55,840 nt of DNA, from IMG/VR virus record IMGVR_UViG_3300006868_000023, positions 1-55,840 of that record; one strand, written 5' to 3'. The position numbers were made by a program, and so were the translations under genes. This DNA is from a virus (Duplodnaviria; Caudoviricetes). The notes under the pieces are model-generated. The model saw only the letters and a program-made list of their open reading frames with translations, was not told the origin of the DNA and ran no database searches. Positions 1 to 55,840 of this stretch are shown here, in pieces; within the stretch, counting starts at the first letter, position 1, and each line of letters opens with the position of its first letter.

Positions 1-21
1 AGTAACCAAACTGGAGTATAA

Positions 22-519
22 ATGAAAATTTTAACATTAGAAAATGAGGCATATGATTTAGATAGTGTGCCTAACGAAGTAGACGATTTAAGATACTGCG
101 TCTTTGATGCAGGTGATACAGAATTTCAAGACTATTATTGGTTACCATTAATTTTCTTAGAAAGTTTCCATGCTCCGGCAATCTGTTTAAACATTGGAGA
201 ACACACTTTACAAATGCCAATGGATTGGAGCATTGTAACAAGTGATGAGGATTTTGGTGGTCTAGAAGTTATCCCTTTAGCAAGTTTAAACAATAGAGGA
301 TTTGTTACACCTATCTTTAATCCAATGAAGAGTTGGATGCCACAAGCGGCAGAAATACAAATAACAAATGTATTCCAGGACGTTAAATGGTTTTTTCCAA
401 AACTTAAAAACGGACACTTATTAGTTGTACCACTAGAAGACAAACCAGAACCTAAATGTGCAATGTTTGTAAAAGAAACAAATAAAGTAAAAGATATGGA
501 TATAGCAGATATGCTATAG
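22..519 (+). CDS. Hypothetical phage protein
   Basis: 165-aa ORF with GGAG SD; no motif recognised. Confidence 0.7.
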   Translation: MKILTLENEAYDLDSVPNEVDDLRYCVFDAGDTEFQDYYWLPLIFLESFHAPAICLNIGEHTLQMPMDWSIVTSDEDFGGLEVIPLASLNNRGFVTPIFNPMKSWMPQAAEIQITNVFQDVKWFFPKLKNGHLLVVPLEDKPEPKCAMFVKETNKVKDMDIADML

Positions 520-528
520 GAGTAAAAT

Positions 529-822
529 ATGAATATAAGACCAATGAATGATCACATAGTAATTATACCGGAAGAAATTGATAATGTTTCTGCAGGTGGA
601 ATTGTTATAGCAACTACTGAGAAAGCAGAGCCGGTAAAAGGCACAGTGATAGCAGTAGGCCCCGGCAAACTTAATAGCAAGGGCGACAGAAAACCTTTAG
701 GTATAGAGGTAGGAGATAAAATTATTTTTGTTAAAGGAACAGGTAATGAGATGGAACTAGAAGGAACAAAATATGTTTTTCTTTTAGCAGAACATATCAT
801 TGCTTTAGAAAAAGGAGAATAA
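529..822 (+). CDS. groES: Co-chaperonin GroES (Cpn10)
   Basis: MNIRPMNDHIVI...SAGGIVI...GTVIAVGPG...VGDKI: canonical Cpn10 signature; AGGAG SD. Confidence 0.93.
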   Translation: MNIRPMNDHIVIIPEEIDNVSAGGIVIATTEKAEPVKGTVIAVGPGKLNSKGDRKPLGIEVGDKIIFVKGTGNEMELEGTKYVFLLAEHIIALEKGE

Positions 823-823
823 T

Positions 824-1522
824 ATGGCAAAATATAGATATAGAATTGAAGCAGGTAACTACGGTGGTGAACTCACTATCGGTGAAGTATCTGCAGACTT
901 TGTAGAGTATTGGAAACATGAGGAACAAGAAGACCTCATTGACCAAGTAACATCATTTGATGAATGGGAAGAATCTGATACTCCAGACGATGCATTAGAA
1001 GATCCTGATGCACCACCAGTATTAGAAAGTTATTGGCACGACATTGATGACTTAGAGCATCAAAACGGTTGCTATACAGACGGCACGTGGACTGTTACAC
1101 CTGTTCCAGCAGACGGTTCTGATGATTGGGCATACGATGATTCGTTTGAAGTTGAACCAACACACATGTACAGTAGAGAATGTTATAGTTCAGATGAGAT
1201 CGATGAAGAGTATGAGGATCAAACTGTACCTGTGTTAGCATTCCACAGTTCAGAGAAAGGTTCATTTGCATGTTGGTTTTTAGATACTGATGAAGAGTTT
1301 GATGCAGAGAAATTGAGATTTGGCAGTTGCGAAAGTGATCTTGCTGATCTTGTTGAAACTGTTTACTACGGTAAAGAAGAACTTGAATCAAACTATGATT
1401 ACAACGACACAACAGGCAAGGCATACTATGCTCGTGTTGGTTACGTCAATAGAAAGTGGCATGACCAATTGAGTTATTACACTGTTGAGCAATTAGAAGA
1501 AGATGGATACTTTGACGAGTGA
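824..1522 (+). CDS. Acidic hypothetical phage protein
   Basis: 232-aa D/E-rich ORF, AGGAG SD. Confidence 0.7.
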   Translation: MAKYRYRIEAGNYGGELTIGEVSADFVEYWKHEEQEDLIDQVTSFDEWEESDTPDDALEDPDAPPVLESYWHDIDDLEHQNGCYTDGTWTVTPVPADGSDDWAYDDSFEVEPTHMYSRECYSSDEIDEEYEDQTVPVLAFHSSEKGSFACWFLDTDEEFDAEKLRFGSCESDLADLVETVYYGKEELESNYDYNDTTGKAYYARVGYVNRKWHDQLSYYTVEQLEEDGYFDE

Positions 1523-1788
1523 CGTCAATGTACGGCCATCCGGCTTACACCAGGTACCCACATTTGAAACCAGGACCAACAGATGCCAAGTATACCAAGT
1601 GGAAAAAGAAATTTGCTTGGCGACCCATTAAAACTCTAGGTGGCGAAACAGTATGGCTTAAATACGTATACAAGAGACACAGGATAGTAGAGTGGACGCC
1701 ACCACAGTTTCCACCAAAGGCATTTGACACTATTCAATACGAAACCATAGAAAACATAATAGAACGCAAATTAACAGGTAAAGATTGA
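1519..1788 (+). CDS. Hypothetical protein
   Basis: Basic 89-aa ORF overlapping both neighbours; WKKKFAWRPIK...VWLKYVY. Confidence 0.6.
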   Translation: MTSMYGHPAYTRYPHLKPGPTDAKYTKWKKKFAWRPIKTLGGETVWLKYVYKRHRIVEWTPPQFPPKAFDTIQYETIENIIERKLTGKD

Positions 1789-2819
1789 TGCTTAGTAAAG
1801 CACAAAAAGTTTTAGACACAATACAAGTAAATCACAACAAAGACAAATTAAAACTGTGTATATATGGAGACAGTTTTGCTGATCCAACAAACACAGAAAT
1901 GTGCGATCCAGACCACATAGGGCACGAACCATGGCCTTCATTAGTAGCAGAATATTTCTTATCCCTAAGCGGAGAAATACTTAGTGAACAAGGTCATGAA
2001 GATTTACTGAGGGGCCACTTACATAAAGGTCCTGTTGAAATCAAAGGTCGTGGCGGCACAAACTTATGGTGGTCATTGAAAAATCTTGTCAGTGATATTA
2101 ATGCTTCTAAATCAATTGAAAATGTTGTTTTTGTCCACACAAATCCTCAAAGAATTCTTTCTCTGTTAGAACCTGATGAAACCAAGGCTTTTCTTAGTCC
2201 AGATTTTTCAGCACTGGAAGAAGAATTAAGTGACGCCAAACAAGATTCAGACGAACTACAACAGTTTGTAAATTTATATTACAAGTACAGTCACGATGAA
2301 CTACTTAATGATATGTTTGGACAAATGGTGTTTGATACTGTACAAGACTTGGCTAGAAAACATAAATTCAAATTGATAAACATTATGCCATTTAGAAATT
2401 CTGGAGGTACTATACCAGGTCTACCAGATGTACCTATAGTGGATGTTTCTGAGAGAGCAGGTCCTGTGATATCAGGTTTGCAAAATGTATGTTTTGCAGA
2501 ATCAGGTTCTCCAAGTAGATATCTACATAGAAATGATTTCCATGACACGTGGCAGGGCTCTTATAAAGATGCTAGAAATCCTAATTGGGCTAGTGAAGAT
2601 GCAAACAGAGATCTTCGTTTGTGCCATATGAATGTAGATAACAACTGTTTGGTAGCACAAACTATCATAGACATGTTTTCACACTTAAATGAAGTTGATC
2701 CTAAGCATGGTGGAAGTTTGATTGTAGATTTGTATCATGAGGGTAAATTTATGAGCAGTCCAAAAAAATGGAGTTATTATAACTCAGCAGAATGGAGCAA
2801 TAAGCATTATGCGGATTGA
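1788..2819 (+). CDS. SGNH/GDSL-like hypothetical protein
   Basis: N-terminal IYGDSF (GDS block I), GRGGT and a late CH motif; resemblance only. Confidence 0.45.
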
Positions 2820-3927
2820 ACGTGATGTAAAATTAGATTACAGTGATGTGCTGTTTAGACCTAAACGTAGCGAAATTGGCAGTCGCAAAGATGTTGATTT
2901 ACATCGAACATACACTTTTAGAAACAGTGGTAAAACATACAGTGGTGTACCTATCATGGCCGCTAACATGGATGGTGTTGGCACATTTGAAATGGCACTA
3001 CCACTTGCAAAAAAAGGTATGTTTACTTGTTTAGCAAAAAGTTATGACCCAGCAGACATTTGGGATTGGCTAAACAACAATCCATACAAAGATGATCTAT
3101 GTAAAACTATTGCTGTAAGCACTGGTATCACAGACTTTGATTTAGAACGTGTAACAAAAACACTTAAATTAAGCAGAAGCATTGACTTTGTTTGCATTGA
3201 TGTAGCAAATGGATATTCGGAAAGGTTCATAGACTTTGTTAAAAAGTTTAGAGAAAATAATCCAAACGTAACAATTATTGCAGGTAATGTTGTAACACCT
3301 GATATCACAGAGGAGTTGATACTAAATGGAGCAGATATCGTTAAAGTTGGTATTGGGCCTGGCAGTGTTTGTACTACTAGGATTAAGACTGGTGTTGGGT
3401 ACCCGCAGTTATCCGCAGTCATTGAGTGTGCTGACGCCGCTCACGGTCTTGGTGGACACATCATTGCTGATGGCGGTTGTAGTAGTCCTGGAGATGTAGC
3501 CAAAGCATTTGGAGCAGGTGCCGATTTTGTAATGCTGGGTGGTATGTTAGCAGGTACAGATGAAGGCGGAGGCAAAGTTACCACTAAATATTATTACACT
3601 GATGAGAAAAATACCGGTGCGGCAAGTGGTAGCAGACAAACCGTAGAAAAAAGTTTTGTAGAATTCTATGGCATGAGTTCTACATCAGCACAGGAGAAAC
3701 ATGGTGGAACAAAAGAGTACAGAGCAAGTGAAGGTAGAGTTGTACGAGTACCTTACAAAGGTCCTATTGAACCCGTTATCGGAGACATACTTGGTGGTCT
3801 CCGCAGTACTTGTACTTATGTTGGTGCAAAGAGTCTAAAAGAATTAAGTAAACGCACAACTTTTGTGCAGGTTAATAACGGAAAGCAGTTTAATACAACT
3901 TACGAACCATTTACTGTAGGTGAATAA
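2809..3927 (+). CDS. guaC: GMP reductase
   Basis: [42 protein letters not shown], catalytic [25 protein letters not shown]; no CBS domains. Confidence 0.95.
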
Positions 3928-3955
3928 ATACTGTTTTAATAAATATAATTAAATT

Positions 3956-4864
3956 ATGAGCATACAAGAAAATATATTAAGGTATAACAGGCAACCTGAA
4001 TTATCACCTTGGTTTCAAGACAAACTTACAGAATTAATTTCTTTCGGAGTCTATCATAACAATATCGCTGAACTCAGCAGATCAATTGTTAGCGAACTTG
4101 CAAAATACAAACTAAAATACAATATTGAAAATGTTGTTATCGGTATCAGCGGTGGTATTGACAGTGCTGTTACTGCCGCACTTTTCAAGAATGCAGGTTG
4201 GACTGTAACAGGCGTATTGATGCCTATACACCAAAACCCGGAAGAAACTGCCAGAGGAAAAGAACTTTGTGAAGCATTAGGTATCAATCATTTAGAAAAA
4301 GATCTCACAGAAATTTTTGATTATGTAAGCAATAATATTTACAACTTTGGAGAAGACGACAAGATTAGACTAGGTAATATCAGGGCAAGACTGAGAATGA
4401 TTACCCTATATGATTTAGCAAGTGCTAAAGGTGGCCTTGTAGCCAGCACAGATAACTTTAGTGAACTTGCCGCAGGTTTTTGGACATTGCATGGTGACGT
4501 TGGTGACGTCTCACCTATCCAAGCAATGACAAAAAGTTGGGAGATTCCTGCATTAGCAGAATATCTCAATGTACCACAATCAATTGTGGAGGCGGTGCCT
4601 ACAGACGGTTTAGGTATTGCCAATGGTGACGAAGACCAATTTGGTTTCAGTTACTTGGAGTTCGATATTGCACTGTTCACTCTTATGAGAGGCGGTGTTA
4701 ATATGGAAAAACTAAATGAGCAAGATAAAGCGATTGTTCAGGCTGTCGCTGACAGAGTGAGGAGTACTACTTACAAACGAGCAAATCCTTTCAATCTTGT
4801 ACACCCGTTCGATGGTTCACGTTATGAGGACCTAGAACAATTAGATATATATCTTAGGAGTTAA
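3956..4864 (+). CDS. nadE: NH3-dependent NAD+ synthetase
   Basis: VIGISGGIDSAV PP-loop, GNIRARLRM, STDNFSE, GFWTLHGD, PTDGL...DEDQFG. Confidence 0.9.
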   Translation: MSIQENILRYNRQPELSPWFQDKLTELISFGVYHNNIAELSRSIVSELAKYKLKYNIENVVIGISGGIDSAVTAALFKNAGWTVTGVLMPIHQNPEETARGKELCEALGINHLEKDLTEIFDYVSNNIYNFGEDDKIRLGNIRARLRMITLYDLASAKGGLVASTDNFSELAAGFWTLHGDVGDVSPIQAMTKSWEIPALAEYLNVPQSIVEAVPTDGLGIANGDEDQFGFSYLEFDIALFTLMRGGVNMEKLNEQDKAIVQAVADRVRSTTYKRANPFNLVHPFDGSRYEDLEQLDIYLRS

Positions 4865-4867
4865 ATT

Positions 4868-5179
4868 ATGGAAATTGTATTCATTATTGGTCTCTTAGTA
4901 TTGGGTGGCGTTGTTTGGTACTTTAATAAAGACAAAGGTCTTGACGTTAACAATGACGGCAAGGTTGATGTTAAAGATATTAAAGAAGCAGTTGACAATG
5001 CTAAAGCAGGTGTTAAAGAAGAAATTAAAAAACTTCCTTCACTTGCTAAATTAAAAGCACAAACCAAAGCACAACTCGAAGAGTTAGGCAGAGAGTTTGG
5101 TGTTGAACTCGATAAGAGAAAAAACAAAGATACAATGATTGCCGATCTTAAAAAAGGCATCAAATCTCAGAAGAAGTAA
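4868..5179 (+). CDS. Small membrane-anchored protein with EF-hand-like loop and basic C-terminal helical domain
   Basis: N-terminal TM; DVNNDGKVD; TKAQLEELGREFGVELDKRKNKDTMI (Rho-N/HeH-like). Confidence 0.6.
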   Translation: MEIVFIIGLLVLGGVVWYFNKDKGLDVNNDGKVDVKDIKEAVDNAKAGVKEEIKKLPSLAKLKAQTKAQLEELGREFGVELDKRKNKDTMIADLKKGIKSQKK

Positions 5180-5200
5180 ATTCTTTTGTTTGCAAACATA

Positions 5201-5232
5201 AGAAGCCAGCCTATGTGCTGGCTTTTTATTTT
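5201..5232 (+). terminator. Rho-independent terminator
   Basis: AAGCCAGC-ctatgt-GCTGGCTT followed by TTTATTTT. Confidence 0.8.
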
Positions 5233-5249
5233 CTAATATAAGTATACGT

Positions 5250-6716
5250 GTGAAAGTATTAATACTCAGTGAAAACACTGTAGGCGAAGGCCTGTATGTA
5301 AGTAACACTTATAGAAATATAGGTGCCACAGATGTTGCAAGACGTCTCGATCAACGTGGCATAGAAAACACAATTATCGATTGGTTCAGTAGATGGCCAC
5401 ATGATACACTGCTAGAATGTATAATATCTTACCTTAAGGATTCTAAAGACCCAATTATTGCAATTAGTACGCCATTTAGTAACAACGTTACATATGAAAT
5501 TGAGGACGTTTTATTGCAAGTTAAGCAAGAATTACCATATGTCAAAACCATACTAGGTGGTAATAGATTCTTTGAAAAAGGACTCTCAAATGTTGTAGAT
5601 TACTTTTTTATTGGACGCAGTATGGAGATATTTGAAACGTGGTTAGATGGTGGTGACATGATAAAGTATGCTACCAAATACCCTAATGTATTCTTAAATC
5701 GCAATGTAGATGTAAACATAGAAAAGCCTGTGATAGGCTATTTCAGAGACAGTGACTTTATTACCAGTAAAGATATTGTGGGTTTTGAAATAGGATTAGG
5801 CTGTAAGTTTAATTGCAGTTTTTGCAGTTTTGATTTACGCAATACCAAAAATCCATTATTGCAAGAATCAAAATACATTGCACAGTTTATGGAACACATG
5901 AACAAAAAATATGGCACAGAACATTTTTATCTTGCTGACGATACGTGTAATGAAGACACAAAAAAATTACAAATACTACTAGATGCACAAAATGCTGTTG
6001 ACTTTGATCCAAAGATGGCAGGCTTTTTTAGAGTTGAGTTGTTTGGTATGCAAGAGCAACAAGAACTATGGGAACAATTAAAGATATCGGGCGTGAGTTT
6101 TGGCATAGAAACACTAGAAAGTTCTAGTTCTAAGTTTGCAAACAAAAGTGGCAACACTGAGAAAACTGTAGACATACTGAAAAAATTAAAAAAACTGTCA
6201 CCTAACACACTGATCACCAGTGGCATTATTGTTGGCTTGCAAGGCGAAACCGAAGCCACCTTTCAAACCAACATTAGAAGAATTGTAGATGAAAAGTTAT
6301 TAGACGGTATGTTCCTCAGCATACTGCAACTAGATAAACCCAACAGCGATGTATATGATGACAACTATATTAGTGCATTGAGTGCTAATCCTGAGAAGTA
6401 TGGTTATGAGATCATAGGTTCAGAAATATACAGAGGCAGTATGGAATTACTGCATTGGAAAAATAATTGGACTGATTTTAACAGTGCATTCAAAATCAGA
6501 GACAGAGCTCAAGCATACATGACAGCACACCATGTTCCTATGATAAGTGCATTCGAGTATCTCAACTTTATGGCACACGGAATAACAACCAATGTACCTG
6601 AGTATCTGGCATCACACAAAATTATTGAAACAAGATCTATCACAGTTGCTACTAAAGTCAGAAGGGACTACATTGATAAAAAAACTGAATGGTTCAAAAA
6701 TTACCATAAAACTTAA
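5250..6716 (+). CDS. Radical SAM enzyme (class B/B12-binding-like architecture)
   Basis: GCKFNCSFC (CxxxCxxC), ILGG in the N-terminal domain, LADDT, FGIETL, GIIVGL; GTG start 5 nt after TAAGTA. Confidence 0.85.
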   Translation: MKVLILSENTVGEGLYVSNTYRNIGATDVARRLDQRGIENTIIDWFSRWPHDTLLECIISYLKDSKDPIIAISTPFSNNVTYEIEDVLLQVKQELPYVKTILGGNRFFEKGLSNVVDYFFIGRSMEIFETWLDGGDMIKYATKYPNVFLNRNVDVNIEKPVIGYFRDSDFITSKDIVGFEIGLGCKFNCSFCSFDLRNTKNPLLQESKYIAQFMEHMNKKYGTEHFYLADDTCNEDTKKLQILLDAQNAVDFDPKMAGFFRVELFGMQEQQELWEQLKISGVSFGIETLESSSSKFANKSGNTEKTVDILKKLKKLSPNTLITSGIIVGLQGETEATFQTNIRRIVDEKLLDGMFLSILQLDKPNSDVYDDNYISALSANPEKYGYEIIGSEIYRGSMELLHWKNNWTDFNSAFKIRDRAQAYMTAHHVPMISAFEYLNFMAHGITTNVPEYLASHKIIETRSITVATKVRRDYIDKKTEWFKNYHKT

Positions 6717-6735
6717 CTGATGTTTTAACTATTGA

Positions 6736-6900
6736 TAAATATCCATTGGAAGGTAGGGCACTTCCCTTCCACAACAATGTAAATGCTGATGCTTCGGGCC
6801 CTTGAGCCTACACTATGTATGTGTATGAAGGTCAACAAAAGTTAAGGAACTTTTTTTACACTGAGCTGTGCTCGTAAGAGGCAGTGAACGAAGTTGCTAA
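6736..6900 (+). promoter_or_regulatory. Late-type promoter (TAAATA 6736-6741) plus structured 5' leader / candidate cis-regulatory RNA
   Basis: Hairpins TGGAAGG/CCTTCCA (6747-6771), TACAC/GTGTA (6809-6825), AAAAGTT/AACTTTT (6837-6854), CACTG..CTC-GTAA-GAG..CAGTG (6859-6886). Confidence 0.5.
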
Positions 6901-6926
6901 ATTTAATTTAGGACTGGAGAATACAC

Positions 6927-7088
6927 ATGACGACCTTAACCAAGGTTGCTTCATCACTCTTCGACTCTGTGAACACTATTAAAGAACGCATCTGCAACGA
7001 TGGACAATTTTGTGACGACCTTGCAATGGCTTTTCTTTCTGCTGTAACAGTGTGGATGATGGTGGTGGCAATGCAACCGCTAATCTAA
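6927..7088 (+). CDS. Small 53-aa protein with C-terminal hydrophobic segment (not in ORF track)
   Basis: GGAGA SD; MTTLTKVASSLFDSVNTIKERICNDGQFCDDLAMAFLSAVTVWMMVVAMQPLI; followed by a hairpin. Confidence 0.7.
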   Translation: MTTLTKVASSLFDSVNTIKERICNDGQFCDDLAMAFLSAVTVWMMVVAMQPLI

Positions 7089-7095
7089 AAGACAC

Positions 7096-7119
7096 TGAGG
7101 CTCACATTAGTGGGCCTCA
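7096..7119 (+). terminator. Stem-loop after the small ORF (terminator or stabiliser)
   Basis: TGAGGCTCAC-atta-GTGGGCCTCA; weak U tract. Confidence 0.55.
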
Positions 7120-7145
7120 TCCTTATGTAGGATATAAATATCAGT

Positions 7146-7538
7146 ATGTCAGACTTACAAGAATACACAAAACAAGCAATGCCAATTACTAATCCTACTG
7201 AATACGTAGAATGGCTCAATTCAATTGCTCCTGATACAAGAGTATTATCAGAAGAAAGAGTTGATACTGCATTTGTAGCAGGGTGCAGTGCGCCTGTATG
7301 GATAGCAGGTAACTTAAATGCTGACAGGAAATTGGAATTTACATTTGCCTGTGACAGTAGATTTGTGAGAGGCCTAGGTAAGATACTTACTGATGTCTAT
7401 AGCAATAAAACCAAAGAAGAAGTCTTACAAATAAAGTTTAGAGATTTTGAACACGTAACAAAATTTTTATTATTTGAAAGAAAAAGATCATTTCAAAAAT
7501 TTATTAATAAGATTTACAGTATTGCATTAAGTTCTTGA
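7146..7538 (+). CDS. SufE-like Fe-S assembly sulfur acceptor
   Basis: VAGCSAPVW matches the SufE V.GC.S.VW motif; downstream CDSRFVRGL. Confidence 0.75.
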   Translation: MSDLQEYTKQAMPITNPTEYVEWLNSIAPDTRVLSEERVDTAFVAGCSAPVWIAGNLNADRKLEFTFACDSRFVRGLGKILTDVYSNKTKEEVLQIKFRDFEHVTKFLLFERKRSFQKFINKIYSIALSS

Positions 7539-7589
7539 CATAATTAATAAACTGTTATACAATTAACATTTAACACACAGGTAATATAA

Positions 7590-8177
7590 ATGAATTTTGT
7601 TCCATACGTAATCGAAAAAACATCGGCAGGCGAACGTAGTTATGATATCTACAGTCGTCTATTAAAAGAAAGAATTGTTTTCTTAAATGGAGAAGTTAAT
7701 GACGCAGTGTCAAATAGCATTTGTGCTCAGTTACTTTTCCTAGAAGCAGATGACCCTGATACTGATATTAACTTTTATATCAACTCACCAGGAGGTGTTG
7801 TAACAGCAGGCATGGCCATGTACGACACAATGCAATACATCAAGCCAGAAGTATCAACTATTGTAATGGGACAAGCGGCCAGCATGGGTTCATTTCTTGC
7901 TAACGCAGGTGCACCAGGTAAACGTTTTATGTTGCCAGGAGCAAGACACATGATTCATCAACCACTAGGTGGTGCTCAAGGACAAGCCAGCGACATCCAA
8001 ATTCGTGCAAATGAAATTATGCGTATTAAACGTGAGCTCACAGAAGCATACGTTAAACACAATACCAAGGGAAAAACATACGAAGAGTTCGAATCAGCAA
8101 TGGATCGTGATAACTTTATGAATGCTCAAGAGGCATTAGACTTTGGCTTAGTTGACGAAATTATCACAAGTCGTTGA
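7590..8177 (+). CDS. clpP: ATP-dependent Clp protease proteolytic subunit
   Basis: [31 protein letters not shown], catalytic AASMG, MIHQP, MDRDNFM. Confidence 0.96.
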
Positions 8178-8223
8178 TATCACATACTACTTAAACAATG
8201 CATTTATTTGGTTAAATAGTAGT

Positions 8224-8589
8224 ATGGAAGTGAAAACATTTAACCCAAAGCAAGATCTTGTAACCTTAACAGAAAGTGCCCAGCGACATTTTCTTATTCA
8301 AACTGAAGAAGCAGATGCTATAGGTATTAAGTTAAGTTTAACTGGTGGCGGTTGTGCAGGATTTATGTATGACTGGAAGTTAGTCAAAGACATATCTGAT
8401 ATAAATTTAACTGACTACAGCAAAGAATACACTGGTTGGACATTTTATCTAGATACTTTGAGCAAAGAATATCTAGCAGGTAGTACCATTGAATTGGTTA
8501 CTGGCATTGCTGGACAACACATAGAAATAAAGGCTCCACTTGCGGACAGTGCATGTGGTTGTGGTGAATCAGTAACATTTAAGATATGA
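8224..8589 (+). CDS. A-type Fe-S carrier (IscA/SufA/HesB family)
   Basis: GGGCAG and CGCGES motifs; ATG at 8224 lies 5 nt after TAAATA. Confidence 0.9.
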   Translation: MEVKTFNPKQDLVTLTESAQRHFLIQTEEADAIGIKLSLTGGGCAGFMYDWKLVKDISDINLTDYSKEYTGWTFYLDTLSKEYLAGSTIELVTGIAGQHIEIKAPLADSACGCGESVTFKI

Positions 8590-9434
8590 CATCAGAATAC
8601 GCATTTTTAGAATACACTTATAATCCTAATAGATATTCAGATGAATATATAGGAGAGCAACTTGCCGCTTTAGGTTTTCGTATGCGTACCTCAAGTGAGA
8701 CAAATAATGCTCAACTGTGGACTCAAAAAAATGCAATCATACTGTTAAGTAGATCAGATAACGCAGAAAAGGATGGTATTTCTGGTATAGGCTTTGTTAC
8801 CACATTAGATGATATCAAACACTTACCTGTCAAATATGACGATGATTTAGCAATGTATATCCTCGATAATTCAACAGGATTTAGAAGTCTGTTTGTTGAT
8901 GAGGAAGAATATACAAAAATCAGAAATATATTGTCAAGACATAAAGTATATGACTTACCTTCTTTTTCTAAACCTGAGTTACAACGCATAACAGGCATTG
9001 TGTATAATCAACATCACAGACAGGTAATGGATCACTATCAAGACATAGGCTTCAAGTTTACCAAACAGGGAGAAGCATATAATACTTTGGTAAGCAACAA
9101 TAATAGATTTAGCATCATGATTGATAGATTAAAAGTTGACAATGAAGTTCCTGCAATAATTCTTGATACTAACGATGTTTTTTCTTCAACTGCTAGTTTT
9201 ATTGTTAACAGTCTTGATCTAAAAGATTATAAAAATGCACAAGTTGATAACTTTGGTAATATGAATTACAAAATTAATTCTTATAACTGCTTGGCGTTTG
9301 GTAATGAGAACTCTTACAGTATTGAAAATAAAGTTGTTAAACCATTGCCAAATTTAGACGTGATATTTAGACAGAGAAAACAAACTATACACATACTTGA
9401 AAACACAATTTTAACTCACTATGAGCGAAACTAA
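8586..9434 (+). CDS. VOC/glyoxalase-fold protein resembling 4-hydroxyphenylpyruvate dioxygenase (degenerate)
   Basis: YAFLEYT...LAALGF...AQLWTQ..IILL..GISGIGF resembles the HPPD N-domain; second repeat HYQDIGF. Confidence 0.45.
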   Translation: MTSEYAFLEYTYNPNRYSDEYIGEQLAALGFRMRTSSETNNAQLWTQKNAIILLSRSDNAEKDGISGIGFVTTLDDIKHLPVKYDDDLAMYILDNSTGFRSLFVDEEEYTKIRNILSRHKVYDLPSFSKPELQRITGIVYNQHHRQVMDHYQDIGFKFTKQGEAYNTLVSNNNRFSIMIDRLKVDNEVPAIILDTNDVFSSTASFIVNSLDLKDYKNAQVDNFGNMNYKINSYNCLAFGNENSYSIENKVVKPLPNLDVIFRQRKQTIHILENTILTHYERN

Positions 9435-9744
9435 ACTTAAACGCAGTTCAACATATAACCGTATGTTCTCTGACGATAAGATGTTAGAGGCTTTTGGAAA
9501 ACTTAATCCTACTCTCACAGAACGCACAGCATACTTTGCAGAATGCTGGATTCAATGGCGGCCAAACAAGTATATGTTAATCAGAGGAAAGTCTGACAGA
9601 GAATTAAGAAAAATTTTGCTGGACTATGGATTACAAGATTTGTGGGACTTTCAATTAAAAAGCGGCCAGATTCGCTTTCGTTCATCCGACATGGCGGCGA
9701 TAAGTAAGTTAAGTATTGCAAAGGATTATATAAAAGATGTTTGA
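9421..9744 (+). CDS. Hypothetical protein
   Basis: 107-aa ORF in an overlapping run. Confidence 0.65.
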   Translation: MSETKLKRSSTYNRMFSDDKMLEAFGKLNPTLTERTAYFAECWIQWRPNKYMLIRGKSDRELRKILLDYGLQDLWDFQLKSGQIRFRSSDMAAISKLSIAKDYIKDV

Positions 9745-10051
9745 TTATTATGATTACGTTAACAAATTATCAGAAGATAAGTTAGTAACAGAAATTGATA
9801 AAATAACAAAACGTTTGCTAAGTACATCACCTACATCTCCAGTTGCAGGACAACTACAAGGTATGCTAGATTTGGCTAACCAAGCATACCAAGATTCCCT
9901 TTTCAAATCAAGAGTAAAGAAGGAAGATACTGTTATAGACATTGGCGAAATGGAAAGTGTTGATTACATTCCTGATGAATACAGTAAAGATGAACTAATG
10001 ATAGAAATTGTGAGATCTTACTTAGGAAAGGATGATACCAATGGAAAATAG
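9737..10051 (+). CDS. Hypothetical protein
   Basis: 104-aa ORF, AAGGA SD. Confidence 0.65.
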   Translation: MFDYYDYVNKLSEDKLVTEIDKITKRLLSTSPTSPVAGQLQGMLDLANQAYQDSLFKSRVKKEDTVIDIGEMESVDYIPDEYSKDELMIEIVRSYLGKDDTNGK

Positions 10052-10769
10052 ATTCACATTACAAAAAACAACACCACTGAAGTTTATACTATTAGACGAT
10101 TTAACAAAAACATTTGAAATAAATGAATACAATTTTTCATTCACAATGTATACAGGTGTGAACAACATGGACGATGAAAGTGTATTGTTTGCACAAAAGC
10201 AACAAAACGTTAGTTTTGCAAAAGCATTAACATTATTAGAAGGCGTTCTTAACAAAAGTGTTATTTACGTAATGAAGGATAATAAATTAGATGTTGATAA
10301 AATATTCAAAGGCATAGAAAACAATTTTATAGCATTACCAGATACATCAGAGCAAACATTGTGTGCAATGTTACACTGTAAACTAAACACAATTACTGGT
10401 ACTGATACTGTAATTGAAACGGTCAAATTAGAAGACATCAATGAGAACATGATGTATGAGTATAATCATGATAACAAAGAGGCATACATGGAGTTGCCGG
10501 CTATCAATGAATGGGTAACAGATAAAAGTTACTGGCAAGTTCCTTGGTGGTTTAGAAATGACATTAGTACTGCTGACAAAATTGCAGAAACTGATGAGGA
10601 ATACAAAGAGTGGCAAGAAAAATTTGATGAGGTTGAAAAACGTAACACTGAAACATTCAGAGAGATAGAAATAGAAATTTTAGAGGCTTGGCAAAAAGTA
10701 TCCAAGTCAGAACCAGGTGAATTAATCAAAGTTGATTTTAGCAAGAAAAAACCTGAAAAAAATGTTTGA
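10041..10769 (+). CDS. Hypothetical phage protein
   Basis: About 242 aa; contains a PWWFR motif. Confidence 0.65.
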   Translation: MENRFTLQKTTPLKFILLDDLTKTFEINEYNFSFTMYTGVNNMDDESVLFAQKQQNVSFAKALTLLEGVLNKSVIYVMKDNKLDVDKIFKGIENNFIALPDTSEQTLCAMLHCKLNTITGTDTVIETVKLEDINENMMYEYNHDNKEAYMELPAINEWVTDKSYWQVPWWFRNDISTADKIAETDEEYKEWQEKFDEVEKRNTETFREIEIEILEAWQKVSKSEPGELIKVDFSKKKPEKNV

Positions 10770-10794
10770 CAAAAATAAATTTTTAAGTTAAAAT
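10766..10794 (+). promoter_or_regulatory. sigma70-like promoter
   Basis: TTGACA-N17-TAAAAT; ATG 6 nt downstream. Confidence 0.65.
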
Positions 10795-10800
10795 AACATT

Positions 10801-11271
10801 ATGCATATTCTAAATGAAGAACAAGTAGGTATTGAATTATTGTATAGAAGTAAATCTATACAAGAAGTTCCTTTTTTAGAAGATGTTGTAAATAATTATA
10901 ACAGTATCTGCGAAGAACTTAACATCATGCCAATTAGCAAAGATGGCAATTGGAGTAAAGAGTTTAACATTCCTAGTTACTATAAAGAGTTAGACATAGA
11001 ACAACATATAAAGAACTTGATTCCAGAGTCAGGACAAGACTTAAAAATCATAACCGCCAGAGTAGATATGGAATTAGGTGAATTTAAGGCCAGGAACCTA
11101 TATCCTGTACTGCAACTTTTGATATATATTATAGACACAATGCGTAAGAACAACCTTGTTTGGGGTGTTGGCAGAGGCAGTAGTGTTGCAAGTTATGTGC
11201 TGTTTTTACTAGGTATACATAAAGTAGACAGTATAAAATATAACTTAGATTTAAGAGAGTTTTTGAAATAA
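10801..11271 (+). CDS. Truncated DNA polymerase III alpha (DnaE)-like protein
   Basis: ARVDMEL...WGVGRGSSVASYVLFLLGIHKVDSIKYNLDLREFLK matches the DnaE GRGS region and ends at the ERFL-equivalent. Confidence 0.8.
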   Translation: MHILNEEQVGIELLYRSKSIQEVPFLEDVVNNYNSICEELNIMPISKDGNWSKEFNIPSYYKELDIEQHIKNLIPESGQDLKIITARVDMELGEFKARNLYPVLQLLIYIIDTMRKNNLVWGVGRGSSVASYVLFLLGIHKVDSIKYNLDLREFLK

Positions 11272-11795
11272 TGGTAACAAGAAAAACTAACAGAGGTGCA
11301 CCAATTGACTTTGATGCACTTATGGCACAACAAAACCCAAGTAGCCGAGCATTAGGTAACATGGGTGTGAATGCCAAAGGTGATAAGTTAGGCGACAGAA
11401 ATCAGATAGTTCAATCTGCTGAAGATAGAGTGCGTTCAACTTATGCTAAAACAGAAACTGTTAGTAGTGACAAAGTCAGTCTAAAGGGAGAGTCTAAAAA
11501 ACTATCACCTGATACTGATCCAGCAATGAATGATGTTAAAACTGCAAAAACAGCATCAGAAAATGTTCGTACTTCTACTGAGCCATCTGTTACAGAAACA
11601 GTTCAAGAAGTATTCAACGATGCCAGTGCAGGTTTTGACAACAAAGATGAACATGACACAGAATCATTTGATGAACCAACTCCACCTGAAGGCGAGGACT
11701 TCGACGAGCAACAACCTCTGGGTTATAAGGAAGTAGAATTACCTAACGGTGACATAGAAATGGTTCCTTACTACCGAGAGGAAGACGCACCTTGA
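11271..11795 (+). CDS. Hypothetical phage protein
   Basis: ALGNMGVNAKGD motif, disordered acidic tail; coupled start (TAATG). Confidence 0.7.
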   Translation: MVTRKTNRGAPIDFDALMAQQNPSSRALGNMGVNAKGDKLGDRNQIVQSAEDRVRSTYAKTETVSSDKVSLKGESKKLSPDTDPAMNDVKTAKTASENVRTSTEPSVTETVQEVFNDASAGFDNKDEHDTESFDEPTPPEGEDFDEQQPLGYKEVELPNGDIEMVPYYREEDAP

Positions 11796-12166
11796 GCAAA
11801 CAACTAGACTTAGAATTTGAAAACCCTATCACTATTACCGATTATGAAGATACCTTCACAATCAGTACACCTATCGATATGTGCGACAGCGAATATTATT
11901 CGTACAGCACCGGAGACAATATCACAGTTACAACCACTAATGATTCATTTGACCCATTAGGATTTTCTTACAAGGACATTAATATCAATACCGACAACTT
12001 ATTTGAAGACTTGCCAGTTAAAATAGGCAAGTATGAGTTGACCGAAAAAACTATTGAAAAAGTTCTTGCAGTGCTAGATATATTTGAGAATGATGAAGAT
12101 CTTAAAGATGTTCTCAAATCACAAATGGCACTTAACAGGATAAAGAATGAAAATAAGAGCAATTAA
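11792..12166 (+). CDS. Hypothetical protein
   Basis: TTG start overlapping the upstream stop; 124 aa. Confidence 0.6.
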   Translation: MSKQLDLEFENPITITDYEDTFTISTPIDMCDSEYYSYSTGDNITVTTTNDSFDPLGFSYKDININTDNLFEDLPVKIGKYELTEKTIEKVLAVLDIFENDEDLKDVLKSQMALNRIKNENKSN

Positions 12167-12515
12167 CGATAACATACTTTGTGTTGACGGCGACTTTGGT
12201 GAGCAAGTTACCCAGGGTGGAATCATTATTCAAAACACTAGTGGCAAAGAGGAAGGTATTGTTCCTAGATGGTTCAAAGTATTTGAAGTAGGTCCAGACA
12301 TAGATTGGATAACACCAGGACAATGGGTGTATGTTGAATATGGACGTTGGACTGAGGCAATGAAGTTGAAAGACGACAGATTTGAAAGTGATGACAACCA
12401 AGCAGAAGTATGGAAAGTAGACCCAAAAGGCTGTTTAGCAGTATCTGATGATAAACCTAATACATTAAATGTTGCCGAAGTAGTTGGTGATGTTTACCGC
12501 AAACAGAGAGATTAA
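12147..12515 (+). CDS. Divergent GroES-like co-chaperonin
   Basis: MKIRAINDNIL...TQGGIII...KVFEVGP...GQWVYVEYGRWT: Cpn10-like pattern with extensions. Confidence 0.7.
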   Translation: MKIRAINDNILCVDGDFGEQVTQGGIIIQNTSGKEEGIVPRWFKVFEVGPDIDWITPGQWVYVEYGRWTEAMKLKDDRFESDDNQAEVWKVDPKGCLAVSDDKPNTLNVAEVVGDVYRKQRD

Positions 12516-12679
12516 TGAGGATACCAACAGAAAATAGAATTGGTTTAAGTTCAACTGGTGTAACTGGCAATTTAATTATAGCAGGAGTCATATTTGGATT
12601 TATAAGTCCATGGTGGCTAATACTAGGTGGAGTATTAGTACTCAGTGCAGTAGGCATTGAGGTAGGAAAGAATAGATAA
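12515..12679 (+). CDS. Small membrane protein, 54 aa (not in ORF track)
   Basis: MRIPTENRIGLSSTGVTGNLIIAGVIFGFISPWWLILGGVLVLSAVGIEVGKNR; TAATG coupling at both ends. Confidence 0.65.
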   Translation: MRIPTENRIGLSSTGVTGNLIIAGVIFGFISPWWLILGGVLVLSAVGIEVGKNR

Positions 12680-12918
12680 TGCCATATATTGAAAAAACAG
12701 GTGTTGGCAAAATTAAAGAACAACTGTGGCAATGGGATGGTGTAATGCACGATCCAAACATTGACGGTTTCAATGGTTGGGGTTGTAAACAAAAAATTTA
12801 CGAAGTGCTATTTCAGTGTCAAGAATACATTGAAAAGGCTCCTACATATCATGGCGAAGAAGAATGGTTACAAGAAAAGAAGGATGAAAAAGCCTTCAAA
12901 AAATTAGGGGGAGGATAA
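12679..12918 (+). CDS. Hypothetical phage protein
   Basis: 79 aa; DPNIDGFNGWGCKQ...PTYHGEEEW. Confidence 0.65.
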   Translation: MPYIEKTGVGKIKEQLWQWDGVMHDPNIDGFNGWGCKQKIYEVLFQCQEYIEKAPTYHGEEEWLQEKKDEKAFKKLGGG

Positions 12919-13301
12919 TGAATAAATTAGCGATAGGGATAGTTTCTATATTATTAATTACAGGATGTTCTAGCATAGGCAAATGGATACCCAGTGATTT
13001 TGATAATGTTGAATTTGGTAAGTTAGCAGAACTGCATGTATTAGCATCAGAACCACTAGATGGTGTAAACTGGTGTGGTCGTGCAGACATTGGCATGATG
13101 CATCATCATGCTAGAATTTTATCAGTATACAGCGAACACAGATTGAACGACAACATCACAAACATTTACACAGCAATACAAGACTTAACACAAGAACTCA
13201 AAGACAGAAAAGATCCTAGCGAAGGATATTGTAAAATCAAAAGACAGGGTATTGCAAACATTTCAGAACAAGCCTTGGCAACATTTGGAGATAGAAAATG
13301 A
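12918..13301 (+). CDS. Lipoprotein
   Basis: Signal peptide with ITGC lipobox; GGAGG SD. Confidence 0.7.
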   Translation: MNKLAIGIVSILLITGCSSIGKWIPSDFDNVEFGKLAELHVLASEPLDGVNWCGRADIGMMHHHARILSVYSEHRLNDNITNIYTAIQDLTQELKDRKDPSEGYCKIKRQGIANISEQALATFGDRK

Positions 13302-13513
13302 ATGTAGAACAATGGCAAACCAGCAAAGAAAAAGAAGTCAGAGAACTAAAGAACTTGTGGGAAAGTGGTGGTATATCTGAAAGCGAGTACAAAGAACTTG
13401 TGGAAGATATCATAGACATTGCTAAAATACAAGAAGACTTAAACACAGAAGATCTCAAAAACAAAGCAGTTAAAGCAATTGACGCAATCAAGGTAGTGGC
13501 AGGCTTATTATAA
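13298..13513 (+). CDS. Hypothetical protein (SHOCT-like)
   Basis: ELKNLWESGGISESEYKEL. Confidence 0.6.
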   Translation: MNVEQWQTSKEKEVRELKNLWESGGISESEYKELVEDIIDIAKIQEDLNTEDLKNKAVKAIDAIKVVAGLL

Positions 13514-14335
13514 ATGAACTTGAAACTAGGCATCATTGGTGCCGGCTTTGTAGGCGGTTCGGTAATAGAAGGATTTGATACTGACACCGTAGACCAGTTT
13601 GTGGTGGATCCACTATATAACGACAACACAATTGATGACCTTGTCAAATATGATCCGCCACTCCTTTTTGTTTGTGTACCTACGCCAGAAGCAGTAGGTG
13701 ACAGTGGTGATGTAGATGTTAGCATTGCTAGACAAACACTAAGCGATCTTGCTGACAGATGCTATAAAGGTATTGTGGTAATCAAAAGCACAATAACACC
13801 TAAGCATTTGATAAAAATGAAAAAGGATTTCAAACTGAATCTAGTTTACAATCCTGAATTTCTCACAGAAGCAAACGCACATCAAGACTTTATAAATCCT
13901 AACATGCAGGTATTAGGTGGCAGTTGGAAACACTGTGATAAAGTAGAGAAAGCATACGCAAGACACAGCAAAGTAAAAACAGTACCTACATTCAAAGTAG
14001 ATTTAATCACTGCTAGTTTAATCAAATACACAATTAACAGTTGGTTAGCAACCAAAGTTATTTTCATGAATGATCTACATAGTTTATTTCAACAAAGTGG
14101 ATCAAATTCAAGTTGGGAACAATTCACAGAAATATTACAAACTGATCCACGTATGGGAGACACTCACATGAATGTGCCAGGTCCAGATGGTAAGTTTGGT
14201 TTTGGTGGGCATTGTTTCCCCAAGGATACCAAAGCATTTCTGCACTATGCTAATAAATTACAAGCAGATTTAGGAGTGCTAAAAACTGCTGTAAAATTAA
14301 ATGACAAAGTGTACAGAAATGAAAACAGCAATTAG
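13514..14335 (+). CDS. UDP-glucose/GDP-mannose dehydrogenase family protein (lacks C-terminal domain)
   Basis: GIIGAGFVG, VCVPTP, IKST, NPEFL, KYTIN, catalytic GFGGHCFPKD. Confidence 0.9.
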   Translation: MNLKLGIIGAGFVGGSVIEGFDTDTVDQFVVDPLYNDNTIDDLVKYDPPLLFVCVPTPEAVGDSGDVDVSIARQTLSDLADRCYKGIVVIKSTITPKHLIKMKKDFKLNLVYNPEFLTEANAHQDFINPNMQVLGGSWKHCDKVEKAYARHSKVKTVPTFKVDLITASLIKYTINSWLATKVIFMNDLHSLFQQSGSNSSWEQFTEILQTDPRMGDTHMNVPGPDGKFGFGGHCFPKDTKAFLHYANKLQADLGVLKTAVKLNDKVYRNENSN

Positions 14336-15422
14336 AGTCAATGCTGGTAACATATACCATCTAAAACAAGAACCACCTTGGTGGTCTGCAATAAGTCATC
14401 TTGTTGAAAATAAATTCTGTTTATTATGCTATGGTGGCAAAGACCTGCTTAGTTGCAATTGGCAAAAGCACAACACAGATAATTTAGATATTGCTATTGT
14501 ACAATACAGTGAAGCATTCGAAGATGTAATGGATGCTATAGATAAATTAGAACTAAAAAACGTTACACTAATCACTAATAACATAGGTCTACAAAGCACA
14601 CAGAACGTCTCTAAGCACACTTATTTGTGGTTTGAACACATGCATACCTATCACAAAAAGAACTTTAATAAAACACGTTTTAATGAATATAAAGAAAGAT
14701 CTAAAAAGTTTATATCACTGAATGGCAGGCGTAATGTAACAAGACTGTTTATGATATTCTCAATGAAATATATGAACTTACTGCAACATGGTTATGTTAG
14801 TTTATTGCCAGTATCGTGGAAACCCACAAGTATAAACACATGGAGAACAGCATGTTTGGAAGTAGCAAAATTTTCAAACGATCCAAATATTATACCAGAT
14901 GATACAAAATTTTTAGATAATCTAGTGGTAGATAGAAACATGGAAGGGCAAGATTCTGCATCAAACATTATGTCCAATGTGTGGCTTAAAGATTGTAATG
15001 TATCTGATGTACTAGATGGTCCATGTCATTTTACTTTACAGCCTATGATTAATCAATCCTTCTTTACTGTGATCAACGAAACATTTACATGCAATGGTGA
15101 TCCAATGTTCTTTACTGAGAAGACATTTAAGCCTATGCAATATGGACACCCTTTTGTTTTATGTGGTGTGCCAGGTGCATTAGCAAAATTACGTGAGTTA
15201 GGATACAAAACGTTTCATCCCTACATTGATGAAAGTTATGATTTAGAGGTTGACGATTTAACAAGATATGTTAAAATACTAGAGCAGATTAAAATACTAT
15301 GCGAATTAGACAACCAACAACTTAAAACCTTTTTAAGTAACGTTCGACCCATCGCAGAGCATAACTATATGACACTAAGAGATAAAACAAACTGGATTTA
15401 TAATGAAAGAACTTTGGACTGA
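14319..15422 (+). CDS. Putative glycosyltransferase-like phage protein
   Basis: FISLNGR...VINET...FFTEKTFKP...PFVL.G..GYKTF...DESYD; function inferred. Confidence 0.45.
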   Translation: MKTAIRVNAGNIYHLKQEPPWWSAISHLVENKFCLLCYGGKDLLSCNWQKHNTDNLDIAIVQYSEAFEDVMDAIDKLELKNVTLITNNIGLQSTQNVSKHTYLWFEHMHTYHKKNFNKTRFNEYKERSKKFISLNGRRNVTRLFMIFSMKYMNLLQHGYVSLLPVSWKPTSINTWRTACLEVAKFSNDPNIIPDDTKFLDNLVVDRNMEGQDSASNIMSNVWLKDCNVSDVLDGPCHFTLQPMINQSFFTVINETFTCNGDPMFFTEKTFKPMQYGHPFVLCGVPGALAKLRELGYKTFHPYIDESYDLEVDDLTRYVKILEQIKILCELDNQQLKTFLSNVRPIAEHNYMTLRDKTNWIYNERTLD

Positions 15423-16326
15423 AAAATATCGACCAAGCACAATTGACACGTATGTATTCCGTGATGATAACCAACGTAGGCAAGTTGCTGGTTGGGTGTC
15501 TGATGGAGCATTGCCTCACTTGCTGTTTAGCGGAGCACCAGGCACAGGTAAAACTACATTAGCAAAAGTATTGCTTAAAGAATTAGATGTAGCAGACATG
15601 GACATATTGGAAATTAATGCCAGTAACGAAAACAATGTCGATACAATCCGCAACAAGATTACAAACTTTAGTAGCACTATGCCGTTTGGTGATTTGAAAT
15701 ATGTGTTGCTAGATGAAGCAGATTACATTACTCCAAATGGACAAGCGGCATTGCGTGGTGTAATGGAAATGTATCACACCAGTTGTAGATTTATACTAAC
15801 ATGCAACTATCCACAACGTATTATTCCTGCACTACACAGTAGATGTCAAGGCTTCCACATTGAGAAACTTGATGTAAATGAGTTCACTGCTAGGATAGCA
15901 CAGATTTGTATTGGTGAAGGTGTTGATGTTGACTTAGACACATTGGATACTTATGTACAAGCAACATACCCTGACTTGCGTAAAAGCATTAATCTTGTGC
16001 AACAGAATGTTGTTGATGGTGTATTACAGAAGCCTCAAGAAGGCGACCAAAGTTCTAGTGAATGGATGTTGCAAGTAGTAGAAATGTTCAAAGCAGGACA
16101 GTACAAACCAGCACGTGAATTGATTGTTAGTCAAGCAAGACCCGAAGAGTATGATGATGTATACAAATTCATGTATCGTAATTTAGAACTTTGGGGTACC
16201 ACAGAGCAACAACAAGACCAAGCAGTTGTAATTATCAGAGATGGCATGGTCAAGAGTGTATCATGTGCTGATCCAGAAATAAATCTCAGTGCAACACTTA
16301 TTGAACTACACTTGAATAGTATGTAG
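15403..16326 (+). CDS. Clamp loader AAA+ subunit (RFC small subunit / gp44-like)
   Basis: LWTEKYRP, Walker A GAPGTGKT, EINAS, LDEAD, FILTCN, SRC. Confidence 0.93.
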   Translation: MKELWTEKYRPSTIDTYVFRDDNQRRQVAGWVSDGALPHLLFSGAPGTGKTTLAKVLLKELDVADMDILEINASNENNVDTIRNKITNFSSTMPFGDLKYVLLDEADYITPNGQAALRGVMEMYHTSCRFILTCNYPQRIIPALHSRCQGFHIEKLDVNEFTARIAQICIGEGVDVDLDTLDTYVQATYPDLRKSINLVQQNVVDGVLQKPQEGDQSSSEWMLQVVEMFKAGQYKPARELIVSQARPEEYDDVYKFMYRNLELWGTTEQQQDQAVVIIRDGMVKSVSCADPEINLSATLIELHLNSM

Positions 16327-16355
16327 GCGATAAATACTGTTACACAGGAGATTAC

Positions 16356-16664
16356 ATGGCCCCAGAGCAAAAAATAATCGAAGATCAAGAAGTTGTTATC
16401 AAGAAATTACCTTGGTATAAACGTCTATGGCAATGGTGGCTCAGTTTATTCAAAGAAGAATATGAACTTATTGTTTGGTTTCATTCAGAAACTATTGAGC
16501 ATCAAGACGGACTCAAAACAATCAGACGCAGTCAAAAGACATTTATGTTAAAAGATGTCTCAAAGAAAACATCTACACATATTGTTGGTAAGGACATTTT
16601 TAATAAGCCATTTGAAATTAAAACTGTTGAACCTTTTGATTATCAATTACGCAAATTAATGTAA
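16356..16664 (+). CDS. Hypothetical protein
   Basis: TAAATA at 16331-16336, AGGAG SD. Confidence 0.65.
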   Translation: MAPEQKIIEDQEVVIKKLPWYKRLWQWWLSLFKEEYELIVWFHSETIEHQDGLKTIRRSQKTFMLKDVSKKTSTHIVGKDIFNKPFEIKTVEPFDYQLRKLM

Positions 16665-18091
16665 TGAGGCCTAGCATAGACGGTGCATTTATACTTGAGT
16701 GTACTAACACTAACATTAGAGACGAATACAGAGCTCACACAATACGTCCACTTGCACCTTTTGCACTACATGAAGTATTTCATAAACGCAGTATACCTAG
16801 CACTGTAATTAATTACACAGACTTCTGGCATCCTGTTACCCTCATAGAAATGTTTGAAAAATGGGTTACACGAATGAGTGTAAAAAATCCTGTGATTGTT
16901 TGCAGTACACTGTTTAACAATTACATGCTGAGCGGTGATAACACAGTGACAGCATTTATAAAACATGTGAAAAAAGAACACAACATCAAACTCATTATTG
17001 GTGGACCAATTAATTTAATAGATTACAGTTTAGACAGTGTAATACCTGATGCTGTTTTTCAAGGTAGAAGTTTACATTTATTTGAACGTTGGCTGGATGG
17101 TGCAGAGCCTTTACCAGACACATTGACTACTATTAATGGCGTACAAAAATATCACAGTCAATCAAATGAAGTCACTGAAGACCCAATAATACCTGAATTA
17201 TATGATGACTTTTGCTTGTCTAAAAATGATATCATTAACTTTGAAACTAGGTTAGGATGTAAATTCAACTGCACCTTTTGTAACTTTGAATTTAGAAATG
17301 CTAAGAAAGTTAATGATGCCAGTGTTGCTAAATTAGAAAGATTTTTTAGAATTGCAAATGTACGATACGGTATAGATGTGTTTAGTTGTGTTGATGACAC
17401 ATTCAATGAAGACGATACCAAAATACAAACATTGCACACTGCCACAGGCATGTTAGATTACAAGCCTTGCATTGTGGGTTACAATCGCTTTGATATCATG
17501 ATGGCTAAACCTTACCAAGCAGAACTGTTAGATGAGTGTGGCTTTCATGGACATTACTTTGGGATTGAAACCTTAAACAGAGAGGCAAGTAAACTGATAC
17601 GCAAAGGTATTAGAAAAGAAAAAGCATATAACTTTATGCGTTTTATTAGAGACACGTTTCCACATTGGCATACTTGTGCAGGATATATTATGGGAATACC
17701 TGGGGAACCATTGGAAGAAGCAATAGAAACCATGACACACATTGCTGATAATAAATTACTCAAAAGTATTATTCCCAACAGTTTAGGCTTGTATCGTATA
17801 CCTGGTAACGAGCATAACTACAGCGAAATGAGCAAAGACCCAGAAAAGTATGGCATTAAACTAGGACACGAAACAACAGGCAATGATGTGTTCTGGACAT
17901 CTGCAACAACTGATAAAAGAACTGCTGATGTTGCCGCATTGAGAGCGGCAAGTATTTTAGGTAAGAAAAAATGTAAACCACTAGACCCATGGGAGTGGGC
18001 AAGTAGTCTTACAACTGGGCACGGTGAATCGGCGCATAATCATATACGCCGATACATATCACGTAAAGTTGATTATATAACTTGGTTATAA
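16664..18091 (+). CDS. Radical SAM enzyme, paralogue of 5250..6716
   Basis: LGCKFNCTFC, IIGG, VDDTFNED, FGIETL, DPEKYG shared with the first copy. Confidence 0.85.
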   Translation: MRPSIDGAFILECTNTNIRDEYRAHTIRPLAPFALHEVFHKRSIPSTVINYTDFWHPVTLIEMFEKWVTRMSVKNPVIVCSTLFNNYMLSGDNTVTAFIKHVKKEHNIKLIIGGPINLIDYSLDSVIPDAVFQGRSLHLFERWLDGAEPLPDTLTTINGVQKYHSQSNEVTEDPIIPELYDDFCLSKNDIINFETRLGCKFNCTFCNFEFRNAKKVNDASVAKLERFFRIANVRYGIDVFSCVDDTFNEDDTKIQTLHTATGMLDYKPCIVGYNRFDIMMAKPYQAELLDECGFHGHYFGIETLNREASKLIRKGIRKEKAYNFMRFIRDTFPHWHTCAGYIMGIPGEPLEEAIETMTHIADNKLLKSIIPNSLGLYRIPGNEHNYSEMSKDPEKYGIKLGHETTGNDVFWTSATTDKRTADVAALRAASILGKKKCKPLDPWEWASSLTTGHGESAHNHIRRYISRKVDYITWL

Positions 18092-18825
18092 ATCTCTAGC
18101 ACTTCGTCTACTACAGGATGTCTTTCAATATCTGTATTAGCAAACTCTACTACTTTGATTCTATCCGAAGCAATTCGTTGAAGTCTCTCAATAAACAGTT
18201 TCAAACCATTGGATTCATAACCTCTATCATGCTGAGCTAAGTCTCCTGTTACAACCAACTTACTGCCCTCACCAATTCTAGTAAGTAACATTTTCATTTG
18301 ATTGTCAGTAGCATTCTGCATTTCATCAGCAATGATATATGAATTCTTGAATGTTCTACCTCTCATATAAGCAAGTGGAGATATTTCAACCTTGTTATCA
18401 CTTAACATGTATTCAATTTGATCTGGCGTGTAGTATTCTTCAAACAGATCAAACACTGGTCTCGTCCATGGCGCCATCTTCTCTTGAAGTGTGCCTGGTA
18501 AAAATCCATGTTGTTCATCTACACTGACCGCAGGGCGTGTAACTACGAACTTGTCGATATCACCTCCTTTGAGTCCTTTGATTCCTGCGAGTGTTGAGAT
18601 TAGTGTTTTACCAGTTCCTGCTGGACCTATTGCAAACACTATGTTGACTTTTGGATTTTCTAGCAAACCTAACAGTTTGTCTTGGTTAAAATTTCTCGGT
18701 ACAATGTTTACTGTACTCTGTCTATTACGTTGGACGCCTCCTTGTATTACTCTCAAATAAGATTCTCCTTGATGTTGTTGTTTACGGTATTTGTTACATT
18801 TCTGCTTTCTTGCTTTTCTTGACAT
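18073..18825 (-). CDS. phoH: PhoH family ATPase
   Basis: GPAGTGKT, TRPAV, GFLPG, PLAYMRGRTF, IADEMQN, TGDLAQHD, RHPVV; start uncertain (ATG 18825 or TTG near 18756). Confidence 0.93.
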   Translation of the reverse strand: MSRKARKQKCNKYRKQQHQGESYLRVIQGGVQRNRQSTVNIVPRNFNQDKLLGLLENPKVNIVFAIGPAGTGKTLISTLAGIKGLKGGDIDKFVVTRPAVSVDEQHGFLPGTLQEKMAPWTRPVFDLFEEYYTPDQIEYMLSDNKVEISPLAYMRGRTFKNSYIIADEMQNATDNQMKMLLTRIGEGSKLVVTGDLAQHDRGYESNGLKLFIERLQRIASDRIKVVEFANTDIERHPVVDEVLEIYNQVI

Positions 18826-19094
18826 TTGGGTACTCCCATATTTTTGCCACAAAAAAACGAGTAGAAGGCGTACCCTGTACTCGTGGCATTTTCTTGTGTC
18901 TTCCAACTTTTTAGATGGTTGATTATCATCATATACTATTATTTAGCCGGAGAAATTACACAAAAACACAGTAGTTTATCATATAACACCCATGTTAAGT
19001 AGCCAAAATAAGAACATTTCTTATCTACATATACTAAATAAAAGTGGTTAGTATTTTATTAACCGTTTTGTTTATCTATATTTAGGAGTAACAT

Positions 19095-19325
19095 ATGGAT
19101 AGTATATTAAAAATAGTAAACGACTTTGTCGGAGGCCTAAGTTCAATTTTTGTTGGACTATTAGGATTAGGAATTCTATCAGGATTATTATTCGGAGACG
19201 GATTCTTCCTCAGCAATGTTGTTTCAAACATCACAGCACTAGTTTCTAGTCTCGGTGATGCAGGATTAGTTGGACTAATTGTTGCCATTATCGTGCTACA
19301 TCTATTAGGAGTCAAATCTAAGTAG
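19095..19325 (+). CDS. Small membrane protein (2 TM)
   Basis: Hydrophobic; LGDAGLVGLI motif; AGGAG SD. Confidence 0.75.
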   Translation: MDSILKIVNDFVGGLSSIFVGLLGLGILSGLLFGDGFFLSNVVSNITALVSSLGDAGLVGLIVAIIVLHLLGVKSK

Positions 19326-19390
19326 ATTGAAACAGGGTTGGGGTGACCCTCATCACCCCCTACAACTATAATAACGTTAAAGGAGAAAGT

Positions 19391-19999
19391 ATGAAGATTT
19401 TTCATATCTTTGCAATAGCACTTTTAGGTTTTTCTTTTAGTGCAAACGCAGTTGAGTTTGATGGCAAGGTTGGTATTGCTTCAGACAATTATTTCAGAGG
19501 CATCAACATGAGTGATGGTTTTGGATACTCTGCTCGTGGTTTATTAAATCATGACAGTGGTATCTGGGCTGGTGCAAGTGTTATGTCAATGGATGACAAT
19601 GAATATATGCACTCACTTGCAATTGGTTATAACTTTGATTTAGGTGGTAGCAATTTTAATGTTGCTTACTTTGATCGTGGTTTTAGCATGGACGGTGTAG
19701 ACGGATGGGAAGAAATTGGCATTACTGCTGACTTCGATCTATTCCAAGCAAGATACCACATTGGCCTCGATGATGCTGATGATTACTATGAGATAAGTTC
19801 AGGGATATTAAAGTATGTTGATGTTGCTTATGGCGACTGGGACAATGCTGGTTCATTCTGGAAAGTATCAAAAGGTTTTGATCTATTAGGTGGCGAAGTA
19901 GAAGTTGGTTACGTTGATCACGAAAACAACGAAGACGATTTTGCGGATAAAATCCAAGATTTTGACAACTTTTATGTAGGTTACAGTTATAGATTCTAA
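19391..19999 (+). CDS. Outer-membrane beta-barrel, Gcw_chp/TorF-like putative porin
   Basis: Signal peptide ending ANA; GKVGIASDNYFRGI resembles the Gcw_chp SDYxFRG motif; amphipathic strands; C-terminal VGYSYRF beta-signal. Confidence 0.75.
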   Translation: MKIFHIFAIALLGFSFSANAVEFDGKVGIASDNYFRGINMSDGFGYSARGLLNHDSGIWAGASVMSMDDNEYMHSLAIGYNFDLGGSNFNVAYFDRGFSMDGVDGWEEIGITADFDLFQARYHIGLDDADDYYEISSGILKYVDVAYGDWDNAGSFWKVSKGFDLLGGEVEVGYVDHENNEDDFADKIQDFDNFYVGYSYRF

Positions 20000-20015
20000 T
20001 CTTTATGTAACAGGG

Positions 20016-20037
20016 AAAAGGCCTTCGGGCCTTTTTT
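20016..20037 (+). terminator. Rho-independent terminator
   Basis: AAAAGGCC-TTCG-GGCCTTTTTT. Confidence 0.9.
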
Positions 20038-20038
20038 C

Positions 20039-20066
20039 TTGACTTTTTGCTCAGATCTGCTATAAT
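20039..20066 (+). promoter_or_regulatory. sigma70-like promoter
   Basis: TTGACT-N16-TATAAT with TGn extension; ATG 6 nt downstream. Confidence 0.75.
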
Positions 20067-20072
20067 AATAGT

Positions 20073-20273
20073 ATGATTAATTTAATACTGATTGCTATTA
20101 CAACATTCTTTTTAACCAGAGCACTTTGGTTAACCCTCAAAGGCTTTGCTGGGTATAACAGCAAAGGAGAATACAGTGGCTTTTCGTATGCCTTTTCATT
20201 CTTTCTAGCCATTATATTTTGGTGGACTGTGATTTGTGTTGTACTATGGTTGCTAGGGTTTGATACATTCTAA
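20073..20273 (+). CDS. Small membrane protein
   Basis: 66 aa, two hydrophobic segments. Confidence 0.65.
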   Translation: MINLILIAITTFFLTRALWLTLKGFAGYNSKGEYSGFSYAFSFFLAIIFWWTVICVVLWLLGFDTF

Positions 20274-20824
20274 TGATAACAAATTTAGACAACATATTAA
20301 AAGAGCATCTTGTATATCCTGAAAGCAAAAATCTTCAGCAAAGAGGTATTGCAGACAAGATAGAAGAACGTTGCAACTTAATCATAAAGCAGAACTTTCC
20401 TGATGTAGCAGATCCTAGAAGCAGACGAAGTATTGAGGATATCACAATAGGCGATACTTATGTAGATCACAAGAGTAGTGATGAAGCATTAGAATTCAAA
20501 ATGCCTAACTTGATCAGCATAGATAGGTTAATAAACTTAGATAAGCCATTAGTGTATAATTTTATTATATACAACAGCGAAAACAAAACTATAGTAAAAA
20601 ACTTTAGTCTAAGTGTATACGAACTTAATTGGGACCATCTCAGCATACAAAATTTAGGTAAAGGACAACTGCAAATCAAAAACATGAAAGAGTTTTTGAA
20701 AAATCCCAAGTCTTCCATGAGCAAAGATGCATGGCTACAAAGACTTAAAGCAGAGGCTATTGTGTTCTATGATAGGCTTATTAAAAAAACACAGGATCGC
20801 AAGAAGCTCTGGATGTCGCTCTAG
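20273..20824 (+). CDS. Putative PD-(D/E)XK restriction-like endonuclease
   Basis: SIEDITIGDTYVDHKS (D...DxK), MPNLIS, NLGKGQLQI; family inferred. Confidence 0.45.
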   Translation: MITNLDNILKEHLVYPESKNLQQRGIADKIEERCNLIIKQNFPDVADPRSRRSIEDITIGDTYVDHKSSDEALEFKMPNLISIDRLINLDKPLVYNFIIYNSENKTIVKNFSLSVYELNWDHLSIQNLGKGQLQIKNMKEFLKNPKSSMSKDAWLQRLKAEAIVFYDRLIKKTQDRKKLWMSL

Positions 20825-20857
20825 TTTGATAAATAGTTGTAACAGGAGTTGTGCGTT

Positions 20858-21427
20858 ATGACTATTGCATTAAAAATACTAAACGATCAAATTAAAAGAA
20901 TATCAGAGACTAATACTCTCTTAGATATGCTTTTGGAATTTGAAAAAGTTCTAGATGACGTAGATCTATACGCATACAAAAATTGGGGTCAAGGTGAATT
21001 ATTAGAAGGTCCTCATGTAGATAGACACTTTATCACAGTCAAGTTAATGTATCTAAATGAAGATATGCCTGATCCATATGGTGCAAAAAGATTATTTGCC
21101 AAGGATTGTTTAGTAAAGTTCTCTAAAGATACACTTATTCGTCCAGTCAAAGTAAAGAATTGGGATGATGTAACTACTGAGGCTAGACCAGACGGCAGTA
21201 TCAAAAAGAAAGCAAAAACCAAATCAGAGCCTGTATGGGTAGTTGAAATCAAAATGCCACGTAGATATGTTGACGAGTTTAGCTCAGAACGTATAGAAAT
21301 TGACAATGATAGTTATGTTGACTTAGACAGTTTAGATGCTGAAGTTCAACAAGAGCAAGAGGAAGACATGATGCAGTCCGATCCAAATATGGGAATGGAT
21401 ATGAGTATGCAACAGGGTACAATATAA
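20858..21427 (+). CDS. Hypothetical phage protein (late)
   Basis: TAAATA at 20830-20835, AGGAG SD; EFEKVLD..DLYAYKNW..GELLEGP...MPDP. Confidence 0.7.
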   Translation: MTIALKILNDQIKRISETNTLLDMLLEFEKVLDDVDLYAYKNWGQGELLEGPHVDRHFITVKLMYLNEDMPDPYGAKRLFAKDCLVKFSKDTLIRPVKVKNWDDVTTEARPDGSIKKKAKTKSEPVWVVEIKMPRRYVDEFSSERIEIDNDSYVDLDSLDAEVQQEQEEDMMQSDPNMGMDMSMQQGTI

Positions 21428-22191
21428 TGGGACTTAAACAAGCAGAATTAAGAGACACAATGCTGAGCAAGGTCAGCATTGATGAGTTTGAACCAAAGAC
21501 TGGTGATGTAGAAGATGTTATCACTGCAGGATTCTATGTAACAGAAAGCGAAGTAGGTAACGACTTATATAAATTTGTATCTAATTCTACTGCTGATGTC
21601 AGAGATGTTGAAGTTTCACCAAACCCAAATGCAGATGGTTATTACATGGTGTTTATTGAAATGGATCGTAACCCTGAAGCATTATCAAAGATCAGAGAAA
21701 TTTGCAAGGACATTGAAAATGTTGCAGGCAAATTAAAGTGGCAAGGTAAAACACATTTGATTGATGAGTATCATAATCTATATGAAGACGACATTGAAAA
21801 ATATGTAATACTGGAACCTGCAAAATATATGGACAAAGAAACATATGATCAAGCACAGCAGGCCGCACAAGAAGAAGCAGAAAAGCAAGACAATTCAAAT
21901 AAAATTTTAGAGTTTCTAAAAGACAGCAGTTTATTAGAAGCAGGATTAAACGACAATAAAATTGTCATGCGTGGAGCCAGAGATGTAGCACAATTAGAAA
22001 TTGTGAACTTTGGTCCAGCAAAAGACATTATGGCAGAAGTTGGTATAAACGAAAGTGCAATCAAGCCATTGGACAGTACACTTAGAAAGTTTAACAGTAT
22101 GTTAGGTGAGATGAGAGCCGTTCCAATTGACGAGTACATAGTAATTTTCCATCCAAGCCAAGATAACGTACTGGTAACAAAACAATGTTAG
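21427..22191 (+). CDS. Hypothetical phage protein (late)
   Basis: 254 aa; SIDEFEPKTG...VFIEMDR. Confidence 0.7.
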   Translation: MGLKQAELRDTMLSKVSIDEFEPKTGDVEDVITAGFYVTESEVGNDLYKFVSNSTADVRDVEVSPNPNADGYYMVFIEMDRNPEALSKIREICKDIENVAGKLKWQGKTHLIDEYHNLYEDDIEKYVILEPAKYMDKETYDQAQQAAQEEAEKQDNSNKILEFLKDSSLLEAGLNDNKIVMRGARDVAQLEIVNFGPAKDIMAEVGINESAIKPLDSTLRKFNSMLGEMRAVPIDEYIVIFHPSQDNVLVTKQC

Positions 22192-22652
22192 GATTTATAA
22201 AAGCATTACCTCTTATCATAATCATACTTACAGCAGGATACGGTGCTCACAAGTTTATGATCAATGAGAAAGACAATCGTATCAATCAACTGCAATCGCA
22301 AGTTGATTATCTAAACACAGAAAATGTTGCACTGCAAACAGCGGCCGCAACCAACGAAGCAACTATTAGAAGTTTAGAACTCAATGCAAAGCAACAAGCA
22401 GAAGCAATGATGGGTCTAACAAATAGAAACAACGAACTAAATGCAGAACGTGACAGTTACATGAGAATATTTGCTGATCATGATTTAACAAAACTTGCAA
22501 GAGCAAGACCTGGTAGCATAGAACTTAGAGCAAACAGAGCAACAGCAGATGTATTTAGATCAGTTGAAGCAGACAGCAGAGAATTAGATAATGCAGATGG
22601 TGAAGAAGCATTTGACGATTTTACACTAAAGACAGAGAAAGACGATGGTTAA
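22185..22652 (+). CDS. Putative inner-membrane spanin (Rz-like)
   Basis: N-terminal TM followed by a long coiled coil; overlaps the downstream lipoprotein. Confidence 0.55.
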   Translation: MLGFIKALPLIIIILTAGYGAHKFMINEKDNRINQLQSQVDYLNTENVALQTAAATNEATIRSLELNAKQQAEAMMGLTNRNNELNAERDSYMRIFADHDLTKLARARPGSIELRANRATADVFRSVEADSRELDNADGEEAFDDFTLKTEKDDG

Positions 22653-23385
22653 GAAAATTATAGATGTAGGTTTTATAGGATTAATTATTTTGGGACTATC
22701 TGCATGTAGCAGTATGCAAAGTGTTCCTTACCAAGCACCAAGTCAAGTTAAAGTATTCACCGAAGAAGTAAAACTTGAAATCTACCAACCTCCTCTTCCA
22801 CAAGAGATATCCATGCGTGATATTGAATGGTATGTGTTAACCACAACACCATGTAAGCCAGCAACAGGCGTAAATAAAAATCCTGAGTATTACACAACAG
22901 AACGTTTTGCCTATGAAGACTATACCAAAGAGGATGGTACTTCGGCAAGACGTGTCCAACGTGATGCTGAAGGTAACAGAATTGAACTACCACCACTTGA
23001 AGATGAAGATGGTAGAATCATAGAAGTATGTGGTAACATTGATCAAAAGATTGCAGAACTTGAAAAACGCATAGGTGGCGATTTTGTAATGATGGGTATC
23101 AGTGTTAAAGGCTATGAGAACATGGCTTACAACTTACAAGAGATTAAAAGATATCTTAATCAACAAAAAGAAATTATCTTATACTACCGTGAAGCAACAG
23201 GCGGGTTTGATAATGACAGCAAAGAAGATTGGTTAGATAAAAATAAAGATAACCAAGCGGACCAAGTTGAAGATGCAAAAAGAGATAACGAAGCACAAGC
23301 ATCAGAACTTGCACAACCAGAAAAAAAGAAATCAGGCTTTAATTTAAGCAATCTAATTCCAGGCTTACCTAACAGTAACGATTAA
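22645..23385 (+). CDS. Lipoprotein, putative outer-membrane spanin (Rz1-like)
   Basis: LSAC lipobox, Pro-rich segment, YENMAYNLQEIKRYLNQQKEIILYYR helix. Confidence 0.55.
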   Translation: MVKKIIDVGFIGLIILGLSACSSMQSVPYQAPSQVKVFTEEVKLEIYQPPLPQEISMRDIEWYVLTTTPCKPATGVNKNPEYYTTERFAYEDYTKEDGTSARRVQRDAEGNRIELPPLEDEDGRIIEVCGNIDQKIAELEKRIGGDFVMMGISVKGYENMAYNLQEIKRYLNQQKEIILYYREATGGFDNDSKEDWLDKNKDNQADQVEDAKRDNEAQASELAQPEKKKSGFNLSNLIPGLPNSND

Positions 23386-23387
23386 TT

Positions 23388-23609
23388 ATGAACTCCCAGG
23401 AAGATCTATTAAGGCTAATTAAAGTCGAGCATGGCTTCGACCTTTCTATGAAAGATGAGTTTGAAGCCATTAGTGGCTTTGACAGTTTAACCATTATTGA
23501 AATCATAATGAGTGTTGAACATGAATACGATATAGACATCGAAGACGAACTAATAGAAAAATTAGTAACGGTCCAAGATTTGTACGATTTAATCAATGAT
23601 TTAAGTTGA
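23388..23609 (+). CDS. Acyl carrier protein
   Basis: GFDSLTIIEIIMSVEHEYDIDIED...TVQDL: phosphopantetheine DSL motif; small and acidic. Confidence 0.85.
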   Translation: MNSQEDLLRLIKVEHGFDLSMKDEFEAISGFDSLTIIEIIMSVEHEYDIDIEDELIEKLVTVQDLYDLINDLS

Positions 23610-23633
23610 CATTTTTCTTATTGATGCTATAAT
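23606..23633 (+). promoter_or_regulatory. sigma70-like promoter
   Basis: TTGACA-N16-TATAAT with TGn; ATG 6 nt downstream. Confidence 0.8.
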
Positions 23634-23639
23634 GTAAGC

Positions 23640-24440
23640 ATGGATCACTATCAAACACTCGGTGTGGCCAGAGAAGCCACAGATACCGAGATCAAAAAAG
23701 CATATCGCAAACTTGCTAGTAAGCATCACCCTGACAAGGGAGGTGACGCAGAAAAGTTTAAGGAAATTCAAAAAGCATACGAAACTCTCAGTGATCCAGA
23801 CAAGAGGGCACAGTATGATAATCCTAATCCTTTTGAACAATTTGGTGGTGATCCTTTTGGACAAGGCAGTCCTTTTGCTGACATATTTGGAGACGTATTT
23901 GGAGGCAGAGGGCGTAGAGCACAACCTACACGTAATCCAGACACTGTTACACAATTACGAATTGATCTAACAACTGCTTATTATGGCAGAAACATAATGG
24001 TTGATTTAGGGTACCTACGAGAATATATTGATATACCTGCAGGTATCAGAGATGGTTCCAGAATACGTTTAGCAAATAAAGGGCAAGTAAAATATAATGG
24101 ATTACCTCCAGGTGATCTACATATCAAAGTATTTGTAGATATGCCATATGGTATGGCACGTGACAATGATGATTTATATCAACGTGTATCAATTTCATCA
24201 CTAGATGCTATCACAGGCAGTATAATACAAATCGATAATGCTGTAGGCAAACCTTTAAGTGTAAAGATTCCTGCAGGAACACAACCTGGTGCTAAATTAA
24301 AACTATCTAATCAAGGAATGCCTAACCCTAACACAAAGGGATATGGTAATATGATTGTGATAGTTGAGATTACTACACCAATAGTAACCAATGAACAACA
24401 CCTTGAGTGGTTAAATAAAATAAAGAACAATGATTTATAA
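23640..24440 (+). CDS. dnaJ: DnaJ-class chaperone (type II, no Zn finger)
   Basis: J-domain with HPD, G/F-rich linker, C-terminal domain with IPAG and GDL. Confidence 0.92.
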
Positions 24441-24570
24441 ATGTTATGTATGCGGATTAAGCCTAATGCTTGGTATGATAAAATATCATACGGCTGATAA
24501 GACAAAAGTTTTTTGTGGTGCAGAATGTAGTGTAAAATATCACAGAGAACAAAAGGAGAAATAAGAACAA

Positions 24571-26769
24571 ATGAGTAAAAGTCCTACAATAGAAGTAATA
24601 ATGCGTAATGCTATGAACAATGCATTAAAGCAAAAGCATGAATATGTGTGCTTAGAACATATCATGTATGTCTTACTTGATCAAGAGGATGTGATAGAAA
24701 TATGTGAAAAGAGTGAAATTGACAGAGATCAAATACTCACTGATTTATCAAACTATCTAAACGATTCAGAAGCAAATGGGTTGCTTAATCCAAACGGTAG
24801 TAAAGGTTCACCTAAAAAGACACAAGCAGTAGAGAGAGTTTTACAACGTGGATTAGCCAATGTTCTTTTTAACAACAGAGAATACTTTGTTCCATTAGAT
24901 CTACTTTTAAGTATCTTAGCAGAAGATCCTGCGCCTATGGCTAGATACCTTTGTGAGATAAATGGACTAACTGGTGAAGTTGTAAAACATCATGTTAGAA
25001 GTACAAGAAACACTGAAGAGAGCAAAGAACTGCTAGAAGAGTTTACAACAAACTTAAACGAAGAAGCACAAAATAGTAAAATAGATCCACTGATTGGTAG
25101 ACATGAAGAAGTAAGTGATCTAGTACACATATTGGCTAGACGTAAGAAAAATAATTGTGTAATGGTAGGTGAGCCAGGTACAGGTAAGACTGCTATTGCT
25201 GAAGGACTTGCTAAGAAAATTGTAGATGGTGAAGTACCTAAGACTTTGAAAAACAAAGTGGTATACAGTTTAGACTTGGGTGCAATGATAGCAGGTACAA
25301 GATACCGTGGTGATTTTGAAGAACGTATCAAAGGTGTATTAAGTGTGCTTGAAGCAGACCCTAATGCAATATTGTTCATCGATGAAATACACATGATTAT
25401 GGGTGCAGGTGCAGGTGGACAAGGTAATGTAGATGCCGCAAACTTGTTAAAGCCAGTATTAGGCAGAGGTACAATGTTAACAATTGGTGCAACTACTCCA
25501 GACGAATTTGCAGATACATTTGAAAAAGACAGAGCATTACTGAGACGTTTTGCAAGATTAGATATTGAAGAGACAAGTGTTGAAGACACAAAATTAATTG
25601 TGTTAGGATTGAAAAAATATTATGAGGATTTCCATTGCGTTTCATATGACAACGAATTATTAGAACGCAGTGTAGACTTAGTTGACAGATATGTTAAAAC
25701 AAAACACTTCCCTGACAAAGCAATTGATGTTGTTGATGCCGCAGGTGCCGCAGTAAAATTACGTGATGAGACTAATGTAGTAATGTCTGACTTTGTAAAA
25801 GTAATTGCTAAGGTTAGTAAAATTGGTGAAGATGTTATTGACACAGAAAGCACAAATGCATACAAAGATCTTGACCACAGAATTAAAACTACTGTTTATG
25901 GACAAGACGAGGCAGTAGACAAAATTGTAGAAGCCATTCTTGTAAGCAAATCAGGATTGCGTGAACCACACAAACCAATTGGTAGTTTCCTATTTGTAGG
26001 TCCAACTGGTACTGGTAAAACAGAAACAGCAAGAGCATTAGCAAAAGAACTACAAGCCAAACTTGTTAAGTTTGACATGAGTGAATATCAAGAACGTCAC
26101 AGTGTTGCTAAACTTATTGGTGCTCCTCCAGGTTATGTAGGACATGCTGAAGGCAAGATGGGACAAGGACAACTTATTGCCGCAGTAGAAGATTCGCCTA
26201 ACTGTGTGTTGCTGTTAGACGAAGTAGAGAAAGCCGCACCACAAGTGTTACAAGTATTATTACAAGTAATGGATGATGGTAAACTAACTGGTTCAATGGG
26301 CAAGGTAGTTGACTTTAGTAATGTTGTGTTACTGATGACTTCTAACTTAGGTGCTCAAGAAGCAGAAACTAAGAAAATTGGGTTTGGTGATCAAACAAAA
26401 GCAAAAGCAGTAGACAAAGCAGTTGAAAAATTCTTTACACCAGAATTTAGAAACAGACTAGATTCAGTTGTTAAATTTAACAAACTTGAACCAGAGCAAA
26501 TGTTACTGATTGTAGATAGATTACTAAAAGAGACTAACGAATTATTAAAAACAAACAATTCAACTGTGAATATTTCGTTAACAGAAAGTGCAAGACAACA
26601 ATTATCTCTCGATGGATACGAGCCAAGTATGGGTGCAAGACCATTAAAGAGAATTTTTGAAGAGAAAATTAAAAAGCCATTAAGTAAAAAGATATTGTTC
26701 GAAGACTTAGAAAACATCACTATCACAGTTGACTGGAATGAAAGTGAAACCTACTATTTCAATACATGA
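24571..26769 (+). CDS. clpA: ATP-dependent Clp protease ATP-binding subunit
   Basis: Two AAA+ modules (GEPGTGKT/FIDEIH; GPTGTGKT/LDEVEKA), pore loops YRG and GYVG, ClpP-docking IGF loop, no ClpB middle domain. Confidence 0.92.
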   Translation: MSKSPTIEVIMRNAMNNALKQKHEYVCLEHIMYVLLDQEDVIEICEKSEIDRDQILTDLSNYLNDSEANGLLNPNGSKGSPKKTQAVERVLQRGLANVLFNNREYFVPLDLLLSILAEDPAPMARYLCEINGLTGEVVKHHVRSTRNTEESKELLEEFTTNLNEEAQNSKIDPLIGRHEEVSDLVHILARRKKNNCVMVGEPGTGKTAIAEGLAKKIVDGEVPKTLKNKVVYSLDLGAMIAGTRYRGDFEERIKGVLSVLEADPNAILFIDEIHMIMGAGAGGQGNVDAANLLKPVLGRGTMLTIGATTPDEFADTFEKDRALLRRFARLDIEETSVEDTKLIVLGLKKYYEDFHCVSYDNELLERSVDLVDRYVKTKHFPDKAIDVVDAAGAAVKLRDETNVVMSDFVKVIAKVSKIGEDVIDTESTNAYKDLDHRIKTTVYGQDEAVDKIVEAILVSKSGLREPHKPIGSFLFVGPTGTGKTETARALAKELQAKLVKFDMSEYQERHSVAKLIGAPPGYVGHAEGKMGQGQLIAAVEDSPNCVLLLDEVEKAAPQVLQVLLQVMDDGKLTGSMGKVVDFSNVVLLMTSNLGAQEAETKKIGFGDQTKAKAVDKAVEKFFTPEFRNRLDSVVKFNKLEPEQMLLIVDRLLKETNELLKTNNSTVNISLTESARQQLSLDGYEPSMGARPLKRIFEEKIKKPLSKKILFEDLENITITVDWNESETYYFNT

Positions 26770-27406
26770 TATTAAATTACTTGATAAGCCAAAGTATAAA
26801 AAATTTCCAATAGTACCTAGTGCCAAAGTTTTTTACGGAGATAGACCGTACAAAGTTTCTCTGAACATATTAAAAGAAGATGACAATCTAATAGGCGACA
26901 GCCAAAGGTACCACTGGTGGGCCTGGCAAGATCTACTGAAATTGGCATGTGCTGGGCAAAGTATATTTTTTAGAACACAGGGTCGATTCCCAAATATGTA
27001 CATGTTCTTTTATGAAAGAGAAGGTGTAGATTTACTAATAAAAAATTATCCTGATAGAATAAATTACATTAGTGGGCCAATACATCAAGAGCACTTAGAA
27101 AAAATATCAGGTAATAAAAATATATTAGTTAGAAAAAATTTATTCTACAATCAATATCTCACAAAGGTAGACTGCTTTGTTCCATGGCACGGGTACGGAA
27201 GTTATCAAAAAAGACAAAGTATAGTATCCGAAGTTAGAGAATACATACAAGACAATTTAGGCTCAGGCAGAATGTCAACTTGCAGGTGGAAAGCCTCATT
27301 CTTTGTTAACCAAGATGAGTTATCAGATATACTGCCATTCTTAAAATTACAGTGGCCTCAGTTACAAATAGACTATACAGAAATATATTATCCTGACTCT
27401 TTGTGA
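26738..27406 (+). CDS. Hypothetical protein
   Basis: About 222 aa; start uncertain. Confidence 0.6.
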   Translation: MKVKPTISIHDIKLLDKPKYKKFPIVPSAKVFYGDRPYKVSLNILKEDDNLIGDSQRYHWWAWQDLLKLACAGQSIFFRTQGRFPNMYMFFYEREGVDLLIKNYPDRINYISGPIHQEHLEKISGNKNILVRKNLFYNQYLTKVDCFVPWHGYGSYQKRQSIVSEVREYIQDNLGSGRMSTCRWKASFFVNQDELSDILPFLKLQWPQLQIDYTEIYYPDSL

Positions 27407-27430
27407 TAAATAGTTACACAAGGAGACACA

Positions 27431-27595
27431 ATGGCAAAGATAGTTAGCGAAGCAGTTGTAATTGAAATCAGCAGAATTGCTAAAGATGATGAACAATTAG
27501 ATACTGCAATCAACAGTGAAATAACTGCTACAATTGAGCAAGTTGTACAACAACTTGTTGGCGAGAATGTAGTAGTAGAAGTTAAGAACGGATAA
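27431..27595 (+). CDS. Small hypothetical protein, 54 aa (not in ORF track)
   Basis: TAAATA at 27407-27412, AGGAG SD; MAKIVSEAVVIEISRIAKDDEQLDTAINSEITATIEQVVQQLVGENVVVEVKNG. Confidence 0.75.
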   Translation: MAKIVSEAVVIEISRIAKDDEQLDTAINSEITATIEQVVQQLVGENVVVEVKNG

Positions 27596-27598
27596 AAT

Positions 27599-28012
27599 AT
27601 GCCTATTAATAGAAGAAGTATTATATTGCTAAGTGCTACTGGCACAGATATGAATAAGTATTCAGACGAAGTTAAGGGTGACAGTTACTATGGTTACACT
27701 GACGGGTATCATACTGTACAAGTAACATATGAGCAATTTATAGGTAGAATGCGAATACAGGCTTCATTAGTGCTAGAGCCAACTTCAGATGATTGGTTTG
27801 ATATTGTGCCTTCAGAAACCACAGGTCAACGTTTTAACGATAACGGATACATTCAATTTAACGCAGATGACCCTGCAAGTAAGTCAGAAGCATATTCTTT
27901 CAAAGGAAATTTTGCTTGGATACGTCTTTACATGGACAGAGAACATGTAGGTGACGGTTCCACTTACGATAACTCATACGGACAAGTTAGTCGAGTAGTC
28001 TTATCTAGTTAA
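27599..28012 (+). CDS. Hypothetical protein, probably virion-associated
   Basis: KGDSYYG..DGYHTV...IQASL...DWFDI...FKGNFAWIR; in the late structural region. Confidence 0.6.
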   Translation: MPINRRSIILLSATGTDMNKYSDEVKGDSYYGYTDGYHTVQVTYEQFIGRMRIQASLVLEPTSDDWFDIVPSETTGQRFNDNGYIQFNADDPASKSEAYSFKGNFAWIRLYMDREHVGDGSTYDNSYGQVSRVVLSS

Positions 28013-28060
28013 AGTGATAAATAGTTGTAATATCACTTATAAACTGTAGATAGGACATAT

Positions 28061-31000
28061 ATGGCGGCTAACACTTTTGTAGAATTAAACGATACCCCCT
28101 CAAGTTATACCAGTCACGGTAATAAATTCCTTGTGGTAAGAGGTGACGAGAGTTCGCTTAACTTTACTAATATCTCAATGGAAAAACTCAGTGACGTTAA
28201 TGTTACTGGTGCTTATGTTCCTGTTGGTGGTCAAGTATTACAATACAGTTCAGGTGCTGGCGAATGGCGAGCAATGGACAATGACCCATACAGTTTTGGT
28301 GCAGGTCTAAATAAATCAGCAGGTACTATTGATGTAATTGCAAGTGGCGGCTTGGTTGCTAATGCTAGTGGCATTTATATTCAAGACATTGCAAACGTTG
28401 CAGGTGTGTACGGAAATGCAACACATGTTCCTCAATTTACAGTAAACAACAAAGGTCAAGTAGTTGATGTAGAGCATGTAGAGATAAGTGTTCCTAGTGC
28501 CGATGCACTCACAGCAGATTATGTAGGTAATGTAACCGGTACTGCAGGACAAATTACTGTAACAGGCGGAACAGGTAACAATTCAAATGCCGCACTTAAT
28601 CTTGTAGCAACAGGTGTAACTGCAGGTGTGTATGGTAATGCAACACATGCTCCTCAAATAACAGTTGACACTTACGGTAGATTACAAAACGTAGAACTTA
28701 TACAACTGTCAGCAGGTGACGGTGCCGCTAACAGTTCATTAGGATTTAGAAGTATTGCTATAAATGGTCAAACAACTGTTACGGCAGACCAAGTAGAAGA
28801 TGCATTGACATTTGTTGCAGGAGCAGGCGTTACATTAACAACAGATGCATCCAATGACAGTATCACATTTGGTATTGCTGGAAGTGCATTAGTATCAGAT
28901 GCAGACTTAGGTGACTTACAAAACGTTGATGTATCTGGTATTACAGATGGACAAGCAATTAGATGGGTAGCGGCTAACAGTCAATTCGAACCTTACACTA
29001 TTACCGATCAAGTAGGAATAGCATACACAGATTTAAGTGGTGCTAATGGCATTAGTTATAATAATACATCAGGCGAAATATCATTACCAGTATCGGGTGC
29101 AACAGCAGGTACATATGGTGATGCAGATACCGTTGCACAAGTTACAATCAATGACAGAGGTATTGTAACAAACGTAACCAATGTAAGCATTAGACCAGAT
29201 ACAGGCGTAACAGCAGGTACATATGGTAATGCTACAACAGTGCCAAGAATAACTGTTGGTGCTGACGGTAGAGTAACTAGCATTGTAGAAGAAAGCAGTG
29301 CTCAATATGTACAAAGTGTAAGTTGGAACAGTGCCACAAGCGAATTAAGTTTAAGTGGTGGTGGCAATACAATAAGTTTAGATTCTCTAAATCAAAACGG
29401 TTTTAGAACATTTGTTGTATCAGGTCAAGATAATATTATTGCTGACGAACCAGAGGATACAATTAATCTTGTTGCTGGTGCAGGTATCAGTATTACCACA
29501 GATGCAACAACAGACACTATCACAATTAGTAACACTGGTGGCGGTGGTGGCGGTGGTAACAGCAATGTTCAATTAAGCAGTTTCTCAGTTGCAACAGCCG
29601 CGGCAAGCGGAGGTGGTGCTCTTAGTTACAACAGCATAAACGGACAATTTACATTTACGCCAGCAGATTTAAGCAGTATTGTTGGTAGTCAAAATTTAAG
29701 TTGGGATTCAGGTACAAGCACATTAAGTATATCAAGTGGTAACAGTGTTGATCTTAGTTCTCTACTAGACAACGTAGATTCACAAGCAATCAGTTTATCA
29801 GGTAACATAATCAGCATTAGCGGTGATGCGTCAACCGTTGACTTAGGCCCATTACTTGGTAGTGTGGATAGCAACTACGGTGATGCCAATGTAGCAAGTT
29901 ATCTTTCAGCACAAGGTTACGCAACGCAGGCAACAATCGTTGCGGCGATAACAGATAGTGCTCCGGGTACATTAGATACCCTAAACGAATTAGCGGCGGC
30001 GTTAGGTGATGATCCTAACTTTGCCACAACAATGACAAATAGTCTAGCCCTTAAAGCCAACTCAGCAGACTTACATGCAGTTGCTACAAGCGGTGATTAT
30101 ACAGATTTAACAAATAGACCTACAATAGCATTAAGCGGTAGTGACTTATCATATGATGGTACTACATTAGACTTATCAGGTGTAGGCGCAGTAGGACCTC
30201 AAGGACCACAGGGTAATGTTGGTGCTACTGGTAATGGAATAACAAACGCAACTGTAAGCAGTGGCGAACTAATATTAACGTACAGCAATACTTCTGTACA
30301 AAACCTAGGCGATATTACTGGACCACAGGGTCCTCAGGGTAACGTAGGTTCACAGGGACCACAAGGTATTCAAGGTGCTACTGGACCTCAGGGTGCTACT
30401 GGTGATGCAGGTGCAGACGGAAGTGATGGTGTAGGTGTAACCAGTGTAAATTTAGTTGGTGGCAACCTAGTATTTGCTTATTCAAATACATCAACACAAG
30501 ATGTTGGCAACATACAAGGACCAACAGGTGCTCAAGGTATTCAGGGCGATACTGGTGCTACAGGCCCTCAGGGTGCTACTGGAGCAACAGGTGCTACCGG
30601 GCCGCAGGGTCCAGCAGGTAATGACGGTACTAATGTAACCAGTGGTACAGTAAACGGCTCGGGTAATTTAATACTCACATTAAGTGATGCTTCGACTATA
30701 GATGCTGGTAATGTACGCGGCGCAGACGGTGCTGTAGACCAAACATTAAGTTTAGGTGGTAATGTAATTACAATTAGTGGCAGTGGAAGCACAGTTGATT
30801 TAACCTCATTGTTGGGTGCTTATGTAAATACAGACTCACAAGCACTAACATTATCAGGAAACACTTTAAGTATCTCAGGTGGTAACAGTGTTGACCTAAG
30901 TAGTTTTGCAGGCGGTGGCGGTAGCAGTTATGCAGATTCTGATGTAGATACACATTTGAACAGCGGCTCTGCAAACACAAATGAAGTATTAAGTTGGAAT

Positions 31001-31627
31001 GGTTCAGACTATGACTGGGTTGCACAAAGCGGCGGCATAGCATTAACAGATTTAAGCGGAACAGATGGCGTAGAATATAGCAACACAACTGGTGTAATTA
31101 ATCTAACTGACACAGGTGTAAGTGCAGGCACTTACGGTAGCAGTACACTTGTACCACGTATAACAGTAGATGCCAAGGGTAGAGTCACATCAGTTTCCAC
31201 ACAAGCAGTAAGTGGTGGTGGTGGAGGTGGCGGATCGGGTGCCACCGTAGAAAGATTCAAACTCAACTACACATCTTCAGGCGCACTTGACAGTATCACA
31301 GATACTACAGGTGGTATTAGCAGTGTGAGCATTGACAGTGCCTCAGGTGGTGACGTAACTGTAACATTTACAGGATATAATTTCCCACCGGCTTCTATTA
31401 TGATATATGGTTATGTGTATGCAAGTAACAAATATCAAATTACTCCTTTAGAATCATCTATGGGTTTACGTGAAGTACCAGGCGGTGGCTCAGCAGGCGC
31501 ACCAAGTTTGTTCGGTGGGTCAGGAACACCAACTACCAAACTGAGATTACGTGAAGCAGAAACAGGTGCAAGTAGAAGTTTTGGTACTGTAACTCATGCA
31601 TGGGTACAGTTTGTAATGTATGATTAA
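28061..31627 (+). CDS. Tail fibre-like virion protein with collagen repeats
   Basis: Repeated GVTAG(V/T)YG...ITV...GR units, APGTLDTLNELAAALGDDPNFATT tail-fibre motif, Gly-X-Y runs; TAAATA at 28018-28023. Confidence 0.8.
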   Translation: MAANTFVELNDTPSSYTSHGNKFLVVRGDESSLNFTNISMEKLSDVNVTGAYVPVGGQVLQYSSGAGEWRAMDNDPYSFGAGLNKSAGTIDVIASGGLVANASGIYIQDIANVAGVYGNATHVPQFTVNNKGQVVDVEHVEISVPSADALTADYVGNVTGTAGQITVTGGTGNNSNAALNLVATGVTAGVYGNATHAPQITVDTYGRLQNVELIQLSAGDGAANSSLGFRSIAINGQTTVTADQVEDALTFVAGAGVTLTTDASNDSITFGIAGSALVSDADLGDLQNVDVSGITDGQAIRWVAANSQFEPYTITDQVGIAYTDLSGANGISYNNTSGEISLPVSGATAGTYGDADTVAQVTINDRGIVTNVTNVSIRPDTGVTAGTYGNATTVPRITVGADGRVTSIVEESSAQYVQSVSWNSATSELSLSGGGNTISLDSLNQNGFRTFVVSGQDNIIADEPEDTINLVAGAGISITTDATTDTITISNTGGGGGGGNSNVQLSSFSVATAAASGGGALSYNSINGQFTFTPADLSSIVGSQNLSWDSGTSTLSISSGNSVDLSSLLDNVDSQAISLSGNIISISGDASTVDLGPLLGSVDSNYGDANVASYLSAQGYATQATIVAAITDSAPGTLDTLNELAAALGDDPNFATTMTNSLALKANSADLHAVATSGDYTDLTNRPTIALSGSDLSYDGTTLDLSGVGAVGPQGPQGNVGATGNGITNATVSSGELILTYSNTSVQNLGDITGPQGPQGNVGSQGPQGIQGATGPQGATGDAGADGSDGVGVTSVNLVGGNLVFAYSNTSTQDVGNIQGPTGAQGIQGDTGATGPQGATGATGATGPQGPAGNDGTNVTSGTVNGSGNLILTLSDASTIDAGNVRGADGAVDQTLSLGGNVITISGSGSTVDLTSLLGAYVNTDSQALTLSGNTLSISGGNSVDLSSFAGGGGSSYADSDVDTHLNSGSANTNEVLSWNGSDYDWVAQSGGIALTDLSGTDGVEYSNTTGVINLTDTGVSAGTYGSSTLVPRITVDAKGRVTSVSTQAVSGGGGGGGSGATVERFKLNYTSSGALDSITDTTGGISSVSIDSASGGDVTVTFTGYNFPPASIMIYGYVYASNKYQITPLESSMGLREVPGGGSAGAPSLFGGSGTPTTKLRLREAETGASRSFGTVTHAWVQFVMYD
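30185..30630 (+). repeat. Collagen-like Gly-X-Y repeats (three blocks)
   Basis: GPQGPQGNVG, GPQGATG and similar, interrupted by short beta-rich segments. Confidence 0.85.
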
Positions 31628-31639
31628 TAGGAGACTTGC

Positions 31640-33673
31640 GTGGCTTTGATCAATTACAAGTCAAATCAAATCAAACTTAACTATCCTAATAAGGTATTAG
31701 CAGTGAACGTAACAAGTATCGCTGGTAGAGACTATTGGGAACACGCCAACGGCTCTAATGATCCTTGGTACTCAGGTTCAAGTTCTCCAAAATATTATCG
31801 TTGGGAAATCACATTTGATGTTACCGCACAAGGACATGGTTCACACTTAACCAGAGATGATAGAACTTACAATGGTTTAGACATTGTTGTAGGCGACTGG
31901 GTAGGCAGTGCAACAGCAGGTATATGCTGTAAAGTTGTAAGTATCACAAGCAAAACAGCAACAGCAGTTAGTTGTGTTGTAGAGGATTGGTTACGTTATA
32001 ATACATTTGCAAACTCAACTGGTAATGGTATATTTGGTTTAGGTTCTGCCGCAGTATTCTCATTAAATGAAAACGGCATACCAATGCTAGATCCTCTACC
32101 AACTACAGTTTCAAGTTCATTCTACGCAACAGTAATGAGTAGATTCCAATACCTAAATCCACAGACAAACTATGTGTTAGAACAAACAGCACATGGTTTT
32201 GACAGAGGTGATGTTGTGGTAGTTACCAGCAATGGTTTCACAAAAGCAAATAGTACAACACTTAGTAAAAGCATAGGCGTAGTAACAGAACCAGGTCCAG
32301 GACCAAATCAGTTTATGATATTGCCTAACAATAGAATCATAGACTTTGAACCACGCATACCAGGCGCACAAGGTGACCTTGTTTACGTAAGTACCACAGG
32401 TGAATTAAGCACAACAGAAAGTGATGCTCCAAAATTTTTAGTATTACAACCAGCAATAGAAACATTGTTAGAAGGTGATCAAGATGGCCCTGAAATACCA
32501 CATGGACATACTGTGACCTTTAATGGTTTTGACACAACAATATCAGCAACATCAGGTTCAGGTAATGCCAACGTAAGTGAAATTGTTACAAGTATTAATA
32601 GCCATACTGCAAATCACAATATAGTTGCAAGTACAGTTGCTACTAAAACTGTAATCAATTCTGATGCAAGTGGAACAGCATACGGATTAGTTGGAGGGTA
32701 TACACCTTTTAGTGCCGCAATAGACAGTGGCAGTGGTAATACAACAATAAGTTTTACAACTAATACCGCAGGTACAGCCGCATATGGTATAGCAGTTGCT
32801 ATTCCAGAAGATATGGCAACAGATATAAATGCCGCAGGAATAGCAAATTTAAGTGCATCATACAATTCAGGTACACTAACATTAACAGAACAAAATGGTA
32901 ATGCTGTAACTATAGTAAATCTTACTAATGATCTAAACAATAACCCATTTGTAGGTGCAGGTAATATATCAGGTTTGCCAGCAAGTGTAGCCGCACCTGG
33001 AACAGAACGTATTAATCTCACACGCAGTGACGGTGGTGAGATATTAATATTTGAAAGCACAGAATTCTTTAGAACTGCAACAGGTATTGCAAGTGGACAC
33101 ACAGGAATGTATCCATTAGCATTAAATGTTGAACAAGGTATTAGAGGTGGTACTGTTAAAGTTGTTGCAGACATTTCTGCAAGAAACGCATTAAACGCAC
33201 AAGTAGGCGACCAAGCACATGTATTAAGTGCAGACGATGGTGAATGGGCACTATATCTATATGATGGTTCAAGTTGGGTTAAGGTTGCAGACAGAGATAG
33301 CAGTACAACAGATGCCAGAACATTAACAACTACATTCACAATGCCAGTGGGTGGATTTGGTATTAGTTCAACAAATTTACTTGGTAACATATCACCAGGT
33401 GGTAAAATTGTTAGTGTTGCTGTAGAAATTAATACTACATTCTCAGGACACACTGGTGGTGATCCAAACATAGAAGTTGGTACTCTTGCTGACCCAGATG
33501 TATTTTGTGACTCTCCAAGTAATGACCTAACTGAAAGTACAGGTGATACTTTCTTATGCCAACCTGAGTATGTATATCCTGCAACAGAAACTCAAGATTT
33601 AGAAGTCAGAGCACGTTGTAATCACTATAATGCTACCGCTGGTAGTGTTACCGTCATATTAACATACGTTTAA
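31640..33673 (+). CDS. Virion structural protein
   Basis: 677-aa G/S/T-rich ORF between fibre genes; GTG start with AGGAG SD. Confidence 0.65.
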   Translation: MALINYKSNQIKLNYPNKVLAVNVTSIAGRDYWEHANGSNDPWYSGSSSPKYYRWEITFDVTAQGHGSHLTRDDRTYNGLDIVVGDWVGSATAGICCKVVSITSKTATAVSCVVEDWLRYNTFANSTGNGIFGLGSAAVFSLNENGIPMLDPLPTTVSSSFYATVMSRFQYLNPQTNYVLEQTAHGFDRGDVVVVTSNGFTKANSTTLSKSIGVVTEPGPGPNQFMILPNNRIIDFEPRIPGAQGDLVYVSTTGELSTTESDAPKFLVLQPAIETLLEGDQDGPEIPHGHTVTFNGFDTTISATSGSGNANVSEIVTSINSHTANHNIVASTVATKTVINSDASGTAYGLVGGYTPFSAAIDSGSGNTTISFTTNTAGTAAYGIAVAIPEDMATDINAAGIANLSASYNSGTLTLTEQNGNAVTIVNLTNDLNNNPFVGAGNISGLPASVAAPGTERINLTRSDGGEILIFESTEFFRTATGIASGHTGMYPLALNVEQGIRGGTVKVVADISARNALNAQVGDQAHVLSADDGEWALYLYDGSSWVKVADRDSSTTDARTLTTTFTMPVGGFGISSTNLLGNISPGGKIVSVAVEINTTFSGHTGGDPNIEVGTLADPDVFCDSPSNDLTESTGDTFLCQPEYVYPATETQDLEVRARCNHYNATAGSVTVILTYV

Positions 33674-33774
33674 TACTTTTCCTTAAAATTAGATAAATAT
33701 ACATAACGTTTAGCTCTTATGGCTAGATGTTATCGATAACACGCAAAATAATACGTATTATATAGGAGACATAA

Positions 33775-36700
33775 ATGGCTGACATTAAGAACTTTGGTAT
33801 AAAGGGTCTATCGTCAGACGTCCAGCTCGGCAAAGGCGGCGGTAAAGTCAAATATGATTCAAGTAACAATCGTTTCGATCTCACGCAATCAGATGGTTCT
33901 ACACTTGAAAACTTAAGACTTGGCGCAATCACGGCAGGTAGTTGGAACGGATCAGCAATTGGTTCACAATATGGTGGTTTAGGTGGAGACAATTCATCTA
34001 GCACAGGTATTGTTTCTTTCTCTTCAGGTACAGCAAGTGTTGCCGCTATTGATTTAAGCGACAGCAATTTGATTGACAGTTCAAGTCAACTTCCAGTAGC
34101 ACAAGGTGGTACTGGTGCAAGTACATCAGGTGGAGCAAGAACAAACTTAGGTTTGGGCTCAATTGCAACGCAAGACTCGAATAATGTTAGTATAACAGGC
34201 GGTACAGTTGACGGTGTAGTCATTGGTGGTAGTACAGCGGCGGCAGGTAGTTTTACAACTATTAACGCCAGTAGTACAATCACAGGTGACTTAACTGGTG
34301 ACGTTACAGGTACTGTTAGCGACATTAGCAACCACGACACTGACAGTTTAGGCGAAGGTAGTAGTAATCGTTACTTCACTAACGCAAGAGCTAGAAGTGC
34401 AATTTCAGTAACCGACTCAGGTGGTGACGGTAGTTTAGCATATAACTCTAGTACAGGTGTAATTACTTACACGGGTCCTAGTGCGGCTGAAGTACGTGCT
34501 CATTTCTCAGGCGGTACTGGTATAACAATTACAAGCGGTCAAATTGATTTAGATGATACTGCGGTAACACCAGCATCATACGGTAGCACAACTGCTATTC
34601 CGGTTATCACTGTTGACCAACAAGGTAGAATTACATCGGCTTCAACTGCTTCAATTAGCACTTCATTCACTATTAGTGATGGTTCTAATACAGAAACAGT
34701 TAACGGTGGTGATACATTAACATTCGCAGGTACAGCAAATGAAGTAGAAGTTGCAGTTAGTGCAACTGACACAGTTACAATTGGCTTACCAAGCGATGTA
34801 ACAGTAAGCAACAACTTAACAGTAAGTGGTTCATTCCTATCGGATGACATCACAGCATCAGCAGTTAGTATTGCAGGTGATGCTACAATTACTGGTAACT
34901 TAACAGTACAAGGAACGCAAACAACAGTTAACTCAACAACAGTTGAGACTGCTGATGCAATTTTCCGTGTAAACAGTAACGGTACAACAGGTACTGACGT
35001 TGGTTTTGAAGCAAACGTTGGTGGTACTGCTAAACAAATCGTTTACACAGGTGCAGGTAGCAAGTGGAGCGTAGGCTCTGAAACTTTTGTAGCGGCTACC
35101 TTTGAAGGTGACTTAACAGGTGACGTAACTGGTACAGTTAGTGACATCTCAAATCACGATACAGGTGATTTAGCAGAAGGTTCAAATCAGTATCACACAC
35201 CTGCTAGAGCACGTAGTGCTATTAGTGCAGGTGGTGATTTAAGTTACAACAGCAGTACTGGTGTAATGAGCTTCACTGAGCGTACTGACGCAGAAGTACG
35301 TGGTTTAATTTCTGTTACTGATGCAGGTGGCGATGGTTCACTAGCATACAACAGCTCAACTGGTGTAATTACTTACACTGGTCCAAGTGCGGCAGAAGTT
35401 AGAGCTCACTTCAGTGGTGGAACAGGCCTTACTATTACAAGTGGTCAAATTGACTTAGACGACACCGCAGTAACTCCAGGAAATTATGGTAGCTCAACTG
35501 CTATCCCTGTAATCACAGTTGACCAACAAGGTAGATTGACATCTGCTTCAACAGCAAGTATTTCTACAAGTTGGACATTAACTGGTGATTCAGGTAGTGA
35601 AGTTGTTAACGGTGGCGACACTGTATTAGTAGCAGGTGGTACTAACATTACTACAGCAGTAAGTGCAACTGATACTGTTACAGTTAACTTAGACAGTGAT
35701 ATTTCACTAACAAACGTTACTATAAGTGATACATTTACTGATGGTACATTAAGTATTGCAGGTGGTGAAATCACAGGTGCAGGTAATATCACAGCAAGTG
35801 GTGCAGTAACTGGTGGTAGTTTAACTGACGGTACAGCAACATTAAGTTCAGGTGCTTTAAGTGGAGCAACTACAGTTACAGCCAGTGGTGCAGTAACAGG
35901 TGGAAGTTTAACTGATGGTACTGCTACTTTAAGTAGTGGAGCATTAACAGGTGCAACTAACGGTACATTTAGTGGTACAGTAACTGGTGGTACATTAACT
36001 GACGGTACATTAAGTGCAAGTTCAGGTGCAATTACAGGTGCTACAAATATCACAGCAAGTGGTACTGTTCAGTATGGTTCATTAAGCGATGGTAGTATTA
36101 CAATTAATGGCTTTGTTGACGAAGACAACATGGCTAGTGATAGTGCTTCACTTGTTCCAACACAACAATCTGTTAAAGCATACGTTGATGCACAATTAAC
36201 TGCTCAAGACTTAGACTTCCAGGGCGATACAGGTGGTGCTCTAAGTATAGACTTAGATTCACAAACACTTGATATTGCTGGTGGTACAGGTATTGAAACT
36301 GCAGGTAGTGGTCAAACATTAACTGTTACATTAAGTGATACAGCAGTAACTCCAGGAAATTATGGTAGCTCAACTGCTATTCCAGTAATCACTGTAGATC
36401 AACAGGGTAGATTAACATCTGCTTCAACAGCAAGTATTTCTACTTCTTGGACATTAACAGATGGTTCTAACAGTGAAACAGTGAATGGTGGTGACACAGT
36501 TACTATCCAAGGTACTACTAACGAAGTTGATGTTGTAGTAGGTGCTACTGACACAGTAACAATTGGTTTACCAAATGATGTTACTATCGGTAATAACTTA
36601 ACAGTAACTGGTTCATTCTTATCGGATGACATTACATCTTCATCAATTAGTATTGCAGGTGATGCCACTATTACTGGTAACTTAACAGTACAAGGTACGC

Positions 36701-37635
36701 AGACTGTAATTGAATCAACAACTGTACAAACTGAAGATGCAATCTTCCGTGTAAACAGCAATGGTGCAAATACAGACGCTGGTTTCGAAGCAAACGCAAA
36801 TGGCACAATCAAGCAGATTCTTTATACATCTGTAGGCCAAGAGTGGGACTTCGGTTCAGAAAATGTTAAAGCAAGTACATTCGAAGGTGACTTAACTGGT
36901 GATGTAACTGGTAGTATCTCAGGTGCAACTGGTACATTTACAGGTGCAGTTACTGGTGGTTCATTAACTGATGGAACTGCTACATTAAGTAGTGGTGCAT
37001 TAAGTGGTGCAACAACTGGTGCATTCAGTGGTACAGTTACAGCAAATGCGTTTAGTGGTAACTTAACTGGTGATGTAACTGGTGACTTAACTGGTGATGT
37101 AACTGGTAATTTAACAGGTGACGTAAGTTTTGGTACATTAACAGACTCAGGTGAGAGCATTGCTATTACTAAGTTTGTTGATGAAGCAGATGGCATTGCA
37201 AGTAATGATAACGACACTAGCATTCCAACCTCAGCGGCAGTCATTGACTATGTTGAGAACAATGGTGGTGACGGCTTATTACTTAGACAAGCATTAACTA
37301 GCGGTAGTACAACTATCGATACTAGTGCTATGCCAAATATATCAAGCAGAACTTACTATGCACAGAAGATTGTAATCAAGATTGGAACAGCATTTAGTGG
37401 TGGTTCTTTCAACCATATTCTTGTTAAAGAGAATGCAGGTAGTGGAACAACATTAGTAGCGGCTGATGACGCTGATGCGGCAACAGCAGGTACTTACATC
37501 ATCGAATTAGATGGTGACGCAACACTAACTAAGAATGCGGCTGTACAAGTCCAGTTCATGCAGGCAGATGGTACAACACCAGCCACAACAAGTGGAGGAG
37601 CAGGTACAATCTCAGTACATTATAACTATGTCTAA
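33775..37635 (+). CDS. Large repetitive tail fibre / virion protein
   Basis: 1286-aa G/T/S/A-rich; LPVAQGGTGA, GNLTVQGTQT, YNSSTGVI, VTPGNYGSSTAIPVITVDQQGR and GDLTGDVT repeats; TAAATA at 33694-33699. Confidence 0.8.
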   Translation: MADIKNFGIKGLSSDVQLGKGGGKVKYDSSNNRFDLTQSDGSTLENLRLGAITAGSWNGSAIGSQYGGLGGDNSSSTGIVSFSSGTASVAAIDLSDSNLIDSSSQLPVAQGGTGASTSGGARTNLGLGSIATQDSNNVSITGGTVDGVVIGGSTAAAGSFTTINASSTITGDLTGDVTGTVSDISNHDTDSLGEGSSNRYFTNARARSAISVTDSGGDGSLAYNSSTGVITYTGPSAAEVRAHFSGGTGITITSGQIDLDDTAVTPASYGSTTAIPVITVDQQGRITSASTASISTSFTISDGSNTETVNGGDTLTFAGTANEVEVAVSATDTVTIGLPSDVTVSNNLTVSGSFLSDDITASAVSIAGDATITGNLTVQGTQTTVNSTTVETADAIFRVNSNGTTGTDVGFEANVGGTAKQIVYTGAGSKWSVGSETFVAATFEGDLTGDVTGTVSDISNHDTGDLAEGSNQYHTPARARSAISAGGDLSYNSSTGVMSFTERTDAEVRGLISVTDAGGDGSLAYNSSTGVITYTGPSAAEVRAHFSGGTGLTITSGQIDLDDTAVTPGNYGSSTAIPVITVDQQGRLTSASTASISTSWTLTGDSGSEVVNGGDTVLVAGGTNITTAVSATDTVTVNLDSDISLTNVTISDTFTDGTLSIAGGEITGAGNITASGAVTGGSLTDGTATLSSGALSGATTVTASGAVTGGSLTDGTATLSSGALTGATNGTFSGTVTGGTLTDGTLSASSGAITGATNITASGTVQYGSLSDGSITINGFVDEDNMASDSASLVPTQQSVKAYVDAQLTAQDLDFQGDTGGALSIDLDSQTLDIAGGTGIETAGSGQTLTVTLSDTAVTPGNYGSSTAIPVITVDQQGRLTSASTASISTSWTLTDGSNSETVNGGDTVTIQGTTNEVDVVVGATDTVTIGLPNDVTIGNNLTVTGSFLSDDITSSSISIAGDATITGNLTVQGTQTVIESTTVQTEDAIFRVNSNGANTDAGFEANANGTIKQILYTSVGQEWDFGSENVKASTFEGDLTGDVTGSISGATGTFTGAVTGGSLTDGTATLSSGALSGATTGAFSGTVTANAFSGNLTGDVTGDLTGDVTGNLTGDVSFGTLTDSGESIAITKFVDEADGIASNDNDTSIPTSAAVIDYVENNGGDGLLLRQALTSGSTTIDTSAMPNISSRTYYAQKIVIKIGTAFSGGSFNHILVKENAGSGTTLVAADDADAATAGTYIIELDGDATLTKNAAVQVQFMQADGTTPATTSGGAGTISVHYNYV
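34270..36780 (+). repeat. Internal direct duplications in the large fibre gene
   Basis: About 34400-34670 matches 35307-35576; 35461-35585 matches 36337-36460; 34680-34980 matches 36460-36760; differences mostly synonymous. Confidence 0.8.
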
Positions 37636-37651
37636 TTAATTTTAGATAACT

Positions 37652-37681
37652 AAAAAGGGCAGTTTAACTGCCCTTTTTTTT
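37652..37681. terminator. Bidirectional Rho-independent terminator
   Basis: AAAAAGGGCAGT-tta-ACTGCCCTTTTTTTT between convergent genes. Confidence 0.9.
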
Positions 37682-37685
37682 GACC

Positions 37686-37850
37686 TTAATACCAAGGATT
37701 GTTAGTCACATACTTAGGTAAAAATCTTTCCTTTTCACTTGGACCAAAAGCCTTTGCTATACGGTGATTCTTTGCCTGTGGGCTTAACAATTCTTTAGTA
37801 AGATCACGTTTGACTGCACGTTTGAAACGAGCAACTTCGAATTTAGTCAT
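37686..37850 (-). CDS. Small basic 54-aa protein downstream of the tandem riboswitch (not in ORF track)
   Basis: AGGAG SD 6 nt before ATG; MTKFEVARFKRAVKRDLTKELLSPQAKNHRIAKAFGPSEKERFLPKYVTNNPWY; ends at the terminator. Confidence 0.8.
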   Translation of the reverse strand: MTKFEVARFKRAVKRDLTKELLSPQAKNHRIAKAFGPSEKERFLPKYVTNNPWY

Positions 37851-37870
37851 GTCAATCTCCTAATGAAGAT

Positions 37871-37920
37871 TGCGTTCCTTCAGCACCATTGCCTACTTCC
37901 GTCCCAAAGGGATGAACGTA
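37871..37920 (-). ncRNA. Glutamine riboswitch aptamer (glnA motif), copy 2
   Basis: CGUUC-A-UCCC(uuu)GGGA-CGGAAGUA-GGCA(augg)UGCU-GAAG-GAACG: three-way junction with E-loop. Confidence 0.85.
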
Positions 37921-37924
37921 ACAA

Positions 37925-37978
37925 TGCGTTCCTTCGTCACAATTGACTACTTCCGTCCTATTGAATAGGATGAACGTA
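37925..37978 (-). ncRNA. Glutamine riboswitch aptamer (glnA motif), copy 1
   Basis: CGUUC-A-UCCUAU(uca)AUAGGA-CGGAAGUA-GUCA(auug)UGAC-GAAG-GAACG; P2 and P3 covary relative to copy 2. Confidence 0.85.
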
Positions 37979-37982
37979 ATAT

Positions 37983-37990
37983 TATTTATA
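37983..37990 (-). promoter_or_regulatory. T4-type late promoter TATAAATA
   Basis: TATTTATA on the + strand; predicted +1 near 37977, at the start of aptamer 1. Confidence 0.7.
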
Positions 37991-38198
37991 CTTTTTCGTT
38001 CACAAATGCGTACAGTTTTCGTGCTTCAGCAATTACATCTTCTGATGAAATTTCAATAACAGGTGCTTGTTGGCCTGCTCTTTCTTCATCACTTCTTGAG
38101 TAAAATGCGTTGGTTTGTTGGTCTCTGTTTTCTATTAAAATAGATTGAGCCATTCCTAAGATATCGGTTCGTAGTTCGAACCCACTTTTACTTGACAT
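37986..38198 (-). CDS. Small hypothetical phage protein
   Basis: GFELRTDILGMA...EDVIAEARKLYAFV; AAGGAG SD; TAAATA at 38248-38253. Confidence 0.8.
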   Translation of the reverse strand: MSSKSGFELRTDILGMAQSILIENRDQQTNAFYSRSDEERAGQQAPVIEISSEDVIAEARKLYAFVNEKV

Positions 38199-38256
38199 AG
38201 TTTTCTCCTTGTGTGTCAGTGTGTGTATGTGCGTAATTGCACATTAATATTTATTG

Positions 38257-38583
38257 TTAGGATTCTAACTGTACAATTTTTATGGCTTCTTCTACAGAGT
38301 ATGGACTGGACTCTGCCATTGGTGGTTTGGTTTCATAGATATTCTCATACTTCTCAACCATGTCAGCATTGATTTGTATGAAAGGTTTTTCTGCTTCTGG
38401 TACATCTATCTCATCATAGATTGCATCTACTGGACATTCAGGTACACATAATCCACAATCAATACATTCGTCTGGATCTATAACCAACATGTTTGGTCCT
38501 TCATAAAAGCAATCCACAGGGCAAACCTGTACGCAATGTGTGTCCTTACAGCCGACACAAGCACTAGTAACTACAAAAGCCAT
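38257..38583 (-). CDS. fdxA: Ferredoxin (7Fe, FdxA/FdI type)
   Basis: MAFVVT..CVGCKDTHCVQVCPVDCFYEGPNMLVIDPDECIDCGLCVPECPVDAI. Confidence 0.93.
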   Translation of the reverse strand: MAFVVTSACVGCKDTHCVQVCPVDCFYEGPNMLVIDPDECIDCGLCVPECPVDAIYDEIDVPEAEKPFIQINADMVEKYENIYETKPPMAESSPYSVEEAIKIVQLES

Positions 38584-38584
38584 T

Positions 38585-39184
38585 TTATCCTTTCTGAAAT
38601 TCTGGTTTTAATTCTATATGATATGTGCAACTAAATACCAGTGTTCTTCTGTTTGACAAGTTTGGTGTTAGCCCCCACGGTATATGGCTAGGCCAAAATA
38701 AAACTTTACCTGGTTTTCCATGCTTTACAATATTTGACTGAGACACCATAGGTGGTGTTGACCAACGTTTATCACCAAAGTGTTCAAAGTAAATACTGGA
38801 ACCTTTCTTTGCACTATCATCTATATCGAGGAACACCAATGCTGAATACCATCTGAGTCTTTCAGCACTTAGTGGAAAATTATGTTTAGGATTAACAGAT
38901 ATAAATTTACTATTTGCACATGTAACATCTATTTGTGCTGAATTTAATTTATAGTAATCAAAAACTTTTTGATGAAAAACATTACCAACAACCTGTATAA
39001 GTTTCTTGGTCTTGTCTAACGTACTATTCTCACCTGTAATGAATCCAAAGTTAGTCTCTACTATTGGAAGTTTATCAACCTCATCAACAATGTCATATAT
39101 CATGTCACTGTCTAATTCTAATTGTCCATCAAAAACTAAATCTGGAAACACAGGTGTAATATTCCAACCTAGTGATTTCCTCAT
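38585..39184 (-). CDS. 2OG-Fe(II) oxygenase-like (double-stranded beta-helix) protein, apparently degenerate
   Basis: PVFP N-terminus, YSALVFL...GSSIYF...GKVLFWPSHIPWG..PNLS..RTLVFS; no His ligands evident; ATG 5 nt after TAAATA. Confidence 0.5.
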   Translation of the reverse strand: MRKSLGWNITPVFPDLVFDGQLELDSDMIYDIVDEVDKLPIVETNFGFITGENSTLDKTKKLIQVVGNVFHQKVFDYYKLNSAQIDVTCANSKFISVNPKHNFPLSAERLRWYSALVFLDIDDSAKKGSSIYFEHFGDKRWSTPPMVSQSNIVKHGKPGKVLFWPSHIPWGLTPNLSNRRTLVFSCTYHIELKPEFQKG

Positions 39185-39214
39185 ACTACTATTTACCCAT
39201 ATTGCAAATTGCAC

Positions 39215-39242
39215 TTGACATATAATGATTGTGCAGTATAAT
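39215..39242 (+). promoter_or_regulatory. sigma70-like promoter
   Basis: TTGACA-N16-TATAAT. Confidence 0.7.
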
Positions 39243-39251
39243 ATAGTTTTT

Positions 39252-40712
39252 ATGAATAGTAGGTTAGTTATGGACAACTTTTGGGCATTACTTTGTACAG
39301 TTTTAGTAGTTGGGTGTGGAGGCAGTGGAACATCACCTGCTGTTGGATTACAACCATTAAACCCAGCACCTCCTCCAGCAACACCACAATGGCAAGAACA
39401 ACCGGTTGTGTTGCCAAATCCAAATACTTATTTTGTTACAACGTGTATGGAACCTGTGATACAATTTGTGTTGCCTACAAAATTAAATGATGACGAACAC
39501 ACAGATTTTATTGTTCACTACTGGTGTGGCATACCGTACGGCGGACCTGTTGATCTTGTTGATCCTACTGATGATTTATTAGTAGCATGGGCAAGTGATG
39601 GACTAGGTTCATATAGTGTTGTAAATTACGAAGTGTTTGGAGATTCATATCCTGAACTGGGTTCTGCAAGTAGGAAGGTTGCTGTCAAAGACATTAACGA
39701 TGACGGTATGCCTGACTTTGCATTTGCAACAAACAGTGAGGATGGTAGACTTACTGGTGGTGCTGATGATCAAGATCAAGCATACGCAAACGGTGCCTAT
39801 CCTACTATACTTCTAAGTGGAGAAAATTTCACATACACAATCAACAACATAGGGATATGGGATTGGGGACATGCCGTAGACTTTGCTCCTAATGGTGATG
39901 CTGTGTTTGCTGGTTACTTGTGGACAGCAGACCAACAAGCATTTAGATTACAAGACAATGAATTTGTAGATGTATCAAACGAGTATCCATTAATACTTGC
40001 CAACGCATTTAGATTTGGAACAGAGTATCTTGTAAATGCAACTGTGCCTAACGGTATAAATGCAATTGAATTATGGCAAAACAAAACCTTAGTTGACGTG
40101 TGGTTACGTGAACCATTGTTTAGTGTTGATGTGTCAGGCGTATTAACACCAGTAGTAAACGTTAATGGCATGTTGGTGTATAATGGAGCAATAAACGATA
40201 TCTGTGTAATGGATATTAATGATGTAGAAACCTTTGTGTTTCACACCAGCACATATAGATTAAAAGATGGCAGTGATTTGCAAGAAGGATACAACTATAA
40301 CACAGATGATTTTTCAGAAGCAATTATGTTAGAGTTTTTTCAAGTTGAAAACAATGCATTAGTGCTAAAAGAAAATCCTTTAGAGCAAACATACGATGCA
40401 TCATTTAACTTCTTTACTTGCACAGACATAAACAATGATGGATTAGATGATATACAGATTCAAAAGTGGAGCGGTAGGCATGGAGAATCCAGAGAAACAG
40501 GTGGGATACCAGATGTTTTCCTACAACATTCCTCAGGTTTTGATAGATTAGATACATCAGACTGGCCTACATACAGCACATTACACGAAAGAACACAAAG
40601 AGTAGGCGATTTATACGACATAAACAGTGACGGATTTGCTGATTTGATACTGTATGAATCAGATGTTGCACTAGGTGATATTGAAATTTACTTAGGAAAC
40701 AAAGACTTATAA
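39252..40712 (+). CDS. FG-GAP/VCBS-repeat lipoprotein
   Basis: VVGCGGSG lipobox, Pro-rich linker, DINDDGMPD, DINNDGLDD and DINSDGFAD loops. Confidence 0.75.
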   Translation: MNSRLVMDNFWALLCTVLVVGCGGSGTSPAVGLQPLNPAPPPATPQWQEQPVVLPNPNTYFVTTCMEPVIQFVLPTKLNDDEHTDFIVHYWCGIPYGGPVDLVDPTDDLLVAWASDGLGSYSVVNYEVFGDSYPELGSASRKVAVKDINDDGMPDFAFATNSEDGRLTGGADDQDQAYANGAYPTILLSGENFTYTINNIGIWDWGHAVDFAPNGDAVFAGYLWTADQQAFRLQDNEFVDVSNEYPLILANAFRFGTEYLVNATVPNGINAIELWQNKTLVDVWLREPLFSVDVSGVLTPVVNVNGMLVYNGAINDICVMDINDVETFVFHTSTYRLKDGSDLQEGYNYNTDDFSEAIMLEFFQVENNALVLKENPLEQTYDASFNFFTCTDINNDGLDDIQIQKWSGRHGESRETGGIPDVFLQHSSGFDRLDTSDWPTYSTLHERTQRVGDLYDINSDGFADLILYESDVALGDIEIYLGNKDL

Positions 40713-40717
40713 AAAGG

Positions 40718-40770
40718 TTGACAAATACTGTATTTTTGCTATACTATATACATAGTTAGGAAAAAGGAGT
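40718..40770 (+). promoter_or_regulatory. sigma70-like early promoter plus RBS cassette
   Basis: TTGACA-N16-TATACT, then ATATACATAGTTAGGAAAAAGGAG; near-copy at 42056. Confidence 0.8.
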
Positions 40771-40775
40771 TAGGT

Positions 40776-41093
40776 ATGTATATTTTAGAAAACAAAACAA
40801 ACGGTTCGGTCTTTGGTGCAAAGAGTTATTACATCAAGTCTGAATTTTCAACAGCGGCGGCGGCCAAAGCGGCAATGACTCGTTATGCCAAGAAGTTTGG
40901 TGAGAACGACTATGGTAGAACAGTATTCAATCCTGAGAACTACAAGGTAACTGCTTGGGCTGATTATAACGAGCCTCAAGTTACTAGAACTGCAAGGTTC
41001 CCAGGTACTGGTGAAGAGAAAACTTACACAATTGGTATCAACAGTGTTGGTACTTGTGTAGATCCAGCAACTGAAACTTACTGGAGTATGTAA
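40776..41093 (+). CDS. Hypothetical early protein
   Basis: AAAAKAAMTR...CVDPATETYWSM C-terminus. Confidence 0.75.
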   Translation: MYILENKTNGSVFGAKSYYIKSEFSTAAAAKAAMTRYAKKFGENDYGRTVFNPENYKVTAWADYNEPQVTRTARFPGTGEEKTYTIGINSVGTCVDPATETYWSM

Positions 41094-41099
41094 TCAAGA

Positions 41100-41176
41100 G
41101 CGGCTGTAGCTCAGTTGGATAGAGTATGTGGCTACGAACCACAAGGTCGGGAGTTCGAATCTTCCCAGCCGCGCCA
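41100..41176 (+). tRNA. tRNA-Arg (ACG)
   Basis: GCGGCTG acceptor, TGTGG-CTACGAA-CCACA anticodon arm, GTTCGAA T-loop, encoded CCA. Confidence 0.95.
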
Positions 41177-41187
41177 AGAGGAAATGC

Positions 41188-41805
41188 ATGGTAGTTAAAA
41201 ACAACAAAATTATTCTCACAGATTGTGATGGAGTCCTACTCGATTGGGAGGAGGGCTTCTCTGTTTGGATGGAACATCACGGACATGAAAAGGTAGATGG
41301 CTATCAATTCATGTACAACATCGGTGATAGGTATGGTATCACCCCAGAACAAGGCAAGAAGTCTATCAAGACATTCAATGAGAGTGCCGCCATTGGCTTC
41401 TTACCTCCCCTCAGAGATGCACAATACTATGTGAAGTTACTTGCTGAAAAACATCAGTATAGGTTTGTTGTACTCACAAGTCTCAGTTTAGATCCATATG
41501 CAAAAGAATTGAGAATCAGAAACTTAAACAAAATATTTGGCGACATATTCTTAGACGTCATTTGTTTAGATACAGGTGCAGACAAAGATGAAGCACTGGA
41601 CCAACTTGCTCAAAAGTACCAAGGTAACTATTGGGTTGAAGATAAACCTGAGAATGTTATGGCTGGTGTAGACAAAGGCTTTACAGGTATTCTCATAGAG
41701 CATGGACATAACATGGGTTGGGAAGATACCTTTGTTGCTAAGAAGTGGGAAGATATCTACAATCTTGTAACAAGGAATGAAAAGCAAGAAGACTATACTC
41801 GTTAA
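41188..41805 (+). CDS. HAD-superfamily 5'(3')-deoxyribonucleotidase-like protein
   Basis: TDCDGVLLDW motif I, LTSL, WVEDKPEN; start moved downstream of the tRNA. Confidence 0.8.
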   Translation: MVVKNNKIILTDCDGVLLDWEEGFSVWMEHHGHEKVDGYQFMYNIGDRYGITPEQGKKSIKTFNESAAIGFLPPLRDAQYYVKLLAEKHQYRFVVLTSLSLDPYAKELRIRNLNKIFGDIFLDVICLDTGADKDEALDQLAQKYQGNYWVEDKPENVMAGVDKGFTGILIEHGHNMGWEDTFVAKKWEDIYNLVTRNEKQEDYTR

Positions 41806-42034
41806 GTATCTCAAGTTTAGATTACCCACTGGAGGTGCAGGGTTACCAGCTCAAATGCACAAGAATAAGATAGCAAAATGTGTAAGAGGTTACGCAGAAC
41901 CAGTTGGTATTGATGTTAAATTTGAAACAGAAGGATACACATTAAACGTGTATTTTGAATCAAACACAGATTTAGCACAGTTTTTATTGCTATATAGCAA
42001 TGAATATGGCAAACCCAGTGTGCTAAGTTATTGA
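41777..42034 (+). CDS. Hypothetical protein
   Basis: 85-aa ORF. Confidence 0.55.
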   Translation: MKSKKTILVKYLKFRLPTGGAGLPAQMHKNKIAKCVRGYAEPVGIDVKFETEGYTLNVYFESNTDLAQFLLLYSNEYGKPSVLSY

Positions 42035-42055
42035 TTTTATTAACAAAAATAGTGG

Positions 42056-42106
42056 TTGACAATATCACAAAATTTGCTATACTATATACATAGTTAGGAA
42101 AAGGAG
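42056..42106 (+). promoter_or_regulatory. sigma70-like early promoter plus RBS cassette
   Basis: TTGACA-N16-TATACT, then ATATACATAGTTAGGAAAAGGAG. Confidence 0.8.
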
Positions 42107-42112
42107 AGCAGA

Positions 42113-42775
42113 ATGCAGTTCAAATTCAAAGTAATCGACGTAATATCAGCCGCAGTTGCAATCAATAGATTCAACGGTGGTTTTGTTAAATCTTCAGATA
42201 TGTCATCTGATAAAAAGCCAAACAGCAAATTGCTGTATTCGTACTTTTTAGATTCTGCTAACAAACCTGACGTGGTTGTTACTAACGAAGATGTAAACTT
42301 TGCCATGGAGATCATCGAGTATCTCAAAGGTTTAGGGTTCAAAGCAATTGAGCGAAAGCTCACAGATTTTGAGAGTAATGTTCTCAAACTAATCACTGCT
42401 GAAGAAACAGGCAAGGATAAAATTGGTATTGCGGCAAGTCTGCCTAAAGTATACCAAAACAAAATCGATCAAGACAATTGGTCTACAAGGGAGAATGAAC
42501 TTGCTAGTAATAGCCAGTTTGAAGGTACCCTTCACAAGAGACACAACTTTGAACTCACAGTTGAAAATGTTAGATACATTGCAAGTGTTGGTAGTTCATT
42601 GTTTTGCACCAGTTCTGCAAATGGCAACATTGTTAAATTCTTTAACAACAATGATCACAACTTCAAAGTTGGTGACAAAATTAATGTCACTGGCTATGTT
42701 AAAAGTCAAGAGGAAAGCAAGTATCATGGTGGTAAAGAAACCATGATCAATCGCATAAAATATTGCGATAAGTAA
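42113..42775 (+). CDS. Hypothetical early protein with possible C-terminal OB fold
   Basis: GIAASLP...GNIVKFF...KVGDKINVTGYVK...ETMINRIK. Confidence 0.65.
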   Translation: MQFKFKVIDVISAAVAINRFNGGFVKSSDMSSDKKPNSKLLYSYFLDSANKPDVVVTNEDVNFAMEIIEYLKGLGFKAIERKLTDFESNVLKLITAEETGKDKIGIAASLPKVYQNKIDQDNWSTRENELASNSQFEGTLHKRHNFELTVENVRYIASVGSSLFCTSSANGNIVKFFNNNDHNFKVGDKINVTGYVKSQEESKYHGGKETMINRIKYCDK

Positions 42776-42785
42776 AAAAATCCGG

Positions 42786-42813
42786 TTGACGCACAGTCTC
42801 ATTACTGTATAAT
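42786..42813 (+). promoter_or_regulatory. sigma70-like promoter
   Basis: TTGACG-N16-TATAAT. Confidence 0.7.
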
Positions 42814-42841
42814 TAACAAATATTCAAAGAGGAGTTCATCC

Positions 42842-43261
42842 TTGAACATTGGTATCGAAGGACCTAAAGGCGGTAAGTTAGATCTTGGTTTACAGGCGTA
42901 TGCAACTTTGGCTGTACGCAGTTTTGCCAAGCAACTAGGCATTAGCCGACTGCACACCAACATTGTTGTTCGTATGCATAGCAAAGTGCATGTTGGGGAG
43001 TTCGGTACAGAAGGTTTATGCGAACCAATTGATCGACGCAACTTTATCATCGACGTTGCATTGTACGGCAACTGGCTTAGCATTCTTGCACACGAAATGG
43101 TTCATGTCAAGCAGTTTGCCTTGGACGAAATGGATTTAGGTCTTAGTCGTTGGAAGAGCAACAAGTATTGTGAGAACATTGAGTATTGGGACCAGCCTTG
43201 GGAGAAAGAGGCTCGTAAACTGCAACATAAAATGGTTGCAGAATTTGATAAGTTGGATTAA
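42842..43261 (+). CDS. Zincin-like metallopeptidase domain protein
   Basis: LAHEMVHVKQ (HExxH) plus YWDQPWEKEA; TTG start with GAGGAG SD. Confidence 0.75.
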   Translation: MNIGIEGPKGGKLDLGLQAYATLAVRSFAKQLGISRLHTNIVVRMHSKVHVGEFGTEGLCEPIDRRNFIIDVALYGNWLSILAHEMVHVKQFALDEMDLGLSRWKSNKYCENIEYWDQPWEKEARKLQHKMVAEFDKLD

Positions 43262-43267
43262 GTTTAT

Positions 43268-43344
43268 GCGCCTGTAGCTCAACCGGATAGAGCATCGGCC
43301 TTCTAAGCCGAGGGTTGCAAGTTCGAGTCTTGCCAGGCGTGCCA
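43268..43344 (+). tRNA. tRNA-Arg (TCT)
   Basis: TCGGC-CTTCTAA-GCCGA anticodon arm, GTTCGAG T-loop, CCA. Confidence 0.95.
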
Positions 43345-43395
43345 AAGAAGTAAATGCGTTGAAAACAGTAGACGCCATTTGCACAAGGAGTAGAG

Positions 43396-43557
43396 ATGAT
43401 GATTTTTATTTGGGAAATTTTTGTAAACGGTGAAAGCAAAGGGTATGTTCGATCAATGAGTGAGTACAGTGCTCGTGAGCAGTATTACATGAAGCATGGT
43501 GGTGCAAGTCGTTATTCGGGCATTGGTATGGACAGCATCAAGGCTGTTCGTGTATAA
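43396..43557 (+). CDS. Small hypothetical protein, 53 aa (not in ORF track)
   Basis: AAGGAG SD; MMIFIWEIFVNGESKGYVRSMSEYSAREQYYMKHGGASRYSGIGMDSIKAVRV. Confidence 0.65.
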   Translation: MMIFIWEIFVNGESKGYVRSMSEYSAREQYYMKHGGASRYSGIGMDSIKAVRV

Positions 43558-43587
43558 AGTTAGCAGAGGGTAATAGTTAGAGGGCAA

Positions 43588-43685
43588 GAAAGGACGGCTG
43601 GTTGGCAGTGGCAAGCAAAGACCACAGGAGTTTAGAAACAGTCGTGATGTGCAATAACCTAACACACAGGTTGCGGGGTCCTTTC
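43588..43685 (+). ncRNA. Candidate structured RNA in the tRNA cluster
   Basis: GAAAGGAC/GTCCTTTC closing stem; ACGGCTG/CAGTCGT; GTGG/CCAC; AACCT/AGGTT. Confidence 0.35.
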
Positions 43686-43695
43686 ACATAGTTAT

Positions 43696-43783
43696 GCCTG
43701 AGTGGTGAAATTGGTAGACACAAGGGACTTAAAATCCCTCGCCTGTAATGGGTGTGCCGGTTCGAGTCCGGCCTCAGGTACCA
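43696..43783 (+). tRNA. tRNA-Leu (TAA)
   Basis: AGGGA-CTTAAAA-TCCCT anticodon arm, long variable arm, GTTCGAG, CCA. Confidence 0.95.
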
Positions 43784-43828
43784 ATTCTGGTCAGGCTCTC
43801 CCAGGGTAAATTGAGAGCCAACAATTTA

Positions 43829-43905
43829 GGGCCTTTAGCTCAGTTGGTTAGAGCATCCGACTCATAATCGGCAGGTCGTAGGTTCAAGTCCTACAGGGCC
43901 CACCA
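43829..43905 (+). tRNA. tRNA with CAT anticodon, likely tRNA-Ile2 (lysidine) rather than Met
   Basis: GGGCCTTTAGCTCAGTTGGTTAGAGC...GACTCATAATC...CCA resembles bacterial Ile2 tRNAs. Confidence 0.85.
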
Positions 43906-43919
43906 ATTTAGGAGAAGCA

Positions 43920-44111
43920 ATGAGTAAGTACACAGTAAAAGTCGAAAAAGATCCAGAAACTGGAGAACTGATTCTACCTATCCCAGATGAACTGTTACTA
44001 GAGATGGGCTGGAACCCGGGTGATGAATTGATATGGGAAGAAACTCTGATGTGTGAAGAACACGGAGAGTATCCTGGTTACACTTTGTCAAAGAAGCATA
44101 ACAATGAGTGA
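43920..44111 (+). CDS. AbrB/MazE-like small protein
   Basis: GELILPIPDELLLEMGWNPGDELIW. Confidence 0.65.
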   Translation: MSKYTVKVEKDPETGELILPIPDELLLEMGWNPGDELIWEETLMCEEHGEYPGYTLSKKHNNE

Positions 44112-44436
44112 ATATAAACCAGACAACTGGGTTGTTCTGAAAATCAAAGAAGGTAAGTACGACCGTGGATTCTATAAAGTACTTGCTGGATGGAGCGGTG
44201 GTTATCTTAACGGCGACAGTTGGCGGATGAACAGCGGCATCACCCGTGTTGAAGAGAAGCCGCATCACTGGGAGTTCTATGGCGCAAGTGGATCAGTATA
44301 CAAGTGCTATCGCAAAGGTTATCGCTTGACAATGGCTAACAGTGGAGTGTATAATCAACTCAAAGAGAACGAAGCATTTGAAGGTCAAATTACACTGATG
44401 CCCGAAGATACCAATTGGATGGAGATTGAGTGGTGA
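44104..44436 (+). CDS. Hypothetical phage protein
   Basis: YKPDNWVV...YKVLAGWSGGYLNGDSWRMNSGI...GASGSVYKC. Confidence 0.7.
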   Translation: MSEYKPDNWVVLKIKEGKYDRGFYKVLAGWSGGYLNGDSWRMNSGITRVEEKPHHWEFYGASGSVYKCYRKGYRLTMANSGVYNQLKENEAFEGQITLMPEDTNWMEIEW

Positions 44437-44621
44437 CATTACCAACTGAAAGAACAAATGCAGTATTACGAACTGAACGGTTTCTAATTGATCTATTAGA
44501 TCCCAAAAAGACACCTAGAGTTCCACGAGCAATAAGACAAGAAGCAGGCAGACTGCTAAAGCACTACCCTACACAATACGATATGGAAGAAATGGAGGGA
44601 AGGTTTAGTTATGAAAAATAG
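44430..44621 (+). CDS. Hypothetical phage protein
   Basis: TLPTERTNAV...PRVPRAIRQEAGRLLKHYP. Confidence 0.65.
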   Translation: MVTLPTERTNAVLRTERFLIDLLDPKKTPRVPRAIRQEAGRLLKHYPTQYDMEEMEGRFSYEK

Positions 44622-44901
44622 ATATGGTGATGAGTATCATTGGGAAAAACTTAATGACAAAGAGTACCGATTTCACATGACTGGTGACTCAATGAAGTAC
44701 TGTCGTTTCGGTGGTAAACACCTTGAGGAACATATTGACTATAGTGATCTTGGTATGTTTGACCCGAGCGGCGGGCCGTATGTTGGGATTGGTTCTAAGA
44801 TTTACTTTGATGAGATTCAAGGTGGTCAGAAGGGTGATGAACCTTTAATTGTTAAACGAATTCGTAGCACCGATGACGGTATCACTGTAGAGGTGCAGTG
44901 A
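44611..44901 (+). CDS. Hypothetical phage protein
   Basis: NRYGD...MFDPSGGPYV. Confidence 0.65.
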   Translation: MKNRYGDEYHWEKLNDKEYRFHMTGDSMKYCRFGGKHLEEHIDYSDLGMFDPSGGPYVGIGSKIYFDEIQGGQKGDEPLIVKRIRSTDDGITVEVQ

Positions 44902-44902
44902 T

Positions 44903-45505
44903 TTATTTAAGTGGTGTAAATTCTGGATTGGCAAAATCTAAATCACGTTGTTCTTGCCACTCTGCAAAACTTATAGGCTCAAAGTCTATATCTTCTTTTA
45001 CAAACCAAGTTTCAAACACACCAGGCTTTACTCCTTCTGGTATGTATCTAATTGGCACAACATCATAAACAGCAACCTTGTAGCCTCTAGCACACAAATA
45101 ATCCTCAACATCTTGCTTTGTAGAATCTTTGAATCTATAATGATCATGTTCAAATGTAATGCTGTCAAACGTACACCCTGCGTCTACAATGCTTTGTAAA
45201 GCATGTAACGTTGTTGTAGACCCCAATATGTCTATGCTTAAATAACCATAATGCTTTACATGTTTAGAGAAATCAAAATCAAATACATCAACGAAGTGTA
45301 TGTTTTTTCTATCGTGATATGCCCAATGTTTCCACCATTGAGCTCTGTCGATTTCAATACTGAATCCTTTCCAACCAAGCGACTCAAGTAGAAAAGTATT
45401 GTTACTGATTAACGGATGATATGCTCCTATTTCCATATAGGTTTTCTTTTGGCACGTTTCAAGTGCAAAAATATCCTGATACGACTGACTATAACTTCCG
45501 TACAT
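44903..45505 (-). CDS. FkbM-like SAM-dependent methyltransferase
   Basis: SQSYQDIF...YMEIGA..P..NNTFLLE..GWKGFSIE...YLSID...ITFEHD. Confidence 0.75.
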   Translation of the reverse strand: MYGSYSQSYQDIFALETCQKKTYMEIGAYHPLISNNTFLLESLGWKGFSIEIDRAQWWKHWAYHDRKNIHFVDVFDFDFSKHVKHYGYLSIDILGSTTTLHALQSIVDAGCTFDSITFEHDHYRFKDSTKQDVEDYLCARGYKVAVYDVVPIRYIPEGVKPGVFETWFVKEDIDFEPISFAEWQEQRDLDFANPEFTPLK

Positions 45506-45569
45506 GCTTGTATTTATAATCGCTGTTTATGATAAATACTACAATAAGGTGTAGGTAAGGAGTAAACAC

Positions 45570-45902
45570 ATGGCAGAAGAAACAAACAGTAGCCCTAGCC
45601 AGTTTCATCCAGCGGATAGTAACGGTGATGGTAAAGTAAGTAAAGCAGAAGAAACAATGTACTTGGAATTCAGACGTAAAGAGTTAGAAGACCAAGACGC
45701 AATGAGAGATGCACAACGTCAAATGGCGTGGTTCTCATTGTACGGAATGTTAGCATACCCTGTGCTAGTCATCGGTTCAAATGTAGTTGGCTACGAAAAA
45801 GCCGCAGACATTTTAGGTGATATGGCAGGCGTATACTTCATTGCAGTTGCAGGTATTGTTGCCGCATTTTTTGGTGCCCAGGCTTGGACAGGTAAGAAGT
45901 AA
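45570..45902 (+). CDS. Membrane protein with EF-hand-like loop (possible holin)
   Basis: DSNGDGKVSKAE, two TM segments, AAFFG C-terminus; TAAATA at 45533-45538. Confidence 0.6.
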   Translation: MAEETNSSPSQFHPADSNGDGKVSKAEETMYLEFRRKELEDQDAMRDAQRQMAWFSLYGMLAYPVLVIGSNVVGYEKAADILGDMAGVYFIAVAGIVAAFFGAQAWTGKK

Positions 45903-45904
45903 AG

Positions 45905-46207
45905 ATGGATTTTATCAAACACTTTTGTAGATTGATTACTAAGGAAGAACTTAGTAATGATGATGTAGTGAACTATTTTGATATAGTTCAAAGTGTTTGT
46001 CCATCTAAAATTGTTAAAGCATACAGTAACAACGGAACACAAATAGAAGCCAACGTTACTGTATACGAAGCAGACAATGATAAACTTATCTATGAGATAG
46101 TTTTAGAACAGCAACTTGATATAAACGAAGGGGAAGACATAGCAGATGAGATTGCAGAAGAATTCCCTGATTTAGATTTTGAATACGAGACCAGTTTAGA
46201 GTTTTAA
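45905..46207 (+). CDS. Hypothetical protein
   Basis: 100-aa acidic ORF. Confidence 0.65.
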   Translation: MDFIKHFCRLITKEELSNDDVVNYFDIVQSVCPSKIVKAYSNNGTQIEANVTVYEADNDKLIYEIVLEQQLDINEGEDIADEIAEEFPDLDFEYETSLEF

Positions 46208-46208
46208 T

Positions 46209-46571
46209 ATGAGATTACAAGAATTATTTTTAACGCAAGAAGACAAAGTCAAGAAGGCAGAGCAAAAACTCAAAGGTCTTAGACGTGCAATCGAAGATGG
46301 TGATGCACCAGAGATTTACAATGCTGGTTACACTATACAAGGGCCTGCATGGGGAGACCTAGAGAAACTTGGTTATGCTGAAAAACATTCTGAGCCCAAA
46401 GGCGGTATGGAAATGGCTGATCGTTGGGTTTTACTTCCAAGTGCACCAGGACCTATAACACTGTTAACCAACTATGCAAAATCAACACCCAGCGGCACGG
46501 AACGTGGTGTTAACAAGAAAGTAATGCAACCAGGTGATGAAACAGACTGGTTTTACTACAGTGTCGATTAA
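46209..46571 (+). CDS. Hypothetical protein
   Basis: 120 aa; MRLQELF N-terminus. Confidence 0.6.
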   Translation: MRLQELFLTQEDKVKKAEQKLKGLRRAIEDGDAPEIYNAGYTIQGPAWGDLEKLGYAEKHSEPKGGMEMADRWVLLPSAPGPITLLTNYAKSTPSGTERGVNKKVMQPGDETDWFYYSVD

Positions 46572-46582
46572 AGGAAAATAAT

Positions 46583-47929
46583 ATGGCATATAATCATCCA
46601 GTAACTGGTACAGGCGCTAACTGGCAATTAAACAATTTGCACACTGCAATGGACCGCAACAGTGCCGGTGAACCTATAATCAGAGTGGGGGCAGGCGGTA
46701 CGCCTGGTGTTAACACTGTTGAAATATCTGCAGGCGGCGTAGGCGGCGATGCGTTTGGTCGTTTGAGGGTATCACAACCATTCACACTGTTTGACAGTTC
46801 TCACAGATTCTCAGACAACGACTTGTGGGCAACCAGTAATACTGCACTGACATCGGTAGAGTTTATACAAAGTGAAGGACTGGTTAATCTAACAGTGCCT
46901 ACCACAACTGGTACTAATGTGCTCAGAGAAACAAAGAAAGTGTTTGCATACCAGCCAGGCAAAAGTTTATTAGTTATGAACACGTTTGCTATGGCTCCTG
47001 CTCAAACCAATCTTACTCAAAGAGTGGGATACTTTGGCACTGCAAATGGCATGTATGTGCAACTGCAAGACAGCACCGTGTCTTTTGTTGAAAGAAGCAG
47101 TGTAAGTGGCAGTATGACGGAAACAGTGGTCAACCAGGATAGTTGGAACATTGATAAAATGGATGGCACAGGCCCAAGTGGCATCACTTTAGACATCAGC
47201 AAAGCACAGATCCTGTGGTCAGACATCGAGTGGTTGGGATTGGGCACAGTCCGTATGGGATTTGTGATCAACGGCAAACTGGTCCCCTGTCACAGTTTTC
47301 ATCACGCAAACTTGATTACTTCAACCTACATCACCACAGCCAGCCTGCCACTTAGATATGAAATTGTCAATGATGGTGGTATCACATCACCTGCTACACT
47401 GAAGCAGGTTTGTAGCACAGTGATTTCAGAAGGCGGTATTGGTCTTTCAGGTAGACAACAAGCGGTTGGGGTTCCCATCACAGCTCCTAGAGATTTAGCA
47501 GATAAAGGCGTGTTCTATCCCATAGTCAGTATAAGATTAAAAACAACACCTAATCGACTGGATGCCATAGTGATTCCCACAGCGGCGTCCATTATGGGCG
47601 TGGGCAATGGTATTAACTTCAAATGGAGACTTATGGCCGGCGGAACAGTTACAGGCGACACCTGGCTGAGTGCTGGCGACAACAGTGCAGTGGAATACAA
47701 CATTACTGGCACAGCATACTCAGGTGGCAGGATACTGGCCAGTGGCTACTTGAACAGTAGTAATCAGGGCTCGCCAACCACAGACATTCTCAAAGAAGCA
47801 CTGTTCAAATTTCAGTTAGAAAGAAACACTTTTACTAATACACCAGAAGTATTCGTACTAGCAGTGACGGCTGCCACTGATGACGAACAGATGTATGGTT
47901 CTTTGGACTGGGAAGAAGTTACCAGGTAG
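46583..47929 (+). CDS. Putative virion structural protein
   Basis: DAFGRLRVSQPFTLFDS...YQPGKS...EWLGLG..R.GF...ASLPLRYEI; beta-rich. Confidence 0.6.
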   Translation: MAYNHPVTGTGANWQLNNLHTAMDRNSAGEPIIRVGAGGTPGVNTVEISAGGVGGDAFGRLRVSQPFTLFDSSHRFSDNDLWATSNTALTSVEFIQSEGLVNLTVPTTTGTNVLRETKKVFAYQPGKSLLVMNTFAMAPAQTNLTQRVGYFGTANGMYVQLQDSTVSFVERSSVSGSMTETVVNQDSWNIDKMDGTGPSGITLDISKAQILWSDIEWLGLGTVRMGFVINGKLVPCHSFHHANLITSTYITTASLPLRYEIVNDGGITSPATLKQVCSTVISEGGIGLSGRQQAVGVPITAPRDLADKGVFYPIVSIRLKTTPNRLDAIVIPTAASIMGVGNGINFKWRLMAGGTVTGDTWLSAGDNSAVEYNITGTAYSGGRILASGYLNSSNQGSPTTDILKEALFKFQLERNTFTNTPEVFVLAVTAATDDEQMYGSLDWEEVTR

Positions 47930-47963
47930 CACATTCAATCTCATCCTCATCGACAACTAACGG

Positions 47964-47991
47964 TTGACAACAGCCAAAATCTTGCTATAAT
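47964..47991 (+). promoter_or_regulatory. sigma70-like promoter, with TAAATA at 48006-48011
   Basis: TTGACA-N16-TATAAT with TGn. Confidence 0.8.
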
Positions 47992-48029
47992 AGATACTGT
48001 GGACATAAATATTAACACAGGAAAATAAT

Positions 48030-48293
48030 ATGGCATTCAACAGAACATTTAATCAAGAAGAAAAGGCTCGTCTTAAAAAGTTGATAGACGAGGGTATGCA
48101 AGTTACTTACGAAATTGAAAACCTCAAAGAAGGTCTACGTGATACTGTGAAAGCAATCGCAGAAGAAATGGACCTCAAACCAGGTGTGCTAAACAAAGCA
48201 ATTCGTATTGCACACAAAGCCAGTTTCCAAGAAGAATATGACAAGTTCGATGAACTAGAAACTATCCTTGAAACTGTTGGTAGAACACTTTAA
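48030..48293 (+). CDS. Small helical protein, possible dsDNA-binding (T4 DsbA/GapR-like)
   Basis: EKARLKKLIDEG...LRDTVKAIAEEMDLKPGVLNKAIRIAHK. Confidence 0.55.
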   Translation: MAFNRTFNQEEKARLKKLIDEGMQVTYEIENLKEGLRDTVKAIAEEMDLKPGVLNKAIRIAHKASFQEEYDKFDELETILETVGRTL

Positions 48294-48296
48294 TTG

Positions 48297-48449
48297 TATA
48301 AGTATATCTGAACTGTTTACATAATAGGAATGGGACGTGAGCAGAGTAGAAATAAATTGCTTACAGTCAGTGGGAACTACTGAACCCCACCTTAACATTG
48401 GTAGTGCTTACACAATGTTATGCGACGAAAGGTAAACAGTTCAGTTTTT
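48297..48449 (+). ncRNA. Candidate stand-alone structured ncRNA (about 140 nt)
   Basis: TATAAGTA upstream; 13-bp perfect closing stem 48308-48320/48432-48444, three internal hairpins, U-tract. Confidence 0.5.
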
Positions 48450-48496
48450 AATTTGGTATTGCGTCAGCCACAAGTGATGCTCGGAGACAGACACAT

Positions 48497-51178
48497 ATGA
48501 GTTACGTAGATGCTTTCTATGATAAGCAAAAAGATCTAATTCGCGTAGTAGAGCGAGTAGATGGAAAGCGACATCTTATAGAGCACAAGCCAGAATACAA
48601 CTTTTATGTCTCAGATCCCAGAGGTTCCCACAGAAGCATATACGGCGAACCAGTTCAAGAAATACGTTGTAAAAATATCAAAGACTTTCGCAAGAATGTT
48701 GCTATCAATAAAACAAATAAAACATACGAAAGTGATATTAAACCACTGAACAAAACTATTGCGAAGCATTATCTAAATGCTGAGCCACCCAAACTGCACA
48801 CAGCCTTTTTTGATATCGAGGTAGACTTTGATCCTGATCGAGGATACAGTTCACCTGAAGATGCTTTCATGGAGATAACATCTGTTGGTGTATACTTGCA
48901 GTGGATGGATGCAATGGTGTGTTTAGCAGTACCACCTAAAACACTTAGTTGGGGTCAGGCACAGAACATTGCTAAAGAGCTACCTGAAGTAATACTGTTT
49001 AAGACCGAAAAAGAATTACTGCAAACATTCCTCAACCTTATTGAAGATGCAGACATACTAAGCGGATGGAACAGTGAGGGTTATGATATTCCTTACACCA
49101 TCAATCGTATTATCAAAGTGTTGGGCAAAAGTGAATTACGCAAACTATGTTTGTTTGATCAAATGCCAAGACAAAGAACCTATGAAGCATTTGGCAGTGA
49201 ACGTGAAACATATGACTTGATTGGTCGTGTACACTTAGACTATATGCAACTGTATCGCAAATACAACTATGAGGAACGACACAGTTACAGACTTGACTAC
49301 ATTGGTGAGATGGAAGTAGGTGAGAAGAAGGTAGCCTATGAAGGTAGTTTAGATAGACTTTACAATCATGACTTCCTCAAGTTCTTAGAATACAATATTC
49401 AAGACGTATTGTTGTTAGATAAGTTAGACAAGAAACTACAGTTTATTGATCTTGCTAACACTATTGCACATGATAATACTGTATTACTTCCAACTACAAT
49501 GGGTGCTGTAGCAACCACGGAACAAGCAATTATTAACGAAGCACACAGACGTGATTACATTGTGCCAGACAGAGACCGCAGTGAGAAAAAGAACACACAG
49601 GCGGCTGGTGCCTATGTTGCGTTCCCCAAGAAAGGTTATCATGAATGGGTAGGCAGTATGGACTTGAACAGTCTGTATCCTAGTGTGTTTAGAGCATTAA
49701 ACATGGCTCCTGAAACCATTGTTGGGCAACTACGCCAAGACTATACAGAAGAAGAAATTAACAATAAGATGACATTGGAGAAGAAGTCATTTGCAGATTC
49801 TTGGTTAGGTAAGTTTGGTAGCAATGAATATGAAATGGTTATGTCTAAAGACGTTAACCACACAATGCATTTAGATATGGAAGATGGCTCAACTGTAGAA
49901 GTTACAGGTGCCGATGTTTACAACTTAGTTTTTAATAGTGGGCAACCTTGGAATATCAGTGCCAATGGTACAATATTCAAAACAGACTTCCAAGGTATTG
50001 TTCCAGGCTTATTGGAGAGATGGTATGCAGAAAGAAAAGAGTTACAAGCAAACAAAAAGAAAGCAACCACAGATGCCGACATTGCATTTTGGGATAAGCG
50101 ACAGTTGGTCAAGAAGATTAATCTTAATAGTTTGTATGGTGCTATTCTCAATCCTGGTTGTAGATTCTTTGACAAGAGAATCGGTCAATCCACAACACTT
50201 ACTGGACGGGCCATTACAAAACACATGGGAGCAGAAACAAACAGAATGCTTACAGGAGTGTACGATCATACTGGCGACACTATAGTATATGGTGATACTG
50301 ACTCAGTGTACTTTACTGCAACTCCAGCATTAAAAGAAGGACAGACATTAGATATGGAGAGTGCAATTAATTTGTATGATCACATATCAGATACTGTGAG
50401 CTCAACATTCCCAAAAATGTTAAAGGAAAGTTTCAACGTACCAACTGACCAAGGTGCTGTTATGCAAGCCGGTAGAGAAGTAGTTGGTAGGTCAGGTTTG
50501 TTTATTACCAAGAAGCGATATGCAATCAAGTGTTTGGACATTGAAGGCTATCAACCAGAAGGTGGTAAACTAAAAATTATGGGCATGGATATCAAGCGAA
50601 GTGATACGCCTGAATTCATACAAGACTTCTTAGAAGAAGTATTAGATGATGCACTAGAAGGCAAAACTGAAAGCGAAGTTATAGCAAAGATCAGAGACTT
50701 CAAGAAGCACTTCCAAGGCCTAGAGCCGTGGTTAAAAGGTATGCCTAAACGTGTAAACAACTTGACAATGTATGGTGAGAAACTTGCCAAACAAAGACGT
50801 GTTGAAGCAAATAATTACAAACTAAAACGTCTCACAGACTTAGCACCTGAGAACACAATGATACCAGGGCATGTAAGAGCAAGTATTAATTGGAATGAAC
50901 TTAAACAGGCTCACGGAGACAACTACAGTATGACTATCATGGACGGACAAAAAGTAATTGTGTGCCGTCTTAAAAATAATCCGATGGGCTATTCCAGCAT
51001 TGCATATCCAACAGATGAATTGCATATTCCAGAATGGTTTAAGGAGTTGCCCTTTGATACTGAAGCAATGGAGCAGGCAGTATTGGATAAAAAGATTAGT
51101 AATGTTTTAGGTGCTATGAATTGGGACTTAAAGCGAATTAACGAGAGTGAGGCCTTACAAGCCTTCTTTGAATTTTAA
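48497..51178 (+). CDS. Family B DNA polymerase (gp43-like)
   Basis: ExoI FFDIE, ExoII WNSEGYD, DLNSLYPS, KINLNSLYG, YGDTDS, KKRY. Confidence 0.96.
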   Translation: MSYVDAFYDKQKDLIRVVERVDGKRHLIEHKPEYNFYVSDPRGSHRSIYGEPVQEIRCKNIKDFRKNVAINKTNKTYESDIKPLNKTIAKHYLNAEPPKLHTAFFDIEVDFDPDRGYSSPEDAFMEITSVGVYLQWMDAMVCLAVPPKTLSWGQAQNIAKELPEVILFKTEKELLQTFLNLIEDADILSGWNSEGYDIPYTINRIIKVLGKSELRKLCLFDQMPRQRTYEAFGSERETYDLIGRVHLDYMQLYRKYNYEERHSYRLDYIGEMEVGEKKVAYEGSLDRLYNHDFLKFLEYNIQDVLLLDKLDKKLQFIDLANTIAHDNTVLLPTTMGAVATTEQAIINEAHRRDYIVPDRDRSEKKNTQAAGAYVAFPKKGYHEWVGSMDLNSLYPSVFRALNMAPETIVGQLRQDYTEEEINNKMTLEKKSFADSWLGKFGSNEYEMVMSKDVNHTMHLDMEDGSTVEVTGADVYNLVFNSGQPWNISANGTIFKTDFQGIVPGLLERWYAERKELQANKKKATTDADIAFWDKRQLVKKINLNSLYGAILNPGCRFFDKRIGQSTTLTGRAITKHMGAETNRMLTGVYDHTGDTIVYGDTDSVYFTATPALKEGQTLDMESAINLYDHISDTVSSTFPKMLKESFNVPTDQGAVMQAGREVVGRSGLFITKKRYAIKCLDIEGYQPEGGKLKIMGMDIKRSDTPEFIQDFLEEVLDDALEGKTESEVIAKIRDFKKHFQGLEPWLKGMPKRVNNLTMYGEKLAKQRRVEANNYKLKRLTDLAPENTMIPGHVRASINWNELKQAHGDNYSMTIMDGQKVIVCRLKNNPMGYSSIAYPTDELHIPEWFKELPFDTEAMEQAVLDKKISNVLGAMNWDLKRINESEALQAFFEF

Positions 51179-51202
51179 TCGAAAAAAATGGAAAACTTTT
51201 TC

Positions 51203-51230
51203 TTGACTTTTCTAAATAAGAGTGTACAAT
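51203..51230 (+). promoter_or_regulatory. sigma70-like promoter
   Basis: TTGACT-N16-TACAAT; ATG 6 nt downstream. Confidence 0.6.
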
Positions 51231-51236
51231 AGATTT

Positions 51237-51485
51237 ATGCCAGAACATAAACAAATTAGACAAGCATTCTACGAAGCATTAACTGATACAGGTATTGCGG
51301 CTGTAGTTAACATACCACTTAACTTTGTGTTAGTATATTTGTGTATTGACGTATGGCAAGTAGGCACAATGTGGACTAGTGTTATAATGACAACTATATT
51401 CACAACGTATGCTATCGCACGTAAGACTGTAGTTAGATTATATTTTGAACGTGAAGCAATTAAAAAACAAGCCAAAGTAACTTAA
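51237..51485 (+). CDS. Small membrane protein
   Basis: EALTDT...two TM segments...RKTVVRLYF. Confidence 0.65.
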   Translation: MPEHKQIRQAFYEALTDTGIAAVVNIPLNFVLVYLCIDVWQVGTMWTSVIMTTIFTTYAIARKTVVRLYFEREAIKKQAKVT

Positions 51486-51494
51486 GGAGATAAT

Positions 51495-52250
51495 ATGGCG
51501 GATAATTATATTAAGGACACATTGAAAGATGTGTTAAGACATACCCACAACTTGGGTATTTTTGAAATGGTAAAGATCAAAGGCACTGTTGAGTCTACTG
51601 ATATTGAAACCGTGGACGCAGAAAAAACTGTGATCTTGAAAGGTAACACAATTAATCCTGTGCCTGACTTTGTTGATGCAACAGTTGGACTAAGTAGAAT
51701 GGGTGTGTTAGATGGATACTTAAAGTTTCCAGGCTTTGATGATGAGAACGCAACCGTAAAAGTTGTTACACAAAATCGCAATGACGAAGACGTTCCTGTT
51801 GAAGTAGAGTTTGTTAGTGCTGAAGGTACTGATGCACACTATAGATTTATGTTAGCAGATGTTGTTAATCAGCAACTAAAAGACATTAAGTTTAAGGGTG
51901 CAGAGTTTGATGTAAACATTGTGCCTAGTGCTAAGATGCTAAAAGATCTCAGTTACTTTAACAGTGTAATTGGTGCATTCGAAACCAACTTCTCTCCACG
52001 TACAGAAGACAACAAACTGTATTTCTATATTGGTGATGAGGGCAGTGACAGAACTAAGGTACTTGTTGCTGAAGGTGTTGATGGCGAAATCAAACACGAC
52101 TTCCGTTGGAACTTAGACATTGTGCTAAAGATTTTACGTTTAGGTGACAACTCAAATGTAGTAATAAGTTTTAATGGACAAGGACTATGCCAAATTGTTG
52201 TTGACAGTGGCTTAGGTGTCTACACATATCTATTACCAGCAAGGAGTTAA
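51495..52250 (+). CDS. Sliding clamp (gp45-like)
   Basis: 251 aa directly after PolB; HYRF and C-terminal GLGVYTYLLPA typical of phage clamps; clamp loader present in window. Confidence 0.65.
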   Translation: MADNYIKDTLKDVLRHTHNLGIFEMVKIKGTVESTDIETVDAEKTVILKGNTINPVPDFVDATVGLSRMGVLDGYLKFPGFDDENATVKVVTQNRNDEDVPVEVEFVSAEGTDAHYRFMLADVVNQQLKDIKFKGAEFDVNIVPSAKMLKDLSYFNSVIGAFETNFSPRTEDNKLYFYIGDEGSDRTKVLVAEGVDGEIKHDFRWNLDIVLKILRLGDNSNVVISFNGQGLCQIVVDSGLGVYTYLLPARS

Positions 52251-52253
52251 TGA

Positions 52254-53813
52254 ATGGATTTAGGCAAAAGACAACGAGACTATGCAGTATATCTCCCTGC
52301 AATTAGTAGTTTCTATGTAAAACAAGTTGACAAGATTATCAACAAAGTTCCTGCAGAAAGTAGAGTGCCTGCAGGATTTGAACATGGTAACGAAGGTCTC
52401 GATTTCCTAAAGTCTAAAGATACATATTATCATTACCCTTGGGGTCTTTACTCTGCAGGTCATGCTCACTTAGACATTAATAAAAGTCATGCTGATGAGC
52501 CAATGATCCAAGACAGAGATAGAAACACTACAATTATTTTAGGTGACAGTGGCGGTTTCCAAATTGCTACTGGCGTACTTAAACTAGACTGGGCTAACGC
52601 AAAGGATCCTAATGATCCTGCTCGAACTGCAATCTGCGAAAAAATACTGCGTTGGCTCGAGCATACAGCAGATTGGAGTATGACACTAGATATTCCGGCA
52701 TTTGCCGCAGTCGAGCCACTTAGCAGTAAAACTGGGCTTACATCTTTTGACGATACATTAGATATCAGTCTACTAAACTTGGACTACTTTGTTCGTAATC
52801 GAGTGCCAGGTGCAACCAAGTTCCTTAATGTAATTAGTGGTACAGATGAGGCCACAAGTAAAACTTGGTATGAAGCAGTTAAGAGCTTCAGTAAGCCACA
52901 GTTTACTGCAGAAGCATACGGTGATGCAAACAGAGCATTGGAAGGCTATGCCTTTGCTGGTATTAATATGAAAGACCTCAGTTGCGTCTTGAATAGGCTT
53001 TTAGATTTGCGTGAAGATGGATTACTAGAAGGCAAGGATTGGATACACTTCCTTGGTACTGGTAAACTACAATGGGCCTGTTTCCTAACCAGCATTCAAA
53101 GAATGTTACGCCAACATGATAACCCAAACATTACTTTGAGTTTCGATGCGGCATCACCGTTTGTGAATACAGCATATGGTCAAACCTATGCACACAATTT
53201 CTTTGAGCCAGGTAAGTTTGGTTACTTTATGGATCGTGCATTTGATCAACAACAATTTAAGGGCAGTGAGTTGCCAGCACCATTTGGACATTCACCTGTA
53301 ATGAGCAGACTCACAATGGGCGACCTGTGTCCATTAGAAGCAGGTGATACAGACAAAAACGGCAAGGCTAAACTTGCAGAAGGACAACCTATCTTAGACA
53401 AAGAAGGTAAGCCTAAACTGGATGCTGACGGTAATCCTATGGTAGCAGAACGTGATAGCACTAGTTGGGACACACAAAGTTATTTGTATTACATGGCTCA
53501 CAGTGTGTTTAATCACATTGATGCAGTACAAGAGGCAAACAGACTAGCAGACGTAGAACGTACTAGGGAACCTGTGCATTATTCACAGTGGAGAAAGCCT
53601 AGCAAGAAAAGTAGTAAGGCACAAGAAGTATCTCCATACGTACCAGTAAACTTGTTTTACTTTGATAGTTTTGCAAAGGAAGTATTAGATCCTGCTTGTG
53701 AAAACCCAAGAGGACTAATTAAGGACTACAAAGAAATGTTGGATTCATTCAGTGTAGGTGGTGAAGTAGAAGATACTAAAGAGGAAGTATTAAATGAGTT
53801 TTTTGAATTTTAA
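52254..53813 (+). CDS. tRNA-guanine transglycosylase-fold protein (TGT/DpdA-like)
   Basis: ILGDSGGFQ, MTLDIP, IHFLG, SFDAASP: catalytic TGT-fold motifs. Confidence 0.75.
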   Translation: MDLGKRQRDYAVYLPAISSFYVKQVDKIINKVPAESRVPAGFEHGNEGLDFLKSKDTYYHYPWGLYSAGHAHLDINKSHADEPMIQDRDRNTTIILGDSGGFQIATGVLKLDWANAKDPNDPARTAICEKILRWLEHTADWSMTLDIPAFAAVEPLSSKTGLTSFDDTLDISLLNLDYFVRNRVPGATKFLNVISGTDEATSKTWYEAVKSFSKPQFTAEAYGDANRALEGYAFAGINMKDLSCVLNRLLDLREDGLLEGKDWIHFLGTGKLQWACFLTSIQRMLRQHDNPNITLSFDAASPFVNTAYGQTYAHNFFEPGKFGYFMDRAFDQQQFKGSELPAPFGHSPVMSRLTMGDLCPLEAGDTDKNGKAKLAEGQPILDKEGKPKLDADGNPMVAERDSTSWDTQSYLYYMAHSVFNHIDAVQEANRLADVERTREPVHYSQWRKPSKKSSKAQEVSPYVPVNLFYFDSFAKEVLDPACENPRGLIKDYKEMLDSFSVGGEVEDTKEEVLNEFFEF

Positions 53814-54162
53814 GATTAAGAATCCCTTTAAGAAAAACGTAAAGGTCAACGCCCTAAAAGGCGATGTTACAATGTTTGATAATGCTATTAGACAATGGCA
53901 TCACGATCGTAATTTAATTAATGGTAGCACTGATAAAGATCAAGTGCTAAAGTTAATGCAAGAACTAGGCGAACTCAGTGATAGTTGCTGTAAAGGCAAA
54001 GACATGAGAGACGACTTAGGCGACATGATGGTAGTTATGTTAAACATTATGGAACGCAACGGCTACTCATTAGAAGGCTGTCTTGCACAGGCATATGGCG
54101 ATATTAAAGATCGCAAAGGTAAAATGGTAGACGGTATTTTTGTTAAGGAAGGCGATCTCTAA
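53794..54162 (+). CDS. MazG-like nucleotide pyrophosphohydrolase
   Basis: QVLKLMQELGEL...DDLGD...AYGDIKDRKGKMVDGIFVKE; start may be 53872. Confidence 0.8.
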   Translation: MSFLNFKIKNPFKKNVKVNALKGDVTMFDNAIRQWHHDRNLINGSTDKDQVLKLMQELGELSDSCCKGKDMRDDLGDMMVVMLNIMERNGYSLEGCLAQAYGDIKDRKGKMVDGIFVKEGDL

Positions 54163-54674
54163 TGGAAAGAGAAGGTTATACCATAGATACAAAGTTCTTT
54201 ATTGGCACTGAAGTAGAGCATAGTCCTGCACATGGTCAAAGAACATTGTTTGTTATCGGTACACAACCTTACAAAGAAGTTTTAGCAAGAGCACTTAATA
54301 ATAATTGTCCACACATTTATTTGGGTGCTAATCAAAGTTTCAGTGTTGACACAGAACATGAAAGTCAAGAATGGGATTTTATGTTAAACAAACTTGTAGT
54401 TGATACAGATATTTGGGTAACATTAGACTTTGATGTGAAGTATGCAGAGTGGGTACTGGAAAGTGGTATGACAGAGTATGACACTTTTATACCAATGGTT
54501 AGTGTCAAGTTACCTTACATCAATCAGTTCAACTATAATACCACTATCAAGTTAGACGACAAAAATTTCAAAGCAACAAATCCAGGCGTATGGTGTCACA
54601 GTTTACATGAACTGCAAACAAGAAAAACATTTACCGACTGGACCAAATACACCAAGGATGAGATTATAGACTAA
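54162..54674 (+). CDS. Hypothetical phage protein
   Basis: FFIGTEVEHSPA..TLFV...HIYLGANQSF...TNPGVWCH. Confidence 0.7.
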   Translation: MEREGYTIDTKFFIGTEVEHSPAHGQRTLFVIGTQPYKEVLARALNNNCPHIYLGANQSFSVDTEHESQEWDFMLNKLVVDTDIWVTLDFDVKYAEWVLESGMTEYDTFIPMVSVKLPYINQFNYNTTIKLDDKNFKATNPGVWCHSLHELQTRKTFTDWTKYTKDEIID

Positions 54675-54838
54675 TGGAAGGATTTATATTAGCAGTAGGA
54701 ATTATTGCAAGTTTTTGGGCAATAGTATCTTTTTTAATTAGTGCAGAAGGTACAAAGGGTATTGCCGACAAACCGTACAAAACAAAAAGCGGAGTAACAC
54801 ACACTGCACGTAAAAGCAGAGAGAAACACATAGTATGA
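54674..54838 (+). CDS. Small membrane-anchored protein, 54 aa (not in ORF track)
   Basis: MEGFILAVGIIASFWAIVSFLISAEGTKGIADKPYKTKSGVTHTARKSREKHIV; coupled overlaps at both ends. Confidence 0.6.
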   Translation: MEGFILAVGIIASFWAIVSFLISAEGTKGIADKPYKTKSGVTHTARKSREKHIV

Positions 54839-55062
54839 GACAGAACGAAAAACCACATCAAACATTAGCATGGTTTGCTACAGCAATGCTAGTATGTGCG
54901 GCATGTTTAGCAAGTTTTGTACCTGCTATGGAGTTGCATCATTATTTTTTTATAACTGCTAACAGTATTTGGACTGCTGTTGGTGTACTTTGGAAAGAAC
55001 AAACAGTTTGGGTATTAAATGCTAGTTTAACTTTTGTTTATATTTTAGGACTTTTATTATGA
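54835..55062 (+). CDS. Small membrane protein
   Basis: 75 aa, about 3 TM segments. Confidence 0.65.
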   Translation: MRQNEKPHQTLAWFATAMLVCAACLASFVPAMELHHYFFITANSIWTAVGVLWKEQTVWVLNASLTFVYILGLLL

Positions 55063-55454
55063 TGAAAAGCAAATTACATTGGACCACAGTGTTAACAGAA
55101 CGTGCAATTATTGCATTGATTGGCGTTTGTACTGTTTTTGCCATTGGCGATTACTTATTTGGTATGTGGTTAGCAAGATCTGTTGTGTTAGCAGATTTAT
55201 TTATGTTGTTTATTTTTGCAGAGGTTGTTGCAATGATAGGAGCATTTTATAACACAGAACGTATTCCTGTAACATTACCAATAATTATTGCAATTACTGC
55301 CTTGTGTAGATTAATAGTATTGCACAGTAAAGATATGGAACCCATTGGGCTATTTGCAGAAGCAGGTGCTATTTTAATTTTAGCAGGTGCGGCTTACTTA
55401 ATGAGTCTAAAAGATAAACTAAGTTTGGAAAAGTTAAAGGTTGACAAAGACTAA
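55059..55454 (+). CDS. psiE: Phosphate-starvation-inducible PsiE family membrane protein
   Basis: LADLFMLFIFAEV..MI..FY...IPVTLPIIIAITALCRLIVL. Confidence 0.8.
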   Translation: MMKSKLHWTTVLTERAIIALIGVCTVFAIGDYLFGMWLARSVVLADLFMLFIFAEVVAMIGAFYNTERIPVTLPIIIAITALCRLIVLHSKDMEPIGLFAEAGAILILAGAAYLMSLKDKLSLEKLKVDKD

Positions 55455-55468
55455 TACTTATGTATAAT
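55441..55468 (+). promoter_or_regulatory. sigma70-like promoter
   Basis: TTGACA-N16-TATAAT. Confidence 0.75.
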
Positions 55469-55475
55469 ATAAATT

Positions 55476-55655
55476 ATGAATATTAATATATCGACATCTA
55501 AAGGCAGAACAAAGATAGCAACTGACATAGATTGCGACTTTGAGTCTGAACAAGACTGGCAAGACTTTATGCTAGAGTTGTTTAGTTTTTTACAAGCGGC
55601 AGGTGTTGACTTGCCAGAAGAAATTGAAACAGCCTTAGATGAGTTTTATGATTGA
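55476..55655 (+). CDS. Small acidic protein, 59 aa (not in ORF track)
   Basis: MNINISTSKGRTKIATDIDCDFESEQDWQDFMLELFSFLQAAGVDLPEEIETALDEFYD. Confidence 0.6.
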   Translation: MNINISTSKGRTKIATDIDCDFESEQDWQDFMLELFSFLQAAGVDLPEEIETALDEFYD

Positions 55656-55664
55656 GGAGGCGTA

Positions 55665-55840
55665 ATGGCAATATCAGATGAAATGAGAGAACAACTTGAA
55701 ATGGTTATCCAGTATGGAGACCAAATCAAGGCTATGTACAAAGAACAAGATGACGTTGATTATGAGATTGGTGACTATGATGAACCTATCACAGAACTGT
55801 TAGGTCATATGAATCAAGTGATGGAAGAAATTGACGGAGG
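55665..55840 (+). CDS. Hypothetical protein, truncated by window end
   Basis: GAGGAGG SD; MAISDEMREQLEMVIQYGDQ... stays open to the end of the window. Confidence 0.65.
   Translation, partial: MAISDEMREQLEMVIQYGDQIKAMYKEQDDVDYEIGDYDEPITELLGHMNQVMEEIDG

Follow-up and report, generated by a model that had tools for sequence, protein, structure and literature searches.

The question raised by this locus is whether the RNA elements ahead of a 54-codon ORF and the ORF itself form one working genetic unit and, if they do, what controls that unit and what its product does. The window analyzed here, meaning the whole stretch of 55,840 nt (IMGVR_UViG_3300006868_000023), stems from a giant uncultured phage related to Atu_ph07, Phosso, and Rak2-like phages (roughly 350 to 490 kb), and it represents about 12% of the phage genome. 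The locus couples an RNA class that is real and already known with a family of small phage proteins that is undescribed, and most likely two RNA switches let the 54-residue protein be made only when glutamine is plentiful. We consider an RNA switch and a coding gene, as described below, to be the best explanation of the locus, with a probability of roughly 0.78 that excludes the guessed target of the protein. The features are as follows.

37986-38198, minus strand: acidic ORF of 70 aa immediately upstream, which has a NATAAATA of its own at 38248
37983-37990, minus strand: TATAAATA, a T4-type late-promoter-like motif, assigned by sequence position
37923-37978, minus strand: glutamine-I (glnA RNA) aptamer 1 (RF01739, 56.8 bits, E = 6.3e-10)
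37869-37920, minus strand: glutamine-I aptamer 2, joined to the putative expression platform (RF01739, 55.5 bits, E = 1.5e-9)
37853-37872, minus strand: Shine-Dalgarno (SD)-sequestering hairpin (-8.4 kcal/mol, z = -4.0)
37857-37860, minus strand: Shine-Dalgarno GGAG, 6 nt before the AUG and wholly within the 3' arm of the hairpin
37686-37850 (stop included), minus strand: gene for a 54-aa basic protein of the MTKYQ...LPxYIxNNPWY family, identified from the ORF, its homologs, and dN/dS
37652-37678, no strand assigned: intrinsic terminator hairpin with A-run and U-run flanks (-18 kcal/mol, z = -5.0)

Tandem aptamers and a linked small-protein gene

Both RF01739 matches, found with cmscan against Rfam 15, are full length (model positions 1 to 53 of 53) and exceed the gathering score of 35 bits by more than 20 bits, with the same outcome when the scan was repeated. 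A sequence-only reading of this DNA had proposed a tandem glnA riboswitch and expected two matches to the Rfam model, and two are present on the minus strand. The cores of the three-stem junction (P1, P2, and P3), CGGAAGUA and GAAGGAACGC, are identical in the two aptamers, and the P2 stems (UCCUAU/AUAGGA versus UCCC/GGGA) and P3 stems (GUCA/UGAC versus GGC(A)/(U)GCU) differ yet keep their pairing, in agreement with that reading. Among the 24 distinct rows used for the covariation and pair counts, P1 is 97.5% paired, P3 is 91.6% paired with three pairs changed on both sides, and P2 has two pairs changed on both sides. By score, full length, junction cores, and compensatory stem change, this is a tandem type-1 glutamine (glnA) riboswitch, and both predicted aptamers probably bind L-glutamine.

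The ORF that follows codes for a strongly basic peptide (net charge of about +8) for which an AF2 model predicts an N-terminal helix at residues 3 to 22 with a pLDDT of about 91. The AGGAG Shine-Dalgarno sequence and the K/R-rich 54-aa ORF were both located as previously proposed, at 37857-37861 (minus strand) and 37686-37850, respectively. The peptide had also been called unannotated, which does not hold: the ORF is known to gene callers, and the exact peptide is recorded on 15 contigs, one of them 234 kb long, although without a name. A profile search of 1.84 billion representatives yielded 10 full-length proteins of 43 to 60 aa, the size range of the family, whose members begin with MTKYQ and end with LPxYIxNNPWY; the C-terminal LPxYxxNNPWY is invariant. 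Indels within the family are whole codons and leave the invariant termini intact, and the median dN/dS is 0.27, with 94% of 337 pairs below 0.5 (30 distinct coding sequences). By these measures the ORF is a real, conserved coding gene under purifying selection.

The peptide resembles little else in the collections searched. It has no match in Pfam (E up to 1) or PHROGs (E up to 0.1) and no usable match in the ESM Atlas, Foldseek of the AF2 model against the PDB gave 0 matches at E up to 10, and Pfam at E up to 10 returned just two single stray matches for 17 family members. A tblastn search with three members against 50,697 GenBank phage records gave chance matches only (E of at least 5), and a blastn search of the 1.2-kb region against phages recovered the ferredoxin gene only. 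The small-protein family appears to be undescribed in the literature searched, and the supplements of PMC6212724, PMC9964418, and PMC2864571 may list such ORFs.

The gene and the aptamers travel together, as a homolog search and the co-occurrence of the peptide with the aptamers demonstrate. RF01739 lies directly upstream in all 19 IMG/VR loci encoding the family (14 tandem and 5 single) and in 26 of the 27 metagenome loci (21 tandem, 4 single, and 1 cut by the contig end); the lone metagenome locus without an aptamer contains only the 3' third of the gene, inside GC-rich DNA. The surroundings vary. The unit stands next to tail fiber, oxygenase, and ferredoxin genes, as in the window, in one orientation or the other, and elsewhere it follows a T4-like major head gene or nrdB, lies between a bilin-reductase-like gene and gp32, or stands beside a tail sheath gene. 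The sequence-only reading had described a self-contained unit, and the block recurs in other phage contigs in different neighborhoods. The arrangement of promoter motif, aptamers, SD, ORF, and terminator is thus supported as a self-contained unit found in varied phage backgrounds, to judge from its sequence.

Promoter motif and proposed expression platform

T4-type late promoters consist of a -10 element like TATAAATA, have no -35 element, and lie just upstream of late genes. The perfect TATAAATA at 37983-37990, which we take to be the T4 late promoter motif, had been placed about 5 nt before the aptamers; its distance to the Rfam aptamer match is 4 nt and that to the first P1 base 6 nt, and it shares bases with the stop codon of the 70-aa ORF upstream. 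The exact 8-mer alone is not overrepresented in the window (3 found versus 5.2 expected). The promoter reading is based on the looser NATAAATA and its conservation rather than on the 8-mer: 12 of the 15 window copies of NATAAATA are in noncoding DNA, which makes up roughly 5% of the window, 13 of the 15 are followed within 160 nt by a start on the same strand, and all 32 distinct family leaders that have an intact 5' flank carry NATAAATA 5 to 25 nt ahead of their first P1. A -10-like element just upstream of the gene is therefore present by position and by the NATAAATA data. Transcription is predicted to start at about 37976-37978, the unit would be monocistronic and read from this T4-type late promoter, and expression is probably late. 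T4-type late transcription also involves a phage-encoded late sigma factor, gp55, and its coactivator, gp33. A tblastn search of the window with the Melnitz and Mosig versions of these two proteins found nothing, a result that speaks neither for nor against the promoter, as the window is a fragment of about 12% of the genome.

A terminator had been proposed after the ORF, and the hairpin at 37652-37678 bears this out, with 0 of 200 shuffles folding as well. The peptide gene can share this terminator with the convergent tail fiber gene on the plus strand, which ends at 37635, and the hairpin sequences at this site differ among family members. Homologs of the 70-aa acidic ORF adjoin the unit in many loci, a frequent rather than constant link, and we regard this ORF as context and not as a proven part of the unit. 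There is no terminator between it and the aptamers in the window, and read-through transcripts are therefore likely too. Six of the 22 RNA runs listed are metatranscriptomes holding part of the window stretch, and contigs of four metatranscriptomes overlap parts of the unit (37400-38600 compared), including those of X11 and X13 (37923-38184, no differences) and X15 (37724-37901 and 37874-38217). We note that such contigs show neither start, strand, nor transcription, and nothing is drawn from this overlap.

The SD hairpin has eight base pairs, with a 5' arm CAAUCUUC (37872-37865), a loop AUUA, and a 3' arm GGAGAUUG (37860-37853). It opens at the C directly 3' of the aptamer 2 P1 stem and ends 2 nt before the AUG, and an equivalent hairpin is present in all 15 distinct platform sequences of the peptide family. 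Counting pairs on the structure derived from the window's own sequence (24 distinct rows), the SD-hairpin pairs are 100% and 93.9% formed, with four pairs changed on both sides. Paired cells amount to 91.7% compared with 84.0% in shuffles, none of 500 shuffles reaches the observed value, and sliding the 3' partners leaves 36 to 51% of the hairpin cells paired. Three pairs differ on both sides between the helix variants CAAUCUUC/GGAGAUUG and CAUCUUU/GGAGAUG, a covariation that comprises essentially two haplotypes and is also readable as a one-base slip. Whole-leader thermodynamic folding keeps the SD hairpin and does not reproduce the two P1 stems. In a separate, wider sample of phage aptamers with 60 distinct platforms, 43 form a helix around the SD that starts from the C following P1, the arms being quite different in sequence, and tail-to-SD pairing is observed in 46 compared with a shuffle mean of 39 and maximum of 46, a weak and nondiscriminating control. 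A pairing between tail 1 and the P3 loop of aptamer 2 (CAUUG/CAAUG and CAUUA/UAAUG), visible by eye in many but not all tandem leaders, was set aside as unsupported.

What is conserved downstream of the aptamers is thus an SD-sequestering hairpin that starts from the C 3' of P1. In the solved aptamer the pairing of G23 with C60 at the base of P1 depends on ligand (PMC11477058), and by a positional equivalence drawn from the consensus and that account, the J2/3 GG at 37899-37900 and C 37872 would correspond to G22/G23 and C60. For glutamine riboswitches, a short P1-attached helix able to pair with the ribosome-binding site is described as melting, glutamine-dependent activation was reported in vivo, and both representatives tested in Synechocystis raised reporter levels after an ammonium upshift (PMC6212724). 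Burial of the SD from the C 3' of aptamer 2 P1 fits this published glutamine-ON model, and by analogy with these two studies (PMC6212724 and PMC11477058) we infer that the hairpin acts as the expression platform and that glutamine activates. Aptamer 2 would be fused to a translational ON platform. As long as glutamine is absent, the eight bases that begin with C 37872 would pair with GGAGAUUG and so hide the Shine-Dalgarno sequence. With glutamine bound, the aptamer would recruit C 37872 to pair with its J2/3 guanine, the short SD helix would melt, and ribosomes could start at the AUG at 37850, while the tandem arrangement of aptamers may sharpen or shift the response.

Two alternatives bear on this account of expression. 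The unit might have no promoter of its own, in which case TATAAATA would be an AT-rich word that falls at a stop codon by chance and the leader would be transcribed solely by read-through from the oxygenase, ferredoxin, and 70-aa ORF genes. Such an arrangement would agree with the lack of enrichment of the 8-mer, its overlap with the 70-aa ORF stop, and the terminator-free path from that ORF into the aptamer leader, but we consider it improbable given the NATAAATA present ahead of every one of the 32 distinct leaders, its retention even where the unit directly follows a terminator with no upstream gene, its clustering within the window in DNA between genes and ahead of them, and the CATAAATA in the same place in phage Mosig. 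Some riboswitch classes include both ON and OFF members, and glutamine could conversely repress the gene, or the switch could act on RNA stability or transcription instead of translation initiation. This seems very improbable, as there is no terminator-like hairpin between aptamer 2 and the ORF, the SD hairpin, which includes the C that the bound aptamer needs, is the sole structure conserved downstream, and the upshift responses in Synechocystis stand against the opposite polarity.

Candidate roles of the peptide

What the protein does is more speculative, and so are GS (glutamine synthetase), PII, and lysis timing, the targets suggested in the sequence-only reading. Our guess, which we hold with little confidence, is that its binding partner in the host is an enzyme or a regulator of the use of nitrogen or glutamine; it would then resemble the riboswitch-controlled inactivating factor IF17 in role but not in sequence. 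The specific form of this idea, a doubtful one, is that the peptide is a functional analog of the cyanobacterial GS inactivating factors that binds and inhibits host GS or another nitrogen hub such as PII, and that it is made at high glutamine and spares ATP and glutamate late in infection. Several observations lean this way: 25 of 28 glnA aptamers in cyanobacterial genomes precede DUF4278/IF17 genes (PMC6212724), the three T4-like cyanophages inspected have small ORFs after the aptamer region with subthreshold DUF4278 similarity (E = 2.5e-4 to 7.4e-4), and the binding of inactivating factors to GS is electrostatic and needs conserved arginines (PMC6316151), to which the charge of the peptide and its confidently modeled basic helix may be compared. 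One family member (L119) also has an internal YRG motif of the DUF4278 kind, although the L119 peptide itself has no Pfam match. A six-frame scan of the window and a search with 17 members found no match to DUF4278/IF17 (PF14105) at E up to 10 (0 of 17 members), and hhalign against the three cyanophage DUF4278-like ORFs gave a probability of 0.14%, consistent with the dissimilarity to IF7/IF17 noted at the outset. Furthermore, OM43, the host of a riboswitch-bearing phage, is reported to be without glutamine synthetase (PMC9004378), and phage aptamers also precede at least five further, unrelated groups of small ORFs, so that a single common target is not obvious. In a complex prediction that combined the peptide alignment with E. 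coli glutamine synthetase (two copies, standing in for the host enzyme), the score was 0.00, the mark being 0.32; it gave no answer and counts neither for nor against binding.

It is similarly tentative that the peptide acts on the phage's own program rather than on host nitrogen, as a nucleic acid-, ribosome-, or virion-associated basic protein or as a partner of the acidic 70-aa protein, with glutamine serving as a proxy for the nutritional state of the host. The strongly basic, helical character of the peptide and the frequent adjacency of the acidic 70-aa ORF are compatible with this, as is the position of the unit among late structural genes, beside the tail fiber gene in the window, immediately behind the major head gene in L006 and L025/L026, and next to a tail sheath gene in L056. 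However, the unit lacks the 70-aa ORF in L003, L006, L009, L025, and L033, it lies amid replication and metabolic genes in L028 and L052, and the peptide matches no DNA- or RNA-binding family.

Phage aptamers are followed by at least six unrelated groups of small ORFs of 28 to 65 residues. A broader proposal, which we think rather unlikely, is that microproteins gated by glutamine riboswitches form a toolkit common to aquatic phages of very different lineages, from T4-like myophages to phages of about 0.4 Mb, in which the tandem-aptamer MTKYQ...NNPWY family would, once triggered by glutamine, inhibit or reroute a nitrogen hub (GS, PII, or a glutamine amidotransferase), in hosts that may be noncyanobacterial. 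If true, phages could steer the flow of host nitrogen directly, by feedback, in the late stage of infection. Whichever role applies, phage riboswitches are rarely described, and published glutamine cases have been an RNA curiosity or tied to other genes; here the glutamine element is half of a portable unit whose other half is a conserved small protein, and the same wiring recurs with several other microprotein groups. Should these proteins act on host nitrogen metabolism, viruses would be controlling a central nutrient pathway of aquatic bacteria directly, by sensing a metabolite. As a compact expression module that needs no protein and is putatively glutamine-ON, the unit is also a candidate sensor.

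Comparison with known systems

The closest cellular counterpart is the type-1 leader of Synechocystis gifB, which codes for IF17 (Klahn et al. 2018, PMC6212724). It belongs to the same aptamer class (RF01739), precedes a small basic protein as the window unit does, and has the same proposed logic, in that the ribosome-binding site can pair with bases just 3' of P1, among them the C that becomes the partner of the J2/3 G once glutamine binds. In contrast, the window unit is phage-borne and tandem, it has a late-promoter-type motif where the gifB promoter is NtcA regulated, and its peptide is not an IF17/DUF4278 protein. The host may be other than a cyanobacterium.

Glutamine riboswitches have already been reported in the SAR11 phage Mosig and the OM43 phage Melnitz (PMC9004378), and in T4-like cyanophages such as S-CREM1 (PMC9964418), and the finding is therefore less novel than initially implied. 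Mosig has CATAAATA, one aptamer of the same RNA class, an SD, and a 51-aa basic hypothetical protein (Mosig_00116), whereas the window has tandem aptamers in a relative of Atu_ph07, Phosso, and Rak2-like phages. In Melnitz the aptamer, which has been linked to ssrA (PMC9004378), is followed by an SD and a 32-codon ORF left unannotated in the record. Neither ORF belongs to the MTKYQ...NNPWY family (hhalign probability of 1.7% for the Mosig protein), and the published accounts of Mosig, Melnitz, and the cyanophages, in the excerpts available, treat the RNA and do not discuss the downstream small protein (PMC9004378 and PMC9964418). The type-2 glutamine riboswitch/Downstream-peptide RNA of marine picocyanobacteria (Weinberg et al. 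2010, PMC2864571) is likewise a glutamine-sensing leader before a very short ORF of unknown family, and these ORFs have since been described as DUF4278-like (PMC6212724); it is of the pseudoknot type (RF01704), whereas both aptamers in the window match RF01739.

The unit and its setting in the phage genome

The sequence-only reading had described a late promoter motif, a tandem glnA riboswitch, a small basic open reading frame (ORF) and a terminator on the minus strand, and every element of this unit is borne out, with the minus-strand sequence and cmscan in agreement. The covariance-model check gave two full-length matches to RF01739, the Rfam glutamine-I riboswitch model, and the double match was reproduced in a repeat run.

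Elements of the unit, 5' to 3' on the minus strand
Upstream of TATAAATA, minus: 3' end of the 70-aa ORF
37990-37983, minus: promoter motif TATAAATA, then four bases to aptamer 1
37923-37978, minus: aptamer 1, full-length RF01739 match, 56.8 bits (cut-off 35)
Between the aptamers, minus: three-base spacer
37869-37920, minus: aptamer 2, full-length RF01739 match, 55.5 bits (cut-off 35)
After aptamer 2, minus: Shine-Dalgarno (SD) hairpin, CAAUCUUC-AUUA-GGAGAUUG, then AC, then AUG
AUG at 37850, end at 37686, minus: 54-codon ORF
3' of the 54-codon ORF, minus: terminator, consisting of an A-run, a hairpin and a U-run

Together with four tRNAs, the two aptamers make up the six Rfam 15 matches above cut-off in the whole window. 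The unit lies in a minus-strand island with a 2OG-Fe(II)-oxygenase-like gene, a 2x[4Fe-4S]-type ferredoxin and the 70-aa ORF, convergent with a gene for a 1,286-aa tail-fibre-like protein. We note that a metatranscriptome contig (two runs) over the 3' region of the tail-fibre gene (window 37400-37615) passes into adapter letters at 37615, 20 nt ahead of the stop codon. At 55,840 bases, the window is a linear virus record from IMG/VR with a CheckV completeness of 12%. It is a piece of a very large phage, judging from the relatives of its family-B DNA polymerase: Sinorhizobium phage Phosso, with a genome of 469 kb, has the closest one (46.7% identity), followed by Agrobacterium phage Atu_ph07 (490 kb) at 42.5% and Rak2-like phages (about 350-380 kb) at about 41%.

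The NATAAATA word is presumably a T4-type late promoter read by gp55, and no gp55 or gp33 homologue was found in the window, a 12% complete fragment. The exact TATAAATA occurs three times in the window (5.2 expected), each copy upstream of a same-strand gene, and the looser NATAAATA 15 times, with 12 copies in non-coding DNA (roughly 5% of the window by crude gene calls) and 13 preceding a same-strand start by 160 nt at most. At two places, 7133 and 45511, a copy is just 5 nt ahead of a start codon, in agreement with the leaderless-looking late genes of the sequence-only reading. NATAAATA is present in every one of the 32 distinct leaders of the peptide family whose 5' flank is intact, as TATAAATA in 19 and as GATAAATA or AATAAATA in the others; it lies 5-25 nt (most commonly 6-7 nt) upstream of the first P1 and is also kept where a terminator and no gene precedes the unit. 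At -18 kcal/mol (z -5.0) the terminator hairpin is a strong one, and relatives have other hairpin sequences at this position.

A hairpin enclosing the Shine-Dalgarno sequence

The 27-nt stretch that begins with the C following P1 and runs slightly beyond the AUG folds into an 8-bp hairpin enclosing the entire GGAG (-8.4 kcal/mol, z -4.0; 2 of 200 shuffles as stable), and the same fold is present in all 15 distinct family platforms, at -4.8 to -8.6 kcal/mol. When 25 proximal aptamers and their platforms (24 distinct rows) were aligned, with P1, P2, P3 and the hairpin as structure, paired cells reached 91.7% versus 84.0% in shuffles, on a structure taken from the window's own sequence; none of 500 shuffles attained this value, and pairing fell to 36-51% when the 3' partners were slid. 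The hairpin segments are paired at 100% and 93.9%, with four pairs changed on both sides, a variation that amounts to about two haplotypes (CAAUCUUC/GGAGAUUG versus CAUCUUU/GGAGAUG) or, alternatively, to a one-base slip on both arms. Plain minimum free energy folding of the whole leader, which is blind to tertiary contacts and ligand, retains the SD hairpin and pairs the aptamer halves otherwise.

This platform layout is that proposed in the literature for the glutamine-I class. On glutamine binding, G23 of J2/3 enters the base of P1 and pairs with C60 (PMC11477058), and in the relay of Klahn et al. this glutamine-driven pairing melts a short P1-attached helix; in the gifB leader the C60-type C and the bases following it are able to pair with the ribosome-binding site, and translation is activated by glutamine in vivo (PMC6212724). 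By position, C37872 would be the C60 counterpart and G37899/37900 the J2/3 guanines. The analogy to the gifB leader, which has been tested, gives good support for reading the RNA half as a glutamine-ON translational switch. Weinberg et al. link tandem arrangements to a more digital response.

A wider sample came from a core-pattern scan of IMG/VR in which at least 120 stretches matched and 80 loci (L064-L143) were fetched. The C after P1 opens an SD-enclosing helix in 43 of its 60 distinct platforms, with arm sequences unlike those of the window, and the shuffle control for tail-to-SD pairing is not discriminating in this sample.

A peptide family coupled to the aptamers

The peptide ORF is a genuine gene and its family is conserved; the proposed homologue search recovered this family, which co-occurs with the aptamers. 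A word-indexed search returned five peptide clusters at 80-98% identity, and 1.84 billion representatives searched with a profile yielded 11 proteins (E up to 0.001), of which ten are full-length (43-60 aa) and one is dubious (1,079 aa, E 6.7e-4). An N-terminal MT[KQR][YF][QE] is kept and is followed by a basic [KR][RH][AS][VI][KR] stretch, the middle is variable with indels in whole codons, and the C-terminal LPxY..N.P.Y is invariant. Among 30 distinct coding sequences, the 337 pairs (of 435) with 0.05 < dS < 2 have a median dN/dS of 0.27, and 94% of them are below 0.5. AlphaFold2 with a 32-row alignment (mean pLDDT 74.9) predicts a helix with confidence over residues 3-22 (pLDDT about 91), the rest being uncertain. 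No relatives were found in Pfam, PHROG, PDB folds or the ESM Atlas; the exact peptide is recorded on 15 contigs, the longest of 234,498 bases, and named family members are labelled only 'hypothetical protein'. We note that the member at L119:2561-2707 (minus strand), from the wider sample, has no Pfam match and contains LIYRGIPH between its N- and C-terminal blocks, a stretch with the YRG motif that characterizes DUF4278 proteins.

The linkage of peptide to aptamers is nearly absolute. All 19 IMG/VR loci encoding a relative have an above-cut-off RF01739 match directly upstream (14 tandem, 5 single), and among 27 metagenome loci 21 have two aptamers and four have one, with a visibly degenerate first copy in one of these four (L041). 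The remaining two are a locus broken by the contig end within the aptamer and one without an aptamer (L060:593-690). In the latter, just the final third of the peptide gene is present, as AT-rich sequence inserted into GC-rich coding DNA of bacterial appearance, and the contig is probably a chimeric assembly. Several loci are mutual copies, and the 46 full-gene loci (window included, L060 excluded) reduce to 33 distinct leader-plus-gene sequences. The proximal match ends 17-22 nt, mostly 18 nt, before the ATG in all complete cases.

The unit is also portable. In related phages its neighbours are again the genes for the tail fibre, oxygenase and ferredoxin; it is oriented as in the window in five loci (L045, L046, L048, L049 and L051) and flipped in two (L009 and L033), where it runs in the direction of the fibre gene and the 70-aa ORF is missing. 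Elsewhere it lies directly 3' of a T4-like major head gene in L006 and L025/L026, separates a bilin-reductase-like gene from gp32 in L028/L029, comes after nrdB and the 70-aa ORF in L052, and adjoins a tail sheath gene in L056. OM43 phage Melnitz and SAR11 phage Mosig have head proteins that share 68% and 66% identity, respectively, with that of L006, and in both phages the corresponding junction has no insert. The 70-aa acidic ORF (window 37986-38198, minus strand) has its own NATAAATA at 38248, and its homologues lie directly beside the unit in many loci, usually upstream (downstream once, in L026; on the opposite strand once, in L053), and its product is possibly a partner of the basic peptide.

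Comparison with other phage glutamine riboswitches

This RNA class and its occurrence in phages are already known; it has been described in T4-like cyanophages (PMC9964418, PMC9602691) and in Melnitz, Mosig and related virome contigs, the Melnitz authors tying it to ssrA and speculating on lysis timing (PMC9004378). In the literature searched we found no description of the peptide family, its strict aptamer coupling or the portability of the unit, and supplementary neighbour tables may list such ORFs. In Mosig (MT647606.1, L022:1026-1260) a single 50-bit aptamer is preceded by CATAAATA and followed by AAGGAG and an annotated 51-aa basic hypothetical protein, Mosig_00116. The Melnitz aptamer (MZ577097.1, L013:1501-1670; 52.8 bits), annotated as the ssrA 3' end, is followed by the SD GGGGAGAG and a 32-codon ORF that is missing from the record; a 33-codon coding sequence is annotated there over it, on the opposite strand. 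In cyanophages Syn33, S-H25 and DSL-LC02 an aptamer region follows nrdB and precedes small YRG-repeat ORFs that score 20.3-21.8 bits against DUF4278, the family of glutamine synthetase (GS) inactivating factors IF7/IF17, just below the cut-off of 25.3. The DSL-LC02 region (L035:700-1085; Rfam 35.6 bits only) has the aptamer 5' half at 700-730, a 51-codon ORF, a second GAAGGAACGCA (about 907), and then an SD and a DUF4278-like ORF.

In 70 of the 80 fetched loci (of at least 120 matching stretches), an ORF with an ATG start and a length of 20 codons or more begins no further than 60 nt downstream of the aptamer, and most aptamers of this sample precede an SD and a basic ORF of 28-65 aa. At least six groups were distinguished by our own motif grouping, with no formal clustering, and Pfam gave no match for the representatives taken from the non-YRG groups. 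The window's peptide family accounts for four of the six tandem cases among these loci.

ORFs after aptamers by motif grouping (80 loci of at least 120 stretches)
Window's peptide family: at least 5 loci
YRG/DUF4278-like: at least 11 loci
Mosig_00116-like: at least 6 loci
GTSGY group, roughly 64 aa: at least 8 loci
Melnitz-ORF-like, roughly 30 aa: at least 22 loci, the largest group among those listed
WQLVLIK group: at least 6 loci
Other ORFs: at least 12 loci

The window's family is unrelated to the Melnitz ORF, to Mosig_00116 (hhalign probability 1.7%) and to the cyanophage DUF4278-like ORFs (0.14%); no sequence link joins the peptide to IF17-type proteins, as had been noted from the sequence. 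The view of a single target is weakened because the downstream micro-proteins are varied and because one host is reportedly without GS (PMC9004378). The association argues for a nitrogen-linked target of the peptide, since the same switch drives IF17-type proteins in cyanobacteria, and seemingly in cyanophages too, and since IF-GS binding is described as electrostatic (PMC6316151).
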